Below are positions 1 to 64,000 of a DNA stretch of 64,000 nucleotides, piece after piece. The notes under the pieces are model-generated. The model did not search any database. It was not told the DNA's origin and worked only from the letters and a program-made list of their open reading frames with translations. How positions within the stretch are numbered: the stretch's first letter is position 1; each line of letters starts with the position of its first letter. The stretch is taken from the NCBI GenBank assembly GCA_963700635.1, contig CAVOYH010000002.1, positions 1-64,000 on the forward strand, given 5' to 3'. Source of the stretch: an uncultured Bacteroidota bacterium (GTDB lineage Bacteria; Bacteroidota; Ignavibacteria; UBA10030; UBA6906). Position numbers and translations under genes: made by a program.

Positions 1-2
1 CT

Positions 3-428
3 ATTTCTGTTGTGGACGGAAAATTCGGGCTGTCGAGAAGCGGACCAATGGAGGGAGACCCTGTGAACCTCAATTGGATGATGATGGCAGATGACATCTT
101 CTACAGCGACTTTGCTTGCTGCACGCTCATGGGTATTAGCCCGTTTTCGGTACCTTATCTAAAGAAGATTTTTGAGATCGAAGGAATCGAATCTTTGGAT
201 GGAGTTCGCATGAATGCCCCCCTGCCCGGTTTCATGCCTACTGAGCCCTTCTACCTGAAGAGGAAATGGACAGATTATCCGGGTCTTTGGGCATTTCAGC
301 ACCGTTGGATCGCATACATCGCATACGATTCGCCCCTGGCAGGAATTCTCCATTGGATCCTATACCTATTTAGGCGCCCCTTTTATAACTACAAGGAACA
401 TCGATGTACGAATCAAGGAAACACCTGA
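3..428 (+). CDS. DUF362-like protein, C-terminal part (runs off window start)
   Basis: DG-x-FGL-x2-SGPM-x-G-x-PV motif followed by the D..D..C..LMG segment typical of DUF362 C-termini. Confidence 0.65.
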   Translation: MSVVDGKFGLSRSGPMEGDPVNLNWMMMADDIFYSDFACCTLMGISPFSVPYLKKIFEIEGIESLDGVRMNAPLPGFMPTEPFYLKRKWTDYPGLWAFQHRWIAYIAYDSPLAGILHWILYLFRRPFYNYKEHRCTNQGNT

Positions 429-1309
429 GCGAATATTTCCAAACTCAACTTGAATACGATCACAAAGAGGATCCACATCCACCAAACACACAGGCAGTCA
501 TTCAAAACCAACATCGCATGATTAGAGAGGCGGTACGATGCGAGGCACGGAGATTGCCCGTGCGATTTCTCGATGTTGGTTGTGGTTGGGGCGATTTTTC
601 GACCCAACTAGACATGGACCTCGCCGATTACGTCGGCGTTGAACCTTCTCTTAAAGAACTTCGCCGCTTTGCGCGAAAACCGATGCATTACCGTGTGAGA
701 GGGATCGGAGAGAATCTTGATTTTCTGAGAACGTCTTCTCGTTCTATCATTTTGCTTAACAGCGTGCTGGATCACTGTATAGATTGGCGGAGGACTTTCA
801 CAAACTGCAAACGTGTTCTATGTCCAGGCGGTATCCTTATTGTGTCGATGGAAAATCAAGACAAGCTCCCTACACGATTGCGGAAACTTTTCCGTCGAAA
901 GATTGTACATGAAGGGCATGTCACTTTTTTTTCCTTCTCCGAGTTCCAAGAGTTCCTGCGTGAGGAAGGGCTGGAGATTGAGCAGTCTGTGTCAATGGGC
1001 TTCTTGCATGGAATGCATCACGTGACGAAGCTCGTTCCACTTCCAGTGTGCTTACTTCGATCGGTCAACCGAGTGATGGATGCGTGGGCTCGCAGGATTC
1101 TTCCAACGCGGGGACATATCATGTTTTTTGTGGCGAGGAAGCCTTTTTCAGAATTTGATCAAGCAATTCTGGCGAGGCCCTTTCAGTGCATGGAGTGTAG
1201 TCGCCCGATTGACTTTGGAATGTCCCAGTGCCCCCAATGTGGTTCCCGACTCGGATACTTAGAGAAGGATATCCTCAACGCTCTTCCGGAAGAGAACCTT
1301 TTGGAGTAG
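404..1309 (+). CDS. Class I SAM-dependent methyltransferase with C-terminal zinc ribbon
   Basis: FLDVGCGWG SAM-binding motif, SVLDH and VLCPGG motifs; CMEC..CPQC at the C-terminus. Confidence 0.85.
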   Translation: MYESRKHLSEYFQTQLEYDHKEDPHPPNTQAVIQNQHRMIREAVRCEARRLPVRFLDVGCGWGDFSTQLDMDLADYVGVEPSLKELRRFARKPMHYRVRGIGENLDFLRTSSRSIILLNSVLDHCIDWRRTFTNCKRVLCPGGILIVSMENQDKLPTRLRKLFRRKIVHEGHVTFFSFSEFQEFLREEGLEIEQSVSMGFLHGMHHVTKLVPLPVCLLRSVNRVMDAWARRILPTRGHIMFFVARKPFSEFDQAILARPFQCMECSRPIDFGMSQCPQCGSRLGYLEKDILNALPEENLLE

Positions 1310-1337
1310 CGAGGGCCAAATGAAAGGTGTGGTTTGA

Positions 1338-4300
1338 ATGTTTGTAATTTCTGCAATTGTCCATTCTGTTGTCCCCCGCCTCGGTCTGCGTCCCTTATCT
1401 CCACGCTAGTTGGCCCCTTTGTCGAGGTGTTATTGAGTAGCCTCGTTGGCCTGTCTTTTGCCGCCTCATGTAACCGATGTCCAGATTGCGGAAAATGGCG
1501 GCGCAGGCAGATCGACTCAGATGTGCGTGGTGCCGGGTCTGTAAAGTTCGTATGTGGAGGAGGGGACTGCTTCTGGGGTTCTCTCCAATGCTCTGTATTT
1601 GCTTGCCTCTTCGCAGAATGAACCTATCCAGATCACGGTACAGGGATCGGATACGTCAATTGTCCAAGAAATCCCAGGACAGGTCGATTCTTGGAATACA
1701 CGTCGATTCTTCAAAGAAAGTGTCTTCCGAGATGGATCAGGTTTCGAAAAATAATCGCTCACTGTCTCTTGAGAATATCGGGACAGGTGATATCAAGAAT
1801 CCCATCGTAGAGATAGAGGGCAAACGGTTCATTTATTCAAAGGACGACCTTCTTCATCACGTCGATTTGAGCAATCTGAACTGCTTCGATGATACAGTAA
1901 AGACAGTCTTCTCGTTTCTCGCTGAGAACTACTATCACTGGTTTGTGAGTACCACCGGACCTTCCGTTCAGCAGCAAATCCGGCCCTTGCTTGCGTATAA
2001 TGCGTTCGGTGCCGGAGAATGCGAAAACGCGAATGAATTGTTTGCTGCGGCACTGCAGTCTTTGGGATACAAGACTAAGTGGATGACCTATTCGGATATT
2101 CATTCAGTTGGGATGGTTCTTGCTCCAGATGGGAGGGTCATTCCCCTCGACGTGGATGTCGGGGCCTTCTACACGGAGCGCAATTCCCATCTCCTGGCGA
2201 GTGTAGGAGCGCTGTACGAGGATCAGGATCTTGTCCGGCGAGTTCAGAATGGCATGTTCCCGGTGGCTGAGGGTACATTTGAATTCAATGACTTGTCGTA
2301 CATGTACAGTCCCCATGTCGCAAAGTCAGAGAGCCGGGATGTACCGGAAATGGACGAAACGGATCTGATCATCCGACCATATGAAAAGATCACATTCCAT
2401 TATGCTCAACCTGTAGGTGAGCATCAGCACTTCTTCCACATATATTGGACTGGACTCAGACCAGAACCTGCTCCCCCTCCAACTTCTTCGCTGGGCATTC
2501 AGGAGTATCGACCCAGGTTTAAAGCTGACTGGCTGACATCCATTGCTTTTGCGGAGAACGTCCGTATCGCGATTGCTGGGGAATCTTCGGTGCTCTCGTC
2601 ATTGGATTCGAGTAAGAGTAGTTCGGTGATAATCTCAATGCCCAATCCTTATGCAATCACCGGTGGAGCTGCTTTCCTTTCTTCGAACTGGAAGCACGAT
2701 TGAGCATCCCTCCGGCTCTCATGGATACATCCCAACGGCGAAGAGCTGCAAACTTGGCGATTGCTCCCTCCCTCCACTCTTGGTGCGCGGATAGATACCT
2801 TTGACTTCCGAGATGCGATAGGTGCCATAGGACATCCAATCATAAATTCGTACGACGTGAAAATCGAGTGGATTGGATGTACCCCTGATGCTGTGACAAT
2901 TGATTCTCTTTTGCTGCGGACAATCTTCCAACTGAATCCGAATGTCCTGCCGGCTCTTCGGGGGCGGAAACTGAAGACGATCCATATTGCAAGCGAGGAC
3001 GGAAGGCCTCTTGATGGATTGTTATACATCCATGAATACAAAGCGCTCTCTGGCTACGATTTCCCGGGAGTGGTAACATATCCACGAATCTTTCCCCCTG
3101 ACGGTGCTGGTGTCGAAGGCTCAGAGTTTGAGTTTGAATGGGAGCCGCCCACCGGATTCAACATCGAGCGGATAGGTGACTACCACGTCCAAGTTAGTAC
3201 TCGGTCTGATTTCAGATTTCCCGTGAGCTCTGCATTCAACAAGCATATCTCGACGACACCTTCAGCAAAGAAAGCCCGATGGAGAATCCCAACTCCCGGG
3301 TGTTTGCATCCCGGAGAACCCTATTACTGGCGAGTGGCCGTCCGATCGGTCGATGGAGACTGCAGTGCATGGAGCACACCGTGGACCTTCACGATCAATG
3401 CTCCAAGTGTTCCCATAAAGCCGCAAATTATGAGGGATGCCGACAGCCTCTTTGTCGTCTGGGAGAATGACGGCAGTGGGACGCTTCTGTAAGGTATGTA
3501 ATCTCGGCAGGTACGGTATCGGGATATTCCCCCGAAGAGGGTCTGAACATTGATACCATCTCGGTACCCAAATACTGTATTTCCTCGCGCGCGGGGACTT
3601 CGCCGTATCCTTTCTATCGGGTTATGGCCATTGATGCGAAGGGGTCGAGAAGTGGGTTTAGCGGCCCGCTAGATGTGTGGAAAGAACAGCTTCAATTCAA
3701 CCTCGCGACTCGAGGGAAGCGGGCCTACCTCCAGTTGGGGGATACTCTGCGATTCAATTTGCCGCCAATGGTCCGCCGTGAGCGATATCTTCAGTTCTTC
3801 CAATCCCCAATAGTGGAACGAAATGAAGAGATCAGGGTAGACCTGACTTGTGCCCCGAGCAATGTCCGGCGTGACGGAAACGGATTGACGGGCCAGGTCT
3901 TGAGTGTTGATGATTCAGTCGTGTCATTCACGGTATCGTTGGGGAAATGGAACAAAGCGCCGGAGCCTTTGTGGCCGGAGTTCCCGCTTGCGGACCACTA
4001 CTTCTATGCTCGTGATGAAACAACGAAAACCTACTCGATCTTGTTCAGGGTCAACTCACCTCCGGAGATCGTCGGGCTCTCCAACTCAGTCGTTCGCGTG
4101 CTTGAACCATTCAATAGTGAAATACTTGTTCACGATCGAAATTGGGATGATACAACGCACATCAAGATCCTATCGAATCCCGCATCGGCTCACGTTTGAC
4201 AGCTCCTCTAACCGTATCGCTGGCACCCCCCCCATCTCCAGTTTCGGGGATACGGTTCTGATCATTTCATGCACGGACATGTTTGGCGGCGAGACTGTCG

Positions 4301-6688
4301 ACACAATTGAAATCAGAGTTGGGATTGAAAACCATCTCCCTGTGTTCACGGCACTTCCAGATACTTCTGCGCTCGAGGATTCTCCGTATGTGGCGACAGT
4401 TGCAGCGTCGGACGTGGATAGTGTTCGGTACGGCGATTGCGTATCAATAATCTGCAAAACCTTGCCATCATGGCTCAGGTTCGTCCTCTACGACAACAAC
4501 GTCCAAGGTATTCCCGGAGCTGCGCACGTCGGTGACACTGTTATAGTGCTGTCCGCACATGATCTCTATGGTGGTACCGTCGAGCAAACCATTCGCTTTC
4601 GTGTGACGCACGCGAACCACCGTCCGACATTCTCTGGACACGTCGCGGGTGTTGCGATCGAAGACTCACGATATGAAGAAAGACTCATCGCCTCTGACGT
4701 TGACACCTTTCTGGGTGAACGCCTTCACTATTCACTCGGTGGAGCTCCGTCCTGGCTAAGCATCGACTCGACGACTGGGATTTTGTTCGGCACACCCCGG
4801 AGTCGGGATGTGGGGGCTCAGTCTCGATAACGGCGTCAGTCACCGACGACTCCGGCTCAAGTGATTCCCGGACATTCCCGTTGACAGTGCTCCACCGGAA
4901 TCACCCTCCAGTGTTCCACGCGGTCAACAATATGACTGCCACCGAGGATTCATCGCTTGCAATTTCCGTTTACGCCTCCGACCCTGACTCCGCCCTCTTC
5001 GGCGACCGGGTCCGGTACCGGCTGATCCCCGGGGCAACATGGCTGTCAGTGGATTCTCTGACCGGCCTACTTTCTGGCACCCCCCGCATCGCAGACCTCA
5101 ACGATACACTCTTTACCGTCATTGCGATCGACGACAGCGGCGCGACAGACATAGTAACGTTCAGCATTCCCGTTCTACACGTGAACCATCCGCCGATTTT
5201 TAGCTCGACACCGGTCGTGCACGCGGCCAAGCATCCCTGTATCGAATCAGGTCCACGCAACTGATGTCGATTCGCTGATCGGAGACCAACGCCACTACCG
5301 CCTTGTGCTGAGCCCCGGATGGCTGTCATTTGATTCGCAGTCCGGTCTGCTCTCCGGTTGGCCGAGCGCGATCTATGTTGGGCCGACTTCGGTGGTCGTG
5401 GCAGTAGCCGACGACAGTAGCGCGTCAGTGACACAACAGTTCATGCTCACGGTGGCCCACACGAATCATGCTCCAAAGTTCGCTGAATTCTCCCGCAAGC
5501 AGGGAGATGCAGTCGAGGATCAGCCGTTTATGGTGGAATTCCCGGCACTTGATATTGACACACATCCTCATGGCGACTCGCTTAGCTATTCACTCCTCGT
5601 ATCCCCATCCTGGCTGTCTCTCGACCCGGGAACTGGCACTGTGCGGGGAATACCTCGAGAAGGGGATATCGATACGCTGTTTGTTATCCGGGTGACCGAT
5701 GGAATTGACTGCGACACACTCACGATCCCGCTTGCGGTTCGGCCAGTGAATGATCCGCCTGTTTTCTCCGGAATCCCCCGGATTGAGTTACGAGAAGATT
5801 CCTCGGTGGTGTTGTCCCGTTCTCCATTTGTCTACGACCCGGATGACCTGCAATCGACTATGCACTGGCAGGTCGAAACGGAGGGTATTATCACTCAACT
5901 GGCGGCAATATCAGGTGAACCGGACGGCGGCGGAGTCGCTGAAATCCCTCCGAACGATCATTCGGACAATCTTGGTATCACTCTTGACACAACGGCAGCA
6001 TTGATCCGCATTTCGGCCCGGAACAACTTCTGGGGTCTCAACATCCCCATTATCGTGATTGTGCGCGATCAGGGCGGACTTTCGTGCTCGGATACCTTGT
6101 TCATCTCAGTGTTGCCTGTGAACGACCCACCTCGCGTCCTTACTCTTCCAGATTCGACGGCTCTTGCGGGAACCCCGTACGCCAGTCTTGTGCATGCTCA
6201 AGATGTGGATGACGGAGATGATGGTATCACGTTCACTCTATCCGGTTCGACATGGATGAGTATTGATTCGACCGGAAAGATCTCGGGTGTCCCATCCCGT
6301 GCGGGGATTGAAGAGATCCGACTGATCGTAAGCGACCCGTGGGGTGCGGGGGGGCACCGCCTTGTTCAAAATGGTTATCCACGATGTACCACGGGAGATC
6401 CCGTCCGAATACGTCCTTCTCCAGAACTATCCGAATCCGTTTAATCCCGCCACGACGCTTCGCTTTGGGTTGCCCGAGCCGAGCACGGTCCTGGTGGAAG
6501 TGTATAACATGATAGGTCAGCGTGTGGCCGAGCTTCTCAATTCTGAAATGCAGCCCGGTTATCACGAAATCCACTGGTCTCCCTCTAATTTGGCCAGTGG
6601 TGCATACATTGTCTTTTTTTCTACGAAAGGCCTCGTTTCAGCCAACCGCCAGGAACATTTCGTGAGAAAGGTTTCATATGTGAAATGA
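1338..6688 (+). pseudogene. Giant T9SS-secreted protein (transglutaminase-like domain, FN3, cadherin/He_PIG-like repeats, T9SS type A CTD), broken by many frameshifts; start uncertain
   Basis: Consecutive fragments 1554-1754, 1477-2703, 2761-3492, 3489-4199, 3904-4830, 4881-5264, 5305-6444 and 6344-6688 read as one protein; repeats like NHPPVF..A.ED..PSWLS.D..TG.L.GTP; ends LQNYPNPFNPATTLRFGLP..VYNMIGQRV..LASGAY. Confidence 0.8.
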
Positions 6689-6697
6689 CGAGTAGGG

Positions 6698-6726
6698 TTG
6701 CATTTCTCACTGCCAATCTCTACTTT
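6698..6726 (+). promoter_or_regulatory. sigma70-like promoter of the sugar transferase operon
   Basis: TTGCAT-17 bp-TACTTT, 64 bp upstream of ATG 6790. Confidence 0.5.
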
Positions 6727-6789
6727 TAATCACATTCTGCGGTTTCCAAGGGGAGGGGACCTCGGCCTGGTTATCCTGGGCCCTGATCA

Positions 6790-8230
6790 ATGTCTATGGC
6801 GCTACGAAAATCGTTTCTCCGAAGGAACTGGCGTACTCTTGTCGCCGCCGGCTCCCTCGGACTTGATGCCCTCATAATTGCGATCGCGTTTCTTTTCGCC
6901 GTTCGGGTGGACCACCCCGGTATTCCCCTCACGGCGCTCCCGGGCGAACATCCCGCAATCCTCCTGCTGATGCTCGGAGCCTTCCTCGGCTTCTTCACCA
7001 CACTGGGAGTCTACCGGACAACCGCTCAATCCTCGTTCTACCGGCAGGCCTACCTCGCAGGAAAAGGATACGTCTACAGCGTCGCCGTTATCCTGAGCGT
7101 GCTCTTTTTGCTCTACGGCGTCGAGATCTCGCGCGTCCTGCTCGTTTCATTCTTCACCGCCTATCCGTTCCTCTACCTTACGTTCTGGTTCTTTACACGC
7201 CTGATCCTCCGGCTCGTCCGCAAACGCGGCTATGGAAGCTGGAACACCCTCGCCATCGGTTCAAATCCCTATCTGGAAAGCCTGCTGAACCGGCTGGGAC
7301 GGTTTCCCGATCTGGGCTACGATGTCGTGAGTATCATTACCACCCCGTTCAGCGATAACGGCGACAGACGCCTTCACGTGGAGCGCTCAACCGTGGAACG
7401 TGTGGTGCAAGAAAAGGGGATCGAACTTATCACGTTCTCCACGTCACAATTAAACGGGTCGTATGAAGAACTGGAAGAACTCTGCAGACGCGAACGCGTC
7501 GGGATGCGCGTTATCTCGCCGGAAGCGGATTTTCTCTTCTCCAGAGCAGGCCTCCATGATATCGCGGGAATTTCAATCTACACGCCCGTAAGGCGGAAAA
7601 TGGACTTCATCAAGCGTACCGTCAAACGGGTTTTTGATATCGTCGTCTCTCTCTTGTGCATCCTCATTATGGCGCCCGTATTTCTTTCTGTGGCCCTTGC
7701 CACAAAGCTGGAATCCCGCGGACCGGTGTTCTTCAAACAAAGACGCTCGCTGGCCGACAACGACGAGCCGTTCGATTTTATCAAGTTCCGCAGCATGTAT
7801 CACGGTGCAGATGAACAGAAGGACACACTCTTCCACCACAACGAGGCGGACGGCGCCCTGTTCAAAATGCGCGCCGATCCCCGTATCACCAAAGTAGGAC
7901 GGTTTATACGCCGCTACAGCATCGATGAACTCCCGCAATTGTTTAATGTGCTTGTCGGAGACATGAGTCTCGTAGGCACCCCGACCCCTTCCCGTCTTTG
8001 ACTACAAGCGGATGAAGGAAGAAGACTCCCTGGGCGGATATTTCCGCCAGCGTGCAACTACCAAGCCGGGCATGACCGGCCTCTGGCAAATCTCCGGTCG
8101 TAGTGATATCGGCTTCAGGGAAATGGTCCTGCTCGATCTCTATTACATCGAAAATCAGTCCATCCTCTACGATTTCGAAATCCTCGCGCAAACCGTGCCG
8201 GTGGTTCTCTTCGGCAAAGGCGCCTACTAG
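6790..8230 (+). CDS. Undecaprenyl-phosphate sugar phosphotransferase (WcaJ-like priming glycosyltransferase), +1 frameshift near 7978
   Basis: TM N-terminus, KRVFDIV, FIKFRSM, DPRITKVGRFIRRYSIDELPQLFNVL; removing one A in GGCACCCCGA restores VGPRP and joins to KPGMTGLWQISGRS. Confidence 0.9.
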
Positions 8231-8310
8231 ACCCTCCCCGCCACGTTTTTGTTTCTCTTCACGATTTTGTGTATTATTGAATCAACCTTCACAAGCACTC
8301 CGGGAAACTC

Positions 8311-9622
8311 ATGAGACTCTCCGTCATCGGTACCGGCTACGTCGGCCTGGTGGTCGGCACCTGCTTTGCCGAAAGTGGCAATGATGTCATCTGCGTGGAT
8401 GTTGACGAACAGAAACTGAAGACCCTCCGCAAGGGACAGAGCCCGATCTATGAACCGGGTCTCACGGAATTTCTGAAGAAGAATATTGACGAAAAACGGC
8501 TCACCTTCACCTCCGATCTGGAGAGCGCAGTCAAAAAGACGGAAGTTATCTTCCTTGCGCTTCCGACCCCCCAGGCCGAAGACGGCTCTGCCGATCTCCA
8601 GCATGTGATCGCAGTGGCGGAGAAAATCGGGAAGTATTATGAATGGGTACAAGGTGATCGTCAACAAGAGCACCGTGCCCGTCGGAACAGGAGAGCGCGT
8701 CAGGGAGATTGTAGCCGGGGAAACAAAACACCCGTTTGACGTCGTCTCAAACCCCGAATTTTTGAAAGAAGGGGCCGCTGTGAATGACTTTATGAAGCCC
8801 GATCGCGTGGTGATCGGGTCGGACAGCCCCAAGGCAATCGGGATTATGCAGTATCTGTACGCCCCGTTCGTCCGGACCGGCAATCCGCTGGTCGTGATGG
8901 ATATGCTCAGTTCGGAACTCACAAAATATGCGTCGAATTCATTCCTGGCAACAAAGGTGTCGTTCATGAATGAGATCGCAAACCTGTGTGAACGGGTTGG
9001 TGCGGATGTGGATCTTGTCCGGAAGGGGATGGGTATGGACGCCCGTATCGGTATGCAGTTTCTCTTCGCCGGCGCCGGGTACGGTGGTTCATGCTTCCCG
9101 AAGGATGTATCGGCGCTGCTGAACACGGGAAGGACCTTTGAGTCTGAACTCCGGATCCTGGACGCCGTGGAATCGGTGAACCGCCGCCAGAAAATGGTCA
9201 TTGTGAACAAGATCAAGAAACATTTCGGGGCAAAGCTGAAAGGGAAGACCATCGCCCTGTGGGGACTGGCATTCAAACCGAACACGGATGATATGCGCGA
9301 AGCTCCTGCGCTCAGCATCATCGAGGCCCTGCTTCGCGAAGGCGTGAGCATACACGCGTTTGATCCCGCGGCAATGGAAGAAGCGAAACACCGGCTCGGG
9401 AAAAGTATAAAGTATTGCGAAAGTAACTACGATGCGGTCAAAGGCGCCGACGCCCTCGTAATCCTGACGGAATGGAATGAATTCCGCCGGCCGGATTTTG
9501 ACAGGGTTAAAACCCTCCTCCGCGAGGCAGTCGTGTTTGATGGCCGGAACATCTATGACCCGAAGGTGATGAAGGAAAAGGGATTTGTATACTATGGAAT
9601 AGGACGAGGGAACCAGCCATGA
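8311..9622 (+). CDS. ugd: UDP-glucose 6-dehydrogenase, +1 frameshift near 8638
   Basis: [47 protein letters not shown]; one extra T in AAGTATTATGAAT. Confidence 0.93.
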
Positions 9623-10572
9623 GCTCACCAACAGCACGCCATGCCGTGGTCACGGGCGGCGCGGGTTTTCTGGGTTCACATTTGTGCGAGCGACTGCTCA
9701 CAGAAGGATGCCGCGTCACTGCGATCGATAACCTGGTGACAGGAAGTGTTCAGAATATCGCCCACCTGGTGGGCAACGACCTCTTCCGGTTTATCAGACA
9801 TGATGTAACGGAGTATATGGTTATCGACGGTCCCGTGGACTATATTCTCCATTTCGCTTCGCCAGCCAGCCCGATCGACTACCTTAAACTTCCCATCCAG
9901 ACGCTCAAGGTCGGATCACTTGGAACACACAAAACCCTCGGCCTGGCCAAAGCCAAACACGCACGGTTTCTTCTGGCCTCGACGTCGGAAGTGTACGGCG
10001 ATCCGCTGATACACCCGCAACCGGAAAGTTATTGGGGGAATGTGAACCCGGTTGGACTGCGCGGCGTGTACGACGAAGCAAAACGATTCGCCGAGGCGAT
10101 GACGATGGCGTACCACCGGTACCACGGAGTCGAAACGCGAATCGTGCGCATCTTCAATACATTCGGTCCGCGTATGCGCATCCACGACGGCCGCGCTATT
10201 CCTGCGTTTCTCTCACAGGCACTTCGCGGTGAACCGGTAACGGTGTTCGGAGACGGAAGCCAGACGCGCAGCGTGTGCTACGTGGACGACCTTATCGAAG
10301 GCATCTACCGCCTCCTGCAATCCAGCGTCGTCGACCCGGTGAATATCGGCAACCGGGATGAAGTGACAATGCTGGAACTTGCGAAAGAGGTGATCCGCTT
10401 GACGGGGAGCAAGAGCAAGATCGTGCACAAGGAGCTCCCTGCTGACGATCCGAAGGTCCGCCAGCCGGACACCACCCGGGCGCAGACACTGTTGAAGTGG
10501 GAAGCACAGGTGAACCGGGAGGAAGGTCTGAAGAGAACTATCGAGTATTTCAAAACACAGATGGGCCTCTAG
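9619..10572 (+). CDS. UDP-glucuronate decarboxylase (UXS-like SDR)
   Basis: [44 protein letters not shown]. Confidence 0.92.
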
Positions 10573-10586
10573 CCAGGATACCAAAC

Positions 10587-11630
10587 ATGGAGGGAGGTAC
10601 TATCCGGCGTCCATCGGGCGGAAAAGATCGGCCAGACCCCTGCATTCCGCATTTCCGTCCCAGTTCTTCAGTGTGTTGCGTGATTGTTTTTCTTATTCTC
10701 TTGCTCCGGGTGCCGGTACCACTCTGCGCTCAGGAAACCTCCTCAGTTCTCACCTCCCGGGAATCCTCCCCGGTTCTCCCCGTCCGGGATTCCACATCAC
10801 TCAGCTCCACCCGGGCGGTACCCCCGGGCGAAACCTCACCCCCCAATCCCTACGCGGGATATACGCGGGAGAACATCTCACCGTTCCGCCACGGCTTCTC
10901 CGTCGGACTCGTCAGCGCCATCAGCCTGAGTATCGCAATTGATTCGTACTATACGTGGTGGCAGGACGCGAACAAGCCGTTCTCCTTCTATACCGAGGGG
11001 TGGTTCAACGGTCCGCACCAGGGGATTGACAAGGTGGGTCATTACTTCGGAACCTACGCCACCTCCAAGATCATCCGCAACATCATGCTGTGGGGTGGCC
11101 ACTCGCCGGAAGCGGCACTCTGGTGGGCCGCCGGGATCGCCGCATTCCATAGTCTCCAGATCGAAATCGGGGATGCATTCAGTCCGTACGGCTTCGATTA
11201 CCAGGACATGCTGATGGGTTTCCTCGGGGTCGGGTATATGATCCTCCAGACGGAGGTCCCTTTCATGAATAACTTCAATTTTAAAGTCAGCTACTGGTCT
11301 AAGACAGGCTTCACCTCTCCGGCTAACTTCGTGAGCGATTATGATGCCATGACAGTCTGGCTTTCGGCAAACATCCACAACCTGCTCCCGGAATCAATGG
11401 GCCCATACTGGCCTGAGTTCCTGCAGGTGGCTGTGGGGTACGGAGTAGGATGGAAGGAAGCACGCCGGGAATTCGTGATCGGGTTGGATTTTAATCTTGA
11501 GGCGTTTTCGCCGTGCACGGACAATGTGCTTCTCCTCCAGCGGATCTTTAACCTCGTGCACTACCCATCACCCACACTGAAGCTTACGACAGGGAAGGGA
11601 CCTCTGTGGTACGGGGCACATTTGAAATAG
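10587..11630 (+). CDS. DUF2279/YfiM-like periplasmic or outer-membrane protein (start may be ~10670)
   Basis: DKVGHYFGTY, EIGDAFS, DY..MTVWLS, WPEFLQVAVGYG motifs. Confidence 0.7.
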   Translation: MEGGTIRRPSGGKDRPDPCIPHFRPSSSVCCVIVFLILLLRVPVPLCAQETSSVLTSRESSPVLPVRDSTSLSSTRAVPPGETSPPNPYAGYTRENISPFRHGFSVGLVSAISLSIAIDSYYTWWQDANKPFSFYTEGWFNGPHQGIDKVGHYFGTYATSKIIRNIMLWGGHSPEAALWWAAGIAAFHSLQIEIGDAFSPYGFDYQDMLMGFLGVGYMILQTEVPFMNNFNFKVSYWSKTGFTSPANFVSDYDAMTVWLSANIHNLLPESMGPYWPEFLQVAVGYGVGWKEARREFVIGLDFNLEAFSPCTDNVLLLQRIFNLVHYPSPTLKLTTGKGPLWYGAHLK

Positions 11631-11679
11631 GATCAGGACCCCGGAGACATACAAACGAAACGAGGTCAGCCGGGGTGTC

Positions 11680-12543
11680 TCACCAGAAGTCGAACGCAAA
11701 TCCCGCCGATATTGCCTCCCGCCGCACGTTGTAGTACTCTCCAAAATTATCCCACCCGTTCTGATACACAAGAAACAGACGCGCGCCGCGGCCGGTCCAT
11801 GCCCCGAACTTGATTCCCGCTTCGATGGTGTTGCTTCCGATAATCGTCGGAGTGCCCATAAGGAAAAAGTGCGACGCGATGTACCCGTGCGTTGATCCCG
11901 GTGTGCGGAGCTCCCATCCGGCTATGGCAGTCCATTTCCGGATCTCTCTCGGCTTGACAATCGCGGAGTAGCTGAGCCCGGCATAGAGGCGCACGGGGTA
12001 CGCGCTGAGGTTGGATGAATATGCCCCTATGAGTTCGCCGTAGTTGCGTGAGAAAGGGAAAGGCACTCTGCCGTCACGCCATGATTGTGTGTCGTCATTG
12101 TAATGGCCATCCACCAGATGGGCGCTCAAGTGAAGTATTCTGAACCTGAAGCTCAGAGGCGAGCCGGTGTGATAACTGAAACCAAGGCCAAAAAAGCCGT
12201 CAGCTGCATCGATTTTCAGACGATAGCCCCGGTGGTCGTTGGCGAGAGCGTATGCAAAAAACAGGATGGACGCCCGTATGGTGTCCGTCCCCCTGACATA
12301 TTCGAGCGCATCCAGCGCGTTGCCGATGGCCACCTTCATCCGCGATGTACCGATCTCCTGCTGGATTCCTATCCGGGGCTCTTCGTGATTGGCGAAAAGG
12401 GGTGGAAAAAGTGTGTTAACCGGAAACCAGCTGACGCGGGAAGAGTCCGGCCCGGAAATAGACGCGGCCGGGAAGATGCCGGAGGCAAAGAGAGCGAGCA
12501 AGAAGACGGTGTAGATCGATGTGCGTGTGGATCGTCGTTTCAT
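11680..12543 (-). CDS. DUF1207-like outer-membrane beta-barrel protein
   Basis: Signal peptide, LFPPLFAN..EPR, RFRILHLSAHLVDG, aromatic C-terminus FAFDFW. Confidence 0.65.
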   Translation of the reverse strand: MKRRSTRTSIYTVFLLALFASGIFPAASISGPDSSRVSWFPVNTLFPPLFANHEEPRIGIQQEIGTSRMKVAIGNALDALEYVRGTDTIRASILFFAYALANDHRGYRLKIDAADGFFGLGFSYHTGSPLSFRFRILHLSAHLVDGHYNDDTQSWRDGRVPFPFSRNYGELIGAYSSNLSAYPVRLYAGLSYSAIVKPREIRKWTAIAGWELRTPGSTHGYIASHFFLMGTPTIIGSNTIEAGIKFGAWTGRGARLFLVYQNGWDNFGEYYNVRREAISAGFAFDFW

Positions 12544-12621
12544 GGTCTTGAGGTTATTCGTGAGTGGTCAGTAAGGTAGCAAAATGACGGGTACTTGTGC
12601 AAGGGCGCGGGTGCCCGGCGT

Positions 12622-12650
12622 TTGACCTTTAAACTCGAATCCAGTACCAT
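12622..12650 (+). promoter_or_regulatory. sigma70-like promoter
   Basis: TTGACC-17 bp-TACCAT in the divergent intergenic region. Confidence 0.55.
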
Positions 12651-12681
12651 TAAGGCACACGGGGGCTCAAAAAGACACGCT

Positions 12682-13542
12682 ATGTCCTGCCATTCTCTTC
12701 CAGTGTTTCTCCTCGCGATAGTTGCTGTTATACGTTCCGGACTGCCGGCGTATGCTCAGGATGACTCGACCGGACTCGACCACACGCGCCTGGCTATCGT
12801 TGGCGCCACGACCGCCGCCGGTGTCACCGCAATCCACTTTTATCAACAAAATGCATGGTGGAAAGACCATCGGACAAGCTTTCACGTCCGGGAAGACCTT
12901 TCGTACGCGGGCAATATTGACAAGGTCGGCCATCTCTACGGCGCATCATTGCTTACATTCGTGTTCAGCAAGTCGCTCCAGTGGGCGCATATGCCGGAAT
13001 CCCGATCGCTCGTCTGGGGAGCGATTGGTTCGACCCTCTTTCAGACATACGTGGAAATAGAGGATGGCTTTTCAGAATACTGGGGATTCGACCGGGTTGA
13101 TTATGCCAGCAATCTCGTGGGGGCATGGTACCCTGTCCTCCAGCACCATGTTCCTGTGTTCCAGAATTTCCAGTTCCGGTTCAGCTATTATCCGAAGAAA
13201 ATGGGCGGGCCCTCTGCAATACCGGGTCAGACCAAAACTTTGCTGGATGACTACGAAGGGCAGACCCTCTGGCTGACGATCACCCCGCGGGGGCTTCTGC
13301 CCGAGAACGCCACATGGTGGCCCGATTTTCTGGGTATCGCTGTCGGCGTTTCGGTCCGGGACAACATCAGTCCGGACCGTTACCTGACCTGGTACATTGC
13401 ACCCGATCTGGATATGCGGTATATCATCCCCCGCGACAGCTGGTTTTTGCGGACGCTGGGCGAAGCCTTGAACTTCATTCATTTTCCGATGCCCGCCGTA
13501 CGTATTGCACCGGGCGTGATATGGTATGGACTGTACTTCTAA
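12682..13542 (+). CDS. DUF2279/YfiM-like protein (paralog of 10587-11630)
   Basis: DKVGHLYG, EIEDGFS..WGFD, DDYEGQTLWL, LNFIHFPMPA. Confidence 0.75.
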   Translation: MSCHSLPVFLLAIVAVIRSGLPAYAQDDSTGLDHTRLAIVGATTAAGVTAIHFYQQNAWWKDHRTSFHVREDLSYAGNIDKVGHLYGASLLTFVFSKSLQWAHMPESRSLVWGAIGSTLFQTYVEIEDGFSEYWGFDRVDYASNLVGAWYPVLQHHVPVFQNFQFRFSYYPKKMGGPSAIPGQTKTLLDDYEGQTLWLTITPRGLLPENATWWPDFLGIAVGVSVRDNISPDRYLTWYIAPDLDMRYIIPRDSWFLRTLGEALNFIHFPMPAVRIAPGVIWYGLYF

Positions 13543-13566
13543 TCCGTTTTGAATCAGGAATTGTCT

Positions 13567-15294
13567 ATGACTCCCGTTATGACTCCACATCGACGCGCAC
13601 TAGCACTCTGTTTCCTGGTGATCCTCACGGCTTCTCCGGCCCTTCCTCAGGCTGAGACGGTCCCGGTCTATCATCCCGTCTATTCGTTCCTTAAAAAGAT
13701 GGAGGTGAAAGGAGTGATCGGGCGGTACCACGATGCCGTGTTACCGCTATCGCGCAATGAAGTGGCTGGGCATCTCCGGACCATTCTCGAAAATCAGAAA
13801 AGACTGTCGCCAGCCGAACAGGAATGGATGAGCGACTATCGGTCGGAATTTCAATATGAGTTGACCGGTTCTGTGTCGAATTTTGACGCCCTTGTCAGTG
13901 CTTCGGGCGAAGACACAGACTCCGTGGGCTCCGGGATGCATGCGGGCCGCGAGAGGGTCGCCCTGCTCCATGCCGACAGTCTTGTGACGCTGTTCGTGAA
14001 CGGTCTGGTTGACCTTGACGCCCGGAGGATCTCGGGAGACGGGATGGGGAGCGGCCGCGCGGAATACCTTCAGTTCGGTGCCAGAGCGCGGGGGACTCTG
14101 CTCGGCCATGTGGGATTTTCACTGCAGGTTACGAATGCGCAGTTCTGGGGGAGCCGGGCTTTGCTCGCGCAGGACAGGCACATACGACAGAGTCATGCGC
14201 TCGGTGTTACGAATGCGCAGAATTTTGATTTTGCTGAAGGGTCCGTCCGGTACGATGCGGGTATCATCTCTCTCCAGGTCGGGCGGGAACGTGTGCTCTG
14301 GGGGTCCGGTTACGGGGAGAAGATGACCCTCTCCGACAATCCGCGCGTCTTCGACCACATCCGTACGGACGTGACCTACGGCGCGGTCCGTTACACATTC
14401 CTGCACGCATGGCTGCTCGGCACGGAGCGCGTACTCAGGTTTTCCTTTCCCACAGACACCACTTCACAGTTTGCTGAACCTGTCATAGCAGACAAATATT
14501 TCGCGGCCCATCGTCTGGAGTTGTCATTCCCCGGTGTACTGAGTGTCGGACTTCAGGAAATGGTTGTCTACAGCAATCGCTCGGTAGATCTCGCGTACCT
14601 TTCCCCGCTATCGTTTATCGAGTCGGTACAGCGGTCGCGCGGCGAACGGGATAATGTCTTCTGGGCGTTTGATGTGAAGACCAATTTTCTCCGGGACCTG
14701 CAGTTCACTGCGACCTTGATGTACGATGACATCAACATTCCCGACCTGTTTTCAGAAAAATGGAGTGACCGCTATGCATGGCAGGCCGGCGTCTACTATG
14801 CCGACCCGTTTACGCTCAAAAACACGAGTCTCATCGTTGAGTACACCCGGGTAGAGCCGTATGTCTTCAGCCACGGGCGATCACGGGACAACAGTGTTAC
14901 GAGTCTCGGAGTGCTCCTCGGACCCGCTGTTCCGCCGAACGGCGATTCCTGGTTTGTACGATTGGATTATGCCCCTGAACGGAACCTCAGTTTCAGCGCG
15001 CGTGTTCTATTAGTGCGGCATGGCTCCAACGTTCGTGATTCTACCGGTGCCGTATCGCGGAATGTCGGGGGAGACGTGCTGTTTCCGCACCGCGATGGGA
15101 AAGATGGCGAAACCAAGCTCTTTTTGGATGGAAATGTCACCAACACCCGCCGGATTGAAGTGGCTGCGAGCTGGGAGATCTTCAATCAATGCTGGCTTGA
15201 GGGTTTGTACAGGTTGGACGCAGCAGAGGTTTCCGGCTCAGGACTCAAGAGTACCGACCGTTTTGTAGATTTCCGGCTCCGGTTCGAACTATGA
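13567..15294 (+). CDS. Capsule assembly Wzi-family outer-membrane protein
   Basis: Signal peptide, GRERVLWGSG..LSDN, KYFAAHRLE, YLSP, EYTRVEPYVFSH, LG...PNGD. Confidence 0.7.
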   Translation: MTPVMTPHRRALALCFLVILTASPALPQAETVPVYHPVYSFLKKMEVKGVIGRYHDAVLPLSRNEVAGHLRTILENQKRLSPAEQEWMSDYRSEFQYELTGSVSNFDALVSASGEDTDSVGSGMHAGRERVALLHADSLVTLFVNGLVDLDARRISGDGMGSGRAEYLQFGARARGTLLGHVGFSLQVTNAQFWGSRALLAQDRHIRQSHALGVTNAQNFDFAEGSVRYDAGIISLQVGRERVLWGSGYGEKMTLSDNPRVFDHIRTDVTYGAVRYTFLHAWLLGTERVLRFSFPTDTTSQFAEPVIADKYFAAHRLELSFPGVLSVGLQEMVVYSNRSVDLAYLSPLSFIESVQRSRGERDNVFWAFDVKTNFLRDLQFTATLMYDDINIPDLFSEKWSDRYAWQAGVYYADPFTLKNTSLIVEYTRVEPYVFSHGRSRDNSVTSLGVLLGPAVPPNGDSWFVRLDYAPERNLSFSARVLLVRHGSNVRDSTGAVSRNVGGDVLFPHRDGKDGETKLFLDGNVTNTRRIEVAASWEIFNQCWLEGLYRLDAAEVSGSGLKSTDRFVDFRLRFEL

Positions 15295-15370
15295 TGATGT
15301 TGCTCCATCCCATTCAGACTTTTTTGTTCAACCATATTACTATCCACACCACCACCACTCCGAGGACCCC

Positions 15371-15841
15371 ATGCCGCTGACAGTAGGTCAAACCGCACCC
15401 GAATTCACCCTTTATGACACAGAGCGCAAGCCGCGCACGCTGAAGGAATTTCTCGGCAAAAAAACCGTCGTGCTTTTTTATCCGGGCGCATTCACAGGCG
15501 CCTGCACAAAAGAAGTGTGCGCGATCCGGGATGCGCTGTCGGCGTTTAACTCTCTCGATGCAAAAGTGATCGGCATCAGCGTGGACTCGCCCTTTGCGAA
15601 CAAGGCCTTTGCGGACGCCAACAAACTGACATTTCCTCTGCTGAGTGACTACACTCATGAGGTCAGCAGGAAATACGCAGGGGAGTATGACGGCTTTGCG
15701 GGATTGCCCGGATATCTTGCCGCGAAACGATCGGTGTTTGTGCTTGACGCCAAAGGTGTTGTGAAGTACACATGGCTCACCGAGGCGCCGGCCAACGAGC
15801 CACCCTATGAAGAGATACAGAACGCACTCAAGGCATTCTAA
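15371..15841 (+). CDS. AhpC/TSA-family peroxiredoxin
   Basis: FYPGAFTGACTKEVC, GISVDS, FPLLSD. Confidence 0.9.
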   Translation: MPLTVGQTAPEFTLYDTERKPRTLKEFLGKKTVVLFYPGAFTGACTKEVCAIRDALSAFNSLDAKVIGISVDSPFANKAFADANKLTFPLLSDYTHEVSRKYAGEYDGFAGLPGYLAAKRSVFVLDAKGVVKYTWLTEAPANEPPYEEIQNALKAF

Positions 15842-15846
15842 TCACC

Positions 15847-16314
15847 ATGGCCACACTTAAGGTTGGATCGGCTGCACCTGACTTTTCCCTCCCGACGGAA
15901 AGCGGAAAGACTCTTTCGCTCAAGGATCTAAAAGGCGGAAAGATTGTCCTGTACTTCTATCCGAAGGACAATACTTCCGGGTGCACGAAGGAGGCCTGTG
16001 CCTTTAATGAGAATCTCGCCCGGGTGAAGAAAAAGGGCGCAACAGTGGTGGGCGTCAGTCCGGACAGTATCGCCTCGCACACGAAGTTCATCGGCAAGTA
16101 CGATCTCTCCTTTCCCCTCTTGAGTGATGAATCAAAGGGGATGCTCAAGAAGTACGGTGTCTGGAAAGAGAAAAGTATGTACGGCCGCAAGTACATGGGC
16201 GTTGAGCGGACGACCTTTATCATTGACGAACGCGGAGTCATCACACACATTTTTCCAAAAGTAAAAGTCGACGGGCACGTGGATGAAGTCCTTGCCGCCC
16301 TCGACAACTCTTAA
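15847..16314 (+). CDS. bcp: Thioredoxin-dependent thiol peroxidase BCP
   Basis: YFYPKDNTSGCTKEAC, GVERTTFIIDE, KVKVDGH. Confidence 0.92.
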   Translation: MATLKVGSAAPDFSLPTESGKTLSLKDLKGGKIVLYFYPKDNTSGCTKEACAFNENLARVKKKGATVVGVSPDSIASHTKFIGKYDLSFPLLSDESKGMLKKYGVWKEKSMYGRKYMGVERTTFIIDERGVITHIFPKVKVDGHVDEVLAALDNS

Positions 16315-16340
16315 ATCCCAATTTCGGATACGTAAGTCTT

Positions 16341-16748
16341 ATGGTCTATATTACTCGTAAAGCGCATTTCGCTGCCGCGCACAGGTTGTACAATCCTGCA
16401 TGGAGCGATGAAAAGAACGGACAGGTGTTTGGGAAATGTAACAACCCGAACGGTCACGGCCACAACTACAACATCGAAGTCACTGTGGCCGGAAACCCGC
16501 CCGCAGACACCGGAATGGTCATCGATCTGAAAAAGCTTGCCGAGATCGTGGACCGGGAGCTGATTGAGGAGGTGGACCACAAGCACCTGAATCTGGATGT
16601 GGACTTTCTGAAAGGCGTCATACCCACGGCGGAAAACATGGCGGTGGCATTCTGGAAGGTCCTGGAGTCAAAAATTCCGAACGGAAAGTTGTACTCCATC
16701 AAACTGTACGAATCGGACAATAATCTTGTAGAATACCGCGGAGAGTAA
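16341..16748 (+). CDS. 6-pyruvoyl-tetrahydropterin synthase family protein (PTPS/QueD fold, CX5HGH type)
   Basis: FAAAHRL, GKCNNPNGHGHNY, TGMVIDL, DHKHLN, TAEN. Confidence 0.9.
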   Translation: MVYITRKAHFAAAHRLYNPAWSDEKNGQVFGKCNNPNGHGHNYNIEVTVAGNPPADTGMVIDLKKLAEIVDRELIEEVDHKHLNLDVDFLKGVIPTAENMAVAFWKVLESKIPNGKLYSIKLYESDNNLVEYRGE

Positions 16749-17336
16749 TTGGAAAAGGACGCAGTGGCAGCAAAACGGGCTCATATGGAACATCTGGTCG
16801 AGCAGCTTCTGACCGACATCGGCGAGGATACGAAGCGCGAAGGTCTTCTCAGAACCCCGCACAGAGTGGCAAAAGCCTATGAATTTCTGATGAAGGGGTA
16901 TCGTGAGGATATTCAGAAGGTCCTGAATGGCGCCATCTTCAACGAGAAATACAACGAGATGGTGATAGTGAAGGACATTGATTTTTTCAGCATGTGCGAG
17001 CATCATATGCTCCCGTTTTACGGGAGGGCGCATGTTGCGTACATTCCGAACGGCAAGATCCTCGGGCTCAGCAAAATCCCGCGCATCGTGGAGGTGTTCA
17101 GCCGGCGGATGCAGGTGCAGGAGAGGCTTACGCAACAGATTGCGGAAACATTGTTCGAGGCACTGACTCCGGAAGGCGTGGGTGTGGTCGTGGAAGCCCG
17201 GCACATGTGCATGATGATGCGCGGGGTTGAAAAGCAGAACTCTCTTGCGACCACGAGTGCCATGCTGGGTGTTTTCCGGGAAGACGTGAAAACACGCGGC
17301 GAATTCCTTCATCTTATCGAAAGTAACCTGAGTTAA
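16749..17336 (+). CDS. folE: GTP cyclohydrolase I
   Basis: [47 protein letters not shown]. Confidence 0.96.
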
Positions 17337-18040
17337 TGGGACATCTGGACGGAAAAGTCGCAATCGTGACAGGTGGCAGCAAGGGGATCGGCCGGGGGAT
17401 CGGGCTGGCGCTTGCCGGAGAAGGTGCAAAAGTGGTCCTTTCGGCACGGGGAAATGACGAACTCCAGCGCGCGGTAGCGGAAATGCGCCGGGACAAACTG
17501 GAAGTGACGGGTATCCAGGCCGATGTGAGCCGGGAAGAAGACGTACAACGGTTGATCGAAGGTGCAGTGAAGACGTACGGCCGGCTGGATATTCTTGTGA
17601 ACAATGCGGGAGTGGGATTTTTTAAGCCGGTGACGGAGTTGTCCGTTGAGGAATTTGACACGATGTGGGGTACGAATGTGCGGGGGGTTTTCCTCATGAC
17701 GAAAGCCGCGATCCCGCATCTCCAGCGTGCCGGAGGGGGGGATATCGTGCACATTGCCTCGCTTGCCGGCAAAAACATCTTCAAAAACGGATCGGGGTAT
17801 TGCGCGACGAAGTGGGCCCTGCGAGGTTTTGCGGGTTCGATGATGCTGGATGTTCGGGAACACAATATCCGGACGATCACCATCTGTCCGGGATCGGTCG
17901 AAACCGCATTCTCTTCGACCGGCAAAAAGGGGTCAAACATTCCTCAGGCGGAGGATGTTGCGAGTGCGGTGGTTTTCGCTGTGACAGCGGATGGGCGCGC
18001 AATGTTCAGTGAAATTGATCTCCGGCCAACGAATCCGTGA
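17336..18040 (+). CDS. SDR-family oxidoreductase
   Basis: TGGSKGIG, NNAG, YCATK; start overlaps the folE stop. Confidence 0.9.
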   Translation: MGHLDGKVAIVTGGSKGIGRGIGLALAGEGAKVVLSARGNDELQRAVAEMRRDKLEVTGIQADVSREEDVQRLIEGAVKTYGRLDILVNNAGVGFFKPVTELSVEEFDTMWGTNVRGVFLMTKAAIPHLQRAGGGDIVHIASLAGKNIFKNGSGYCATKWALRGFAGSMMLDVREHNIRTITICPGSVETAFSSTGKKGSNIPQAEDVASAVVFAVTADGRAMFSEIDLRPTNP

Positions 18041-18080
18041 CGCCACTCCCTGGCATTTCCTTGTCTTTTCCCCAAGTAGG

Positions 18081-18109
18081 TTGACACTCTGTGGCAAATG
18101 ATGTAGGTT
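18081..18109 (+). promoter_or_regulatory. sigma70-like promoter
   Basis: TTGACA-17 bp-TAGGTT upstream of the sensor kinase. Confidence 0.45.
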
Positions 18110-18157
18110 TAATGTAGTTCGAGTCCACGGCAAAAGGTCTCCGATTGCGAGGTAACC

Positions 18158-19597
18158 ATGGGGTGGATGGCCTTAAAATGCGCGGAGGTTGTTGTATTGT
18201 GCTCAGAGATGCAAGCTGTATCTCCACGAAGTATTTCTGCTTATCTCGTCTCTCCTCTCATACTGCACTATCCGTCAATCGACCACTACTCACCATCTCA
18301 GACGATCACGGTGAATGGGATTGGAGTTCTGATCCGTGCCGCTGGCGCCCTGTTCATAGCGGCGGCGGTGGACTATCTGAGGATGTTCGTTCCTTTGCAT
18401 CGGCAAGCAGCTGCTGCCGGAACGGTGCTGATCCTGACGGGATTGATGCCGTATCTTGGAATGATTCTCAACCGGTGGCGCCGAACTCAGGTGGGCTGGC
18501 GGCTAAAACTGAAAACGAACAGGAAGCCCTATGAAGGGCCGCACTGTTTTCAGGTTCTGATGGAGAGTGTGATTGATGCGATAGTGATTTGTGACGATGC
18601 TTGGCGGGTCGTGGGCCTGAACACCAGGGCGGTCGATATGAGTGGTTACTCCCGGGCAGAGATACTCACCATGACATTCCCTCAGCTCTGCACACCGGAA
18701 ATAGGGCCGATTCTCGACAGGATCGGGGAGCAACTGACGTGGACCGGTAGCGCGGATGCTGAAATAACCCAGCGACGGAAGGACGGATCGCTCCTGAATC
18801 TGGAGACCAGCTTCCGGGTCATGGAAGCCGAAGGGAAGAAGTTGCGGCTCGCTATCGTGTGCGATCTTACCGAACGACTACAATTCCAGTATGAACTGGA
18901 ACGCTCCAGGGATCTCCTGGAAAGAGCCCAATGGTCGCTCCACACCGCCCGGGAAGACGAACGTGCCGCCATTGGGCGCGAACTCCACGATGATCTTGGT
19001 CAGCTCATCGCCGGGGTCAAGCTTGATATTGTCCTTCTCGAGCGGAACACGGTTCCAGCGATCCTCCCTGGCCGTCGACTCGACTTTGTGCGCAATATCG
19101 TAGCGATATGCAGGACCATTGACGGATGCGTTCAGTCTCTTCGCAATATCGTCAAAGATCTCCGTCCGACCATTCTCAGCACGGTCGCCCTGGAAGCATC
19201 TCTCGAGTTGAGCGGAGCGGAATTTACGAGACAGACCGGTGTTTCTTGCCGAGTGGATGTAATCCGGCCGCCCAAAGAAATCTCTTCTGAACATTCGACG
19301 GTTATTCGCCATATGTTTCAGGAGCTGCTTACGAATGTTAGGAAACATGCGAAGGCTTCGTCCGTGGAAGCGTCGCTTTTTTTCGGGGATGAAGAGATCA
19401 GATTTGAGGTTAAAGACAACGGTTGCGGATTTGACGCGAGTAGACCATCTTCTCCTGATTCCTTTGGGCTTCGGGGGATCCGCGAAACAGCGATGAGACT
19501 CAGTGGGACAATGAACGTGAGAAGTCAAATCGGGGAAGGAACAACGGTAGTCATAGGAATGCCTCTTCACGCGCGACAGGTATTGACTAAAAAATGA
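18158..19597 (+). CDS. PAS-domain sensor histidine kinase (HisKA_3/NarX type)
   Basis: EDERAAIGRELHDDLGQ, LRPTIL, QELLTNVRKHA, DNGCGF, FGLRGIRE. Confidence 0.9.
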   Translation: MGWMALKCAEVVVLCSEMQAVSPRSISAYLVSPLILHYPSIDHYSPSQTITVNGIGVLIRAAGALFIAAAVDYLRMFVPLHRQAAAAGTVLILTGLMPYLGMILNRWRRTQVGWRLKLKTNRKPYEGPHCFQVLMESVIDAIVICDDAWRVVGLNTRAVDMSGYSRAEILTMTFPQLCTPEIGPILDRIGEQLTWTGSADAEITQRRKDGSLLNLETSFRVMEAEGKKLRLAIVCDLTERLQFQYELERSRDLLERAQWSLHTAREDERAAIGRELHDDLGQLIAGVKLDIVLLERNTVPAILPGRRLDFVRNIVAICRTIDGCVQSLRNIVKDLRPTILSTVALEASLELSGAEFTRQTGVSCRVDVIRPPKEISSEHSTVIRHMFQELLTNVRKHAKASSVEASLFFGDEEIRFEVKDNGCGFDASRPSSPDSFGLRGIRETAMRLSGTMNVRSQIGEGTTVVIGMPLHARQVLTKK

Positions 19598-19609
19598 TTG
19601 GGGGCCGAT

Positions 19610-20251
19610 ATGATTAACGTGTACATTGCCGATGATCATCCTATCATCCGCGAAGGTTTGAAGACCCTGGTAAACGGGGAGCCCGATATGAGAATTTCGG
19701 GTGAGGCTGCATCCAGCGTGGAGCTGCTGGAGCGGATTTCGTCATCCAAGGCGGACGTTCTCGTCTTGGATCTGAACATGCCGGAGCACCCCGGGCTCGA
19801 GACCTTGCAGAAAGTCAGAGCGTCAATGCCCAAACTGCATGTCCTGATTCTCACTATCAACCCTGTGGACTACCTTGCTGTTCGAACACTTCGATCAGGT
19901 GCCGCAGGATATATTACCAAGGAGGCTGCATCGGAGGAGCTGCTCAGAGCCATCAGAAAGGTCGCAAGTGGTGGACGGTATGTCAGTTCTGATCTCGCTG
20001 AGCATCTTGCTGGTGTCCTTGACCTCACCGCTGACAACCCGCCACATGAATCACTGTCCGACCGCGAATATGAGGTGTTTTTAATGATTGCGGGGGGAAA
20101 AACAGGGGCTGAGATCGCCGATGCACTGGGGATCAGTCCCTCAACTGTTAATACTTATCGAATTCGTTTGATGGACAAAATGGGCATGTCTTCATCTTTG
20201 GAACTCATGCATTACGCGGTTAGCAACGGCCTTATAAAATCTCCCAAATGA
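19610..20251 (+). CDS. NarL/UvrY-family response regulator
   Basis: ADDHPIIREG, LDLNMP, LSDREYEV..IADALGISPSTVNTYR. Confidence 0.92.
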   Translation: MINVYIADDHPIIREGLKTLVNGEPDMRISGEAASSVELLERISSSKADVLVLDLNMPEHPGLETLQKVRASMPKLHVLILTINPVDYLAVRTLRSGAAGYITKEAASEELLRAIRKVASGGRYVSSDLAEHLAGVLDLTADNPPHESLSDREYEVFLMIAGGKTGAEIADALGISPSTVNTYRIRLMDKMGMSSSLELMHYAVSNGLIKSPK

Positions 20252-20586
20252 TCATCGCGGGCCAGTTTCCCCTCGACTACCTGTCGTAGATTTTGGTACA
20301 TAAATCGCAGGTATTCTGCTCTACTCGGTTTCCCCCAAAAGTGGTACAGTACCTCAGTGGGAAAGGTGAAAGTCGCGTGACGACGGTCACATCTGTCCTC
20401 ATCGTGCACGACGCATTTTGCCGTTCGTGATCATCCATGCCGGATGACGGGATCACTTTGTCATGGGGACGTTCTCCGGCAGTCAGGGGGATGTCAGGAT
20501 GGCAGCCCAAGGCTCGGGTTTGGGTACGCAGTAAGTGGGGCCTGCTCACGGGTCAACCTTCATTCTTACGTTTAGAGAACAGAACT

Positions 20587-22983
20587 ATGGTACCCTTTGA
20601 TCACGATGTATCCCGGAAGGACAAAGTGTCGGTCCTCATCGTGGAGGATGAGGCGCTTATCGCTGCCGATGTGAGCATGCGCCTCCGATCCGAAGGCTAC
20701 AGGATCCTTGGTCCCGTGGCCTCGGGAGCTGAGGCAATCCACCTCGTTTCCACCGAAAAGCCCGACGTCATTCTTATGGATATCCGAATTAAGGGCGATA
20801 TGGATGGGATTGCCACTGCGGAGCAGATTCTGAAGGAACATGATATCCCTGTGGTCTTTGCAACGTCGTATACTGATCAGTCAACGCTAGATCGCGCCAA
20901 CGCCGTTAATCCGGAAGCGATCTTGTTCAAACCGCATGATGAGAAAGAAATGCGGACGGCAATATACCTTGCTCTCCAGCGACACCGCATGCACCGTATG
21001 ATTCGCGAGAGTGAGCTCCGGTACAGGGAATTATTCGAAAGTAACATTGCTGGCGTGTACCGGACAACGCTCAAAGGTAATATGGTTGACTGTAATCTCG
21101 CCATGGCGAGAATTCTGGGTTTCGAAAAGACTGAGGATGTAATGAACCACGCGATGAGCGAGTTCTATGCCAATCCAATCGACCGGGATTCGCTTATTCG
21201 AGAACTGCGGGCGAACGGAAAGATTGTTGAACAAGAAGTGTTGTTGAGACGACGGGATGGCGAAACGATATGGGTAAGCCTCAATCTCATCGTTCGCCAG
21301 AACGATACGATGGTGGGAACCGCGCTCGACATTTCGGGTCGGAAAGCCCTCGAGGGGCGGCTTGCTGACCAACTCCTTTTTCACCAGAAGCTCCTGGATA
21401 CCATTCCGGTTGCCGTATTTTCCCGTGATACCGAAGGATTGTACACAGGATGCAACTCCACCTTTGAGAAATTCTTCAATCGACCGCGGGAAGAGGTCGT
21501 CGGGAGAAGCATTGCTCAGGTCTCGGCGGACAAATACGCAAGAGTCTTTGAGCAATCTGATGCGCGCGTCGTTGAAACCGCCACTGCTGAGGTCTTTGAG
21601 GCCCTTACTCTCGATGGAAAAGGCGTAGAGCGCCCGGTTGAAATACATAAGGCGGCATTGCGCGATACGAATGGTCGTGTGCAGGGCATTGTTGGGGTTA
21701 TCGTTGACCTCACTGGCCGGAAGCAAGCTGAGACGGCGTTGCGGGCGAGCGAAGAAAAATTCCGCTTGATCTCAGATAATGTGCACGATGTGATCATCTT
21801 GTGTACGCCTGTGGGTGATCTTGTATATGTCAGCCCCTCGGTACGCCAGTTCGGCTACAATCCAGCAGATATTTTGGGGCAACCGATTGGTGATTTTATC
21901 CACCCCGAGGATGCGAGCTCCTTCGATCAAGGTTTCCAGCGTGCCGCCAGGACACAAGAAAGCCTGGTCATTCAAGCCCGGGCGCGGGACCTGACGCGGG
22001 GATGGCGGACAATTGAATCTTCGATGAGTCAATTGGTGAGCGATAAGGGGTTGCTGATACTCGGGGTGTTTCGTGACATTAGTGACCGTCTCCTCCAGGC
22101 TGAAGAAATGCGAAACCGGAACACGGAACTGGAAAGAGCCGTCGCCCTGCTGCAGCAGACCCAAGACTCGCTGGTACAATCGGAAAAGCTCGCATCCATC
22201 GGGCAGCTCACGGCCGGTATTGCACATGAGATCAACAATCCCCTTGCTTTTGTCGCAAGCAACCTGAACCGCTTCGAAGAATATTTTGATGACATGCAGA
22301 ATCTTCTAGGCGCTTGGGACGTTCTGGGATCCTCGATCTCTCCCGGGGGGACGGTTAACGGGATGCTGACCCGGATTCGGGAGGAGGAAAAGAGGATTGA
22401 CCTTGGGTTTATTAAGGAGGATTTCCGGCGGTTGCTGGATCACACGCGCGATGGCGCGGAGCGGATCAAGATCATCGTGCAGCAGTTACGCGGATTTACA
22501 CACATGGCGGGCAAAACTGTCGTGGAGGTTGACCTGAATAATGCTCTGGAAGAGACGATTACTCTCACGTGGAACGAATTAAAATACAAGGCTGACGTCG
22601 TACGTGAATTTGGGGTTATCCCGCTGGTGTCGTGCAATGCAGGAGAAATCAAGCAAGTGCTCGTGAATCTGATTGTGAACGCGGGACATGCGCTGGGTGA
22701 AAAGGGTACGATCACGTTGCGTACACGTGCCGAGGAGAACCACAACATTGTGGAGGTGGAGGATAGCGGCCACGGCATTCCGCAGGATATCATTAACAAT
22801 GTTTTTGACCCATTTTTTACTACGAAGCCGGTAGGAGAGGGGACAGGTCTCGGTCTCTGGATCTCTTCCACAATCATGCGAAAACACAATGGGAGCTTGT
22901 CGGTTCGGAGTGAAGTTGGCAAGGGTTCGGTTTTCACCTTGAGCTTGCCCCTCCAGCAACAGGACACGCCGCAGGAGGCATAG
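20587..22983 (+). CDS. REC-PAS-PAS-PAS histidine kinase
   Basis: VEDE..MDIRIKG receiver domain, three PAS blocks, QSEKLASIGQLTAGIAHEINNP, FFTTKPVGEGTGLGL. Confidence 0.92.
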   Translation: MVPFDHDVSRKDKVSVLIVEDEALIAADVSMRLRSEGYRILGPVASGAEAIHLVSTEKPDVILMDIRIKGDMDGIATAEQILKEHDIPVVFATSYTDQSTLDRANAVNPEAILFKPHDEKEMRTAIYLALQRHRMHRMIRESELRYRELFESNIAGVYRTTLKGNMVDCNLAMARILGFEKTEDVMNHAMSEFYANPIDRDSLIRELRANGKIVEQEVLLRRRDGETIWVSLNLIVRQNDTMVGTALDISGRKALEGRLADQLLFHQKLLDTIPVAVFSRDTEGLYTGCNSTFEKFFNRPREEVVGRSIAQVSADKYARVFEQSDARVVETATAEVFEALTLDGKGVERPVEIHKAALRDTNGRVQGIVGVIVDLTGRKQAETALRASEEKFRLISDNVHDVIILCTPVGDLVYVSPSVRQFGYNPADILGQPIGDFIHPEDASSFDQGFQRAARTQESLVIQARARDLTRGWRTIESSMSQLVSDKGLLILGVFRDISDRLLQAEEMRNRNTELERAVALLQQTQDSLVQSEKLASIGQLTAGIAHEINNPLAFVASNLNRFEEYFDDMQNLLGAWDVLGSSISPGGTVNGMLTRIREEEKRIDLGFIKEDFRRLLDHTRDGAERIKIIVQQLRGFTHMAGKTVVEVDLNNALEETITLTWNELKYKADVVREFGVIPLVSCNAGEIKQVLVNLIVNAGHALGEKGTITLRTRAEENHNIVEVEDSGHGIPQDIINNVFDPFFTTKPVGEGTGLGLWISSTIMRKHNGSLSVRSEVGKGSVFTLSLPLQQQDTPQEA

Positions 22984-24195
22984 ATGCGCAAAGGGATGGA
23001 ACTCGAGGTCCCCAAGAAAACTGCAAAACCTGCTTCGATACTGATTGTTGATGACGAGGAAGGTGTTGTTACGGCCCTGCGAAGTATGTTCCGTCGTGAC
23101 GGCTACAGGCTTCATGTTTTCCTGAATGGCATACGAGCGCTTGAATTTCTTCACGAGGAAGATGTGGATATTATCATCTCCGATCTGCGCATGCCGATAC
23201 TCTCCGGGATAGAATTTCTCAACAAGGCAGGTGGATTGTGCCCCAGGGCAACACGAATTATGTTGAGTGGGTACGAGGACAAAACTGTCGTTCTCAATGC
23301 CCTTGCCAAGGGGTTGGCGCAACACTACGTGATGAAGCCCTGGGACGACCTCGAATTCAAGGCACTCATTGCACAGACGATTCAACAGATGCTGGGTGCC
23401 GGACACCAACAGATGAAGGAGATTTTTGGCGGACTGCAGACGCTTCCGTCTGCGCCCCGTCTACATAACGATCTGTCAGAGGTACTTGCACGGCGGGACG
23501 CCCCCGTGAAGGCAATCGTCGATGAGATCGCGAAAAGTCCTCCCGTAGTTGCCAAATTACTTCAGGTGGCAAATTCAGTCTACTATTCAGCCCGGGCACC
23601 GGTCGTTTCGATCCGCGAAGCAGTGCAGTTTATCGGAACTGAACACCTTGAGAATCTGGTGATGGGGATCGAGGCATTCCAAATCGTGGGCGCGTGTTCC
23701 GATCCCTGGGCGACAGATAAGGTTGATCAGCTCTGGCGCGAAGCCATCGCACGGGCTACCATAGCCAAAACGATCGCGGCACAGTGGCCGGACTTTCACG
23801 AGAAACATGCGGTCCATGTGGCAACTCTACTACAGGATATTGGTCTCGTCGTCCGGGTCTGTACGAGTCCGGATCGATATAAGAGTTTTCTGGAAATCCT
23901 GGAGGTCCCGGAGTCTGACGTGCTGGATGCGGACGGTCGTACATTCGGGATGACTCACGATGAAGTCGGGGCCATTCTGCTCCGGTACTGGAATCTGCCG
24001 GCCCACATTGTAGACGCGGTGGCGAAGCATCATGAATCCGACACCGGAAGTGAACTCATTACGATTATTCAGCTTGCGGATGTCCTTGCCGGGGGTGCAT
24101 ATGCCATAAAACCCTCGGCGGCACTTGAAGCCCTTGCTGCTAATTGGAAGAAAGTTTTACACAAGGAACCCCTCGATTCAGGGGCTCACACATGA
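22984..24195 (+). CDS. Response regulator with HDOD output domain
   Basis: VDDE..SDLRMP receiver; LPSAP, KLLQVANS, LLQDIG, THDEVGAILLRYWNLP. Confidence 0.88.
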   Translation: MRKGMELEVPKKTAKPASILIVDDEEGVVTALRSMFRRDGYRLHVFLNGIRALEFLHEEDVDIIISDLRMPILSGIEFLNKAGGLCPRATRIMLSGYEDKTVVLNALAKGLAQHYVMKPWDDLEFKALIAQTIQQMLGAGHQQMKEIFGGLQTLPSAPRLHNDLSEVLARRDAPVKAIVDEIAKSPPVVAKLLQVANSVYYSARAPVVSIREAVQFIGTEHLENLVMGIEAFQIVGACSDPWATDKVDQLWREAIARATIAKTIAAQWPDFHEKHAVHVATLLQDIGLVVRVCTSPDRYKSFLEILEVPESDVLDADGRTFGMTHDEVGAILLRYWNLPAHIVDAVAKHHESDTGSELITIIQLADVLAGGAYAIKPSAALEALAANWKKVLHKEPLDSGAHT

Positions 24196-25430
24196 ATGCG
24201 TTCGTGCCGAATAACCGCATCCTCTATGTGGATGACGAAGAGAATCTCCTCGCCGCATTCTCGTCGCTCTTGCGACGGGAACCGGTCGTTGTAACGACCC
24301 TGAACAGGCCAACGGAGATTGAGTCGGTGCTTCAGCGTGAGGGGCCTTTTGCGATGGTCCTCTCCGATCTTCGTATGCCCGGCATGGATGGCGTGGCTGT
24401 TCTGGAATGCATCGCCCGTACTCATGCAGATACGGTGCGTGTGCTCGTGACCGGATATGCCGACCATGACGATACCGTGCGTGCCATCAATGCCGGGGGA
24501 ATCAGGCACTACATCACCAAACCGTGGGATGATCAGGCCCTGCGCAAACTTGTGAAAGACGGGATCCAGTCTCACAATCTGGAACGCCAAAATGTGTGGC
24601 TTCTCGAAGAATTGAAGCAGAAGAATGATGCGATGAATGAATTGCTGCAGGGCACCCTTGCCGGAACAACTCGCATTCTGAGTGACCTGGTGGCGCATGT
24701 AAATCCTGAAGCAGCCGGCCAGGTGGACCGGATTCGGCGCGCAGGAAAGACGGTTCTTGAACTCCTCCCCAACGTTGGCGTTATCGAACGGTGGGAAGCC
24801 CTGAGGGCGTTTGATCTCTGTAATCTTGGTCTCGCAATCCTACCCACATGGATCCAGATAGCACTGACAAAGCATGGGCTGGCGAGTATCGACCGGATCC
24901 CACATGCGACCACCCATAACCTGCTGGCAGCAGACATGCTGAACAACATCCCACGATTCGAGGGTGTTGCCCGAATAATCCGGCTCCAATATAAACATTT
25001 TGACGGATCCGGGCAGCCAGCGGATGACGGGATCCAGGGAGCGGATATTCCGTTGGGGGCACGGATCCTCCACATCCTCATCGATCTCGACCGGAAGAGT
25101 ACGAAACAAACCAGGGGAAGGGCACTGCTGGAGCAGATGGCGCTGCATCCGGAAAAATATGACGTTTCGATCATTCGAACACTTCTGGAGGGCAAGACCC
25201 CGACGCCGTCATCTTCAGAGGAAACCCTCCATACCCTGGATGGGTTGCAGGTGGGGGCACTATTGATCGACGATATCGTTACGAATGATGGACAACTCCT
25301 TCTGCGCAAGGGGATGACAATTTCAGACGGCTCTCTCGTCATGATCCGTCAATGGTCCCGGCACGACTCAGTTGTCCTGCCGATCCGGATACAAATCGAG
25401 CAGCACGATGTCCGGCAAGAACCATCATAG
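24192..25430 (+). CDS. Response regulator with degenerate HD-GYP-like domain
   Basis: VDDE..SDLRMPGMDG receiver; LCNLG in place of HDIG, HFDGSGQP, IPLGARIL. Confidence 0.8.
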   Translation: MNAFVPNNRILYVDDEENLLAAFSSLLRREPVVVTTLNRPTEIESVLQREGPFAMVLSDLRMPGMDGVAVLECIARTHADTVRVLVTGYADHDDTVRAINAGGIRHYITKPWDDQALRKLVKDGIQSHNLERQNVWLLEELKQKNDAMNELLQGTLAGTTRILSDLVAHVNPEAAGQVDRIRRAGKTVLELLPNVGVIERWEALRAFDLCNLGLAILPTWIQIALTKHGLASIDRIPHATTHNLLAADMLNNIPRFEGVARIIRLQYKHFDGSGQPADDGIQGADIPLGARILHILIDLDRKSTKQTRGRALLEQMALHPEKYDVSIIRTLLEGKTPTPSSSEETLHTLDGLQVGALLIDDIVTNDGQLLLRKGMTISDGSLVMIRQWSRHDSVVLPIRIQIEQHDVRQEPS

Positions 25431-25529
25431 TACAACGAGGAGATGGTGTGTTGGCCATCTCCTCGCTTTTTACACACGTTGCATCAACAAAGAGCATGCA
25501 GCTTTCAGTATCCGCCGCGCGATTGGCGC

Positions 25530-26813
25530 CTAGGGCGCGGTTGTGAAGGTTCTGTTGCCTGAGAATGCACGCCACCCCTCCACTGTCAACACCCCGACCA
25601 GACCATCCGGCCCAGTAGCCGCATTCATGTCCGCTAACGGTCCGAAAGAGAGTATCGACCAGGTATAGGTCTTGCCTGCACCCAGACCCAATCCCTGTGC
25701 CGACAGGTCAGGTACCTGTCCGGTCGGCGACGTGGTTACGACGAAGTAATCCGGCTCGCCTGCCGGACCATTCAGACTCAGCACATATACGCCGCCGGGA
25801 ACCGGTGTCCAGGAAAACGGGGAAGCGGTAGTGACTCCTGTGGCTGCGTCCACAGGAAGGCTGGGTTGGGGGGGGGTCACCAGGACCAGCGGCACATTGC
25901 TCAACCCGGGGGTCGTGCGGAGTACGGTGGATGTGTTACCGAGAGAAGCTGATGACCCGAAACCTGAGAGGATAATCGTTGCGCCCGTTATAGCAGGGAC
26001 GTTGAAGCTGAACGAAGTTGAAGCTGTTAGGTCACTGCCCAATGACGTCGAGCCGAGCCGGTTAAATGACAGCTCGATTGTTTTGCTGTTGAGTGTCAGA
26101 CCGGCAGGCACTGTAACCGTTCCGGACACAGTGGATCCGGTCGCAGCAGCGAGTGTCACGTTCTGTGCCCCGAACGTCCCGCCGCCGGTGAGTGCGACAT
26201 TTGCCTTGGTTCCGTATCCCTTATAGGTGAGGGGCAAGCCAGACGCGTTCGTTTCCCATTGGAGCGCGTGAAGCGTTCCTGTGATGGTTGCTGCACCTAT
26301 CCATGCCGGGTTCAATGTATACGCTCCGGTGGTCCCGCTCGGGGACGAGGATCGGAACACTTCCGGGGATACGAACATTACCCTGCTGGTATGGTTTGCA
26401 GGCAGCGGGTAACCCGCGCCTCCGGAGACCGTTCCGCTGACCGTTGCGCTGTTCGGTGTTGTTAATGCAGCACCGGTGAAGTAGATAACCGGATCCGTGC
26501 GGGTGATTCCCTTGTATGTAATGGCCATCTTGGTGGCGCTGAATATGGCGGTCACGTCATACGGAGTTGCAACGCCGGTGACGGTAAAGTTGCCATTGGC
26601 GTCTGTGGTTGTCGCCGGACGCCCCGAGACCACGACCGGTGTGTTGGGGATGGGCTGGCTCGAAGCATCAATGACTTTCCCGGTGACGGTGATCACTCCG
26701 GATGCGGATGAGGTCGAATCGGAGTCACTCTTGCAGCCGACAAAGGCCACCATTACCAGAAGAAATGCTGCCACATTACTAAGCAGCGAAGCAGGACGAT
26801 TGAGCATGTTCAT
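25530..26813 (-). CDS. Ser/Thr/Gly-rich lipoprotein with carboxypeptidase-regulatory-like N-domain, paralog 1
   Basis: Lipobox FVGC followed by KSDSDS; ITVTGKVID..TTTDANGNFTV; ends RTFTTAP. Confidence 0.8.
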   Translation of the reverse strand: MNMLNRPASLLSNVAAFLLVMVAFVGCKSDSDSTSSASGVITVTGKVIDASSQPIPNTPVVVSGRPATTTDANGNFTVTGVATPYDVTAIFSATKMAITYKGITRTDPVIYFTGAALTTPNSATVSGTVSGGAGYPLPANHTSRVMFVSPEVFRSSSPSGTTGAYTLNPAWIGAATITGTLHALQWETNASGLPLTYKGYGTKANVALTGGGTFGAQNVTLAAATGSTVSGTVTVPAGLTLNSKTIELSFNRLGSTSLGSDLTASTSFSFNVPAITGATIILSGFGSSASLGNTSTVLRTTPGLSNVPLVLVTPPQPSLPVDAATGVTTASPFSWTPVPGGVYVLSLNGPAGEPDYFVVTTSPTGQVPDLSAQGLGLGAGKTYTWSILSFGPLADMNAATGPDGLVGVLTVEGWRAFSGNRTFTTAP

Positions 26814-26872
26814 CAGACCTTGAGGATTGTTTGAGGATATGTTATGAATTATTGAGTCGTTTGAATTTCATC

Positions 26873-28150
26873 CTATGGTGCGGTTGTAAATGTACGGCTG
26901 GAGGAAACTGCGTTTAGTGCGTCTCCTTGTTGCAAATAACCGCTCGGGCCTGCCGCAGCATTGATATTCGCGAATGGTCCGGCGGCATAAACATTCCATG
27001 AGTAGGTGGCGCCTGCGGGTAATCCCAAACCCAGGGCGTTCAGATCCGGAATTGTTGCGGTTGGTGAGTCGGTGACGACAAGATAATCCGGTTCGTCGGC
27101 GTGTCCGGTGAGGGTCATCAGGTATATCGTAGATGCTACCGGTGTCCAGGAGAATGGGGTCGTGACGCTGACACCCGTCGCCGCCTCCACGGGGAGGCTA
27201 AGCGCGGGAGGCGTGGGGATGGTAAGTGCGATACCGCTTGTTCCGGGAGCTATTCCGGTTTTGATGACGTTGCCCCTTGCTCCGCCGCTAGATGCCGCCA
27301 CTATGACCGAGAGTGTCGTTCCGGTAACAACAGGAACCGCGTAGGTGAATGTCGTCGCGGTTCCGCCTTCCCCTCCGAGGATCATCGTCCCGATTGTTGG
27401 CCATTGCAGATTAAGTGTCTTGCCTGAGAGAGAAAGGGTGGCGGGTACTATGATGCTTCCCGAAATGGTCTGTGCGCTGACTGCGGTCATCGCTATGTTC
27501 TGTCCGGCAAACGTCCCGCCCGCTGTGACCGATACGCCCGTCTTTTCACCATAGCCGTGGAATGCAACCGGCATACCGGATGGATTTATGTCCCATTGCA
27601 TCGCATGCAGGGAGACGGTGATCGTACCCGCGCCATCCCAATTTATGATTCTCGAGTAGGCACCGGTGGTAGAACTCGGCGTTTGCGAAAAACTCCCCTC
27701 AGTCGATTTGATAAGAACGCTGCTGGTCCTGAGAACAGGTTGGGGATATCCGGCGCCACCAGACACTGTTCCGCTTATGGTCGCGGAATTAGCCGATGGG
27801 GCTGAAGACAAGAAATTGACGAGGGTTGGATCCTGACGGCTCAGGCCCCGGTAGGTGATGCCAAGTTTTGTGGCGCTTACAGCGACGGTGACATCGTACG
27901 GGACCCCGACGCCGGTGACGGTGAACACCCCATTGGCGTCTGTAGTAGTGGTTGGCCGGCCGGTGATCACGACGGGGGAATTTGCAAGGGGTTGCTGGCT
28001 TGCGGTGATGACCTTCCCCGTTACAGTGATCGTTGTAGGGGCGCTGGTGGATGAATCGGAGTCGCTCTTACAGCCGGTAAAGGCCACCACAAACAGGAGA
28101 ACCGTTGCCACACCACTCAACAGCGAAGCGGGACAATTGAGCATGTTCAT
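26873..28150 (-). CDS. Lipoprotein paralog 2
   Basis: MNMLN start as in paralog 1, lipobox FTGC-KSDSDS, ends RTFTTAP. Confidence 0.8.
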   Translation of the reverse strand: MNMLNCPASLLSGVATVLLFVVAFTGCKSDSDSSTSAPTTITVTGKVITASQQPLANSPVVITGRPTTTTDANGVFTVTGVGVPYDVTVAVSATKLGITYRGLSRQDPTLVNFLSSAPSANSATISGTVSGGAGYPQPVLRTSSVLIKSTEGSFSQTPSSTTGAYSRIINWDGAGTITVSLHAMQWDINPSGMPVAFHGYGEKTGVSVTAGGTFAGQNIAMTAVSAQTISGSIIVPATLSLSGKTLNLQWPTIGTMILGGEGGTATTFTYAVPVVTGTTLSVIVAASSGGARGNVIKTGIAPGTSGIALTIPTPPALSLPVEAATGVSVTTPFSWTPVASTIYLMTLTGHADEPDYLVVTDSPTATIPDLNALGLGLPAGATYSWNVYAAGPFANINAAAGPSGYLQQGDALNAVSSSRTFTTAP

Positions 28151-28209
28151 CAAGCCTTGAGGATCGACTGAGGGAATGTTATGGTTGATTGAGTCGTTTG
28201 TTTTTCCTC

Positions 28210-29484
28210 TTACGGTGCAGTTGTAAATGTACGGCTGGAGGAGGATGCGCTCGCTGCGTCTCCCTGTGGTATAAAACCGGTCGGGCCTGCCGCAGCATCG
28301 ATGTTCGCGAATGGTCCGAAGGCATAGACAGTCCATGTGTATGCGAGGCCTGCTGGTAAGCCTAAACCCAGGGTATTCAGGTCCGGAATCGTTGCGGTTG
28401 GGGACCCGGTGACGACAACATAATCCGGCTGGTTGGCCGGTCCGCTGACCAGCAACAGATATATTGTCGATGCAACCGGACTCCAGGAAAATGGGGTCGT
28501 GATGCCGACACCCGTCGCCGCCTCCACGGGGAGGCTAAGTGCGGGAGGAGTGGGGATGGTAAGTGCGATACCGCTCGTTCCGGGAGCCAATCCGGTTTTT
28601 GTGACGATGCTGAGTGCTCCGCCTCCCGTTGCCGACATCGAGACCGAGAGCGTTGTTCCGGTAACTACGGGAACCGCGTAGGTGAATGTTGTCGCGGTCC
28701 CGCCCTCCGATCCGAGAAACATCGAACCTTTTGTCGGCCATCGCAGAGACAGGGACTTGCCTGAGAGGGAAAGAGTGGCGGGTACTACGATGCTTCCTGA
28801 AATGGTCTGCGAGCTGACTGCGGTCATCGCAATATTCTGTCCGGCAAACGTCCCGCCCGCCGTGACCGATACGCCCGCCTTTTCACCATAGCCGTTGAAT
28901 GCAATCGGCATACCGGAAGGATTCACGTCCCATTGCAGCGCATGCAGGGAAACGGTGATCGTTGTTGCGCCATCCCAATTAGCGATCCTCGTGTAGGCGC
29001 CGGTGCCAGAATTCGGCGTCGCGGAAGCGCTTACCTCAGTCGAATTGACGAGAACGCTGCTGGTTCTGGTAGCGGGTTGGGGATATCCGGCGCCACCGGA
29101 CACTGTTCCGCTGACTGTTGCGGAATTTACCGATGGGGCTGAAGACAAGAAATTGATGAGGGTTGGATCCTGACGGCTCAGGCCACGGTAGGTGATGCCA
29201 AGTTTTGTGGCGCTCACAGCGACGGTAACATCGTACGGGACCCCGACGCCGGTGACGGTGAACGCTCCATTGGCGTCCGTAGTAGTGGCTGGCCGGCCGG
29301 TGATCACGACGGGGGAATTTGCCAGGGGTTGCTGGTTTGCGGTGATGACCTTCCCTGTGACAGTGATCGTTGTAGGGGCGCCGGTGGATGAATCGGAATC
29401 GCTCTTACAACCCGGAAGCGCGGTGAAACAAAGTGCCACCGTTCCGAGAAACAGGGAGAGATGCCCGAGACGTGTGGGGGACAT
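28210..29484 (-). CDS. Lipoprotein paralog 3
   Basis: Lipobox LPGC-KSDSDS; mature part colinear with and highly similar to paralog 2. Confidence 0.8.
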   Translation of the reverse strand: MSPTRLGHLSLFLGTVALCFTALPGCKSDSDSSTGAPTTITVTGKVITANQQPLANSPVVITGRPATTTDANGAFTVTGVGVPYDVTVAVSATKLGITYRGLSRQDPTLINFLSSAPSVNSATVSGTVSGGAGYPQPATRTSSVLVNSTEVSASATPNSGTGAYTRIANWDGATTITVSLHALQWDVNPSGMPIAFNGYGEKAGVSVTAGGTFAGQNIAMTAVSSQTISGSIVVPATLSLSGKSLSLRWPTKGSMFLGSEGGTATTFTYAVPVVTGTTLSVSMSATGGGALSIVTKTGLAPGTSGIALTIPTPPALSLPVEAATGVGITTPFSWSPVASTIYLLLVSGPANQPDYVVVTGSPTATIPDLNTLGLGLPAGLAYTWTVYAFGPFANIDAAAGPTGFIPQGDAASASSSSRTFTTAP

Positions 29485-29615
29485 GAGGAGCCTCGTGTTG
29501 AGTGGAACAATTGGCGACCGTTGTTTCGGGTCGGCCCGTACGTGAAAGAACAGCCACAATAAGATGGGCTAATACTACCAACTTTTTTGCACAGTGTCAA
29601 TTAGGTTTTGCACCT

Positions 29616-30194
29616 CTAGTGTGATACGCCTCTGTATGCCAGCAGATAGACAATAACGGATATCCCTGCCAGAAGGGCCAGCGTTCCGAGACCGTACCAG
29701 GCCCATTTTACATGGATAGATTTGGCGACCTCCTGGTAGCACTTTGAGTACGATAGTGCGTAGTCGGCGTTTTTCCCTTTGAGATTCGCCTCCGGCACAG
29801 ACGGGTTGATCAGGTAAGCCAGGAGAGGGCCCCAGAGGGAAAGGATCAGGCCCATGAAGAACCATAGGGTTCCGTCAGTTTCCCATTGGGCGTCGGATCG
29901 TCCGTCATCGCAGGCTTCTGATCTGGCGACCGGCAGGAAGCGCTCAGCAGGGAAATCCGCGAGATACTCCCGACCGAAAAGATCAAGCGTTATGGAATAT
30001 GAGGAAACGTGGTATTTTGAGGGGTCCGCGGCCGCTGATAAGGTGGTGGCGTGCACGCTGTCACGTGACGCGGCCTGGTGTTGAATGTCAGCGAGGAGGG
30101 GTGAAACCGGTACAAGAAAGGAGAGAAACAGGATGAACGAAGTGCGCAATCCCCTCGGCCCAAACAGCTCCATCCCTTCAGATGAAGGATTCAT
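29616..30194 (-). CDS. Hypothetical membrane protein
   Basis: 192-aa ORF with signal-like N-terminus and two hydrophobic segments. Confidence 0.55.
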   Translation of the reverse strand: MNPSSEGMELFGPRGLRTSFILFLSFLVPVSPLLADIQHQAASRDSVHATTLSAAADPSKYHVSSYSITLDLFGREYLADFPAERFLPVARSEACDDGRSDAQWETDGTLWFFMGLILSLWGPLLAYLINPSVPEANLKGKNADYALSYSKCYQEVAKSIHVKWAWYGLGTLALLAGISVIVYLLAYRGVSH

Positions 30195-30557
30195 GGCCGT
30201 TGCCTTTTAGATATGGTGAGAGCACCCAAAATTTACGCGAAAGAATGAGAACTGTCAAGGCGGGCGAACGTGTGACGAAGAAGATGTGTTGTTGGTTCGG
30301 GAGTCCGCGCGGAGGAGTTGAAGGGAAAGAATTGGGAATTTTCACCGCCCCGGTAGTTAGAATTGAAATTGATTGTACAGTTCGTTATCATTCCTCCGTT
30401 TATCGGTTGTCCTACCCTCCGGACCCGGTGTGTGTGCGCCGCAATGGAACACGATGTGCACGCAGAGTATCCAACAATCGCTCTGCGTACAATGTTGCTT
30501 CAGAACACCCTATATCAGGTGGCAGTGAGGAGTACCCGGTTCACCTAGGAGAATGTT

Positions 30558-31202
30558 ATGTCAAAGTTGCGCGTCGCGAGTTTCTCTATTTCCATTGATG
30601 GTTTTGGTGCAGGGCCCGATCAGAGTCTTGAGAATCCACTTGGTATCGGCGGAATGGGACTGCACAAATGGGTATTAGCCACAAAGACTTTCAAGAAGAT
30701 GTTCGGCGAAGCAGGTGGATCCACGGGGATTGACAATGACTTTGCCACACGTGGGTTCCATGGGATAGGCGCCTGGATCTTGGGGCGGAACATGTTTGGA
30801 CCGATCCGAGGTCCGTGGCCAAACGAGGATTGGAAAGGGTGGTGGGGAGATAATCCGCCGTATCACACCGATGTCTTCGTCCTGACCCATCATGCTCGAG
30901 AGCCGATTACGATGGCAGGAGGGACAACCTTCCACTTCGTCACAGACGGGATCAAGATCGCACTCCAACGCGCAATTGAATCAGCGAAAGGCCAGGATGT
31001 GCGACTCGGAGGTGGTCTTGACACGATAAGGCAATACCTGCGTGCGGCACTGGTAGACGAGATGCACATCGCCATATCACCGGTATTGCTCGGCACCGGC
31101 GAACATCTCTTTGGCGGCATTGATCTGCCATTGCTTGGCTACAAATGCATCGAGCATGTCGCAACAGAGAATACAACACACATCGTGCTCAGCAGGGTGT
31201 AG
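30558..31202 (+). CDS. Dihydrofolate reductase / RibD C-terminal family protein
   Basis: SISIDGFGAGP, ILGRNMFGP, GWWGDNPPYH, DVRLGGG, SPVLLGTGE; RBS AGGAG. Confidence 0.88.
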   Translation: MSKLRVASFSISIDGFGAGPDQSLENPLGIGGMGLHKWVLATKTFKKMFGEAGGSTGIDNDFATRGFHGIGAWILGRNMFGPIRGPWPNEDWKGWWGDNPPYHTDVFVLTHHAREPITMAGGTTFHFVTDGIKIALQRAIESAKGQDVRLGGGLDTIRQYLRAALVDEMHIAISPVLLGTGEHLFGGIDLPLLGYKCIEHVATENTTHIVLSRV

Positions 31203-31359
31203 TCTTCTGGCTTCGCTGCTACGGAGCCCATCGTTCTACCCGTCCCGCATGAAGAGGCAGAATACTCCATCGTAGATTTCTGTCGCAGTCGCAGATCTCG
31301 CTGTCACACGTACCACCAAAGTCTTTATAACATCCAGTAATCATCCTATCGCACCCGCA

Positions 31360-32412
31360 ATGGTCATGGACGTCAAATCCTTTTGTATTGACTTCAACTG
31401 GGAGCCAGGCACACCGAAAGAGTTAGCCAGGCCCGGAACCTGGGCCGATGCTGACCCAGTAAAACATGTGGCCTGGTACAAAGCCATGGGTGCCAATGTT
31501 ATACAGACTTTCTGCGTTTCGTGCAATGGTTATGCCTGGTATAAGTGCGGCGCCGTGATAGAGCAGCCGGGGCTGAAGTTCGATTTCCTGCCCGACGTCG
31601 TGAAGCTCGGTCACCAGGAAGGTATGCTGGTAATGGGCTATTTTTGCATCGGTGCCAACACCAGGTGGGGAGAGGAACACCCCGACCTGAGCTACGGGAT
31701 CCCGTGCGGCTATCATATCCCATACACCGATGAGTATCTCTCCTACCTGGCCGCCGCCATTGGCGACGCGGTGCGGAGGACCGGTATTGACGGGTTCATG
31801 ATTGACTGGCTCTGGCAGCCGGTGCGGAGTTGGACGGGGGGCAAGTGGCTGGAGTGTGAGAAGGAATTGTATGCTAAGCTCATGGGAGAGTCTTTCCCGG
31901 GAGAAGACACAATGTCCGAGGGGCAGGAAGTCGGATTTAGCCGTAAGGCGATCGACCGGTGCTGGGAGACAATCCACAAGGCGGCAAAAGATGCGAATCC
32001 GAACGTCATCATCTGGCTGACCAGCAATAATCCGACCCACCCCCATGTCGTAAATTCGAAGATGTATCAGGAAGTGGATTGGCTGATGAATGAGGGCGGC
32101 GATCTGGAGCGTATCAACGCTATAAGACCCATGGTCGGCAAAGACACCCGGCTCATCACCTGCCTGGCCAGCTGGAACGAACAGGATGCCACCAAGGTCG
32201 TGCCGGCAGCCCTGCAGGCAGGCATCGGACTTTACGGCTTCGCCACACCTGGAGGGAATTCCCTATTTCCTCTTGAACCGTTATTGGTACGTCCCGTGAG
32301 CGATCTGACGGGTGACGACCGGAACATCGCTGTCCTTGCACGCGTGTATCACGGTGTTTCCATTGAGGCAGTCAGGGACGATTACGGCGAGTTCGTTGAG
32401 CCGAGGAAGTAG
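31360..32412 (+). CDS. Hypothetical glycoside-hydrolase-like TIM-barrel protein
   Basis: FCIDFNW, GANVIQTFCVS.NGYAWY, GIDGFMIDW resemble GH barrel motifs; no signal peptide. Confidence 0.5.
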   Translation: MVMDVKSFCIDFNWEPGTPKELARPGTWADADPVKHVAWYKAMGANVIQTFCVSCNGYAWYKCGAVIEQPGLKFDFLPDVVKLGHQEGMLVMGYFCIGANTRWGEEHPDLSYGIPCGYHIPYTDEYLSYLAAAIGDAVRRTGIDGFMIDWLWQPVRSWTGGKWLECEKELYAKLMGESFPGEDTMSEGQEVGFSRKAIDRCWETIHKAAKDANPNVIIWLTSNNPTHPHVVNSKMYQEVDWLMNEGGDLERINAIRPMVGKDTRLITCLASWNEQDATKVVPAALQAGIGLYGFATPGGNSLFPLEPLLVRPVSDLTGDDRNIAVLARVYHGVSIEAVRDDYGEFVEPRK

Positions 32413-32484
32413 GGTTGCCCGACTAAGCGTCGCACCAGGGCGTCTCGTGTCTGCCTTCGTTGATCACAATAGCAGGAGACTTGC

Positions 32485-32772
32485 ATGTTGAGCGTAGTGA
32501 AGCAGATTGAATCTGCTCGATTGGTCTGTCCGGTGACATATCAGCCATTGGTCATTCGAGGTGACCGGTTGGAATCGAGGGACAGGTTACATCGGTACCC
32601 ATTTGTGAACGGTGTTCCCATTCTGTTCGCTGATATTCAGATGCAGAGGGAGTATCTCGAACAGGAGGGGGGTGGAATGAATCGTGAGTATCTGGCACCG
32701 CCGGCGCCGAATCGTGCGAAGTTATTCACGCGGTCAAGGCAGATGAGCAGGAGTTGTGAGGAGCACACGTGA
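32485..32772 (+). pseudogene. Truncated Trm112-like N-terminus (probably of a methyltransferase)
   Basis: LVCPVTYQPL..YPFVNGVPIL with RBS AGGAG; loses coherence after ~75 aa. Confidence 0.55.
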
Positions 32773-32948
32773 CGCTCGCAGTCTTCAACGCGCTTGGGCA
32801 GGAGGTGGCCAAGTTGGCAAACGGAGAGATGGATGCGGGGTATCACGAGGTGGAGTTTGATGGAAGAGGTCTTTCGAGTGGCGTGTACTTGTACAGGTTG
32901 CAGGCGAGATCGTACGTGGAGACCAAACAATTTCTGCTCTTGCGGTGA
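32763..32948 (+). pseudogene. Orphan T9SS type A C-terminal sorting-domain remnant
   Basis: Translates AHVTLAVFNALGQEVAKLANGEMDAGYHEVEFDGRGLSSGVYLYRLQARSYVETKQFLLLR*; in-frame stop at 32757-32759 upstream. Confidence 0.85.
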
Positions 32949-33002
32949 GGATTGCGGTGCACTACGTGGCCAGTCAACAAGATTCTAAGGAGAATACGAT
33001 CC

Positions 33003-34226
33003 ATGAGCACGGACACATTGGTTGAAGATGCGCTGAAGCGACTTAAAGAGTTTTTGCGTCTCGAGGCTGCAGGCGGGATTCTGTTGATGGCGGCAGCGGT
33101 GGCGGCGATGGTGGTTGCCAACTCTCCGCTAGCCATGTACTACGACAGGTTGCTGGATCTCCCCTTGGTCATCAAGATCGGAACATTTGGACTGAGTAAG
33201 CCTCTACTTCTCTGGATCAACGACGGGCTGATGGCCGTCTTCTTCTTTCTTGTTGGAATGGAACTGAAACGCGAGGTAGTCGAGGGGCACCTGTCGAGTC
33301 TGCGCCGGGCGAGTTTGCCAGCGTTCGCTGCAGTGGGCGGGATGCTCGTGCCTGCCGCCATCTATGTTACGCTAAACTGGGGCGACCCGGTTGCGATGAA
33401 AGGGTGGGCTATCCCTACGTCCACCGACATCGCCTTTGCGTTGGGCGTGCTCTCGCTTCTTGGCGATCGGGTGCCGACCGCGCTTAAGGCATTTTTATTG
33501 AGTCTTGCCATTTTCGACGACATTGCGGCCATCGTGATGATTGGGCTGTTCTACACGGCCGAGATCTCGCTTCTGGCACTTGTCGTTGCGGTCGTTCTGG
33601 TGATAGGGCTCTTCTGGCTGAACCGTTCGGGAGTAACGAGACCTGCGGCCTACTTCCTGCTCGGTGTCCCGTTGTGGGCGGCTGTCTTGAACTCTGGCGT
33701 GCACGCTACACTGGCTGGAGTCGTGTTAGCGATGTTCATCCCGTTGCGCGTTCCGGAGAACACGCTTACCTGGACGTCGGACAGGTCGCCATTGCACCAT
33801 CTCGAACATGCGCTGCATCCGTGGGTGGCGTATGGTGTCCTGCCGATCTTCGCGTTTGCCAACGCGGGTGTTTCAATTCTGACGCTCTCGTTCGCTGACC
33901 TGCTTCATCCGGTGCCGCTTGGTATCGCGACCGGGCTCTTGCTTGGCAACCAGGTCGGGATCATGGGAATGTCCTGGCTGGCGGTGCGGACGGGGATCGC
34001 GTCGATCCCCGAGGGCGTGCGCTGGTCACACATCTATGGTGCGTCGTTGATCAGCGGCGTCGGGTTTACGATGAGCCTGTTTATTGCGTCCCTGGCGTTT
34101 GAGCAGGGCGGCGCAGCGTATCTCGGACTGGAGCGACTCGGAGTGCTCACCGGATCGCTGCTTGCCGGGCTGGCGGGCTATGTCGTGCTTCGTCTTGTGT
34201 TGCGTGACGGGCAAAAAGTCTTATGA
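33003..34226 (+). CDS. nhaA: Na+/H+ antiporter NhaA
   Basis: WINDGLMAVFFFLVGMELKRE, GWAIPTSTDIAFALG, LAIFDD, SGVHAT, GVGFTMSLFI. Confidence 0.96.
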   Translation: MSTDTLVEDALKRLKEFLRLEAAGGILLMAAAVAAMVVANSPLAMYYDRLLDLPLVIKIGTFGLSKPLLLWINDGLMAVFFFLVGMELKREVVEGHLSSLRRASLPAFAAVGGMLVPAAIYVTLNWGDPVAMKGWAIPTSTDIAFALGVLSLLGDRVPTALKAFLLSLAIFDDIAAIVMIGLFYTAEISLLALVVAVVLVIGLFWLNRSGVTRPAAYFLLGVPLWAAVLNSGVHATLAGVVLAMFIPLRVPENTLTWTSDRSPLHHLEHALHPWVAYGVLPIFAFANAGVSILTLSFADLLHPVPLGIATGLLLGNQVGIMGMSWLAVRTGIASIPEGVRWSHIYGASLISGVGFTMSLFIASLAFEQGGAAYLGLERLGVLTGSLLAGLAGYVVLRLVLRDGQKVL

Positions 34227-34352
34227 CAAGCAGTGCACGCGAGAGTTACTCTTTGCGACCGCGGGATCGTCAATTGTCGAAATACCGCACACTAGATCAC
34301 ACACTCGCACTGCCTGAAAATAGTGGTTTTGGATCGTGGCCCCCGCAATTGT

Positions 34353-34440
34353 TGCTCAACATTGTTGAGCAGGGCTTCACATCGAGCAGGATCGCGGGCA
34401 TGACGAAATCAATATAGCATCAAGGGGTGGGGTGTGTCAA
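34353..34440 (-). promoter_or_regulatory. Minus-strand promoter plus 19-bp palindromic operator-like site
   Basis: Minus strand TTGACA (34440-34435)-18 bp-TATATT (34416-34411) with extended TG; TGCTCAACA-T-TGTTGAGCA at 34353-34371. Confidence 0.45.
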
Positions 34441-34539
34441 GAGCGTGCCGGCGTTTCTCTGGACCGTCTAATTGCCACATCCTCCTGCTGTTACGTGGGA
34501 TTTTTTCTCCACAGGTCACCCAAATGCAGATATATTACT

Positions 34540-34594
34540 CATGAATCGCAATATCTCCGATGCTGCTTCACAACCTACTATATGTTAGACCGCC
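34540..34594 (+). other. Putative attI / first cassette core site (G^TTAGAC at 34584-34590)
   Basis: GTTAGACCGCC (34584-34594) is 10/11 complementary to GGCGGTCAAAC (35145-35155) at the cassette end; no attC hairpin upstream. Confidence 0.5.
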
Positions 34595-34653
34595 ATGCGA
34601 AGGAGGGTTAGACTGTGCAGAGAGAGCAATACCCGATCAAATGGAGAAGCGAC

Positions 34654-35139
34654 ATGACAACGCCAGCAAAGAACACGGTGTGCCTTTGGTACGATGGCGG
34701 CGCCGAAGAAGCGGCACGGTTTTATGCCGACACTTTTCCAGATTCGTCCGTCGGTGCAATCCACCGCGCGCCGGGAGACTTCCCCTCGGGAGAGAAAGGG
34801 GAAGTATTGACAGTCGAGTTCACTGTAATGGGGATCCCGTGCCTCGGGCTCAATGGCGGACCTGCATTCACACACAGCGAGGCGTTTTCGTTTCAGGTGG
34901 CGACCACTGACCAAGCGGAAACGGATCGCTATTGGAACGCGATCGTCGGCAACAGCGGTCAGGAGAGCGCGTGTGGCTGGTGCAAAGACAAGTGGGGGGT
35001 GTCATGGCAGATAACGCCGATCGCCCTGTTGAAAGCAATCACGGACCCCGATCCTGCAGCCGCCAAGCGCGCATTCGATGCGATGATGCAGATGAGAAAT
35101 ATCGACATCGCTGCAATTGAGGCGGCGCTTCGCGGTTGA
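34654..35139 (+). CDS. VOC/PhnB-family (3-demethylubiquinone-9 3-methyltransferase-like) protein; gene cassette 1
   Basis: CLWYDGGAEEAARFY, LNGGP, EAFSFQV, CGWCKDKWGVSWQI. Confidence 0.92.
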   Translation: MTTPAKNTVCLWYDGGAEEAARFYADTFPDSSVGAIHRAPGDFPSGEKGEVLTVEFTVMGIPCLGLNGGPAFTHSEAFSFQVATTDQAETDRYWNAIVGNSGQESACGWCKDKWGVSWQITPIALLKAITDPDPAAAKRAFDAMMQMRNIDIAAIEAALRG

Positions 35140-35148
35140 AAGCGGGCG

Positions 35149-35270
35149 GTCAAACAAACGGCTGCACCTGACGCCGCGGTGTGGTGGTGGTCACGATGCG
35201 GTAACCAGAGACGGTATACATTCAATTCAACAGCACGACTCGCGGCGCAGGTGAGCCGCAGCCGTTATGC
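35149..35270 (+). other. Integron attC site 1 (122 bp)
   Basis: R'' GTCAAAC, 5-bp spacer, L'' GCTGCACC+TGACGCCGCG pairing with CGCGGCGCA+GGTGAGC (two extrahelical bases), R' GTTATGC. Confidence 0.9.
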
Positions 35271-35288
35271 GTCTGAACTACCGACAGC

Positions 35289-35717
35289 ATGGAGAGTAAG
35301 AGCATGAAAGGAACCTCATCCGCCGTATCTGAAGTTCGTGCAGTGCTTGAAGCCTGGGCGGCGGCGACACGACAAAACAAGAAGAATGAAATCCTGAAGA
35401 ACCATGCCGACGATCTCGTGATTTTCGATGTGTTGCCACCGATGAAATATGTAGGGGCCGAGTCCTATCAGCGTGGCTGGGACGATTGGCAACCAGAAAC
35501 GCAGGGCGAGGCGGTTTTCAATCTTGAGGGTCTCTCCGTTACGGCAGGTAACGACGTCGCATTTGCCCATTGCTTTATTCGTTGTGGCGGGACCATGCCG
35601 GATGGCCACACATTTCAAGATTTGGTCCGTGCTACGTTTTGCCTCCGAAACGTAAATGGTGCTTGGAAAGTGGCGCATCAGCATGTCTCGAAGCCCTTTG
35701 AGCGCTCAGATAGCTGA
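35289..35717 (+). CDS. SnoaL-like / NTF2-family protein; gene cassette 2
   Basis: DLVIFDVLPP, DVAFAH, VRATFCLR..NGAWKVAHQHVS.PF. Confidence 0.88.
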   Translation: MESKSMKGTSSAVSEVRAVLEAWAAATRQNKKNEILKNHADDLVIFDVLPPMKYVGAESYQRGWDDWQPETQGEAVFNLEGLSVTAGNDVAFAHCFIRCGGTMPDGHTFQDLVRATFCLRNVNGAWKVAHQHVSKPFERSDS

Positions 35718-35732
35718 CAGCAAGCAACGGAC

Positions 35733-35790
35733 GCATAACAACCGGTTTCACGCGACCGGCTACGCCGGCGCGTGAACCGGAGCGTTAGGG
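35733..35790 (+). other. Integron attC site 2 (58 bp)
   Basis: R'' GCATAAC, spacer AACCG, L'' GTTTCACG+CGACCGGC pairing with GCCGGCG+CGTGAAC, R' GTTAGGG. Confidence 0.92.
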
Positions 35791-35794
35791 GGAT

Positions 35795-36067
35795 TCAGGC
35801 AGCGTGAATGAGGCGTCGTTCGGCCTTATAGAGATCATGGGTGACTTGGAGATTCATCCAGAACTCAGATGAGGTTCGGAGCACACGGCCAAGGAGAATG
35901 GCGGTTTCGGCAGTGATATCTCGCTTGCCGTTGACAACAGTATTCACTCGCTGGATTGGCACCTTCATTCTCTTGGCCAGTTCGACCTGTGAAATCCCCA
36001 TGGGCTCGAGAAACTCGGTACGGAGAATTTCCCCCGGGTGTGTTGGCGTGCGCTTCTTCGGAACCAT
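35795..36067 (-). CDS. higA: HigA-family antitoxin; gene cassette 3
   Basis: PTHPGEILRTEFLEPMGISQ, ITAETA, EFWMNLQ. Confidence 0.92.
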   Translation of the reverse strand: MVPKKRTPTHPGEILRTEFLEPMGISQVELAKRMKVPIQRVNTVVNGKRDITAETAILLGRVLRTSSEFWMNLQVTHDLYKAERRLIHAA

Positions 36068-36074
36068 GTGACAC

Positions 36075-36368
36075 CTATGAATGATAGTCGAGAATACAGA
36101 CCTTTTTGGCGTTGCCTTCGGTCCAGTGAAAGATAAGACGAAACTGATCATTGACTCGTATGCTGTGAAAAGCCGAGAGCTTGCCCTTGAGCTTTTCGAG
36201 TCGGTTCCCCGGCGGGACTCGGAGATCCCGCAGATCATGGGCTGCGTTGAGCATATCAAGCTTTCGGCGTGCTACGAGCCACATTGTCATCGGGATTCGC
36301 CGTGCCGCTGGCGTATCCTCACCGTTGAAGATGTCTTCCGTGGACTGGTCACCGAAGTCAAGGATCAT
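36075..36368 (-). CDS. higB: HigB (RelE-type) toxin; gene cassette 3
   Basis: ARRKLDML, DLRVPPGNRLEKLKG, HSIRVNDQFR, DYH; toxin upstream of antitoxin. Confidence 0.93.
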   Translation of the reverse strand: MILDFGDQSTEDIFNGEDTPAARRIPMTMWLVARRKLDMLNAAHDLRDLRVPPGNRLEKLKGKLSAFHSIRVNDQFRLIFHWTEGNAKKVCILDYHS

Positions 36369-36373
36369 GGGGC

Positions 36374-36402
36374 AATATACTGATTTAACGGTTGCTGTGC
36401 AA
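36374..36402 (-). promoter_or_regulatory. higBA promoter (probably leaderless transcript)
   Basis: Minus strand TTGCAC-17 bp-TATATT; ATG starts 6 nt after the -10 box, no SD. Confidence 0.65.
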
Positions 36403-36429
36403 TAGGTATTGACGATATTGCCTGAACCC

Positions 36430-36567
36430 CGCTAACCCGCGGCTGCACCTGACGCCGCGAGCGGGGGAAGATCTATTCGTTTCGCGTGTCATCTCGCAAT
36501 TGTGATCGGGTTTCTGAGTCCGGGATGCACATCCGTCATCTTGGTGGACTCAGCAGAACCGTTGGAC
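36430..36567 (+). other. attC site 3: left arm intact, right arm decayed or lost
   Basis: CGCTAAC-CCGCG-GCTGCACCTGACGCCGCG, whose arm is identical to attC1; candidate R' GTTGGAC at 36561-36567 pairs poorly. Confidence 0.65.
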
Positions 36568-36743
36568 AATGACTGGGTCTTCAATTATGATCAGGTGAAT
36601 GCCCGACTAGTCGATGAGCCAGCCACAGCCAACCGAATCGTCCGTGAGGGCGCACCATAGATAGACAGAAGGCACGGTGACAGTGCACTTTCGCTGCATG
36701 TGCACTGTCGCCGAGAGTGCCACAATCATTCGAGGGGAGGGGT

Positions 36744-37181
36744 ATGAGCAAAGAAAAAGTGCTGTTTGTCTGCATTCACAACAGTGCGCGAAGCCAGATG
36801 GCCGAAGCGTATCTTAGTGTGCTCGGCGGTGATCGTTTTGAGGCGGAAAGCGCCGGGATCGAGCCGGGTGTGCTCAATCCACTGGTGGTAGAGGTGTTAA
36901 AAGAGGATGGGATCGACATCTCGGGCAACAAAACTAAAGATGTCTTTGATTTCCTGAGACAGGGCAAGAAGTTTGCATACGTTGTCACGGTGTGTGACGA
37001 GACTGCGGCCGAACGATGCCCCGTATTCCCCGGAACGGCGGTGCGCCTTCATTGGGGATTCCCGGATCCCGGCGCCCTGGCCGGAACACTCGAGGAGCGG
37101 CTCGTTCAGACAAGAGTGATCCGGGATAGGATCAAAAAGAAGATCGAAGCGTTTCTGAGCGGTGATACGGCTCACTCGTAG
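36744..37181 (+). CDS. arsC: Arsenate reductase (LMW-PTP family)
   Basis: [40 protein letters not shown]. Confidence 0.9.
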
Positions 37182-37314
37182 GCAGCATGGGCCTCGCCGG
37201 GCCTTGCGGCTGATCGCTGGATTCCCAACAGCCGGAAACCGATTCCCATACGTAAGACTAACCGTGTGCGACTTCCGGCATTTGGTGCGAGAAGAGGGGA
37301 TTTTCGCTGGCATG

Positions 37315-37338
37315 CTATATGAGTATATACTCATATAG
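37315..37338. promoter_or_regulatory. Perfect 24-bp palindrome, probable ArsR/SmtB operator
   Basis: CTATATGAGTAT|ATACTCATATAG, 30 bp upstream of the arsR ATG. Confidence 0.75.
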
Positions 37339-37368
37339 GTAAATACAACGATAGAGGTATATTCACGC

Positions 37369-37686
37369 ATGAAGAAGACATCTGCAGATCTCAAGGCTGG
37401 CATCTTGGCCGCGCTGGCTCACCCGAACCGGATCAGGATACTGGAGTATATCCGCCGCGATGTCCGGTGCAACTGCGAACTCGCTCCGGCGTTGGAGCTG
37501 GAACAGTCAAACCTCTCGCGCCACCTAAAGATCCTGGTGCAGGCCGGTGTTCTCGTGTCGTGGAAAGACGGATTGCGTGTGAATTTCAAAGTTGCGGACG
37601 AGAGGATCTTCAGAATCCTCGAGATCGCAACAGGCATTGCCCGGCAAGAAACGGAAAAACGCGCGGCAGCGCTGGAAGAAGCATAA
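37369..37686 (+). CDS. ArsR/SmtB-family transcriptional regulator
   Basis: ALAHPNRIRIL, RCNCEL, QSNLSRHLKIL. Confidence 0.92.
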   Translation: MKKTSADLKAGILAALAHPNRIRILEYIRRDVRCNCELAPALELEQSNLSRHLKILVQAGVLVSWKDGLRVNFKVADERIFRILEIATGIARQETEKRAAALEEA

Positions 37687-37705
37687 AACTCTGGAGAAGA
37701 CATCT

Positions 37706-37960
37706 ATGCTCATTAAAGTTCTTGGACCCGGTTGTATGAACTGCAAAACCCTCGAGAAACGCACTCAGGAGGCCGTTGCCTCCCTCGGGGTCCCTGCTGA
37801 AGTGGAAAAGGTGGGAGACATAATGCAGATAGCAACCTATGGCATCTTGCGTACTCCGGGATTGGTGATCGATGAAAAGGTTGTATCATCCGGACGTGTT
37901 CCCGCCGTCGAGGAGATCAAACAAATGATCCTCGCCCATTCAGCAAAGACAACGTCGTGA
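37706..37960 (+). CDS. Small redox-active disulfide protein (MTH895-like thioredoxin)
   Basis: IKVLGPGCMNC..YGILRTPGLVIDEKVVSSGRVP. Confidence 0.9.
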   Translation: MLIKVLGPGCMNCKTLEKRTQEAVASLGVPAEVEKVGDIMQIATYGILRTPGLVIDEKVVSSGRVPAVEEIKQMILAHSAKTTS

Positions 37961-38973
37961 AGATCACACCCCTCTGGATAGCAATACTTTCTCTCATTGT
38001 TTGGCTGATCGCATACATATTCCTTCCCTCGGCAGTTGACGGACTGGTGTTTGGGGTCCTCCAGATGGAATCCGGCTCACGGATGACTTCTGCACTCCAT
38101 TTCTTCCTGTACGATACTCCCAAGGTCCTGCTCCTGCTCACGATCGTTGTATTCGGCGTCGGAATCGTGCGCTCGTATTTCTCACCTGAAAAGACCCGCA
38201 AGATCCTTGAGAATAAACCCCTCCTCCTGGGCAATGTTCTTGCGAGTACCCTTGGGATCGTAACCCCGTTTTGTTCCTGTTCGGCCGTTCCGCTCTTCAT
38301 CGGATTCGTCGAGGCGGGGATCCCCCTCGGCGTCACTTTTTCGTTCCTGATCGCAGCGCCGATGATCAACGAGATCGCCATCGTGCTGCTGTTCGGTTTG
38401 TTCGGCTGGAAGGTCACGCTTCTGTATGTCGGCACGGGGCTGAGTATTGCCATTCTGGCCGGGTACATAATCAACAAACTCAAGGTGGAACGGTTCGTCG
38501 AAGATTGGGTCTATACCATCCGGTCTCAGTCCCTGGACATGCAGGAGCAACGACTCACCCTCAACGACCGGGTGGAATATGGCTTCACCCAGGTGAGGGA
38601 GATCGTGTCGAAGGTGTGGCTGTATGTGCTTCTGGGCATAGCCGTGGGAGCGAGCATCCATGGGTACGTTCCCGAGAATTTCATGGCAAGCTTCATGGGC
38701 AAATCTGCCTGGTGGGCCGTCCCCGTCTCGGTGTTGATCGGTGTTCCGCTCTACTCCAACGCTGCCGGCATTATTCCGATCGTCCACGCACTGCTCGAAA
38801 AGGGTGCTTCGTTGGGCACGACGCTCGCCTTCATGATGTCGGTGATCGGACTGTCGCTTCCGGAAGCCATCATTCTCAGGAAGGTTCTGAAACTCCCGCT
38901 CATCTTCATATTTGTCGGCGTCGTAGCCATGGGGATCCTGATCGTGGGTTACCTCTTCAATGCAATTATGTGA
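37957..38973 (+). CDS. ArsP/DUF318-family permease
   Basis: HFFLYDTPK, TPFCSCSAVPLF, GVPLYSNAAG, LSLPE. Confidence 0.9.
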   Translation: MKITPLWIAILSLIVWLIAYIFLPSAVDGLVFGVLQMESGSRMTSALHFFLYDTPKVLLLLTIVVFGVGIVRSYFSPEKTRKILENKPLLLGNVLASTLGIVTPFCSCSAVPLFIGFVEAGIPLGVTFSFLIAAPMINEIAIVLLFGLFGWKVTLLYVGTGLSIAILAGYIINKLKVERFVEDWVYTIRSQSLDMQEQRLTLNDRVEYGFTQVREIVSKVWLYVLLGIAVGASIHGYVPENFMASFMGKSAWWAVPVSVLIGVPLYSNAAGIIPIVHALLEKGASLGTTLAFMMSVIGLSLPEAIILRKVLKLPLIFIFVGVVAMGILIVGYLFNAIM

Positions 38974-38993
38974 CACCAACAGTTGGACGTGTG

Positions 38994-39245
38994 ATGACAA
39001 CAGTGAAAGTTCTTGGGGCAGGATGCGCAAAATGCAAGGTCCTCCACCAGCGGTTGCTTGACCTGAAGACAGAGCAGGGTCTCGATTTCGAACTCATCAA
39101 AGTCACAGAGATAAATGAGATCATCTCCTACGGCATCATGGCAACACCCGGGTTGATCGTGAACGGTGTTGTCAAGAGCGTGGGGACCGTACCGAAAGAT
39201 GCACAACTCATACAATGGTTGAAGGAAGCAAGCAATGTATCATAA
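38994..39245 (+). CDS. Second small redox-active disulfide protein
   Basis: VKVLGAGCAKC..YGIMATPGLIVNG. Confidence 0.85.
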   Translation: MTTVKVLGAGCAKCKVLHQRLLDLKTEQGLDFELIKVTEINEIISYGIMATPGLIVNGVVKSVGTVPKDAQLIQWLKEASNVS

Positions 39246-39657
39246 TGGAACTCGATTGATCGCTCTCATGACGGCCACTCTCCTGGTCGTTGGCTCAACC
39301 CTATGGTCCCAGTCAAAGCCCGCGAAAGGTCAGGCGGCAGGTGAAGCGACGGCCATACAACCGCTTGTGACATTTGTCGAACTCGGCTCGGTGAAATGCA
39401 TCCCCTGTCGTCAGATGCAGCCGATCATGAAAGCCATCGAGGAGAAATATGGCAAGCAGGTGAACGTCGTATTCTATGACGTGTGGAAGGAAGATCAGCG
39501 TGCGTATGCTGAGAAGTATGGCATCAAGGTTATTCCAACACAGGTGTTCCTTGATAAGGAAGGCAAAGAGTTTTTCCGACATGAAGGGTTCTTTCCTGAA
39601 TCGGAGATCGACAAACTCCTGCAGAAGCGCGGACTGAACGCCCGTAGCGGAGGTTAG
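39235..39657 (+). CDS. Exported thioredoxin-family protein
   Basis: Signal peptide, ELGSVKCIPC, IPTQVFLDKEGKEFFRHEG. Confidence 0.88.
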   Translation: MYHNGTRLIALMTATLLVVGSTLWSQSKPAKGQAAGEATAIQPLVTFVELGSVKCIPCRQMQPIMKAIEEKYGKQVNVVFYDVWKEDQRAYAEKYGIKVIPTQVFLDKEGKEFFRHEGFFPESEIDKLLQKRGLNARSGG

Positions 39658-39660
39658 TCC

Positions 39661-40362
39661 ATGCTTGATCAGATCTTGACGTGGCTGACTATGGGAATGG
39701 GCGACTCATTTGGGATCGCACTGGTTGCCGCCGTCGGATGGGGCGTTATCAGCATTCTTCTCAGCCCCTGTCATCTCTCGAGCATTCCCCTCGTTATTGG
39801 CTACATCAGCAGTCAGGGGCAGGAAGGGTCGAAACGGCCCTATCTGCTTTCCCTGGTGTTCGCGGTAGGGATTCTAATCACGATCGGTGTGATCGGCGCG
39901 GCCACCGCATCGGTGGGCAGGATGATGGGCGACGTCGGCGTGTGGGGCAACGTTATAGTCGCGGGGGTGTTCTTTGTTGTTGGCCTGTACCTCATGGACG
40001 TCATCAGCCTCTCGTGGGGTGGGATCATCCCCCGGACTTCATTCGCTCGAGGGTGGAAAGGGGCGCTTCTGTTGGGCCTCATTTTTGGCATCGGGCTGGG
40101 TCCCTGCACGTTTGCCTATATGGCGCCAGTGCTCGGCGTCGCTTTCAGCATGGCCTCGACAAGTGTGCTCCGGGCCGTTTCGCTTGTTGCTGCCTTCGGG
40201 TTGGGGCACTGTGCCGTGATCGTGGGAGCCGGAGGCGCGGCCGGAACAGTGCAGAAATATCTGAACTGGACGGAACAGTCGAAGGGTGCAACGTATCTGA
40301 AGCGTGGCGCCGGGGTGCTTGTCATCCTGGCAGGCGTGTACTATATCTACACGGCTTTGTGA
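39661..40362 (+). CDS. CcdA/DsbD-type transmembrane electron transporter
   Basis: LSPCHLSSIP and GPCT cysteine pair; multiple TM helices. Confidence 0.88.
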   Translation: MLDQILTWLTMGMGDSFGIALVAAVGWGVISILLSPCHLSSIPLVIGYISSQGQEGSKRPYLLSLVFAVGILITIGVIGAATASVGRMMGDVGVWGNVIVAGVFFVVGLYLMDVISLSWGGIIPRTSFARGWKGALLLGLIFGIGLGPCTFAYMAPVLGVAFSMASTSVLRAVSLVAAFGLGHCAVIVGAGGAAGTVQKYLNWTEQSKGATYLKRGAGVLVILAGVYYIYTAL

Positions 40363-40488
40363 GGTTCAGTATGCATGCTTGCGTTGAGAGGTGCATGGTT
40401 TGTGAATTCGATCGGCAGGTTTGCGAAAGATGATGATGCCACTCACCTACATCGACCAAGTTATTCCCACATCCGTAAGGACGGAGTC

Positions 40489-40767
40489 ATGAGTGTCCCC
40501 CGAGAACTGATCCCGTGGTATCCTACCATAGAGCAGGACCTTTGCACGAATTGTGGCGTGTGTGTGGATTTCTGCAAACATGGCGTATATGCGTTGGAAG
40601 ATGTCCGGACTGTGGTTTCGGTCCCTTTTAACTGTGTCGTAGGATGCACCGGTTGCGAAGGTCAATGCGCCAGTGGTGCGATCCGACTCCCGGAAATGGA
40701 GCAATTTATCATAACGCCGAGGGAACTTCGCGCGGGGGCCTGCCCCAAGTTTGTGTACCAATGTTGA
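40489..40767 (+). CDS. 4Fe-4S dicluster ferredoxin
   Basis: WYPTI, CTNCGVCVDFC and CVVGCTGCEGQC. Confidence 0.85.
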   Translation: MSVPRELIPWYPTIEQDLCTNCGVCVDFCKHGVYALEDVRTVVSVPFNCVVGCTGCEGQCASGAIRLPEMEQFIITPRELRAGACPKFVYQC

Positions 40768-40834
40768 GGTAAACAAAAAACGCCCCGATACCTGGGGCGT
40801 TCGTGTTCTAATCCCGCCATCATCACCGGGCTCG

Positions 40835-40863
40835 TTGACAATCCGATCTCCCTTCAGTATCAT
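40835..40863 (+). promoter_or_regulatory. sigma70-like promoter
   Basis: TTGACA-17 bp-TATCAT; the -35 box lies in the direct repeat. Confidence 0.65.
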
Positions 40864-41035
40864 GTGTCATATTGTCCGGGGAAGCCCATTCCCTCGCGGA
40901 TCCGGGAATAATAGTTGTCGTAAACCGCAAAGAATAGTTGTCGTCAAACAGTGGATTGGGAATGATGTTGACCTGAAGGCCTCTATACGGGGGAATATAA
41001 GTGGGCCTCGACACAACGCAAAGGAAAACTCACCG

Positions 41036-42085
41036 ATGAGATACATTGCTATCATTTGTCTGGTACTTTTTGCCAGCGCAGCAGCCATGAGTCAGACCAT
41101 CACGAATACTCTCAAGAACTTCTCCAGGAACGGGGACACATACACGTTTGAAATATGGAGTCAGGCCTCACAGAGTGGCATGGGTACAAATCAGGCATTA
41201 TTTCAAGTGTACATCACCTACGGCGCGTTCACCGTTTCAGGATCGACTGTCACGCTGGAGAGCAAGTTCAGTTCATTTGGTCCTGGCAGTCTGGGGTTGT
41301 GGACCTCGGGGGGCATCCAGGGCTTTCAGTTTTCGTTCGGTGGAAGCGGTCTCCCCGGAATTGAAATCTCGTCTGCCGTGGGGGGCGAGAAGGTTCTTAC
41401 GCTCAGATGCAAGATCATCGATACGACCAAGACCTCAGGTCTTTCTTGGGTAACGGCCAACGGATGGTTCTGGTTGACCAACCTCTGGGCGGGCAGCGAC
41501 AACAGCCCGCTGCCGGTTCAGTTGTCGTCGTTCGCGGTTCAGGTGATCAGTGGTGCTGCGCGCTTGACATGGATCACCACGTCTGAAATTGACAACTACG
41601 GGTTTTGCGTAGAGCGTGGTAACTCGCCGGACAATCTGGCAGATGCCGAGGATGGCTTTGTTCCCGGTCATAACACGACGATTGAGCCGCACGAATACTC
41701 GTGGACAGATAAAAATCCCGTATCATACTACAGGCTGCGCCAAATCGATCTAAACGGGAGCGTCCATTACTCGGATATCGTGTCGACAAGTACTGCCGGG
41801 GTGATACCAGTTCTTGCTGCGCGTGAGTTTGTCCTGATCCAGAACTACCCCAACCCCTTTAACCCTTCAACGACGATCCGCTACGGCTTGCCCAACAGGA
41901 CAGCTGTACAGCTGTCAGTCTACAACACAATCGGGCAGCAGGTATCCATTCTGCAGAATGGGGAACAGGAAGCAGGGTATCATGAGGTCAAGTTCGATGC
42001 GCGAAATCTCCCGAGCGGGGTTTATTTCTATCGGATGCAGGCGGGCGCATTCACAGAGACCAAGAAACTTCTCCTGGTCAGATAG
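41036..42085 (+). CDS. Secreted protein with T9SS type A sorting domain
   Basis: Signal peptide MRYIAIICLVLFASAAAMSQ, PLPVQLSSF linker, QNYPNPFNPSTTIRY..LPSGVYFYRMQAG..TKKLLLVR. Confidence 0.9.
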   Translation: MRYIAIICLVLFASAAAMSQTITNTLKNFSRNGDTYTFEIWSQASQSGMGTNQALFQVYITYGAFTVSGSTVTLESKFSSFGPGSLGLWTSGGIQGFQFSFGGSGLPGIEISSAVGGEKVLTLRCKIIDTTKTSGLSWVTANGWFWLTNLWAGSDNSPLPVQLSSFAVQVISGAARLTWITTSEIDNYGFCVERGNSPDNLADAEDGFVPGHNTTIEPHEYSWTDKNPVSYYRLRQIDLNGSVHYSDIVSTSTAGVIPVLAAREFVLIQNYPNPFNPSTTIRYGLPNRTAVQLSVYNTIGQQVSILQNGEQEAGYHEVKFDARNLPSGVYFYRMQAGAFTETKKLLLVR

Positions 42086-42320
42086 TGTATCACGGGCCCG
42101 CCATCATCACCGGGCTCGTTGACTATCCGCTCACCGTTCCGTGCTATGCGATCATAGCGTCCTCGGGGAGAGGCGTGCGGGGGATAGAGCGGAGGCCTCT
42201 TCGTCGAGAGATGGGGAGGCTGCGTCTTTTGGAGGCAAGCTGTCGATCTTCACTGGAACCGCAAGCCTATCTCCAGATGGCGGATTCCTGAAATCGGAAA
42301 TCCAACTCACGCATTGGTAA

Positions 42321-42668
42321 AGACAAAGGGGGCTGGTCACGTTAGCACGAAGACACGTGTCGGGCTCGTGGTCGGCGTGCGCCAGGACCATCGGGATGTG
42401 AGCGGACTCAAGTAGATCTTTGAGCCAATACCATCCGGTGGTGGATTCAACGGCAGTCTGGTGTTCGGCGTCAAGGGTGGTGAAATAATCCGGCACAAGC
42501 GGTAGAGAATTAGGAACACGTCTTTGTTTGACGATTGCGCCTGTTTCATCAACAGTAGTGATGTAACAATTATCGCGGTGCAGATCGATACCTGAATAGA
42601 ACACGACAAGCCTCCTTTCGAATTGTTACTCTAAATTGCAACTTTCGAAAGTTCCTTGTTGGTAATAT
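42321..42668 (-). mobile_element. Internally deleted IS110-family (IS1111-like) element inserted at an attC inverse core
   Basis: Transposase N-terminus 42604-42374 (YSGIDLH..AVESTTGWYWL; RBS AAAGGAGG); only 64 bp upstream and ~53 bp downstream non-coding sequence remain. Confidence 0.8.
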
Positions 42669-42827
42669 CCAGTCGCTCAAGCTGACGTGCGAACCGCAAA
42701 CGCGCCAAAGTCTTGAGAGTTGAGTTACCAACTGAGAACTTACGATGCAACAAGAACTAACGTATCTAAAAAATTAATCCCAACCCGCTGGAGCGTTCGC
42801 ACGCAGCTTAGCTCCAGTCCGTTAGGC
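42669..42827 (+). other. Integron attC site 4 (R'' interrupted by the IS)
   Basis: L'' GCTCAAGC+TGACGTGCGAAC pairs with GTTCGCACGCA+GCTTAGC, leaving an extra C and A on the top strand; R' GTTAGGC 42821-42827. Confidence 0.88.
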
Positions 42828-42857
42828 AACATATTTGATATTTGAGGATATAAAGTC

Positions 42858-44857
42858 ATGAGATCCATTAAAATTACAATATTTATTTTATCTGATATTA
42901 TTTTGCTTTCCTTTCACTCAGATCAAGGCACAAACGAAGAAACGGGCAATGACTTTTCTGGATATAATCCAGATGAGAAGCCTTGGTTCGCGGCAGAATG
43001 GAGATATTTCTCCTGATGGGAAATGGTTTGTTTATACAATTAGAGTTCCTGATTGGGAAACAAATAGAAGATTTGAAGACATTTATATTACTACTTTAAC
43101 TGGCGGTAAGACAAAGCAGATGACCTTCACAAAAGATAAGAATGAAAGATTCCCCAAATGGTGCAAAGATAGTTCAGTCTTTGCATTTTTATCAAATCGT
43201 TCCGAGGATAAGAACCAGATATATTTTATGCGACCAGATGGAGGTGAAGCATGGCAAGTAACTGATGATAAATTTGGCGTAAGCAGTTATGAATTGAGCA
43301 GTAACGGGAAATATCTTGCCTATCTGGGTGGAAAACCTGAAGAAAGACAAATCTGGGTTATGCCAGGTGAAGGAGGGAGAAGCCGAAAAACTAACAAACC
43401 ATAAAATCCCCGATTAGTTCATATTTGTGGAATCCAAACGGTAAGAAGATCTATTTTGTTGCCTCCGCTCATCTATGGGAAATTGACATTGAGACAAAGG
43501 AAGAAATACGTCTTACAGGGGAAAATGAATATTCGGTTTCAGATGTTATAATTTCGGACGACGGAACGAACATCGCATTTATCGGTTCCTCAAAAACTAG
43601 TGAAGTCTACCTTCTTGACTTAAATACTAATACCATTTCACGATTAACAAATAATTCAGTAGATGAATGGTCACTGAGTTTTTCTCCAGACAGCAAATGG
43701 TTTGCTTTTATTTGTGGAGGCGGTGGGGTATTTGGTGATCCGGGGGGGAAAGTCTACATTATGCCCACAGAAGGAGGAGAACTTAAGAAATTGATGAGTA
43801 ACTTTGACTACGCTGACAACTTAGGCTATTTTTGGGGTGACGATAGCAGGTATATCTATTTCACTTCTCAGGTTGGAGTGGATTATCATCATTTCAGTGT
43901 ATCAATCGATAATGACCAAATAAAACTGATTGCAAAATTTGAGGGTGGTATTCATTTTAGAAAGGATAAAGATTCTGGAAAAATGCTTATTTCCTATTCA
44001 GATCCGGAAAATCCAGCAGACTTATTATTACAGCGAACCCGATAAATTTTAACGACAGAGATAAATGGATAAGACTTACAGATGCAAATCCACAGGTAAA
44101 AGGATTCTTGCTAGGCAAATATGAAACCATAAGGTGGAAAAGCACAGACGGTAGAACCATTGAAGGTCTTCTTATAAAACCGGTAAATTATAGTGAAGAT
44201 AGAAAATATCCCCTGATAGTCGATATACATGGAGGACCCGCATCTGCATCCATCAATAATTTTAATTCTTATATTCACATTTTCGCAGCGAACGATTATG
44301 TTGTTTTTCAGCCAAACTATCGTGGTTCTTCAGGATATGGTGAAAAATTCAAAAAAGAGATTGAAGGAGACTGGTTTGGGCAGTCATTCGATGATATTAT
44401 GACAGGCGTAGATTACCTGATTGAAAGGGAGATAGTTCATCCGGACAGTATGGGTATTATGGGCTGGAGTTTCGGAGGCGACTTGTGTAATGAGGCGTTG
44501 GTATCTACCAACCGGTTCAAGGCAATTTCAACAGGTGCCAGCTCGAATGTACCAAAAAGGTATTTGAATAATGCAAAGACACCGACATTAATACACTGTG
44601 GTGAGAATGACAATGAATAATATAAGTCAAAGTGAAGAATTATATATTGCTTACAAAACATAGGAGTGCCTACAGAATTTATTGTTTATCCTAATACAGG
44701 ACATATGATCGGTGTTGTTGAATATGGAATCGGTAATATGAGATACATGATGGTTAAAATGCAATCAGAATTTTACTGGTTTGAGAAATGGATTAGAGGT
44801 AAAGAAAAAGGATGGATTGACTGTAAAGAAATAATAGAATCCTTGGAAGAAAGATAG
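42858..44857 (+). pseudogene. S9 (prolyl oligopeptidase/acylaminoacyl peptidase) family gene, AT-rich cassette with several frameshifts
   Basis: SPDGKW propeller repeats, DIHGGP, NYRGSSGYG, GWSFGG nucleophile, HCGEND, YPNTGH; fragments 42949-43404, 43425-44045, 44108-44620, 44666-44857. Confidence 0.88.
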
Positions 44858-44908
44858 AACCAACAAAAGAATAAGAAATTAATTGAATGGATTATCATTC
44901 AGTAAGAT

Positions 44909-44930
44909 GCCTAACCAGCTTTTAGGCAAC
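44909..44930 (+). other. Collapsed attC remnant closing the S9 cassette
   Basis: TGCCTAAC is complementary to the cassette start GTTAGGCA; TTAGGCAAC follows 6 bp later, identical to 42822-42830. Confidence 0.6.
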
Positions 44931-44978
44931 CCAATGGATAGGAAGCTATTGACAAGTTTGAACGGGTGATTGAAATTA

Positions 44979-45195
44979 TGTACGTCTTCAGACCATTTTG
45001 GACACTTTGGGCGCAAAGTTAAGAGACAGTTTTTGGCATATCCCGGTTGATGGTAGGTGTGTACGTGTGTAACTGATTGTGCCTTCTCCGCTGTTCAAAC
45101 GTCTGCCGCTTGATCTTTTCCCGCTTCGTTTCGATTTCCTTAGCACGTCCGAAGTAGACATCTGCCGGCGTCAGGTTGTGCAGTGACTTGATTGC
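44979..45195 (-). mobile_element. IS3/IS481-like element remnant (transposase C-terminus and right end)
   Basis: KSLHNLTPADVYFGR..REKIKRQT; end sequence begins TGTACGTCTTCAGACCATTTTGGACAC. Confidence 0.7.
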
Positions 45196-45329
45196 CCCTG
45201 CCTGGAAACGCTCGTCACGAACTTCAGTGCGTCGGATCTTCGGGAGCATCGGGTAGACACCTTTCGACGGGTACCGCTTTCGTCGTGGAAGTACAGGTAG
45301 TAGTAACGGCCACGTTTGGTCAGGAACAT
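45171..45329 (-). pseudogene. N-terminal (arm-binding) remnant of a tyrosine integrase
   Basis: 52-aa ORF MFLTKRGRYYYLYFHDESGTRRKVSTRCSRRSDALKFV, downstream of the tRNA-Ser 3' end and truncated by the IS remnant. Confidence 0.6.
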
Positions 45330-45361
45330 GGTTCACCCTGTGGATTGGGTGAGCAGGGGAG

Positions 45362-45382
45362 TGGTTACTCGACTGGTTACTC
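45362..45382. repeat. Tandem 9-bp direct repeat, candidate integrase arm-type sites
   Basis: TGGTTACTC at 45362-45370 and 45374-45382, between the tRNA 3' end and the integrase start. Confidence 0.55.
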
Positions 45383-45478
45383 TTGCGGGTCACCTTGAAG
45401 CGCACGGACATAAAAAAAGTGCGTGTGGCGAGCACGCACGTTTTGAAAACTGCCTAATACCGATCAATTTCGGTAGGG

Positions 45479-45567
45479 CGGAGGGGGAGAGATTCGAACT
45501 CTCGGTAGAGTGTAAACCCTACGACGGTTTAGCAAACCGTTGGTTTCGGCCACTCACCCACCCCTCC
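45479..45567 (-). tRNA. tRNA-Ser(GCT)
   Basis: GGAGGGG acceptor stem, anticodon loop TT-GCT-AA, long variable arm, GTTCGAATC. Confidence 0.96.
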
Positions 45568-45790
45568 ATCATCAAAAAGGGCACTGAAGTGCGCAGAATA
45601 GATACAGAAGAGCAATCCGCCCTCTTCTGAGTACAACGCGCCGATAAGATAACGAAAAATTCACCCCCCCGCAAGACCACTACTTGATTCTTCACTTCCT
45701 TTTTACCATTTTTTTATGATTATGCCGGATACTATAGTTAACCACCCGGCTGCAAAGCAGGCTTATGATGACGACAGGGGAGTACACACC

Positions 45791-48190
45791 GTGAGGAGCA
45801 AACGACGTTGGCTGTGTTTCAGCATGCTCGTTCTTTTCACCGTGCTGGGTGCCCACGCGCAATCGCAGGATCAACTCCGCCAGCAGGCGGAATCACGCCT
45901 CCGCCAGATGTCCCCCACCGAAATCGAACAAGCCCTCAAACAGTACGGTATGACACTCGATGAGGCCGTCCAGAAAGCACAAACACTGGGCATATCACTC
46001 CAGGACTACCTCGGAAAAGCCAGCAGCACCACGCAGGAACGCACAGAACAACTGCTCGTCGATCCCCGCCTGAACTGGCAGGGAATGGCAACTGCCAAGA
46101 AGACTCTCGACAGCGCCCTTGTTGCCAAGATCCTCCCGGCCATCACCGCGCCTGTGGATGTGCCCGGCTTTAAAGGACGGCTGGGCATCGGAGAAAATAT
46201 CCGACCCTTCGGCTATGACGTGTTCCAGTACCCGGCGACTACGTTTCTCCCGTCTCTGAGCGTGGCAACGCCACCATCGTACGTGCTCGGGGCCGGTGAC
46301 GAACTGGTGGTTTCCGTGTGGGGCGAAACACAACTTTCACACCGGGTCCAGGTGAACAGGGAAGGGAATATCGTCATACCCGACGTGGGACCCGTGGCAG
46401 CCATCGGACAAACGATAGAGAAGTTCCGGGACCGGCTCCAACGCCGGATGTCAGGCGTGTATTCAAGTCTGGCCGGCTCACCCGGCCGGACCCGTTCGTA
46501 TCTGGATGTCTCCCTCGGAAAAATGAAGACCATCCAGGTGTTCGTCCTCGGCGAAGTCCAGAAACCAGGCGGATACCAGCTCTCGTCCATGTCATCCGCC
46601 CTGCACGCTCTCTATCTGGCCGGCGGACCGACCGTGGACGGGACACTCCGGAATGTTCAGGTGCTCAGACGCGGGGAACCCGCCCTGAACGTTGATGTGT
46701 ATTCCTTCGTCCTCCTGGGCGACCGGTCCAGCGATCAACCCCTGCAGGACGGAGACATCGTCCTCGTAAAACCTGCCGGGAAACGGGCCGCCGTGGTCGG
46801 TACCGTGCTGCGCCCGGCAATCTACGAGGTGAAGCCGGGAGAAAATCTCGGCGCACTGATCGGCCTCGCAGGCGGGCCCCGATTTGATGCCCATCTGGAA
46901 CGTGTGCATATCGAACGTATCGTGCCCTTTGACCGACGCAGAGAATATAGCCGGGACATCTTGGATTTTGATGTGCACTTCCGGAACGAAGGCGATCTCC
47001 TGACAGATACCACCGTTGTAGAGGATGGTGATGTCGTCACGTTCCACGAAATTCTCTACCTCCACGAGAATCGCGTCGTGATCATCGGGAATGTCAACAA
47101 GCCGGGTCCGTTTGAATTCCGTGAGGGTATGCGCGTGGCAGATCTTATCATGGCCGCCGATAGCCTCCGGCTCGCGAGCTTTGCCGAGTGGGCAACGCTC
47201 TTTCGCACATTGCCAAACCTGCGCAGGGAAGTGATCGGGTTTAGTCCGCGTATGGCTCTGCAGGGAGACCCCCACGAGAATCTGTTGCTGCGGAATGAAG
47301 ATAGTGTTGTGGTGTATTCCTTCAACCAGTTCTATCCCGGTGAAGAAGTGTCTGTGTTCGGTGCAGTGAGGAAGCCGGGGAATTACCCGCGCCACGATAG
47401 CATGACCGTCTCTGATCTGGTCGTGATGGCAGGTGGGCTTGTGGATGGCGCAACCACAACGGGATGGGAGTTATCGCGCCTGGACACTTCAGACATCAAA
47501 ACGTATACGCAAATGATCAAGGTGGAAGGCGATCAGGACTACTGGCGGCACGACGGGGGGAAGGGTGTGCACCTCCAGGATTATGATGTGCTGACGGTTC
47601 CGTATGATCCGCGGTTTTCGACTCCGAAATTTATCCGTGTCAGCGGCTATGTGATGTATCCCGGTACCTACACAATACAATATGAGGGTGAGCGTATCGC
47701 GGATATTTTCAGGCGCGCCGGAGGGCTCCGTCCGGGGGCCTATCTGGAAGGATCACGGCTGGTCCGCAAGTTCAACAACGCCGGACTCGTGCCCCTGGAT
47801 TTCCGGAAAGCTATGGAGCGCGAGAATTCGCGGGACAATGTGGTGGTCTATGACGGTGACTCCATCAATGTGGCATTTACCGAAGACATGATCTATGTGA
47901 GCGGGGAAGTCTATGTGCCTTCGCCCGTGCTGTATGAAGAAGGCGCCGGGCTGAGCTACTATATAAGGCAGGCAGGCGGATACAAGGAAGAGGCGGAGAA
48001 AGGGAACACCGTGGTGTTCCTCCCCGGCGGGAAAAAATGGGATAGCGGAGAGATCCTTCCGGGAAGCACGATCCTCGTGCCAAGGGAGCTCGACAAACCG
48101 GACAATACGCTCCCAGTTCTCCGTGACCTGGCGACCATTCTTGCCAGTCTGGCGGCAATCACCGTCGCCCTCGTTCAGGTCACCAAGTAA
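45791..48190 (+). CDS. SLBB-repeat polysaccharide export protein (Wza/KpsD-like)
   Basis: PFGYDVF, YVLGAGDEL..VWG, repeated GEVQKPG/GNVNKPG/GAVRKPG..AGG SLBB units. Confidence 0.9.
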   Translation: MRSKRRWLCFSMLVLFTVLGAHAQSQDQLRQQAESRLRQMSPTEIEQALKQYGMTLDEAVQKAQTLGISLQDYLGKASSTTQERTEQLLVDPRLNWQGMATAKKTLDSALVAKILPAITAPVDVPGFKGRLGIGENIRPFGYDVFQYPATTFLPSLSVATPPSYVLGAGDELVVSVWGETQLSHRVQVNREGNIVIPDVGPVAAIGQTIEKFRDRLQRRMSGVYSSLAGSPGRTRSYLDVSLGKMKTIQVFVLGEVQKPGGYQLSSMSSALHALYLAGGPTVDGTLRNVQVLRRGEPALNVDVYSFVLLGDRSSDQPLQDGDIVLVKPAGKRAAVVGTVLRPAIYEVKPGENLGALIGLAGGPRFDAHLERVHIERIVPFDRRREYSRDILDFDVHFRNEGDLLTDTTVVEDGDVVTFHEILYLHENRVVIIGNVNKPGPFEFREGMRVADLIMAADSLRLASFAEWATLFRTLPNLRREVIGFSPRMALQGDPHENLLLRNEDSVVVYSFNQFYPGEEVSVFGAVRKPGNYPRHDSMTVSDLVVMAGGLVDGATTTGWELSRLDTSDIKTYTQMIKVEGDQDYWRHDGGKGVHLQDYDVLTVPYDPRFSTPKFIRVSGYVMYPGTYTIQYEGERIADIFRRAGGLRPGAYLEGSRLVRKFNNAGLVPLDFRKAMERENSRDNVVVYDGDSINVAFTEDMIYVSGEVYVPSPVLYEEGAGLSYYIRQAGGYKEEAEKGNTVVFLPGGKKWDSGEILPGSTILVPRELDKPDNTLPVLRDLATILASLAAITVALVQVTK

Positions 48191-48208
48191 AGCAAGGACC
48201 GACTCATC

Positions 48209-49234
48209 GTGGACAGCTCCCAGAATCCAACACCAACCCCGCAGCCGCGCAAGCTTCATGAGCTGCTGGCTCCGGTCTGGGCCGAACGTAAACGTATCCT
48301 CATCTGGTCATGCGTTGCCGGTATTACCACCCTGCTCTTCAATTTTTTCGTACTCAACCTGACGTACAAGGCATCAACGTCGCTGCTTCCCGAGACGGAA
48401 AAGGGGAAGATGGGGATGCTGAGTCAGTTCTCCGGTCTCGCGCAACTCGCTGGCGTAAATGTTCCGGGATCTGAAGTTGCCCGGCTGTATCCGATTATCG
48501 TCACAAGCGAGACCGTCTTGCGCCCGGTTATCGAACAACTGTATCAGACCCGGCGGGACTCTCTGCCCATCAACCTCATCCAGTACTTTGAACTGGAAGA
48601 GAGTACCCCCGAAAAGAATATGTTCGAAGCGCTCAAGGAACTCCGCGGCGCAATGGCTACTACCTACGACACCAAGACGAGCACCGTTGTGGTGACTCTG
48701 GAATTGGAAGAGCCCCGGCTTGCGGCAGACGTGTTGAATGCCATCGTGCGCGAGCTGGACAGGTTTATGCGTCTAAAACGTATTAACACGGCTTCAGAGC
48801 AGGCAAAGTGGATCAGCTCCCGGCTTGAAGAGGTGGAAAAGGAACTACAGGATGCGGAGGATGCCCTCAAAAGGTTTCGTGAACGTAACCGCAGGGTGAC
48901 CGATTCGCCCGAATTACAGTTACGCCAGGACAGGCTCAGCCGTGAGCTCATCGTAAAATCGACGATCGTCGTTGAGCTCAAGAAACAATATGAGCTGGCC
49001 AAGATTGAAGAGATCAAAAACATTACGATTGTGAACGTCCTGGATGAGGCCCGCGCCCCGGTGAAAAAGGAACGGCCCAAACGGGCTACAAACGCGGCTA
49101 TTGCGTTTGTTTTGGTGTTTCTGGGAATGGGGGGATATTACGCGATGAAGCCTGCCTACGAACCCAGGGTGAGGGAATTTCTCAGCGGTGTAAAACGTAG
49201 TGCTCCCGACAGGATTCGAACCCATACTAAGTGA
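48209..49234 (+). CDS. Wzz/GumC-like chain-length determinant
   Basis: Two TM helices flanking a coiled coil; VLDEARAP..KERPKR. Confidence 0.85.
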   Translation: MDSSQNPTPTPQPRKLHELLAPVWAERKRILIWSCVAGITTLLFNFFVLNLTYKASTSLLPETEKGKMGMLSQFSGLAQLAGVNVPGSEVARLYPIIVTSETVLRPVIEQLYQTRRDSLPINLIQYFELEESTPEKNMFEALKELRGAMATTYDTKTSTVVVTLELEEPRLAADVLNAIVRELDRFMRLKRINTASEQAKWISSRLEEVEKELQDAEDALKRFRERNRRVTDSPELQLRQDRLSRELIVKSTIVVELKKQYELAKIEEIKNITIVNVLDEARAPVKKERPKRATNAAIAFVLVFLGMGGYYAMKPAYEPRVREFLSGVKRSAPDRIRTHTK

Positions 49235-49272
49235 TCCGTAGTCACTCGTGCTATCCATTACACCACGGGAGC
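49201..49272 (-). tRNA. tRNA-Arg(ACG)
   Basis: GCTCCCG/CGGGAGC acceptor stem, loop CT-ACG-GA, GGTTCGAATCC. Confidence 0.95.
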
Positions 49273-49313
49273 AATATTCTAAAATATACCGACCTGCTGT
49301 GTAAGAATCAATA

Positions 49314-49997
49314 TCATTTTTTACGAGATATTGAGGTCAGGCCGGTCGCTGCATACACGTACCCCAGCACCTCTCCCACCACGTCCTTCACCCCCGCGCT
49401 CGTCTGCCACCAGGTATCCGGCCCATAAGAAGTTTCCGGGACGGCGATCACACCCACAGCAATCGAATCCCCCAGAACCCGCTGGAATAACATGCGCGTC
49501 CTTCGTGCGTGAGGGCCAACGGTCACTATGTCGATAGTCCGGGGAAGGGGGCCGGAGCGTTTGATCCAATCGTCCAGCGCCACGGCTGAGGCCATAGTTC
49601 GATCGCGCACAATATGCCCCTGTACCGGCGCGGCAGACAGTTGCTCTGCCGGAGCCCCGAGTTTCAGAAGAGTTGCCCTGGCAACTTCAGCGGTAGTACC
49701 GTATTCCGATAGGAATTGGCCTGCTTCGATAGGGACCCCTGTCGTGACAATCCGGGAGTAGGCTCCCCGGCGGTACGTCTCAAGGGCGTACTGAATGGCA
49801 TAATCCGGGACCCACCCCTCCACAACAAGCATCCCCTCTCCGAGCGGCCGGGTTGTCGAGAAAAAGGTGTAGATCCCGGAGCAAAGGAATGGCCACGTTA
49901 CCACCGAGAGGACCAGGATAACAATCAACCCCTTCAGGGAAGGGACTGGAATCCTCCTGAAACGCACGAGCCCGAAGAACGTAGTGTCTTGTCCCAT
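49314..49997 (-). CDS. YdcF/DUF218-like protein
   Basis: N-terminal TM helix, LVVEGW, VTTG, DRT..SA, VTVGPHARRT, WWQTSAG. Confidence 0.7.
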   Translation of the reverse strand: MGQDTTFFGLVRFRRIPVPSLKGLIVILVLSVVTWPFLCSGIYTFFSTTRPLGEGMLVVEGWVPDYAIQYALETYRRGAYSRIVTTGVPIEAGQFLSEYGTTAEVARATLLKLGAPAEQLSAAPVQGHIVRDRTMASAVALDDWIKRSGPLPRTIDIVTVGPHARRTRMLFQRVLGDSIAVGVIAVPETSYGPDTWWQTSAGVKDVVGEVLGYVYAATGLTSISRKK

Positions 49998-50136
49998 TGC
50001 TGCAATATACCAGACCTGGCGCAATCATCCAAATCCATTTGCATTTTTGCCCCTCCTTCACTACCTTATACAATCCTTGGTATGTACTTGAAGTGCTCTT
50101 TTGCACTCTGAAATTTTGACTTTTTACGGCTTTTCC

Positions 50137-50209
50137 GGGGCTGTAGCTCAGCTGGGAGAGCGCCTCGTTCGCAACGAGGAGGTCGTCGGTTCGACCCCGA
50201 TCAGCTCCA
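50137..50209 (+). tRNA. tRNA-Ala(CGC)
   Basis: GGGGCTGTAGCTCAGCTGGGAGAGCG, loop TT-CGC-AA, GGTTCGACCC, G3-U70 pair. Confidence 0.96.
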
Positions 50210-50211
50210 CT

Positions 50212-50310
50212 GAGGTCAAGTCCTGTGCAACCGCAAGGTGCCCAACCCCGCCAGGTCCGGAAGGAAGCAACGGTCAGCTCCCCAAGGTGTGACACAGGGT
50301 CCTTGGCCTC
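50212..50310 (+). ncRNA. ffs: Small SRP RNA (4.5S)
   Basis: CAGGTCCGGAAGGAAGCAAC helix-8 motif; terminal stem GAGGTCAAG/CTTGGCCTC. Confidence 0.93.
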
Positions 50311-50590
50311 ATTTTTGTTTGTTCCCTGTTGCAACCCTCAACGGTTTTTCGTAGGTTACGTGCGAAGAGTTCAGGTGTTGAGTGAGGCGAATCCACGCTT
50401 CTCCTTTTGTACTAACAGGGATCAATACCATCACACACTCTCTACACCACAGACCGGTAAACGATGCGAGTCTTAATAGTCCAAACGATGTGTCTTCCGA
50501 TCCTGCTCGGAAGCCTGCTCTCTTCGTTCCGTTTCTGGGGTGTTCTCCAGCGAAACCCGCTGGAAGAAAGGCTGGAACAAACGGCACGGT

Positions 50591-52228
50591 ATGAAGAAGG
50601 AAATAATTATCAATGCGGCGGCCAACGAAACTCGGATTGCCATCACCGAGGATGGTCGCCTGGCAGAGCTCTTTGTTGAAACTGCAAACAAAGAGAAGAT
50701 GGTCGGAGATATCTACCTCGGCAAAGTAGCCAAGGTAATGCCCGGTATCAGGGCAGCATTTATCGATATAGGACTCGGTCAGGACGGTTTCCTTCATTTC
50801 TCGGACATCGGGAGCCGGTTTGACGAGTACAACACGCTCATCGAAGACGAGGATGAAGACGAGGACGAGGACGCCAAAGGCAATTCGTCCGATCCTTCGA
50901 ACGGTGAAAAGGCAGCGGTCGCTGCCGAATCACGCTCGCAAGGCCGCCGTGGCGGCCAACGAAGACCACCCCCCCCCGCTGAACCTCCCAGACACCCGTC
51001 GAAAGAAGTTCTGCTTGAAAAAGGGCAGGAGATCATTGTCCAGATCATCAAGGAACCCGTCGGCAAAAAGGGTGTCCGGGTAACATCCGAAGTTTCCCTG
51101 GCCGGCCGCTTTCTTGTGCTCCTCCCGTTCGACAACAAGGTCGGGATCTCGAAGAAGATCACCAACTTCAAAGAAAAACGCCGCCTGCGGCGTATTGCAC
51201 AGGGTATTCTTCCCCCGGGTTTCGGTACGATTATCCGGACCGTCGCAGAAGGTAAGGAAGAATCCTCGATCAAAAATGATCTGGAAGATCTGATTTCGAC
51301 GTGGCGTGAAATTGAGAAGACGGTCAAAACCGAAACGGCACCCTGCCTGCTGTACAAAGACCTTGCCACCACGTCCAGCGTTATCCGGGACCTGTTTTCG
51401 AACGATGTGTCGCGCGTGGTGATCGACTCAAAGAAGCTGCACCGCGAAATTCGAGCCTATATCAAGTACACGTCGCCGCAGCTTCTTGAAAAAATCGAAT
51501 GGCACAAAGACCGCGCTCCGATCTTCGATGCATACGGAGTGGAGAAGGAAATCGAGACAACACTTTCGCGCAAAGTATGGATGAAGAGCGGTGGGTATAT
51601 CATCATCGAGCCAACAGAAGCGATGGTGGTCATCGACGTGAACAGCGGCCGCTACGCACCCAAAAAAGAGCAGGAACAGAACTCTCTGCGCACGGACCTG
51701 GAAGCGGCTCGGGAGATCACCCGGCAGCTCCGTCTCCGTGATCTCGGCGGCATTATCGTGTGCGACTTCATCGACCTCGACGATGAGAAGAACAAGAAGA
51801 AGCTGTACGAGGAGCTGAAGAAAGAGTTCCGGAAAGACCGCGCCAAGGTGACGGTGTTGCCCATGACCGAATTCGGACTTGTGCAGATCACCCGGCAGCG
51901 GATCCGGCAGAATATTATGCACAGCTTCACCGAGCCCTGTCCGACGTGCGGCGGAGTCGGGCTGGTTCAATCAAAGACAACCACCCTGAATCAACTCGAG
52001 CGGTCGGTCCGGCGGTTTAAGACGGAAACCCATGAAACACGGATCCTGCTGCGCATCAACCCTTCGCTTGCACCCGCTTTACGCGAAGGTGTGATCAGCC
52101 GCAAGCGCAGGATTATGTTCAAATACCGCGTTATGATCAAGCTCGAAGAAGATCCGTCCATTCCGATCGGGGAATTCCGCATGATCTCCCGCAAGCAAGG
52201 GAAAGATGTGACGGACCAATTTAAGTAG
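50591..52228 (+). CDS. Ribonuclease E/G family
   Basis: GDIYLGKV..AAFIDIG..GFLH S1 domain, VIDVNSGR, RLRDLGGIIVCDFID, CPTCGG. Confidence 0.95.
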   Translation: MKKEIIINAAANETRIAITEDGRLAELFVETANKEKMVGDIYLGKVAKVMPGIRAAFIDIGLGQDGFLHFSDIGSRFDEYNTLIEDEDEDEDEDAKGNSSDPSNGEKAAVAAESRSQGRRGGQRRPPPPAEPPRHPSKEVLLEKGQEIIVQIIKEPVGKKGVRVTSEVSLAGRFLVLLPFDNKVGISKKITNFKEKRRLRRIAQGILPPGFGTIIRTVAEGKEESSIKNDLEDLISTWREIEKTVKTETAPCLLYKDLATTSSVIRDLFSNDVSRVVIDSKKLHREIRAYIKYTSPQLLEKIEWHKDRAPIFDAYGVEKEIETTLSRKVWMKSGGYIIIEPTEAMVVIDVNSGRYAPKKEQEQNSLRTDLEAAREITRQLRLRDLGGIIVCDFIDLDDEKNKKKLYEELKKEFRKDRAKVTVLPMTEFGLVQITRQRIRQNIMHSFTEPCPTCGGVGLVQSKTTTLNQLERSVRRFKTETHETRILLRINPSLAPALREGVISRKRRIMFKYRVMIKLEEDPSIPIGEFRMISRKQGKDVTDQFK

Positions 52229-52240
52229 GGGAACACCGGT

Positions 52241-53335
52241 ATGGCGCTGAAACGCACTGCATTCTATGACAGGCACGTGCACCTCGGCGGGAAGATTGTG
52301 GAGTTTGCGGGGTACGAGATGCCCGTGCAGTACTCTGGAATCGTTGATGAGCACAGACGCGTGCGCGAGCACGTCGGGATGTTTGATGTGTCGCATATGG
52401 GTGAAGTGGAAATCCGGGGCTCCGACGCCCTGGCGTTCATTCAATCCATTACCATCAACAACGCTGCCAAACTTTCCCCCGGACGGGTGCAGTATTCTGC
52501 CATGTGCTACCCCGACGGCGGCATTGTGGATGACCTCCTGGTCTACCATATGGGTGACTATTACGGACTGGTCATCAACGCCGCCAATACGGCCAAGGAC
52601 ATCGCGTGGATGCAACAGCATCTTCGCGGAGATGTGACCCTCATCGATCGCACCGACTCCACATCGTTGCTGGCCGTTCAGGGACCACGGTCGCTGGACA
52701 CCCTCAAGAAGCTCACCAACGCCGATCTGGCCGCGATGCCATATTACAGCTGGATCCGGGCCCGCGTGGCTGATGTTGATATGGTGCTCTCCCGGACGGG
52801 ATACACCGGCGAACTTGGATTTGAACTGTATTTTCCCGCGGACAGGGAAGCCGGCGAACGGATCTGGGATACGATCCTGGAGGCAGGCAAGGAGTATTCA
52901 ATCGCCCCCGCGGGTCTCGGGGCACGTGATACACTGCGGCTGGAAATGGGATTCTGCCTGTACGGCAACGATATCGACCACACCACCAATCCGCTTGAAG
53001 CCGGACTCGGGTGGATCACCAAGACTGAAAAGGGGAGCTTCATCGGACAGGAGGCGATTCAGAAAGTCAAGCAGGCAGGGCTGACGCGAAAACTGGCGGC
53101 CTTTACGGTGAACGACAAGGCCTTTCCCCGTCACGGGTATCCGATCCATGCCGGGGGCGCCCAGGTGGGTACCGTAACATCAGGGACCTTTTCGCCCACT
53201 CTGGAATACGGAATCGGCATGGGGTACGTCCCGTCTGCTCTCGGTGCGCCGGGAATGACCATCGAAGTGATGATCAGGAACAAAGCATTTCCTGCGACCG
53301 TTGTATCACCACCGTTCGTGAAGAAGAGCTCATGA
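52241..53335 (+). CDS. gcvT: Glycine cleavage system aminomethyltransferase
   Basis: FAGYEMPVQY, FDVSHMGE, SRTGYTGELGFE, GLGARDTLRLE. Confidence 0.96.
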   Translation: MALKRTAFYDRHVHLGGKIVEFAGYEMPVQYSGIVDEHRRVREHVGMFDVSHMGEVEIRGSDALAFIQSITINNAAKLSPGRVQYSAMCYPDGGIVDDLLVYHMGDYYGLVINAANTAKDIAWMQQHLRGDVTLIDRTDSTSLLAVQGPRSLDTLKKLTNADLAAMPYYSWIRARVADVDMVLSRTGYTGELGFELYFPADREAGERIWDTILEAGKEYSIAPAGLGARDTLRLEMGFCLYGNDIDHTTNPLEAGLGWITKTEKGSFIGQEAIQKVKQAGLTRKLAAFTVNDKAFPRHGYPIHAGGAQVGTVTSGTFSPTLEYGIGMGYVPSALGAPGMTIEVMIRNKAFPATVVSPPFVKKSS

Positions 53336-54111
53336 TCCGACTTACGGTGTACCTCACGCCACACCAGGTCGATGAACTTGCGTTGCGGGAGAAGACCGTT
53401 GTGGTGGTGGATGTGCTGCGTGCCGGGACAACGGTAACGACGGCGCTCAGCAATGGAGCGCGCGAGGTGATCCCGACGGCGACCGTCGAGGCAGCCGCCC
53501 GGGTGTCGGGAAATCTCACCGGCGGCGTTACGTTGCTCGCGGGCGAACGTAACGGCAGGATGATCGAAGGATTTCATCTGGGCAATTCGCCACTCGAGTA
53601 TACGCCGGAGAAGGTCCGGGGAAAAGCGATCGTCTTTGTCTCTTCCAATGGTACACCCGTGTTCCTGAAGGCGCGGCATGCCCGGGAGATGGTCGTGTGC
53701 AGCTTCGTGAACATCAGCGCCGTATCCGAGTTTGTACGTGAAAAAGACGGCGATGTGGCAGTCCTGTGCGCGGGTAATGCCGGAGCGCTTTCTTTCGAGG
53801 ATGCCGTCTGCGCCGGAATGCTTGTTCATCTTCTGTCCGGCGCCGAAGGAAATACCATCCACCTGAGTGATGCCGGACGTGCCGTGCACGCGCTGCACAA
53901 AATCCATGCGAAAAATCTGCTGCGGATGCTCAAGGGGACGGACAACGGCCGTAGTCTGATTGAACTAGGTTTTCTGGAAGATATTCGTTTTTGCGCCAAA
54001 CTTGACACGGTCCCGGTAGTCCCTCTGCTTGACGGCACTGTGTTGCGCCTCCCGCGCACCGGAGAGAAAAAGGACACTCCCGTAGAGGTGTCAGGGCAAT
54101 TGGAGAAGTAG
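53332..54111 (+). CDS. comB: 2-phosphosulfolactate phosphatase family
   Basis: VVDVLRAGTT, AGER..GF.LGNSP, SSNGT, EDAVCAG. Confidence 0.9.
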   Translation: MIRLTVYLTPHQVDELALREKTVVVVDVLRAGTTVTTALSNGAREVIPTATVEAAARVSGNLTGGVTLLAGERNGRMIEGFHLGNSPLEYTPEKVRGKAIVFVSSNGTPVFLKARHAREMVVCSFVNISAVSEFVREKDGDVAVLCAGNAGALSFEDAVCAGMLVHLLSGAEGNTIHLSDAGRAVHALHKIHAKNLLRMLKGTDNGRSLIELGFLEDIRFCAKLDTVPVVPLLDGTVLRLPRTGEKKDTPVEVSGQLEK

Positions 54112-54115
54112 AGGA

Positions 54116-56569
54116 ATGCCCCAGCAATTTCGACAACGACCCGCCGCTCAACCAGCGCGCAAGGAACCTTCAAAAGCCCGGACCCGGCACCAGTGGGCGG
54201 TGCTGTCTATCCTCCTCTTCGCGTGTGCCCTCCTGATTTTTATCGCTCTTGCAACCTATGACGCCGCTGATGAGGCTAACGCAGACGTCCGGTTTTCACA
54301 CCTCTGGGGTGTGCTTGCAGGTGATCGGGAGGCCCAGAGACTCTGGGATACCACACACAACGGCCTCGGCCTGGTCGGGGTCCTCATTTCCGATTTCCTG
54401 ATCCGCTCGACGGTCGGGTTCAGCGTCTTTATTCTCCCCGTGCTTATGGTGCTCTGGGGGTGGACACTCCTCCGGAAGGGGGAGGCACGGCGGACGATTA
54501 CCCTGACGAACTATTCAATTCTCTGGGCCCTCCTCATCTCGGCTGCCTTCGGAATGATCCGGCGGATATTTCCCGAAACTGGTCCGACGATGGAGTGGAG
54601 CGGGGCAATCGGCGAGTTTATCTCGACCGTGCTTTCACAACTTATCGGACGTGCCGGCGGAGCGCTGGCAATCTGCGTGGGTATGTTTATCACTGCAATG
54701 ATCGGGGCCGACCTGGATTTGCACAATCTGGCTGACCGATTGCGCTCCTGGTGGGTCAAGGGGCAGGATTGGTACGCGCGGAAACGGGAGGAGTGGGAAG
54801 CCAGGGCTGCGAAAGAAGCGGAAGAAAACGAAAAAGTAGCAGAACGTGACAGCGGAATTGCGGGAGAGAATGGGAAAAATCAGGCGCCGGTGAGAATTAC
54901 CCGGAGGCCCATTGAAGACCCCCCGGGATTATACAACCCCGAATCCACTTCTGCTGCCTCTACACGAATCATGAACTTTCCGACAGTCCCCCGTACTGTT
55001 GACGCTGAGGAAACAACAGACCACGGTGTGGACCCGGTAACGAATCGTGTTGCATCCTCCCCGAAGGGATCCACGGCCACGGAAGACATCGAGTACGTCT
55101 TTCCGTCGGTGGAGCTTCTGGATCCTCCCAAGCCCGGCAGAGAAGACGTGGACGAGTCCGAACTGCAGGCAAACGCCGAGTTGCTCCGCGAGACCCTTCT
55201 CCAGTTTGATGTGGAAGTGGAAAGTGTGAGTGTAACACCGGGTCCGGTGGTCACGCTCTATGAACTCGTCCCGGCCAGCGGCGTCAAGATCAGCAGCATC
55301 GTCAGTCTCGAAAATGACATTGCACTCAAGCTTGCGGCCAGAGGAATTCGCATCATGGCGCCTATTCCGGGAAAGTCTGCGGTGGGCGTCGAAATTCCGA
55401 ATTCGCATAGGTCCCTCGTTACCATCCGGAGCGTCATCAACTCTGCCGTCTTCCGCGATTCCAAAGCGAGCCTCCCCATGGCAATGGGAAAGACTATTGC
55501 CGGTGAAGTGTTCGCGGACGACCTGGCAAGAATGCCCCACCTGCTTGTTGCGGGATCCACCGGGTCTGGAAAAAGTGTGGGCATCAACACCATGCTCGCC
55601 AGCTTGCTTTACAGGATGCATCCGTCCGATTTGAAACTGCTGATCATCGATCCGAAAAAGATCGAACTGGCGCAATACGGGCGATTAAAATCACATTTCC
55701 TGGCGGTGTCTCCGGATGTGCAGGAGGAAATCCTGACCACACCCGCAACGTCCGTGCTCGCCCTGAAGGGCGCTGAACTGGAAATGGAACGTCGTTACGA
55801 CCGTCTCTCCAAAGCCGGTGTGCGTAACATTCTGGACTACAACCAGAAACTTGCCAGCGGGAAGATCAAAAGCACCCCCGAACAGACACACGTAAAAATG
55901 CCGTATCTCGTGGTGGTGATTGATGAACTGGCCGACCTGATGATCACAGCGGCGCGGGAGGTGGAAGAACCGATCGCCCGGCTGGCCCAGCTTGCACGTG
56001 CAGTGGGGATCCACCTGATTGTCGCCACCCAGCGCCCATCGGTAGACGTGATCACGGGAGTTATCAAGGCGAATTTCCCCGCACGCATAGCGTTTCAGGT
56101 GGCCTCAAAAACCGATTCGCGCACCATCCTGGACATGAACGGAGCGGAACAGCTTCTGGGCAACGGGGACATGCTCTACCTTGCGAGCGGCAGTCCAAAG
56201 CCCATACGGCTCCAGAATGCGTATATCTCCCCCGATGAAGTTGAAGCCCTGATGGAACATATCGGAAAACAGAAGGGATATCCGGAGCCGTTCGCGCTGC
56301 CATCTGTGATCGAGAAAAAACGCAACGCCGATGCGAGCAGCGGCGGAGCACGCGACGAGCTCTTTGAGGATGCTGCGCGTGTTATCGTCCGGTATCAACA
56401 GGGCTCGGTGTCATTGTTGCAGAGACGTTTGAAAGTGGGGTATTCCCGCGCCGCGCGACTCGTAGATGAATTGGAGGCGGCGGGAATCGTCGGACCGGCG
56501 GACGGCAGCAAGGCCCGGGATGTACTGGTGGAATCTGAAGTCGAACTGGATATCATTCTTCAAGGATAA
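54116..56569 (+). CDS. ftsK: DNA translocase FtsK
   Basis: 4TM N-terminus, PHLLVAGSTGSGKS, IDELADLM, ATQRPSVDVITG, LQRRLKVGYSRAAR gamma domain. Confidence 0.97.
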   Translation: MPQQFRQRPAAQPARKEPSKARTRHQWAVLSILLFACALLIFIALATYDAADEANADVRFSHLWGVLAGDREAQRLWDTTHNGLGLVGVLISDFLIRSTVGFSVFILPVLMVLWGWTLLRKGEARRTITLTNYSILWALLISAAFGMIRRIFPETGPTMEWSGAIGEFISTVLSQLIGRAGGALAICVGMFITAMIGADLDLHNLADRLRSWWVKGQDWYARKREEWEARAAKEAEENEKVAERDSGIAGENGKNQAPVRITRRPIEDPPGLYNPESTSAASTRIMNFPTVPRTVDAEETTDHGVDPVTNRVASSPKGSTATEDIEYVFPSVELLDPPKPGREDVDESELQANAELLRETLLQFDVEVESVSVTPGPVVTLYELVPASGVKISSIVSLENDIALKLAARGIRIMAPIPGKSAVGVEIPNSHRSLVTIRSVINSAVFRDSKASLPMAMGKTIAGEVFADDLARMPHLLVAGSTGSGKSVGINTMLASLLYRMHPSDLKLLIIDPKKIELAQYGRLKSHFLAVSPDVQEEILTTPATSVLALKGAELEMERRYDRLSKAGVRNILDYNQKLASGKIKSTPEQTHVKMPYLVVVIDELADLMITAAREVEEPIARLAQLARAVGIHLIVATQRPSVDVITGVIKANFPARIAFQVASKTDSRTILDMNGAEQLLGNGDMLYLASGSPKPIRLQNAYISPDEVEALMEHIGKQKGYPEPFALPSVIEKKRNADASSGGARDELFEDAARVIVRYQQGSVSLLQRRLKVGYSRAARLVDELEAAGIVGPADGSKARDVLVESEVELDIILQG

Positions 56570-56570
56570 C

Positions 56571-57221
56571 ATGATGGGTAAGCGAAGCATCAGGAGCGTT
56601 CTGCTCTTTGTACTCCTGCTCTCCGCGACGGTGGGGAGTGCGGCCGGGGAAACGGCGAAAGAGGTCCTCGAAAATGTGCGTGACCGGTATGAGTCTATCA
56701 CGGATGGTGAGGTCCGGTTCACTCAAAAAGTTGTCTTTGCGATGGCGCGCATCGAGCAGGAGGTGACAGGTACCCTGGTATTTAAGAAAGAGCACAAGTA
56801 CCGGGTGGAATACGAGGGACAGGTGATCGTGACAGATGGTGAAACGGTGTGGTCATACTCCCGCTCTACGAACCAGGTCCTCGTCGATCATTTTAAGATC
56901 AATGAACGGTCACTGACCCCGGAACGCATTCTCGGCAATGCTCCGGACGACTACACTCCGACGCTTGTGGGAAAAGAGAAAATCGGTAAGATCGAGACGA
57001 TTATCGTGAAGCTCACACCGCCGGAGACCGGGGGGATGGTAAAATCCATGAAGGTGTGGGTACAGGAAGGTGAGTGGCTCATCCGGCGCGTTGAGCTGCT
57101 GGACCTTCACGGGAAACAAACAACCTACCAGGTGCATTCCATCAAAACCAACACCGGAATTCCGGATTCACGGTTTGTCTATCAGCCCCCGGCGGGCGTC
57201 GAGATCATCGACCTCCGATGA
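56571..57221 (+). CDS. lolA: Outer-membrane lipoprotein carrier LolA
   Basis: Signal peptide, FTQ, KYRVE, VTDGETVWSY..NQV; directly after ftsK. Confidence 0.88.
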   Translation: MMGKRSIRSVLLFVLLLSATVGSAAGETAKEVLENVRDRYESITDGEVRFTQKVVFAMARIEQEVTGTLVFKKEHKYRVEYEGQVIVTDGETVWSYSRSTNQVLVDHFKINERSLTPERILGNAPDDYTPTLVGKEKIGKIETIIVKLTPPETGGMVKSMKVWVQEGEWLIRRVELLDLHGKQTTYQVHSIKTNTGIPDSRFVYQPPAGVEIIDLR

Positions 57222-57236
57222 GGATGTAATCAAACG

Positions 57237-58280
57237 ATGACTCCCGGTCCGGTGCCCACAAAAAAGAACCGCACTCGCAGGTTCCTGCAATACGGGATGA
57301 GTATCGGCATTACCGGGGTCTTCCTGTATGTCGCGTTTCGTGGGACGGATTTTGAAAAGCTGCTTGTATCACTCCGCGAAACAAACTACTGGTGGATGAT
57401 CCCCAACTTCGCCTGCCTGATGGGTAGCCACTTTCTGCGCTCCTGGCGATGGCGCTACATGCTGGAACCCGTAAAGCCCAATATTTCCCTCCGGAATCTG
57501 TTCTCCGGCGTCATGGTGGGGTACATGATGAACAACATCCTCCCCAGGGCGGGTGAAATTGTACGGCCCTATACCATCGGCAAACTCGAACATATCTCCA
57601 AGGGTGCGGCCTTCGGGACGATCGTGGTGGAGCGGATCATCGATACCCTCTCATTCCTCTTTCTGGTGGCTGCCATCCCGTTTCTGTATGAAGGCCCGCT
57701 GACAGAGTCGTTCCCCTGGCTGGAAAAAACCGGACTGATCGTCTCGGTTGTCACCGGAGCCCTCCTCGCGCTTCTGGTTGCGCTGATGCTCCGACGGAAC
57801 TGGACGGACGGGCTCCTCAGAAGCCTGGCGCGAATTCTTCCTGCGCGCCTGGTCACACGGATAGAGAGTCTGGTGCATTCCTTTCTGGATGGTTTCCTGT
57901 TCCTGACCCGGCCCGGCCGCTTTATTCCGATCTTTGTCCTGAGTGTACTGATCTGGTTTCTCTACGGGCTCATGGTGTACGTCGCATTTTATGCCTTTGA
58001 CCTGCAGGAACTCGGGTTCCGCGCGGCCATCGTAGTCCTTGCGATATCCAGCATCGGCATCGCCATGCCAACGCCCGGCGGTACCGGAACGTACCATGTC
58101 CTTGCTTCGCAGACCTTGAGCCGGCTTTTCGCGGTGGACGCGACGACGGCGCTGACCTTTGCGACCGTCACGCATGCCGTAGGATTTGTGGGTGTTACCA
58201 TCATCGGGGTCTACTACTTCCTCCGGGATCATATCCGGGTATCGGAAGCGGTGGATTCGCACGAGGGGCGGGGAGAATGA
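57237..58280 (+). CDS. Lysylphosphatidylglycerol synthase TM / flippase-like protein
   Basis: RSWRW, NNILPRAGEIVR, VERIID, PTPGGTG. Confidence 0.88.
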   Translation: MTPGPVPTKKNRTRRFLQYGMSIGITGVFLYVAFRGTDFEKLLVSLRETNYWWMIPNFACLMGSHFLRSWRWRYMLEPVKPNISLRNLFSGVMVGYMMNNILPRAGEIVRPYTIGKLEHISKGAAFGTIVVERIIDTLSFLFLVAAIPFLYEGPLTESFPWLEKTGLIVSVVTGALLALLVALMLRRNWTDGLLRSLARILPARLVTRIESLVHSFLDGFLFLTRPGRFIPIFVLSVLIWFLYGLMVYVAFYAFDLQELGFRAAIVVLAISSIGIAMPTPGGTGTYHVLASQTLSRLFAVDATTALTFATVTHAVGFVGVTIIGVYYFLRDHIRVSEAVDSHEGRGE

Positions 58281-58951
58281 GCAAACGGATGTGCCTGTCC
58301 ATGCTTGTCTTCCTGGGGATCTCCGGTGCGCATGCTGCCGACGGGGGTCAGACACCTTCATCGCGCATAGGCATCAGCGCGGGCATGGGCGTGAGCTATC
58401 TTACCCAGCGTGATCTTGTGGACATGATTAATGGCGGCTTCACCCCCGGCCGGCGTGTTGAGGAATTTAATTCGGCGGTTGACTTCTTCGGATCGGTCTT
58501 CATTCCGCTCTCGGCGGATTGGGCGCTCAGAGCCGAGTACACGTATCTCTTGAACACATACAATATTGCGGCGGCATTCGGCCCCGGAGAATTTACCACC
58601 ACGGTGCATATGCCCACCCTTGTGGTCGAATACATTCTGGTCGAGGAAGGACTCTACAACCTTAGCGGGGGCCTGGGCGCTGGATACCACGTGGGAGTGC
58701 TGAATCTGAAGTACGGCACGATCAACGACACGTACACGGCGACTGGACCGGGCATGGTGATGGTGATACACGGGAACACCGCCTTCGGCGAAGACCTGTT
58801 CGTGCATCTTGGCGTCAATGCCCGCTGGGAGTTTCTTGGCGAACTGCGCAACGCGAACGGTCAATCGCCGGGCAAAGGTGCACAGGGGAATGCAGCAACG
58901 CTGGGGAGTTTTGGGGTGGGGGCGAGATTGGGGCTCAGCTACTACTTTTAG
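58277..58951 (+). CDS. Hypothetical outer-membrane beta-barrel protein
   Basis: Signal peptide, amphipathic strands, C-terminal LGLSYYF. Confidence 0.7.
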   Translation: MSKRMCLSMLVFLGISGAHAADGGQTPSSRIGISAGMGVSYLTQRDLVDMINGGFTPGRRVEEFNSAVDFFGSVFIPLSADWALRAEYTYLLNTYNIAAAFGPGEFTTTVHMPTLVVEYILVEEGLYNLSGGLGAGYHVGVLNLKYGTINDTYTATGPGMVMVIHGNTAFGEDLFVHLGVNARWEFLGELRNANGQSPGKGAQGNAATLGSFGVGARLGLSYYF

Positions 58952-59010
58952 GGTACGGGAGAGATCTCATCTCCTCACGGCTATTCGACACCTATCATAC
59001 TGGAGGACAA

Positions 59011-59628
59011 ATGAAACAACCATTCATCTATCTACTGGCGGGACTTATGATAACCATGATTGCTGGTGAGGCCGACGCGCAAAAATCAGCGCCGGCAAAA
59101 AAGAAAGAATTTGCGGTGATCGAAACATCCATGGGCACGATTGAGGCGGAACTCTATGGCGCCGATGCACCCAAGACTGTTGAGAACTTCGTGAAACTTG
59201 CAGAAAAGAAATATTTTGACGGCGTGATCTTTCACCGCATCTCAAAGGGGTTTGTGATCCAGGGCGGAGACCCAACGGGAACCGGAACGGGCGGAAAGAG
59301 TATCTATGGAGGGGAGTTTGCCGATGAATTGAATCCGAATACCCCGTCATTCAAGGCCGGCTACGGCAAGGGCGTGCTGGCGATGGCAAACAGAGGGCCG
59401 AACACGAACACCAGCCAGTTTTTCATCATGCTCCAGGACGCGCCGCGTATGCCGAAAAACTACACGATCTTCGGCAAGGTGGTGAAGGGTATCGAAGTGG
59501 TCGACAAGATCGGGGACGTGGAGATCACCCCGCAGATGGGAGCGCGTGACGGCAAACCCAAAGTTGACGTGGTGATGAAGACTGTGACCATTCGACGCGA
59601 ACCGGCGAGCGAGCCCGCCAAAAAGTAA
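59011..59628 (+). CDS. Cyclophilin-type peptidyl-prolyl isomerase
   Basis: FHRISKGFVIQGGDP, LAMANRGPNTNTSQFFI, YTIFGKV. Confidence 0.95.
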   Translation: MKQPFIYLLAGLMITMIAGEADAQKSAPAKKKEFAVIETSMGTIEAELYGADAPKTVENFVKLAEKKYFDGVIFHRISKGFVIQGGDPTGTGTGGKSIYGGEFADELNPNTPSFKAGYGKGVLAMANRGPNTNTSQFFIMLQDAPRMPKNYTIFGKVVKGIEVVDKIGDVEITPQMGARDGKPKVDVVMKTVTIRREPASEPAKK

Positions 59629-60656
59629 TGGCAAAAGGTGGTCAGACATACAAAGACCTGACTGCAGCTCTCAAGAAGAAGTCCTTTCTCCCTGTGTACC
59701 TCCTGCACGGGGAGGAGGACTTTTTACTTGATATGGTTCTGAACGTGTTGCTTGATGCCGTACTCCCGGTTGACCTGCGTTCCCTTAATCTCGACGTTGT
59801 AAGCTGCGGAGAGGTGGACGGACGAGAAATTGCGTCGCGGGCCTCGTCAATGCCGATGATGGGTGACATGCGGGTGGTGGTGGCCAGAAACATCGAACGT
59901 ATGACCCAGCGGGATCTGGAACTGCTGGGCAGGTACGTTGACGCCCCGTCGGAAACCACTACACTTGTGCTTGCCGGGAAGAAAGCGGATCTACGGCGAA
60001 AACCATTCTCCACATTGAACGCCCGCGGCGCTGCCTTTGAATGCGCCCCGCTCTATGACGCAAAAATCCCTGCATGGATATCCGAGCGGGTCAGACTGCG
60101 AGGTGCCTCCATCGATGAAGAAGCAGCCCTTCTTCTCTCCGGATATGTCGGATCATCACTTCGCGAAATTGAGAGTGAAATAGAAAAACTGCTGACCTAT
60201 GTCGGAGACCGTAAAGCGGTGACAGGTGATGACGTGGCAGCCGTGGTGGGATTTTCAAGGGAATACACGATTTTTCAACTTCAGGATTCCATCGGGCGGG
60301 GGGATGCGCGTGGAGCACTCATTATTCTGGACCACATGCTGGACGACGGGCAGTCAATGCCGTATTTTATTGCGATGCTGACAGGCTACTTTTCGTCCCT
60401 CTGGAGGCTTCATCACCTGCTTCAGAGGGGGACACGAGAAGCCGGGGATCAGGCCGACTTCCCAAAGGCCTGGAATTGGAAGAAAAACGAGTATTTGGCC
60501 GCCCTGCGCCTCTATCCAGCCTCAAGGATTGAACGGGCTTTTAAACTTATGGCCGAAACCGCCTTTGCCTCAAGGCAAACGAGTGGCGCAGACGACCGCG
60601 ATCTCCTTCATACCATGCTGGTTCAGGTGATGGAAGACCTCCCTCCCGTCACTTGA
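59628..60656 (+). CDS. holA: DNA polymerase III delta subunit
   Basis: PVYLLHGEEDFL, MPMMGD.RVVV, EIEKL..Y, IFQL.D. Confidence 0.9.
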   Translation: MAKGGQTYKDLTAALKKKSFLPVYLLHGEEDFLLDMVLNVLLDAVLPVDLRSLNLDVVSCGEVDGREIASRASSMPMMGDMRVVVARNIERMTQRDLELLGRYVDAPSETTTLVLAGKKADLRRKPFSTLNARGAAFECAPLYDAKIPAWISERVRLRGASIDEEAALLLSGYVGSSLREIESEIEKLLTYVGDRKAVTGDDVAAVVGFSREYTIFQLQDSIGRGDARGALIILDHMLDDGQSMPYFIAMLTGYFSSLWRLHHLLQRGTREAGDQADFPKAWNWKKNEYLAALRLYPASRIERAFKLMAETAFASRQTSGADDRDLLHTMLVQVMEDLPPVT

Positions 60657-60681
60657 CTTCTCACTTCCCAAGTCTTAAATT
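60653..60681 (+). promoter_or_regulatory. sigma70-like promoter
   Basis: TTGACT-17 bp-TAAATT upstream of the TPR gene. Confidence 0.55.
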
Positions 60682-60717
60682 AAGGATATAGCCCAGAGAC
60701 TTAAGAAAACACTTTAT

Positions 60718-63711
60718 ATGGTGGGATACACCCTGCGTATTTTGGCGCTATTTGTTCTTTTTGTCTCGGTCGTTCATGGGCAACATCTCGCCCCAACACG
60801 TGAAGCCCAGGACTTCACCGTGGCATACGGACTGTATAACGACAGTCAGTACCAACTCGCTTTTGACGAACTCCAACGATTTATCAGCCGGCATCCTGCC
60901 AGCACGCGGCGGGCGGAGGCGGCATTCCTTTCCGCTGAGTCGCTCGTCCGGCTCGGGCAGAGCGCCGAAGCCTTTGACCGATTTGATCGATTTCTTCGGG
61001 AATACCCCGGCAGTCAGCTGACGGATGAAGCCCGATTCCGCACCGGGGAACTGGCCCTGGGGGCCGGACGCGCACGTGAGGCCATCGAAAGACTCGCCCC
61101 TCTTGTTACCGGTGCAAACGCCGGAATAGCGAGCGAAGCGTGTTACTGGACGGGAGAGGCATTCGACAAACTCGGTCATCAAGATAGTGCCCTGGCATAT
61201 TATCACCGGTCTATCACAAAAGATCCAGCCGGCCGTCTTGCGGACTATGCGACATATTCCGTGGGGTGGGTGTATCAGCAACAGGGACAATTCAGCAAAG
61301 CACTCAAGGCATATGCTGACGTGGAAAGCCGTTTTCCAGCGAGTGGGCTTCGGTCGGCGGCGAACGTACGGACGGGGGAGGTCTATGCACAATCGGGGGA
61401 TACGGAAAAAGCGATAACACATCTTCAGCGTGTGCTCCCCCGGCTCCAGGAGAGTAATGATCACGCAGAGGCAGTGTACCTTCTCGGGGAGTCACATTTC
61501 CGAAGCCGCAGATTCCCGCAGGCGCGATCCTGGTACGATACCTTTCTCGTCCATCATCACGGTCATCGTCTGGAAAGGGATGTCCGGTATGCGCGGGCCT
61601 GGACTTTCTTACAGGAACAAAGAGGGGACGAGGCGGCGGCGGCATTCCTGGATCTTGCGTCGGGCTCCGATGCTCTCGCACATGCCTCGGCGTACCGCGC
61701 CGGTATTGCACTAAAACTCGCCGGGAAGTCCGGAGAAGCCGAGAAGATATTCAGGAGAGTAGCCGCGACCTCAGGCGGCGAGTTTGCGGATGATGCGTTG
61801 TACGAAATCGGCGTACTTCGCTTTGAACAGGGTGCATACGACTCGGCCATGACCGTGTTTCACAGGGTCCTCACTACATTTCCGTCGGGTGACGTCAGGC
61901 CACAGGCGTTGTTCATGATGGGTGAAGTCCACAGGATGCGCGGGGCGCTGGAAGCGGCACTTGCATCGTATCGCGACGCGCGTGCCCAGGCGGGCGCGAG
62001 TCCTCAGCTCCTTGCTGATCTTCTTTATGAAGAGGGGCTGATTCTGGGACGGATGGGACAGCACGGTGAAGCTTCGTCCATGCTGCACGCCTTCCTCACG
62101 GAATTTCCTGCCGACCCTCAGGCCGGAGAAGCCTGGTTCTGGCTTGGAGAAGCATTGTTCCACGGCGGTGCATACGAACGGGCAGACAGCGCATACGCTC
62201 TTGCCGTACAGAAACTTCCGGCCCAACGTGTGCCCGACGCCCTCTATGGCAAGGCGTGGAGCAGGTACCGGCTTGAAGACTACAAGGGCGCCCTGGAACT
62301 CTTCTCCCGCCTGGTGTCAAAATATCCGCGAAGTGCCTATGCGGTAGACGCCCGGTTACGTGCGGGAGACTGCCACACGTCGCTTCGTGAGTATGGAAAA
62401 GCAGCAGCGGCATACAGGGAGGTATTACGGACGGGCGAAGGATCTGAAAACGCGGAGTATGCGCGGTATCAGCTGGGCGGCGCGTTGATCAGAAACGGCC
62501 AGTCGGCGGAAGGGCTCAAGGAGTATGAGACACTTCTTGCCCGCACTCCCCGGTCACCATACGCAGACGACGCGCGGTATGCAATCGGGTGGGTGCACTT
62601 CCAGAAGAAAAATTACCCGCGTGCGATAAAGGAATTCCGCGAGACGCTTCGCCTGTACCCCCGGAGCGACCTGGTTCCCCGGGTCCTCTGCAGTCTCGGT
62701 GATGCATTGTACAACACGGGGGATTATCCGGGCTCCATCGCTTCATACAGGGAAGTCCTGGCGGCACATCCTCAGAGCTCGTCGGTTCTGGATGCGGCCA
62801 GAGGGATTCGTGATGCCTATGTGGCGCAACATGACGGGGCCGCGGGTGAGGCGGTTGTTGCGGAGTTTCTGAACCGGCACCCCGCCGCCACGGTAGCCGA
62901 TCGGCTTGCACTGCAAAACGCCGACGAACGATTCACCGCAGGTGAGTACGATACAGCACATGATCTGTACACCGGCTTTATCCGGGACTATCCGCGGAGT
63001 TCACTCGTACCGGATGCAACTCTTGGCGCCGGAAAGGCAAGTCTGGCACTCGGCCGGTTGCGGGAGGCAGAAGATCTGTTCCGGTCAGTATCGGAACGGT
63101 ATCCGGGCAAGCAGGCCGCCGGTATTGCATCCCTCGAACTCGGCAGACTGCTCGTCCGACAGCTTCGTCCGGCCGATGCCATGAAGTTGTTTGAACGGGT
63201 GGAAGCGGATTACGCCGGTTCGCCCGAAGCCGGCGAAGCCCGCCTTGAGCGCGCGCGCACGCTGCGCGCCGAAGGTGACCTGTCAGGCGCAGTGTTGTTG
63301 TTGAAGACCATACAGAGCGGGACGTACACAGATGTTCTTGCGGATAGGGCCCGCGTGGAAACTGCAGATATTCATCTGGAGAAAAAGCAGTACGACCTGG
63401 CTTTTTCGCTCTACGCCGCAGTCGCCCAGGTCCGCCCGGATGATCTTGGAGCCGAAGCACAATGCGGCGCCGCTGAGGTGCTTTTTGCACGTAATGAAGT
63501 TGAGGCCGGCATCGCTGCATTCGCCCGCGTACGGTATCTCTATCCCGCATCGAGGGAGTGGATCGGACAGGCAACAATCAGGATGGCTGACGGATACGTG
63601 TTACTGGGGCAGACAGAAAAAGCGCGGGGGCTCTATGCCGCCGTAGCTTCAGAACACGAGGGAAGTGCGCTTGGTCGCAGTGCAGAAGCCAGAGTTGAGG
63701 GGTTACGATGA
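60718..63711 (+). CDS. Periplasmic tetratricopeptide-repeat protein
   Basis: Signal peptide and many YP.S..A..A.Y..G TPR units. Confidence 0.9.
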   Translation: MVGYTLRILALFVLFVSVVHGQHLAPTREAQDFTVAYGLYNDSQYQLAFDELQRFISRHPASTRRAEAAFLSAESLVRLGQSAEAFDRFDRFLREYPGSQLTDEARFRTGELALGAGRAREAIERLAPLVTGANAGIASEACYWTGEAFDKLGHQDSALAYYHRSITKDPAGRLADYATYSVGWVYQQQGQFSKALKAYADVESRFPASGLRSAANVRTGEVYAQSGDTEKAITHLQRVLPRLQESNDHAEAVYLLGESHFRSRRFPQARSWYDTFLVHHHGHRLERDVRYARAWTFLQEQRGDEAAAAFLDLASGSDALAHASAYRAGIALKLAGKSGEAEKIFRRVAATSGGEFADDALYEIGVLRFEQGAYDSAMTVFHRVLTTFPSGDVRPQALFMMGEVHRMRGALEAALASYRDARAQAGASPQLLADLLYEEGLILGRMGQHGEASSMLHAFLTEFPADPQAGEAWFWLGEALFHGGAYERADSAYALAVQKLPAQRVPDALYGKAWSRYRLEDYKGALELFSRLVSKYPRSAYAVDARLRAGDCHTSLREYGKAAAAYREVLRTGEGSENAEYARYQLGGALIRNGQSAEGLKEYETLLARTPRSPYADDARYAIGWVHFQKKNYPRAIKEFRETLRLYPRSDLVPRVLCSLGDALYNTGDYPGSIASYREVLAAHPQSSSVLDAARGIRDAYVAQHDGAAGEAVVAEFLNRHPAATVADRLALQNADERFTAGEYDTAHDLYTGFIRDYPRSSLVPDATLGAGKASLALGRLREAEDLFRSVSERYPGKQAAGIASLELGRLLVRQLRPADAMKLFERVEADYAGSPEAGEARLERARTLRAEGDLSGAVLLLKTIQSGTYTDVLADRARVETADIHLEKKQYDLAFSLYAAVAQVRPDDLGAEAQCGAAEVLFARNEVEAGIAAFARVRYLYPASREWIGQATIRMADGYVLLGQTEKARGLYAAVASEHEGSALGRSAEARVEGLR

Positions 63712-64000
63712 CCGGTCAGATACAACGGGCGTGTTGTGTACTGCTGACAGTGGTCTTGCTCTGCGCTTACGGGTCTGAGGGGAGCGGACAGACAAAGCCG
63801 GAACCTCCCCCGCGCAGGCCGGTGCCGATCCTGCGTGACACAACGCTCTCCCGGGATTCATCGTCGGCTGAAGAGAGTCTGCCCGGATCAAAGAGCCGGC
63901 TCCCGGTTTTTGATGTTCCCGAGTATACGATTACCGGGGAGGAGACAGGTTCTCCGAGTAACACGCCCCGTCCGCTTCAGGCGGAGTATTCCGCGCGGAG
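63708..64000 (+). CDS. Exported protein, 5' part (runs off window end)
   Basis: ATG overlaps the TPR stop; MTGQIQRACCVLLTVVLLCAYG signal-like start; open frame through VPEYTITG to the end. Confidence 0.6.
   Translation, partial: MTGQIQRACCVLLTVVLLCAYGSEGSGQTKPEPPPRRPVPILRDTTLSRDSSSAEESLPGSKSRLPVFDVPEYTITGEETGSPSNTPRPLQAEYSAR

Follow-up and report, generated by a model that had tools for sequence, protein, structure and literature searches.

The window analysed here, a stretch of 64,000 nucleotides from an uncultured Bacteroidota bacterium, carries the 5' stub of an IS1111-type element of the IS110 family (42374..42668, minus strand). The stub directly abuts an integron attC site (42669..42827, plus strand) that has lost the left six bases of its R'' box. 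This copy is inert and immobile: with the two core nucleotides that it shares with the target it measures 297 bp, and the attC is crippled because the inert stub sits at R''. Stub and crippled attC, which lie in a decayed fragment of a two-attC cassette array, very probably arose by insertion of the element into R'' followed by a deletion. Full-length relatives are attC-specific, occupying a fixed position near the attC 5' end in a single orientation, and the guide-like segments of their 3' non-coding region (NCR) covary with target flanks and element ends.

The transposase stub, its attC site and the surrounding cassette

The minus-strand ORF 42152-42604 opens with an IS110-type N-terminus (MFYSGIDLH...VESTTGWYW). 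Its residues 5-76 match Pfam PF01548 with an E-value of 1e-3 and 19.4 bits, under the 29-bit cut-off, and its residues 4-78 match the NCBIfam profile NF033542 ("IS110 family RNA-guided transposase") at profile positions 2-80 of 343 (E 4.8e-6). A database search with the 78 residues of the stub recovered 20 full-length proteins of 251-377 aa, all carrying PF01548 and PF02371, the best of which is P0002 (335 aa, 86% identical). By tblastn, residues 1-79 of P0002 align to 42604-42368 with 82% identity (E 9e-43), and no other match is credible; a weak one of residues 315-334 to 42224-42162 (E 0.082), rich in R and P, was taken as chance. A nucleotide profile of 12 full-length relatives (nhmmer) matches 42670-42374 over profile positions 1-314 (E 1.1e-58), its sole match in the genome. 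DNA identity to three relatives amounts to 85% (L019), 81% (L020) and 78% (L046), and the similarity stops at 42374-42381. Element homology in the window ends at about 42368-42374. The first-pass annotation had proposed an IS110 transposase N-terminus on the minus strand, antisense to the cassettes. The PF01548 and NF033542 matches, the alignment with P0002 and the database matches therefore establish it as a real N-terminal fragment, ending at codon 79.

The left terminus of the stub, ATATTACCAACAAGGAAC (42651-42668, minus strand), was located by comparison with the left ends of the relatives, whose junctions map it to 42668, at the edge of the interval 42665-42668 originally suggested. It is followed by a leader of 64 nt and a GTG start codon (42602-42604, minus strand); a contig from a public sequencing run (X1) reads T at position 42604, which makes the start codon ATG, as in the relatives. 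The core dinucleotide is CC at 42669..42670 (GG in the orientation of the element), common to target and element as judged from the junctions of the relatives. The coding part comprises 79 codons of the DEDD domain and includes only its first D (GIDLH) and its E (VEST). The stub is thus assigned to the IS110 family by its N-terminal RuvC-like DEDD domain, while the C-terminal Transposase_20 domain with the catalytic serine motif was found by tblastn and nhmmer neither in the window nor in the whole genome. In P0002 this motif reads RLVPAADNSN, compared by eye with the motif GL-P----S(t)G quoted in PMC11187229. A profile of the guide-bearing NCR and right end (last 330 nt of the element) gave zero matches in the 4.2-Mb genome of the window at E-values up to 10. 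A PF01548 family search of the same genome missed even the stub.

The attC site was delimited by alignment with 18 intact copies from a related genome (G058). It consists of the last base of R'', the spacer CAGTC (42670-42674), the L'' arm (42675-42694), the L' arm (42795-42812) and R' GTTAGGC (42821-42827), all on the plus strand, with arms of 18-20 nt. The core CC corresponds to the last base of R'' and the first base of the spacer. Positions 42666-42831 match 24 places in G058, the full-length matches being 71-79% identical, and these copies lie on one strand on each of two contigs, about 0.3-1.4 kb apart. A profile built from the 18 intact copies matches the genome of the window at 42666-42826 only (E 2e-31). 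All 18 read (N)CTAAC-CAGTC-GCTC(A)A...GTCC-GTTAG(N)(N), one of them with GAGTC as spacer, and the window reads GGTAATATC-CAGTC-GCTCAAG...GTCC-GTTAGGC. The R'' box is hence interrupted exactly where it had been claimed to be, with ATATC|CAGTC|GCTC standing where the intact copies have CTAAC|CAGTC|GCTC. Folding of the bottom strand yields the same long stem with two bulged bases for the window and for an intact G058 copy. The presence of a genuine attC next to the stub is confirmed by these matches, by the profile and by the common fold. The attC units of the element-bearing lineage are about 165 nt long, and the attC family forms same-strand arrays near an integrase, as illustrated by the 24 matches of the G058 arrays. 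An integrase gene (IntI) lies within a few kb of the element-bearing attC sites in two further genomes (G034 and G119). Integrons are on record in Ignavibacteriae, as stated in passages of PMC9024848.

The cassette that follows (42822..44921, plus strand) carries the gene for a protein of the S9 prolyl-oligopeptidase type that has a PD40/DPPIV beta-propeller. Its GC content is 37%, against about 55% around it. The ORF is split into five pieces in three frames, four of which match the Pfam families PD40, DPPIV_N and Peptidase_S9. Contigs of two public runs (X1 and X3) are without one base at 42894, an absence that would fuse the first two pieces, so the frameshift at this position may be strain-specific or an assembly error. 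At its distal end the cassette is bordered by GCCTAAC-CAGCT-TTTAGGC-AAC (44909..44930, plus strand), in which R'' is fused almost directly to R' and which is read as a second attC lacking its interior. The 4.2-Mb genome contains two occurrences of CCTAACCAG and six of TTAGGCAAC; two of the six copies of the latter, at 42822 and at 44922, immediately follow an R' crossover point. The start of the cassette is carried in other contexts by contigs of runs X3 and X4.

The genome of the window (4.2 Mb, 97% complete, 6.7% contamination) contains this single attC and the single remnant without IntI: the best match to the integrase profile TIGR02249 scores 83 bits against a cut-off of 265, which is exceeded in G058, G034 and G052. 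Given these values of completeness and contamination, the absence of IntI and of other element copies from this genome is not proven. Short ORFs beyond the second attC look like the N-terminus of a tyrosine integrase and the end of an rve transposase; none of them has a Pfam match. A tRNA-Ser(GCT) gene lies at 45476-45568, and tRNA was the only Rfam family found in this region of the window. Comparison with five genomes of the same genus showed conservation only at 39000-40362 and 45478-47500, a synteny too weak to date events. The locus, with its broken S9 cassette and degenerate second attC, is what remains of a decayed cassette fragment with two attC sites and lies in a variable region.

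Full-length relatives, attC specificity and guide-like segments

A search for related loci returned 34, with record titles naming Ignavibacteriota, Ignavibacteriae, Bacteroidota or Bacteroidetes and one Chitinophagaceae MAG. The examined sample includes 28 loci (L019-L046) from 12 MAG assemblies, 11 of them from one chromosome; locus counts are therefore not independent, since many loci come from few genomes. In these loci, relatives of 1365-1428 bp occupy the attC position of the stub, CCTAA^C, and are oriented as it is. At the left junction GG comes just before the left end, and the right end closes with GG (...CTGG|ATATTA and ...TGG|TTAGG); being present at both junctions, it represents the 2-nt core. 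The target is ...CTGG-TTAGG..., or CCTAA^CC^AG in cassette orientation, where the core corresponds to the last R'' base and the first spacer base. The left end was found at all 28 loci, with a GAGnnnCTGG-type flank in 26; the right end was found in 25, and TTAG comes next in 23 of these. Once the flanks are joined, attC sites are rebuilt in which R'' is xxCCTAAC, L'' is CTCAAGCTGAC, L' is GCAGCTTAG and R' is GTTAGGC. In G052, four copies have 1443-1456 bp in common; at the left junction they read ...GAGCGACTGG|ATATTATCAAAAAGGAA, compared with ...GAGCGACTGG|ATATTACCAACAAGGAA in the window, and their right junction reads ...CTTGACTCTGTCCTTTTTAAAATGG|TTAGG.

A second subfamily, in G034, is 58-72% identical to P0002 (tblastn) and is represented by four copies and four mini-elements, the latter of about 394 bp in the one examined. 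All of these are at most 17 kb from intI and antisense to the array, and they occupy the position CGCCTAA^CA^AGCGG in another type of attC. The element family is thus shown to be attC-specific. The first-pass annotation had placed an IS110/IS1111-type element in attC R'', antisense to the cassettes, had suggested that it may be attC-targeting, and had recommended recovering full-length relatives and aligning their flanks. That check was carried out and agrees with these claims: the relatives occupy the same site, and their flanks represent the two halves of attC R'' and spacer in 26 of 28 cases on the left and in 23 of 25 on the right.

The P0002-type family was detected at E-values of 1e-40 or better in 15 of the 201 genomes of the order, and IntI (TIGR02249) in 74 of the 201. 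In a hand cross-tabulation IntI is present in 8 of the 15 genomes bearing the element and in 69 of the 186 without it, a weak enrichment among genomes that are related to one another. Among 2184 matching plasmid records, the closest plasmid-borne IS110-family protein is 35.7% identical to the transposase of the relatives, and no annotated member of the published IS1111-attC group appears among the plasmid matches listed. H14, considered in the search for sequences of that group, proved to have a non-integron context.

The relatives have a short leader (about 64-81 nt) and a long NCR located 3' of the tnp gene; the stub corresponds to the short left end only. This NCR measures 282-315 nt in 11 of the 13 relatives measured, the other two (119 and 375 nt) having atypical ORF lengths. 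The relatives appear to carry subterminal repeats AAAAAGGA(A); read by eye, these would have extensions of 7 nt and 3 nt provided that GG belongs to the left end. With GG assigned in this way, the left end GGATATT+ATCAAAAAGGAA and the reverse complement of the right end ATT+TTAAAAAGGAC have about 9-10 of 11 matches, again by eye. A 7-nt/3-nt extension rule for the subterminal repeats of IS1111 elements is quoted in passages of PMC11187229.

Guide-like segments were read from alignments of 13 elements. The NCR alignment exhibits four conserved blocks in the order right-target, left-target, left-end (LE) and right-end (RE) guide. Block 1 (CCTAAC) overlaps the stop codon and is antisense to the right target flank GTTAGG; it is present in the NCR of 11 of the 13 elements. 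Block 2 (nnCTGG-AT-TGGG) reads, in sense orientation, the left target flank with the core and the first two left-end bases. Block 3 (GTAATAT-CTGG) is the antisense of the left end, and block 4 (AAAnTGG-TT-TGG) the sense of the right end plus the core and the first two bases of the right flank. These segments covary with the target flanks and the element ends across the 13 relatives. The terminal 7 nt of the right end reappear in block 4 in 11 of 13 elements, in the forms AAAATGG, AAAGTGG, AAACTGG, AAAGAGG and AAAGGTG, and the final 5 nt of the left flank are found again in block 2 in 12 of 13, in the forms ACTGG, GCTGG, CCTGG and GCTTG. Exceptions are L019 and L034 at the right end and L034 at the flank. 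The left-end block is looser, with about 5-6 nt in common. Position -5 of the flank is not strictly read, since one element type sits at flanks that differ at -5 (e.g. L028).

Such an organization is what a bridge RNA or seekRNA would show, one guide pair serving the target and another the joined ends. The predicted guide RNA would start near the tnp stop codon and span CCTAAC...TGGTTTGG. RNAalifold gave a weak consensus for the NCR (-5.65 kcal/mol, 8 of 22 pairs with double changes), and a search of Rfam found no family matching the NCR and no credible match in a full-length relative; RNA guidance is for these reasons put forward as a prediction from sequence comparison. At this predictive level, the covariation (11 of 13 and 12 of 13) supports the earlier suggestion that the element may be of an RNA-guided type. 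In the joined ends, TTGACT would lie 17 nt before GATATT (spacing by eye), an arrangement which fits the junction promoter described for the family in passages of PMC11187229.

Origin of the stub

To the left of the breakpoint lie 142 nt (42232..42373) that are neither element nor attC and show no similarity to the right end or to the whole element above shuffled controls. Further left, a host REP-like intergenic repeat (42157..42231) matches genomes of the same family on both strands: of 67 such genomes, 12 match the query 42086-42373, most of them at 42153-42231. Native-type DNA consequently extends to at least 42231, as this repeat reaches that position. The segment 42097-42169 also repeats 40813-40882. 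Within 42232-42373 the same query yielded two weak short matches (E 5.5e-4 and 8e-3). This segment contains a small palindrome, and other mobile-element debris is found near the tRNA-Ser gene.

The favored scenario starts with an IS1111-type element, presumably RNA-guided, which would have inserted in the R'' of an attC, between CCTAA and C, sharing the 2-nt core with its target, its transposase gene running antisense to the cassettes. A subsequent deletion would have removed everything beyond codon 79: the remainder of the DEDD domain, the C-terminal domain with its serine, the guide-encoding 3' NCR of about 300 nt and the right end. It would also have taken the left part of R'' and whatever preceded it in the array, and the break would have been joined to host-like intergenic DNA at about 42373/42374. 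The order of these events, the deletion and the sequence to which the stub was joined (42232-42373) are inferred.

The stub might also result from a split rather than a loss, another mobile element having inserted at about 42374 and the remainder of the IS lying elsewhere. The palindrome in 42232-42373 and the debris near the tRNA-Ser would suit such an event. This is nevertheless very unlikely: the whole-element and NCR/right-end profiles reveal no further piece in the 4.2-Mb genome, and repeats of host type already begin at 42231.

The initial reading of the locus treated 42321-42668 as a two-ended mini-element inserted cleanly in R''. Its excision was said to restore TGGTAAC, the spacer and L'', the TAA being the stop codon of an upstream cassette gene. 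TGGTAA does stand directly before 42321, where an ORF of 59 codons (42141..42320, plus strand) ends in TAA. The family also includes true internal-deletion derivatives: L046 (about 740 bp) joins element positions 1-310 to 976-1353, L048 and L049 (about 510 bp) join positions 1-33 to 901 onward on contigs that end before the right end, and four mini-elements occur in G034. However, those derivatives whose right end is in view (L046 and the G034 mini-elements) retain both the right end and the NCR, whereas the window copy has neither. When the right end was sought in 42290-42373, local alignments to L019, L046, L033, L041 and L023 did not exceed those of 200-300 shuffles, and 42321-42373 has no match among 60 relatives. 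The right end of the element thus does not map to about 42321, and the only match of the 12-element profile, which stops at 42374, covers the left end and the start of the gene and nothing of a second terminus.

The junction itself is equally unfavorable to this reading. The R'' obtained by excision has a G where 18 of 18 intact G058 sites have a C, TTAC results instead of the TTAG seen in 23 of 25 right flanks of relatives, and no GG core precedes TTACCA at the proposed right junction. Nor is the ORF 42141-42320 the cassette gene it was taken for: it has no Pfam or NCBIfam match at E-values up to 1 and overlaps the host REP-like repeat, so that it is probably not a gene. The 7-nt repeat TTGGTAA, which had been offered as an alternative junction, does exist at 42314-42320 and 42659-42665. 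Its second copy is a conserved internal sequence of the left end (TTACCAA or TTATCAA in most relatives) and not a target duplication; passages of PMC11187229 report that IS1111 elements add no bases on insertion. In principle, an old junction could be marked by TGGTAA|C (42315-42320) and by the 7-nt repeat. Overall, the mini-element reading is largely refuted and has very little probability left.

An assembly chimera, either at the junction near 42374 or involving the whole low-GC block, was considered in view of the contamination of the MAG (6.7%), the jump in GC content from 55% to 37% at about 42850, the several frameshifts in the S9 peptidase gene and the base missing at 42894 from contigs of X1 and X3. 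Contigs of public runs sharing at most 0.22 of sampled words were aligned to 41900-43100. A 422-nt contig from X1 (record 1) covers 42187-42476 with 11 differences (about 96% identity) and spans the breakpoint. A 208-nt contig from X2 (record 11) covers 42607-42815 with 2 differences and one gap and bridges the junction between left end and attC. Moreover, the GC jump coincides with the attC crossover and the low-GC block ends at the second attC remnant, as expected of a foreign cassette. One X1 contig tracks the attC as far as 42825, beyond which its sequence is unlike the window, and an X3 contig matches from 42822 after 84 unlike letters. Both breaks correspond to the G|TT crossover of R' (42821-42827), which is the behavior expected of exchangeable cassettes. 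Metagenome contigs contained neither a 28-mer from the left of the breakpoint nor a 30-mer from inside the attC as an exact match. The breakpoint at about 42374 is real and the arrangement genuine, and a chimera is scarcely credible. Finally, the hairpin-rich segment 42669-42830 lies upstream of the transposase start and folds well as RNA (z-score of -2.9). That it would be no attC but a 5' bridge RNA region belonging to the element, as in the IS110 group, is practically excluded because the same 165-nt unit occurs element-free in the G058 arrays at a spacing of about 0.3-1.4 kb, the flanks of the relatives diverge right after GG|ATATTA and their long non-coding region is 3', not 5'.

Relation to known systems and significance of the family

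Elements of this kind are reportedly known as the IS1111-attC group (ISPa21, ISPst6, ISKpn4 and ISPa25), said to have been described by Tetu and Holmes in 2008, Post and Hall in 2009 and Siddiquee and colleagues in 2024. The family presented here has in common with this group an IS110-family DEDD transposase, a long non-coding region 3' of the gene, what by eye appear to be subterminal inverted repeats, insertion at the R'' end in one orientation antisense to the cassettes, and RNA segments matching both target strands, which are here predicted from the NCR of the relatives. Insertion near the attC 5' end and antisense to the cassettes is described in passages of PMC3001079, and IS1111 members that target attC with a seekRNA in passages of PMC11187229. 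The present elements therefore belong to a known kind. They differ in their host, since they reside in chromosomal integrons of Ignavibacteriota and Bacteroidota MAGs whereas those of the published group come from Proteobacteria and class 1 integrons. The window contributes only a stub.

The recombinase family is also common to the IS621/IS110 bridge RNA systems (Durrant et al. 2024, PMC11208160); in a phmmer search of the PDB, P0002 matches ISCro4 (E 1.8e-8) and IS621 (E 1.8e-7). Separate target and donor guides, with left and right halves around a 2-nt core, are a feature of these systems and are predicted for the present family. In contrast to the IS621/IS110 group, the predicted RNA region is 3' rather than 5', the order of the segments is different (right-target, left-target, LE, RE) and the predicted RNA matches no Rfam model. 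The arrangement agrees with passages of PMC11208160, which predict that the right end of IS1111 elements bears the RNA. Group IIC-attC introns likewise home to the 5' part of attC in antisense orientation (passages of PMC3001079), but they are ribozyme/reverse-transcriptase retroelements, none of which was detected here with Pfam and Rfam.

Literature searches returned no paper linking Ignavibacteria integrons to IS110 elements. For bridge RNA together with attC only PMC11208160 was found, and for seekRNA together with attC only the Siddiquee paper and its preprint. With attC-targeting IS1111 elements and seekRNAs already published, it is the lineage and the host group that appear to be new. 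In chromosomal integrons of an FCB lineage, attC-homing, predicted RNA-guided IS1111-type elements are common. The copy in the window, itself inert, is a relic by which a decayed cassette array can be recognized.

The family offers natural covariation between guide and target, and between guide and element ends, over two attC types, and includes non-autonomous derivatives consisting of the ends and the RNA region only. It could thus serve as test material for the programmability of seekRNAs and for the immobilisation of cassettes. Tentatively, the Ignavibacteriota/Bacteroidota elements may form an independent and deep IS1111-type lineage that acquired attC targeting separately from the proteobacterial IS1111-attC group, with guides retuned to different attC families (CAGnnnCTC versus AAGCGGCTGG), and whose mini-elements, reduced to RNA and ends, may spread through sedentary chromosomal integrons and freeze cassettes. 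If this is true, the family would represent a natural record of guide-target co-evolution inside integrons.

Internal-deletion derivatives and mini-elements

Derivatives with an internal deletion occur in the subfamily closest to the window stub, the 5' remnant of an IS1111-type element of the IS110 family (42374-42668, minus strand). In the derivatives of loci L048 and L049 (2477-2686), element positions 1-33 are joined to position 901 onward, while that of L046 (2435-3176) joins element positions 1-310 to 976-1353. The breakpoints of the L046 derivative and of the window stub lie at most ~15 nt apart.

Genome G034, whose elements are found near intI, carries a shorter form. Locus L013 (G034:C2) includes four repeat units of ~550 bp (1981-2518, 11850-12407, 12945-13473 and 14293-14852), each composed of a mini-element and its attC. 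The mini-element is ~394 bp long in the one copy examined and retains the left end, the right end, a putative guide-RNA region and ~60 nt from the 3' end of the coding sequence. All four are located at R'' of an attC, less than 17 kb from intI, with four full copies alongside.

Repeats and cassette flanking the stub

A GC-rich, hairpin-forming REP-like repeat of ~65-75 nt lies to the left of the stub (42157-42231). When the window DNA left of the stub breakpoint (42086-42373) was searched in 67 genomes of the same family, 12 matched; the repeat is present on both strands in most of these 12, with its copies often lying 3' of T9SS-sorting-domain genes. In the window, a T9SS C-terminal-sorting-domain gene (40751-42085) is bracketed by a direct repeat of 70 nt (40813-40882 and 42097-42169; 81% identity, 97% over the first 33 nt).

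The 2.1-kb low-GC cassette to the right ends in a degenerate second attC (GCCTAAC-CAGCT-TTTAGGC-AAC, 44909-44930), whose 9-mer TTAGGCAAC is also found at the cassette start, at 42822. Its S9 peptidase/PD40 propeller gene (42858-44857) is broken into five ORFs in three frames. This breakage may be partly strain-specific or an assembly error, since contigs of two public sequencing runs (X1 and X3) are one base short at 42894, a difference that would fuse pieces 1 and 2. Further on, short ORFs (45019-45435, minus strand) adjoin tRNA-Ser(GCT) (45476-45568, minus strand). They bear a tentative resemblance to the N-terminal part of a tyrosine integrase and to the C-terminal tail of a transposase of the rve type; neither Pfam nor NCBIfam gave a match for them.

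Related loci in other genomes

Three genomes of genus g48 (G058, C3:8176-9117; G103; G144) each exhibit one in-frame TAA stop in the integron integrase gene.

The related element L034 (OY969585 locus) has the right end AAAGTGG and the flanks GTTAG|...|TTCGG, both at odds with the guide-like segments that it carries, AAAATGG and GCTGG; this copy may be a hybrid or in decay.

The reconstituted attC of two further related loci, L032 and L040, shows an additional insert, ~96 nt long, that bears a terminal hairpin (CCCGACAAAGAACGTCGGG...). It is positioned within L'', with CTC on one side and AAGCTGAC on the other, and may correspond to another small attC-associated element.
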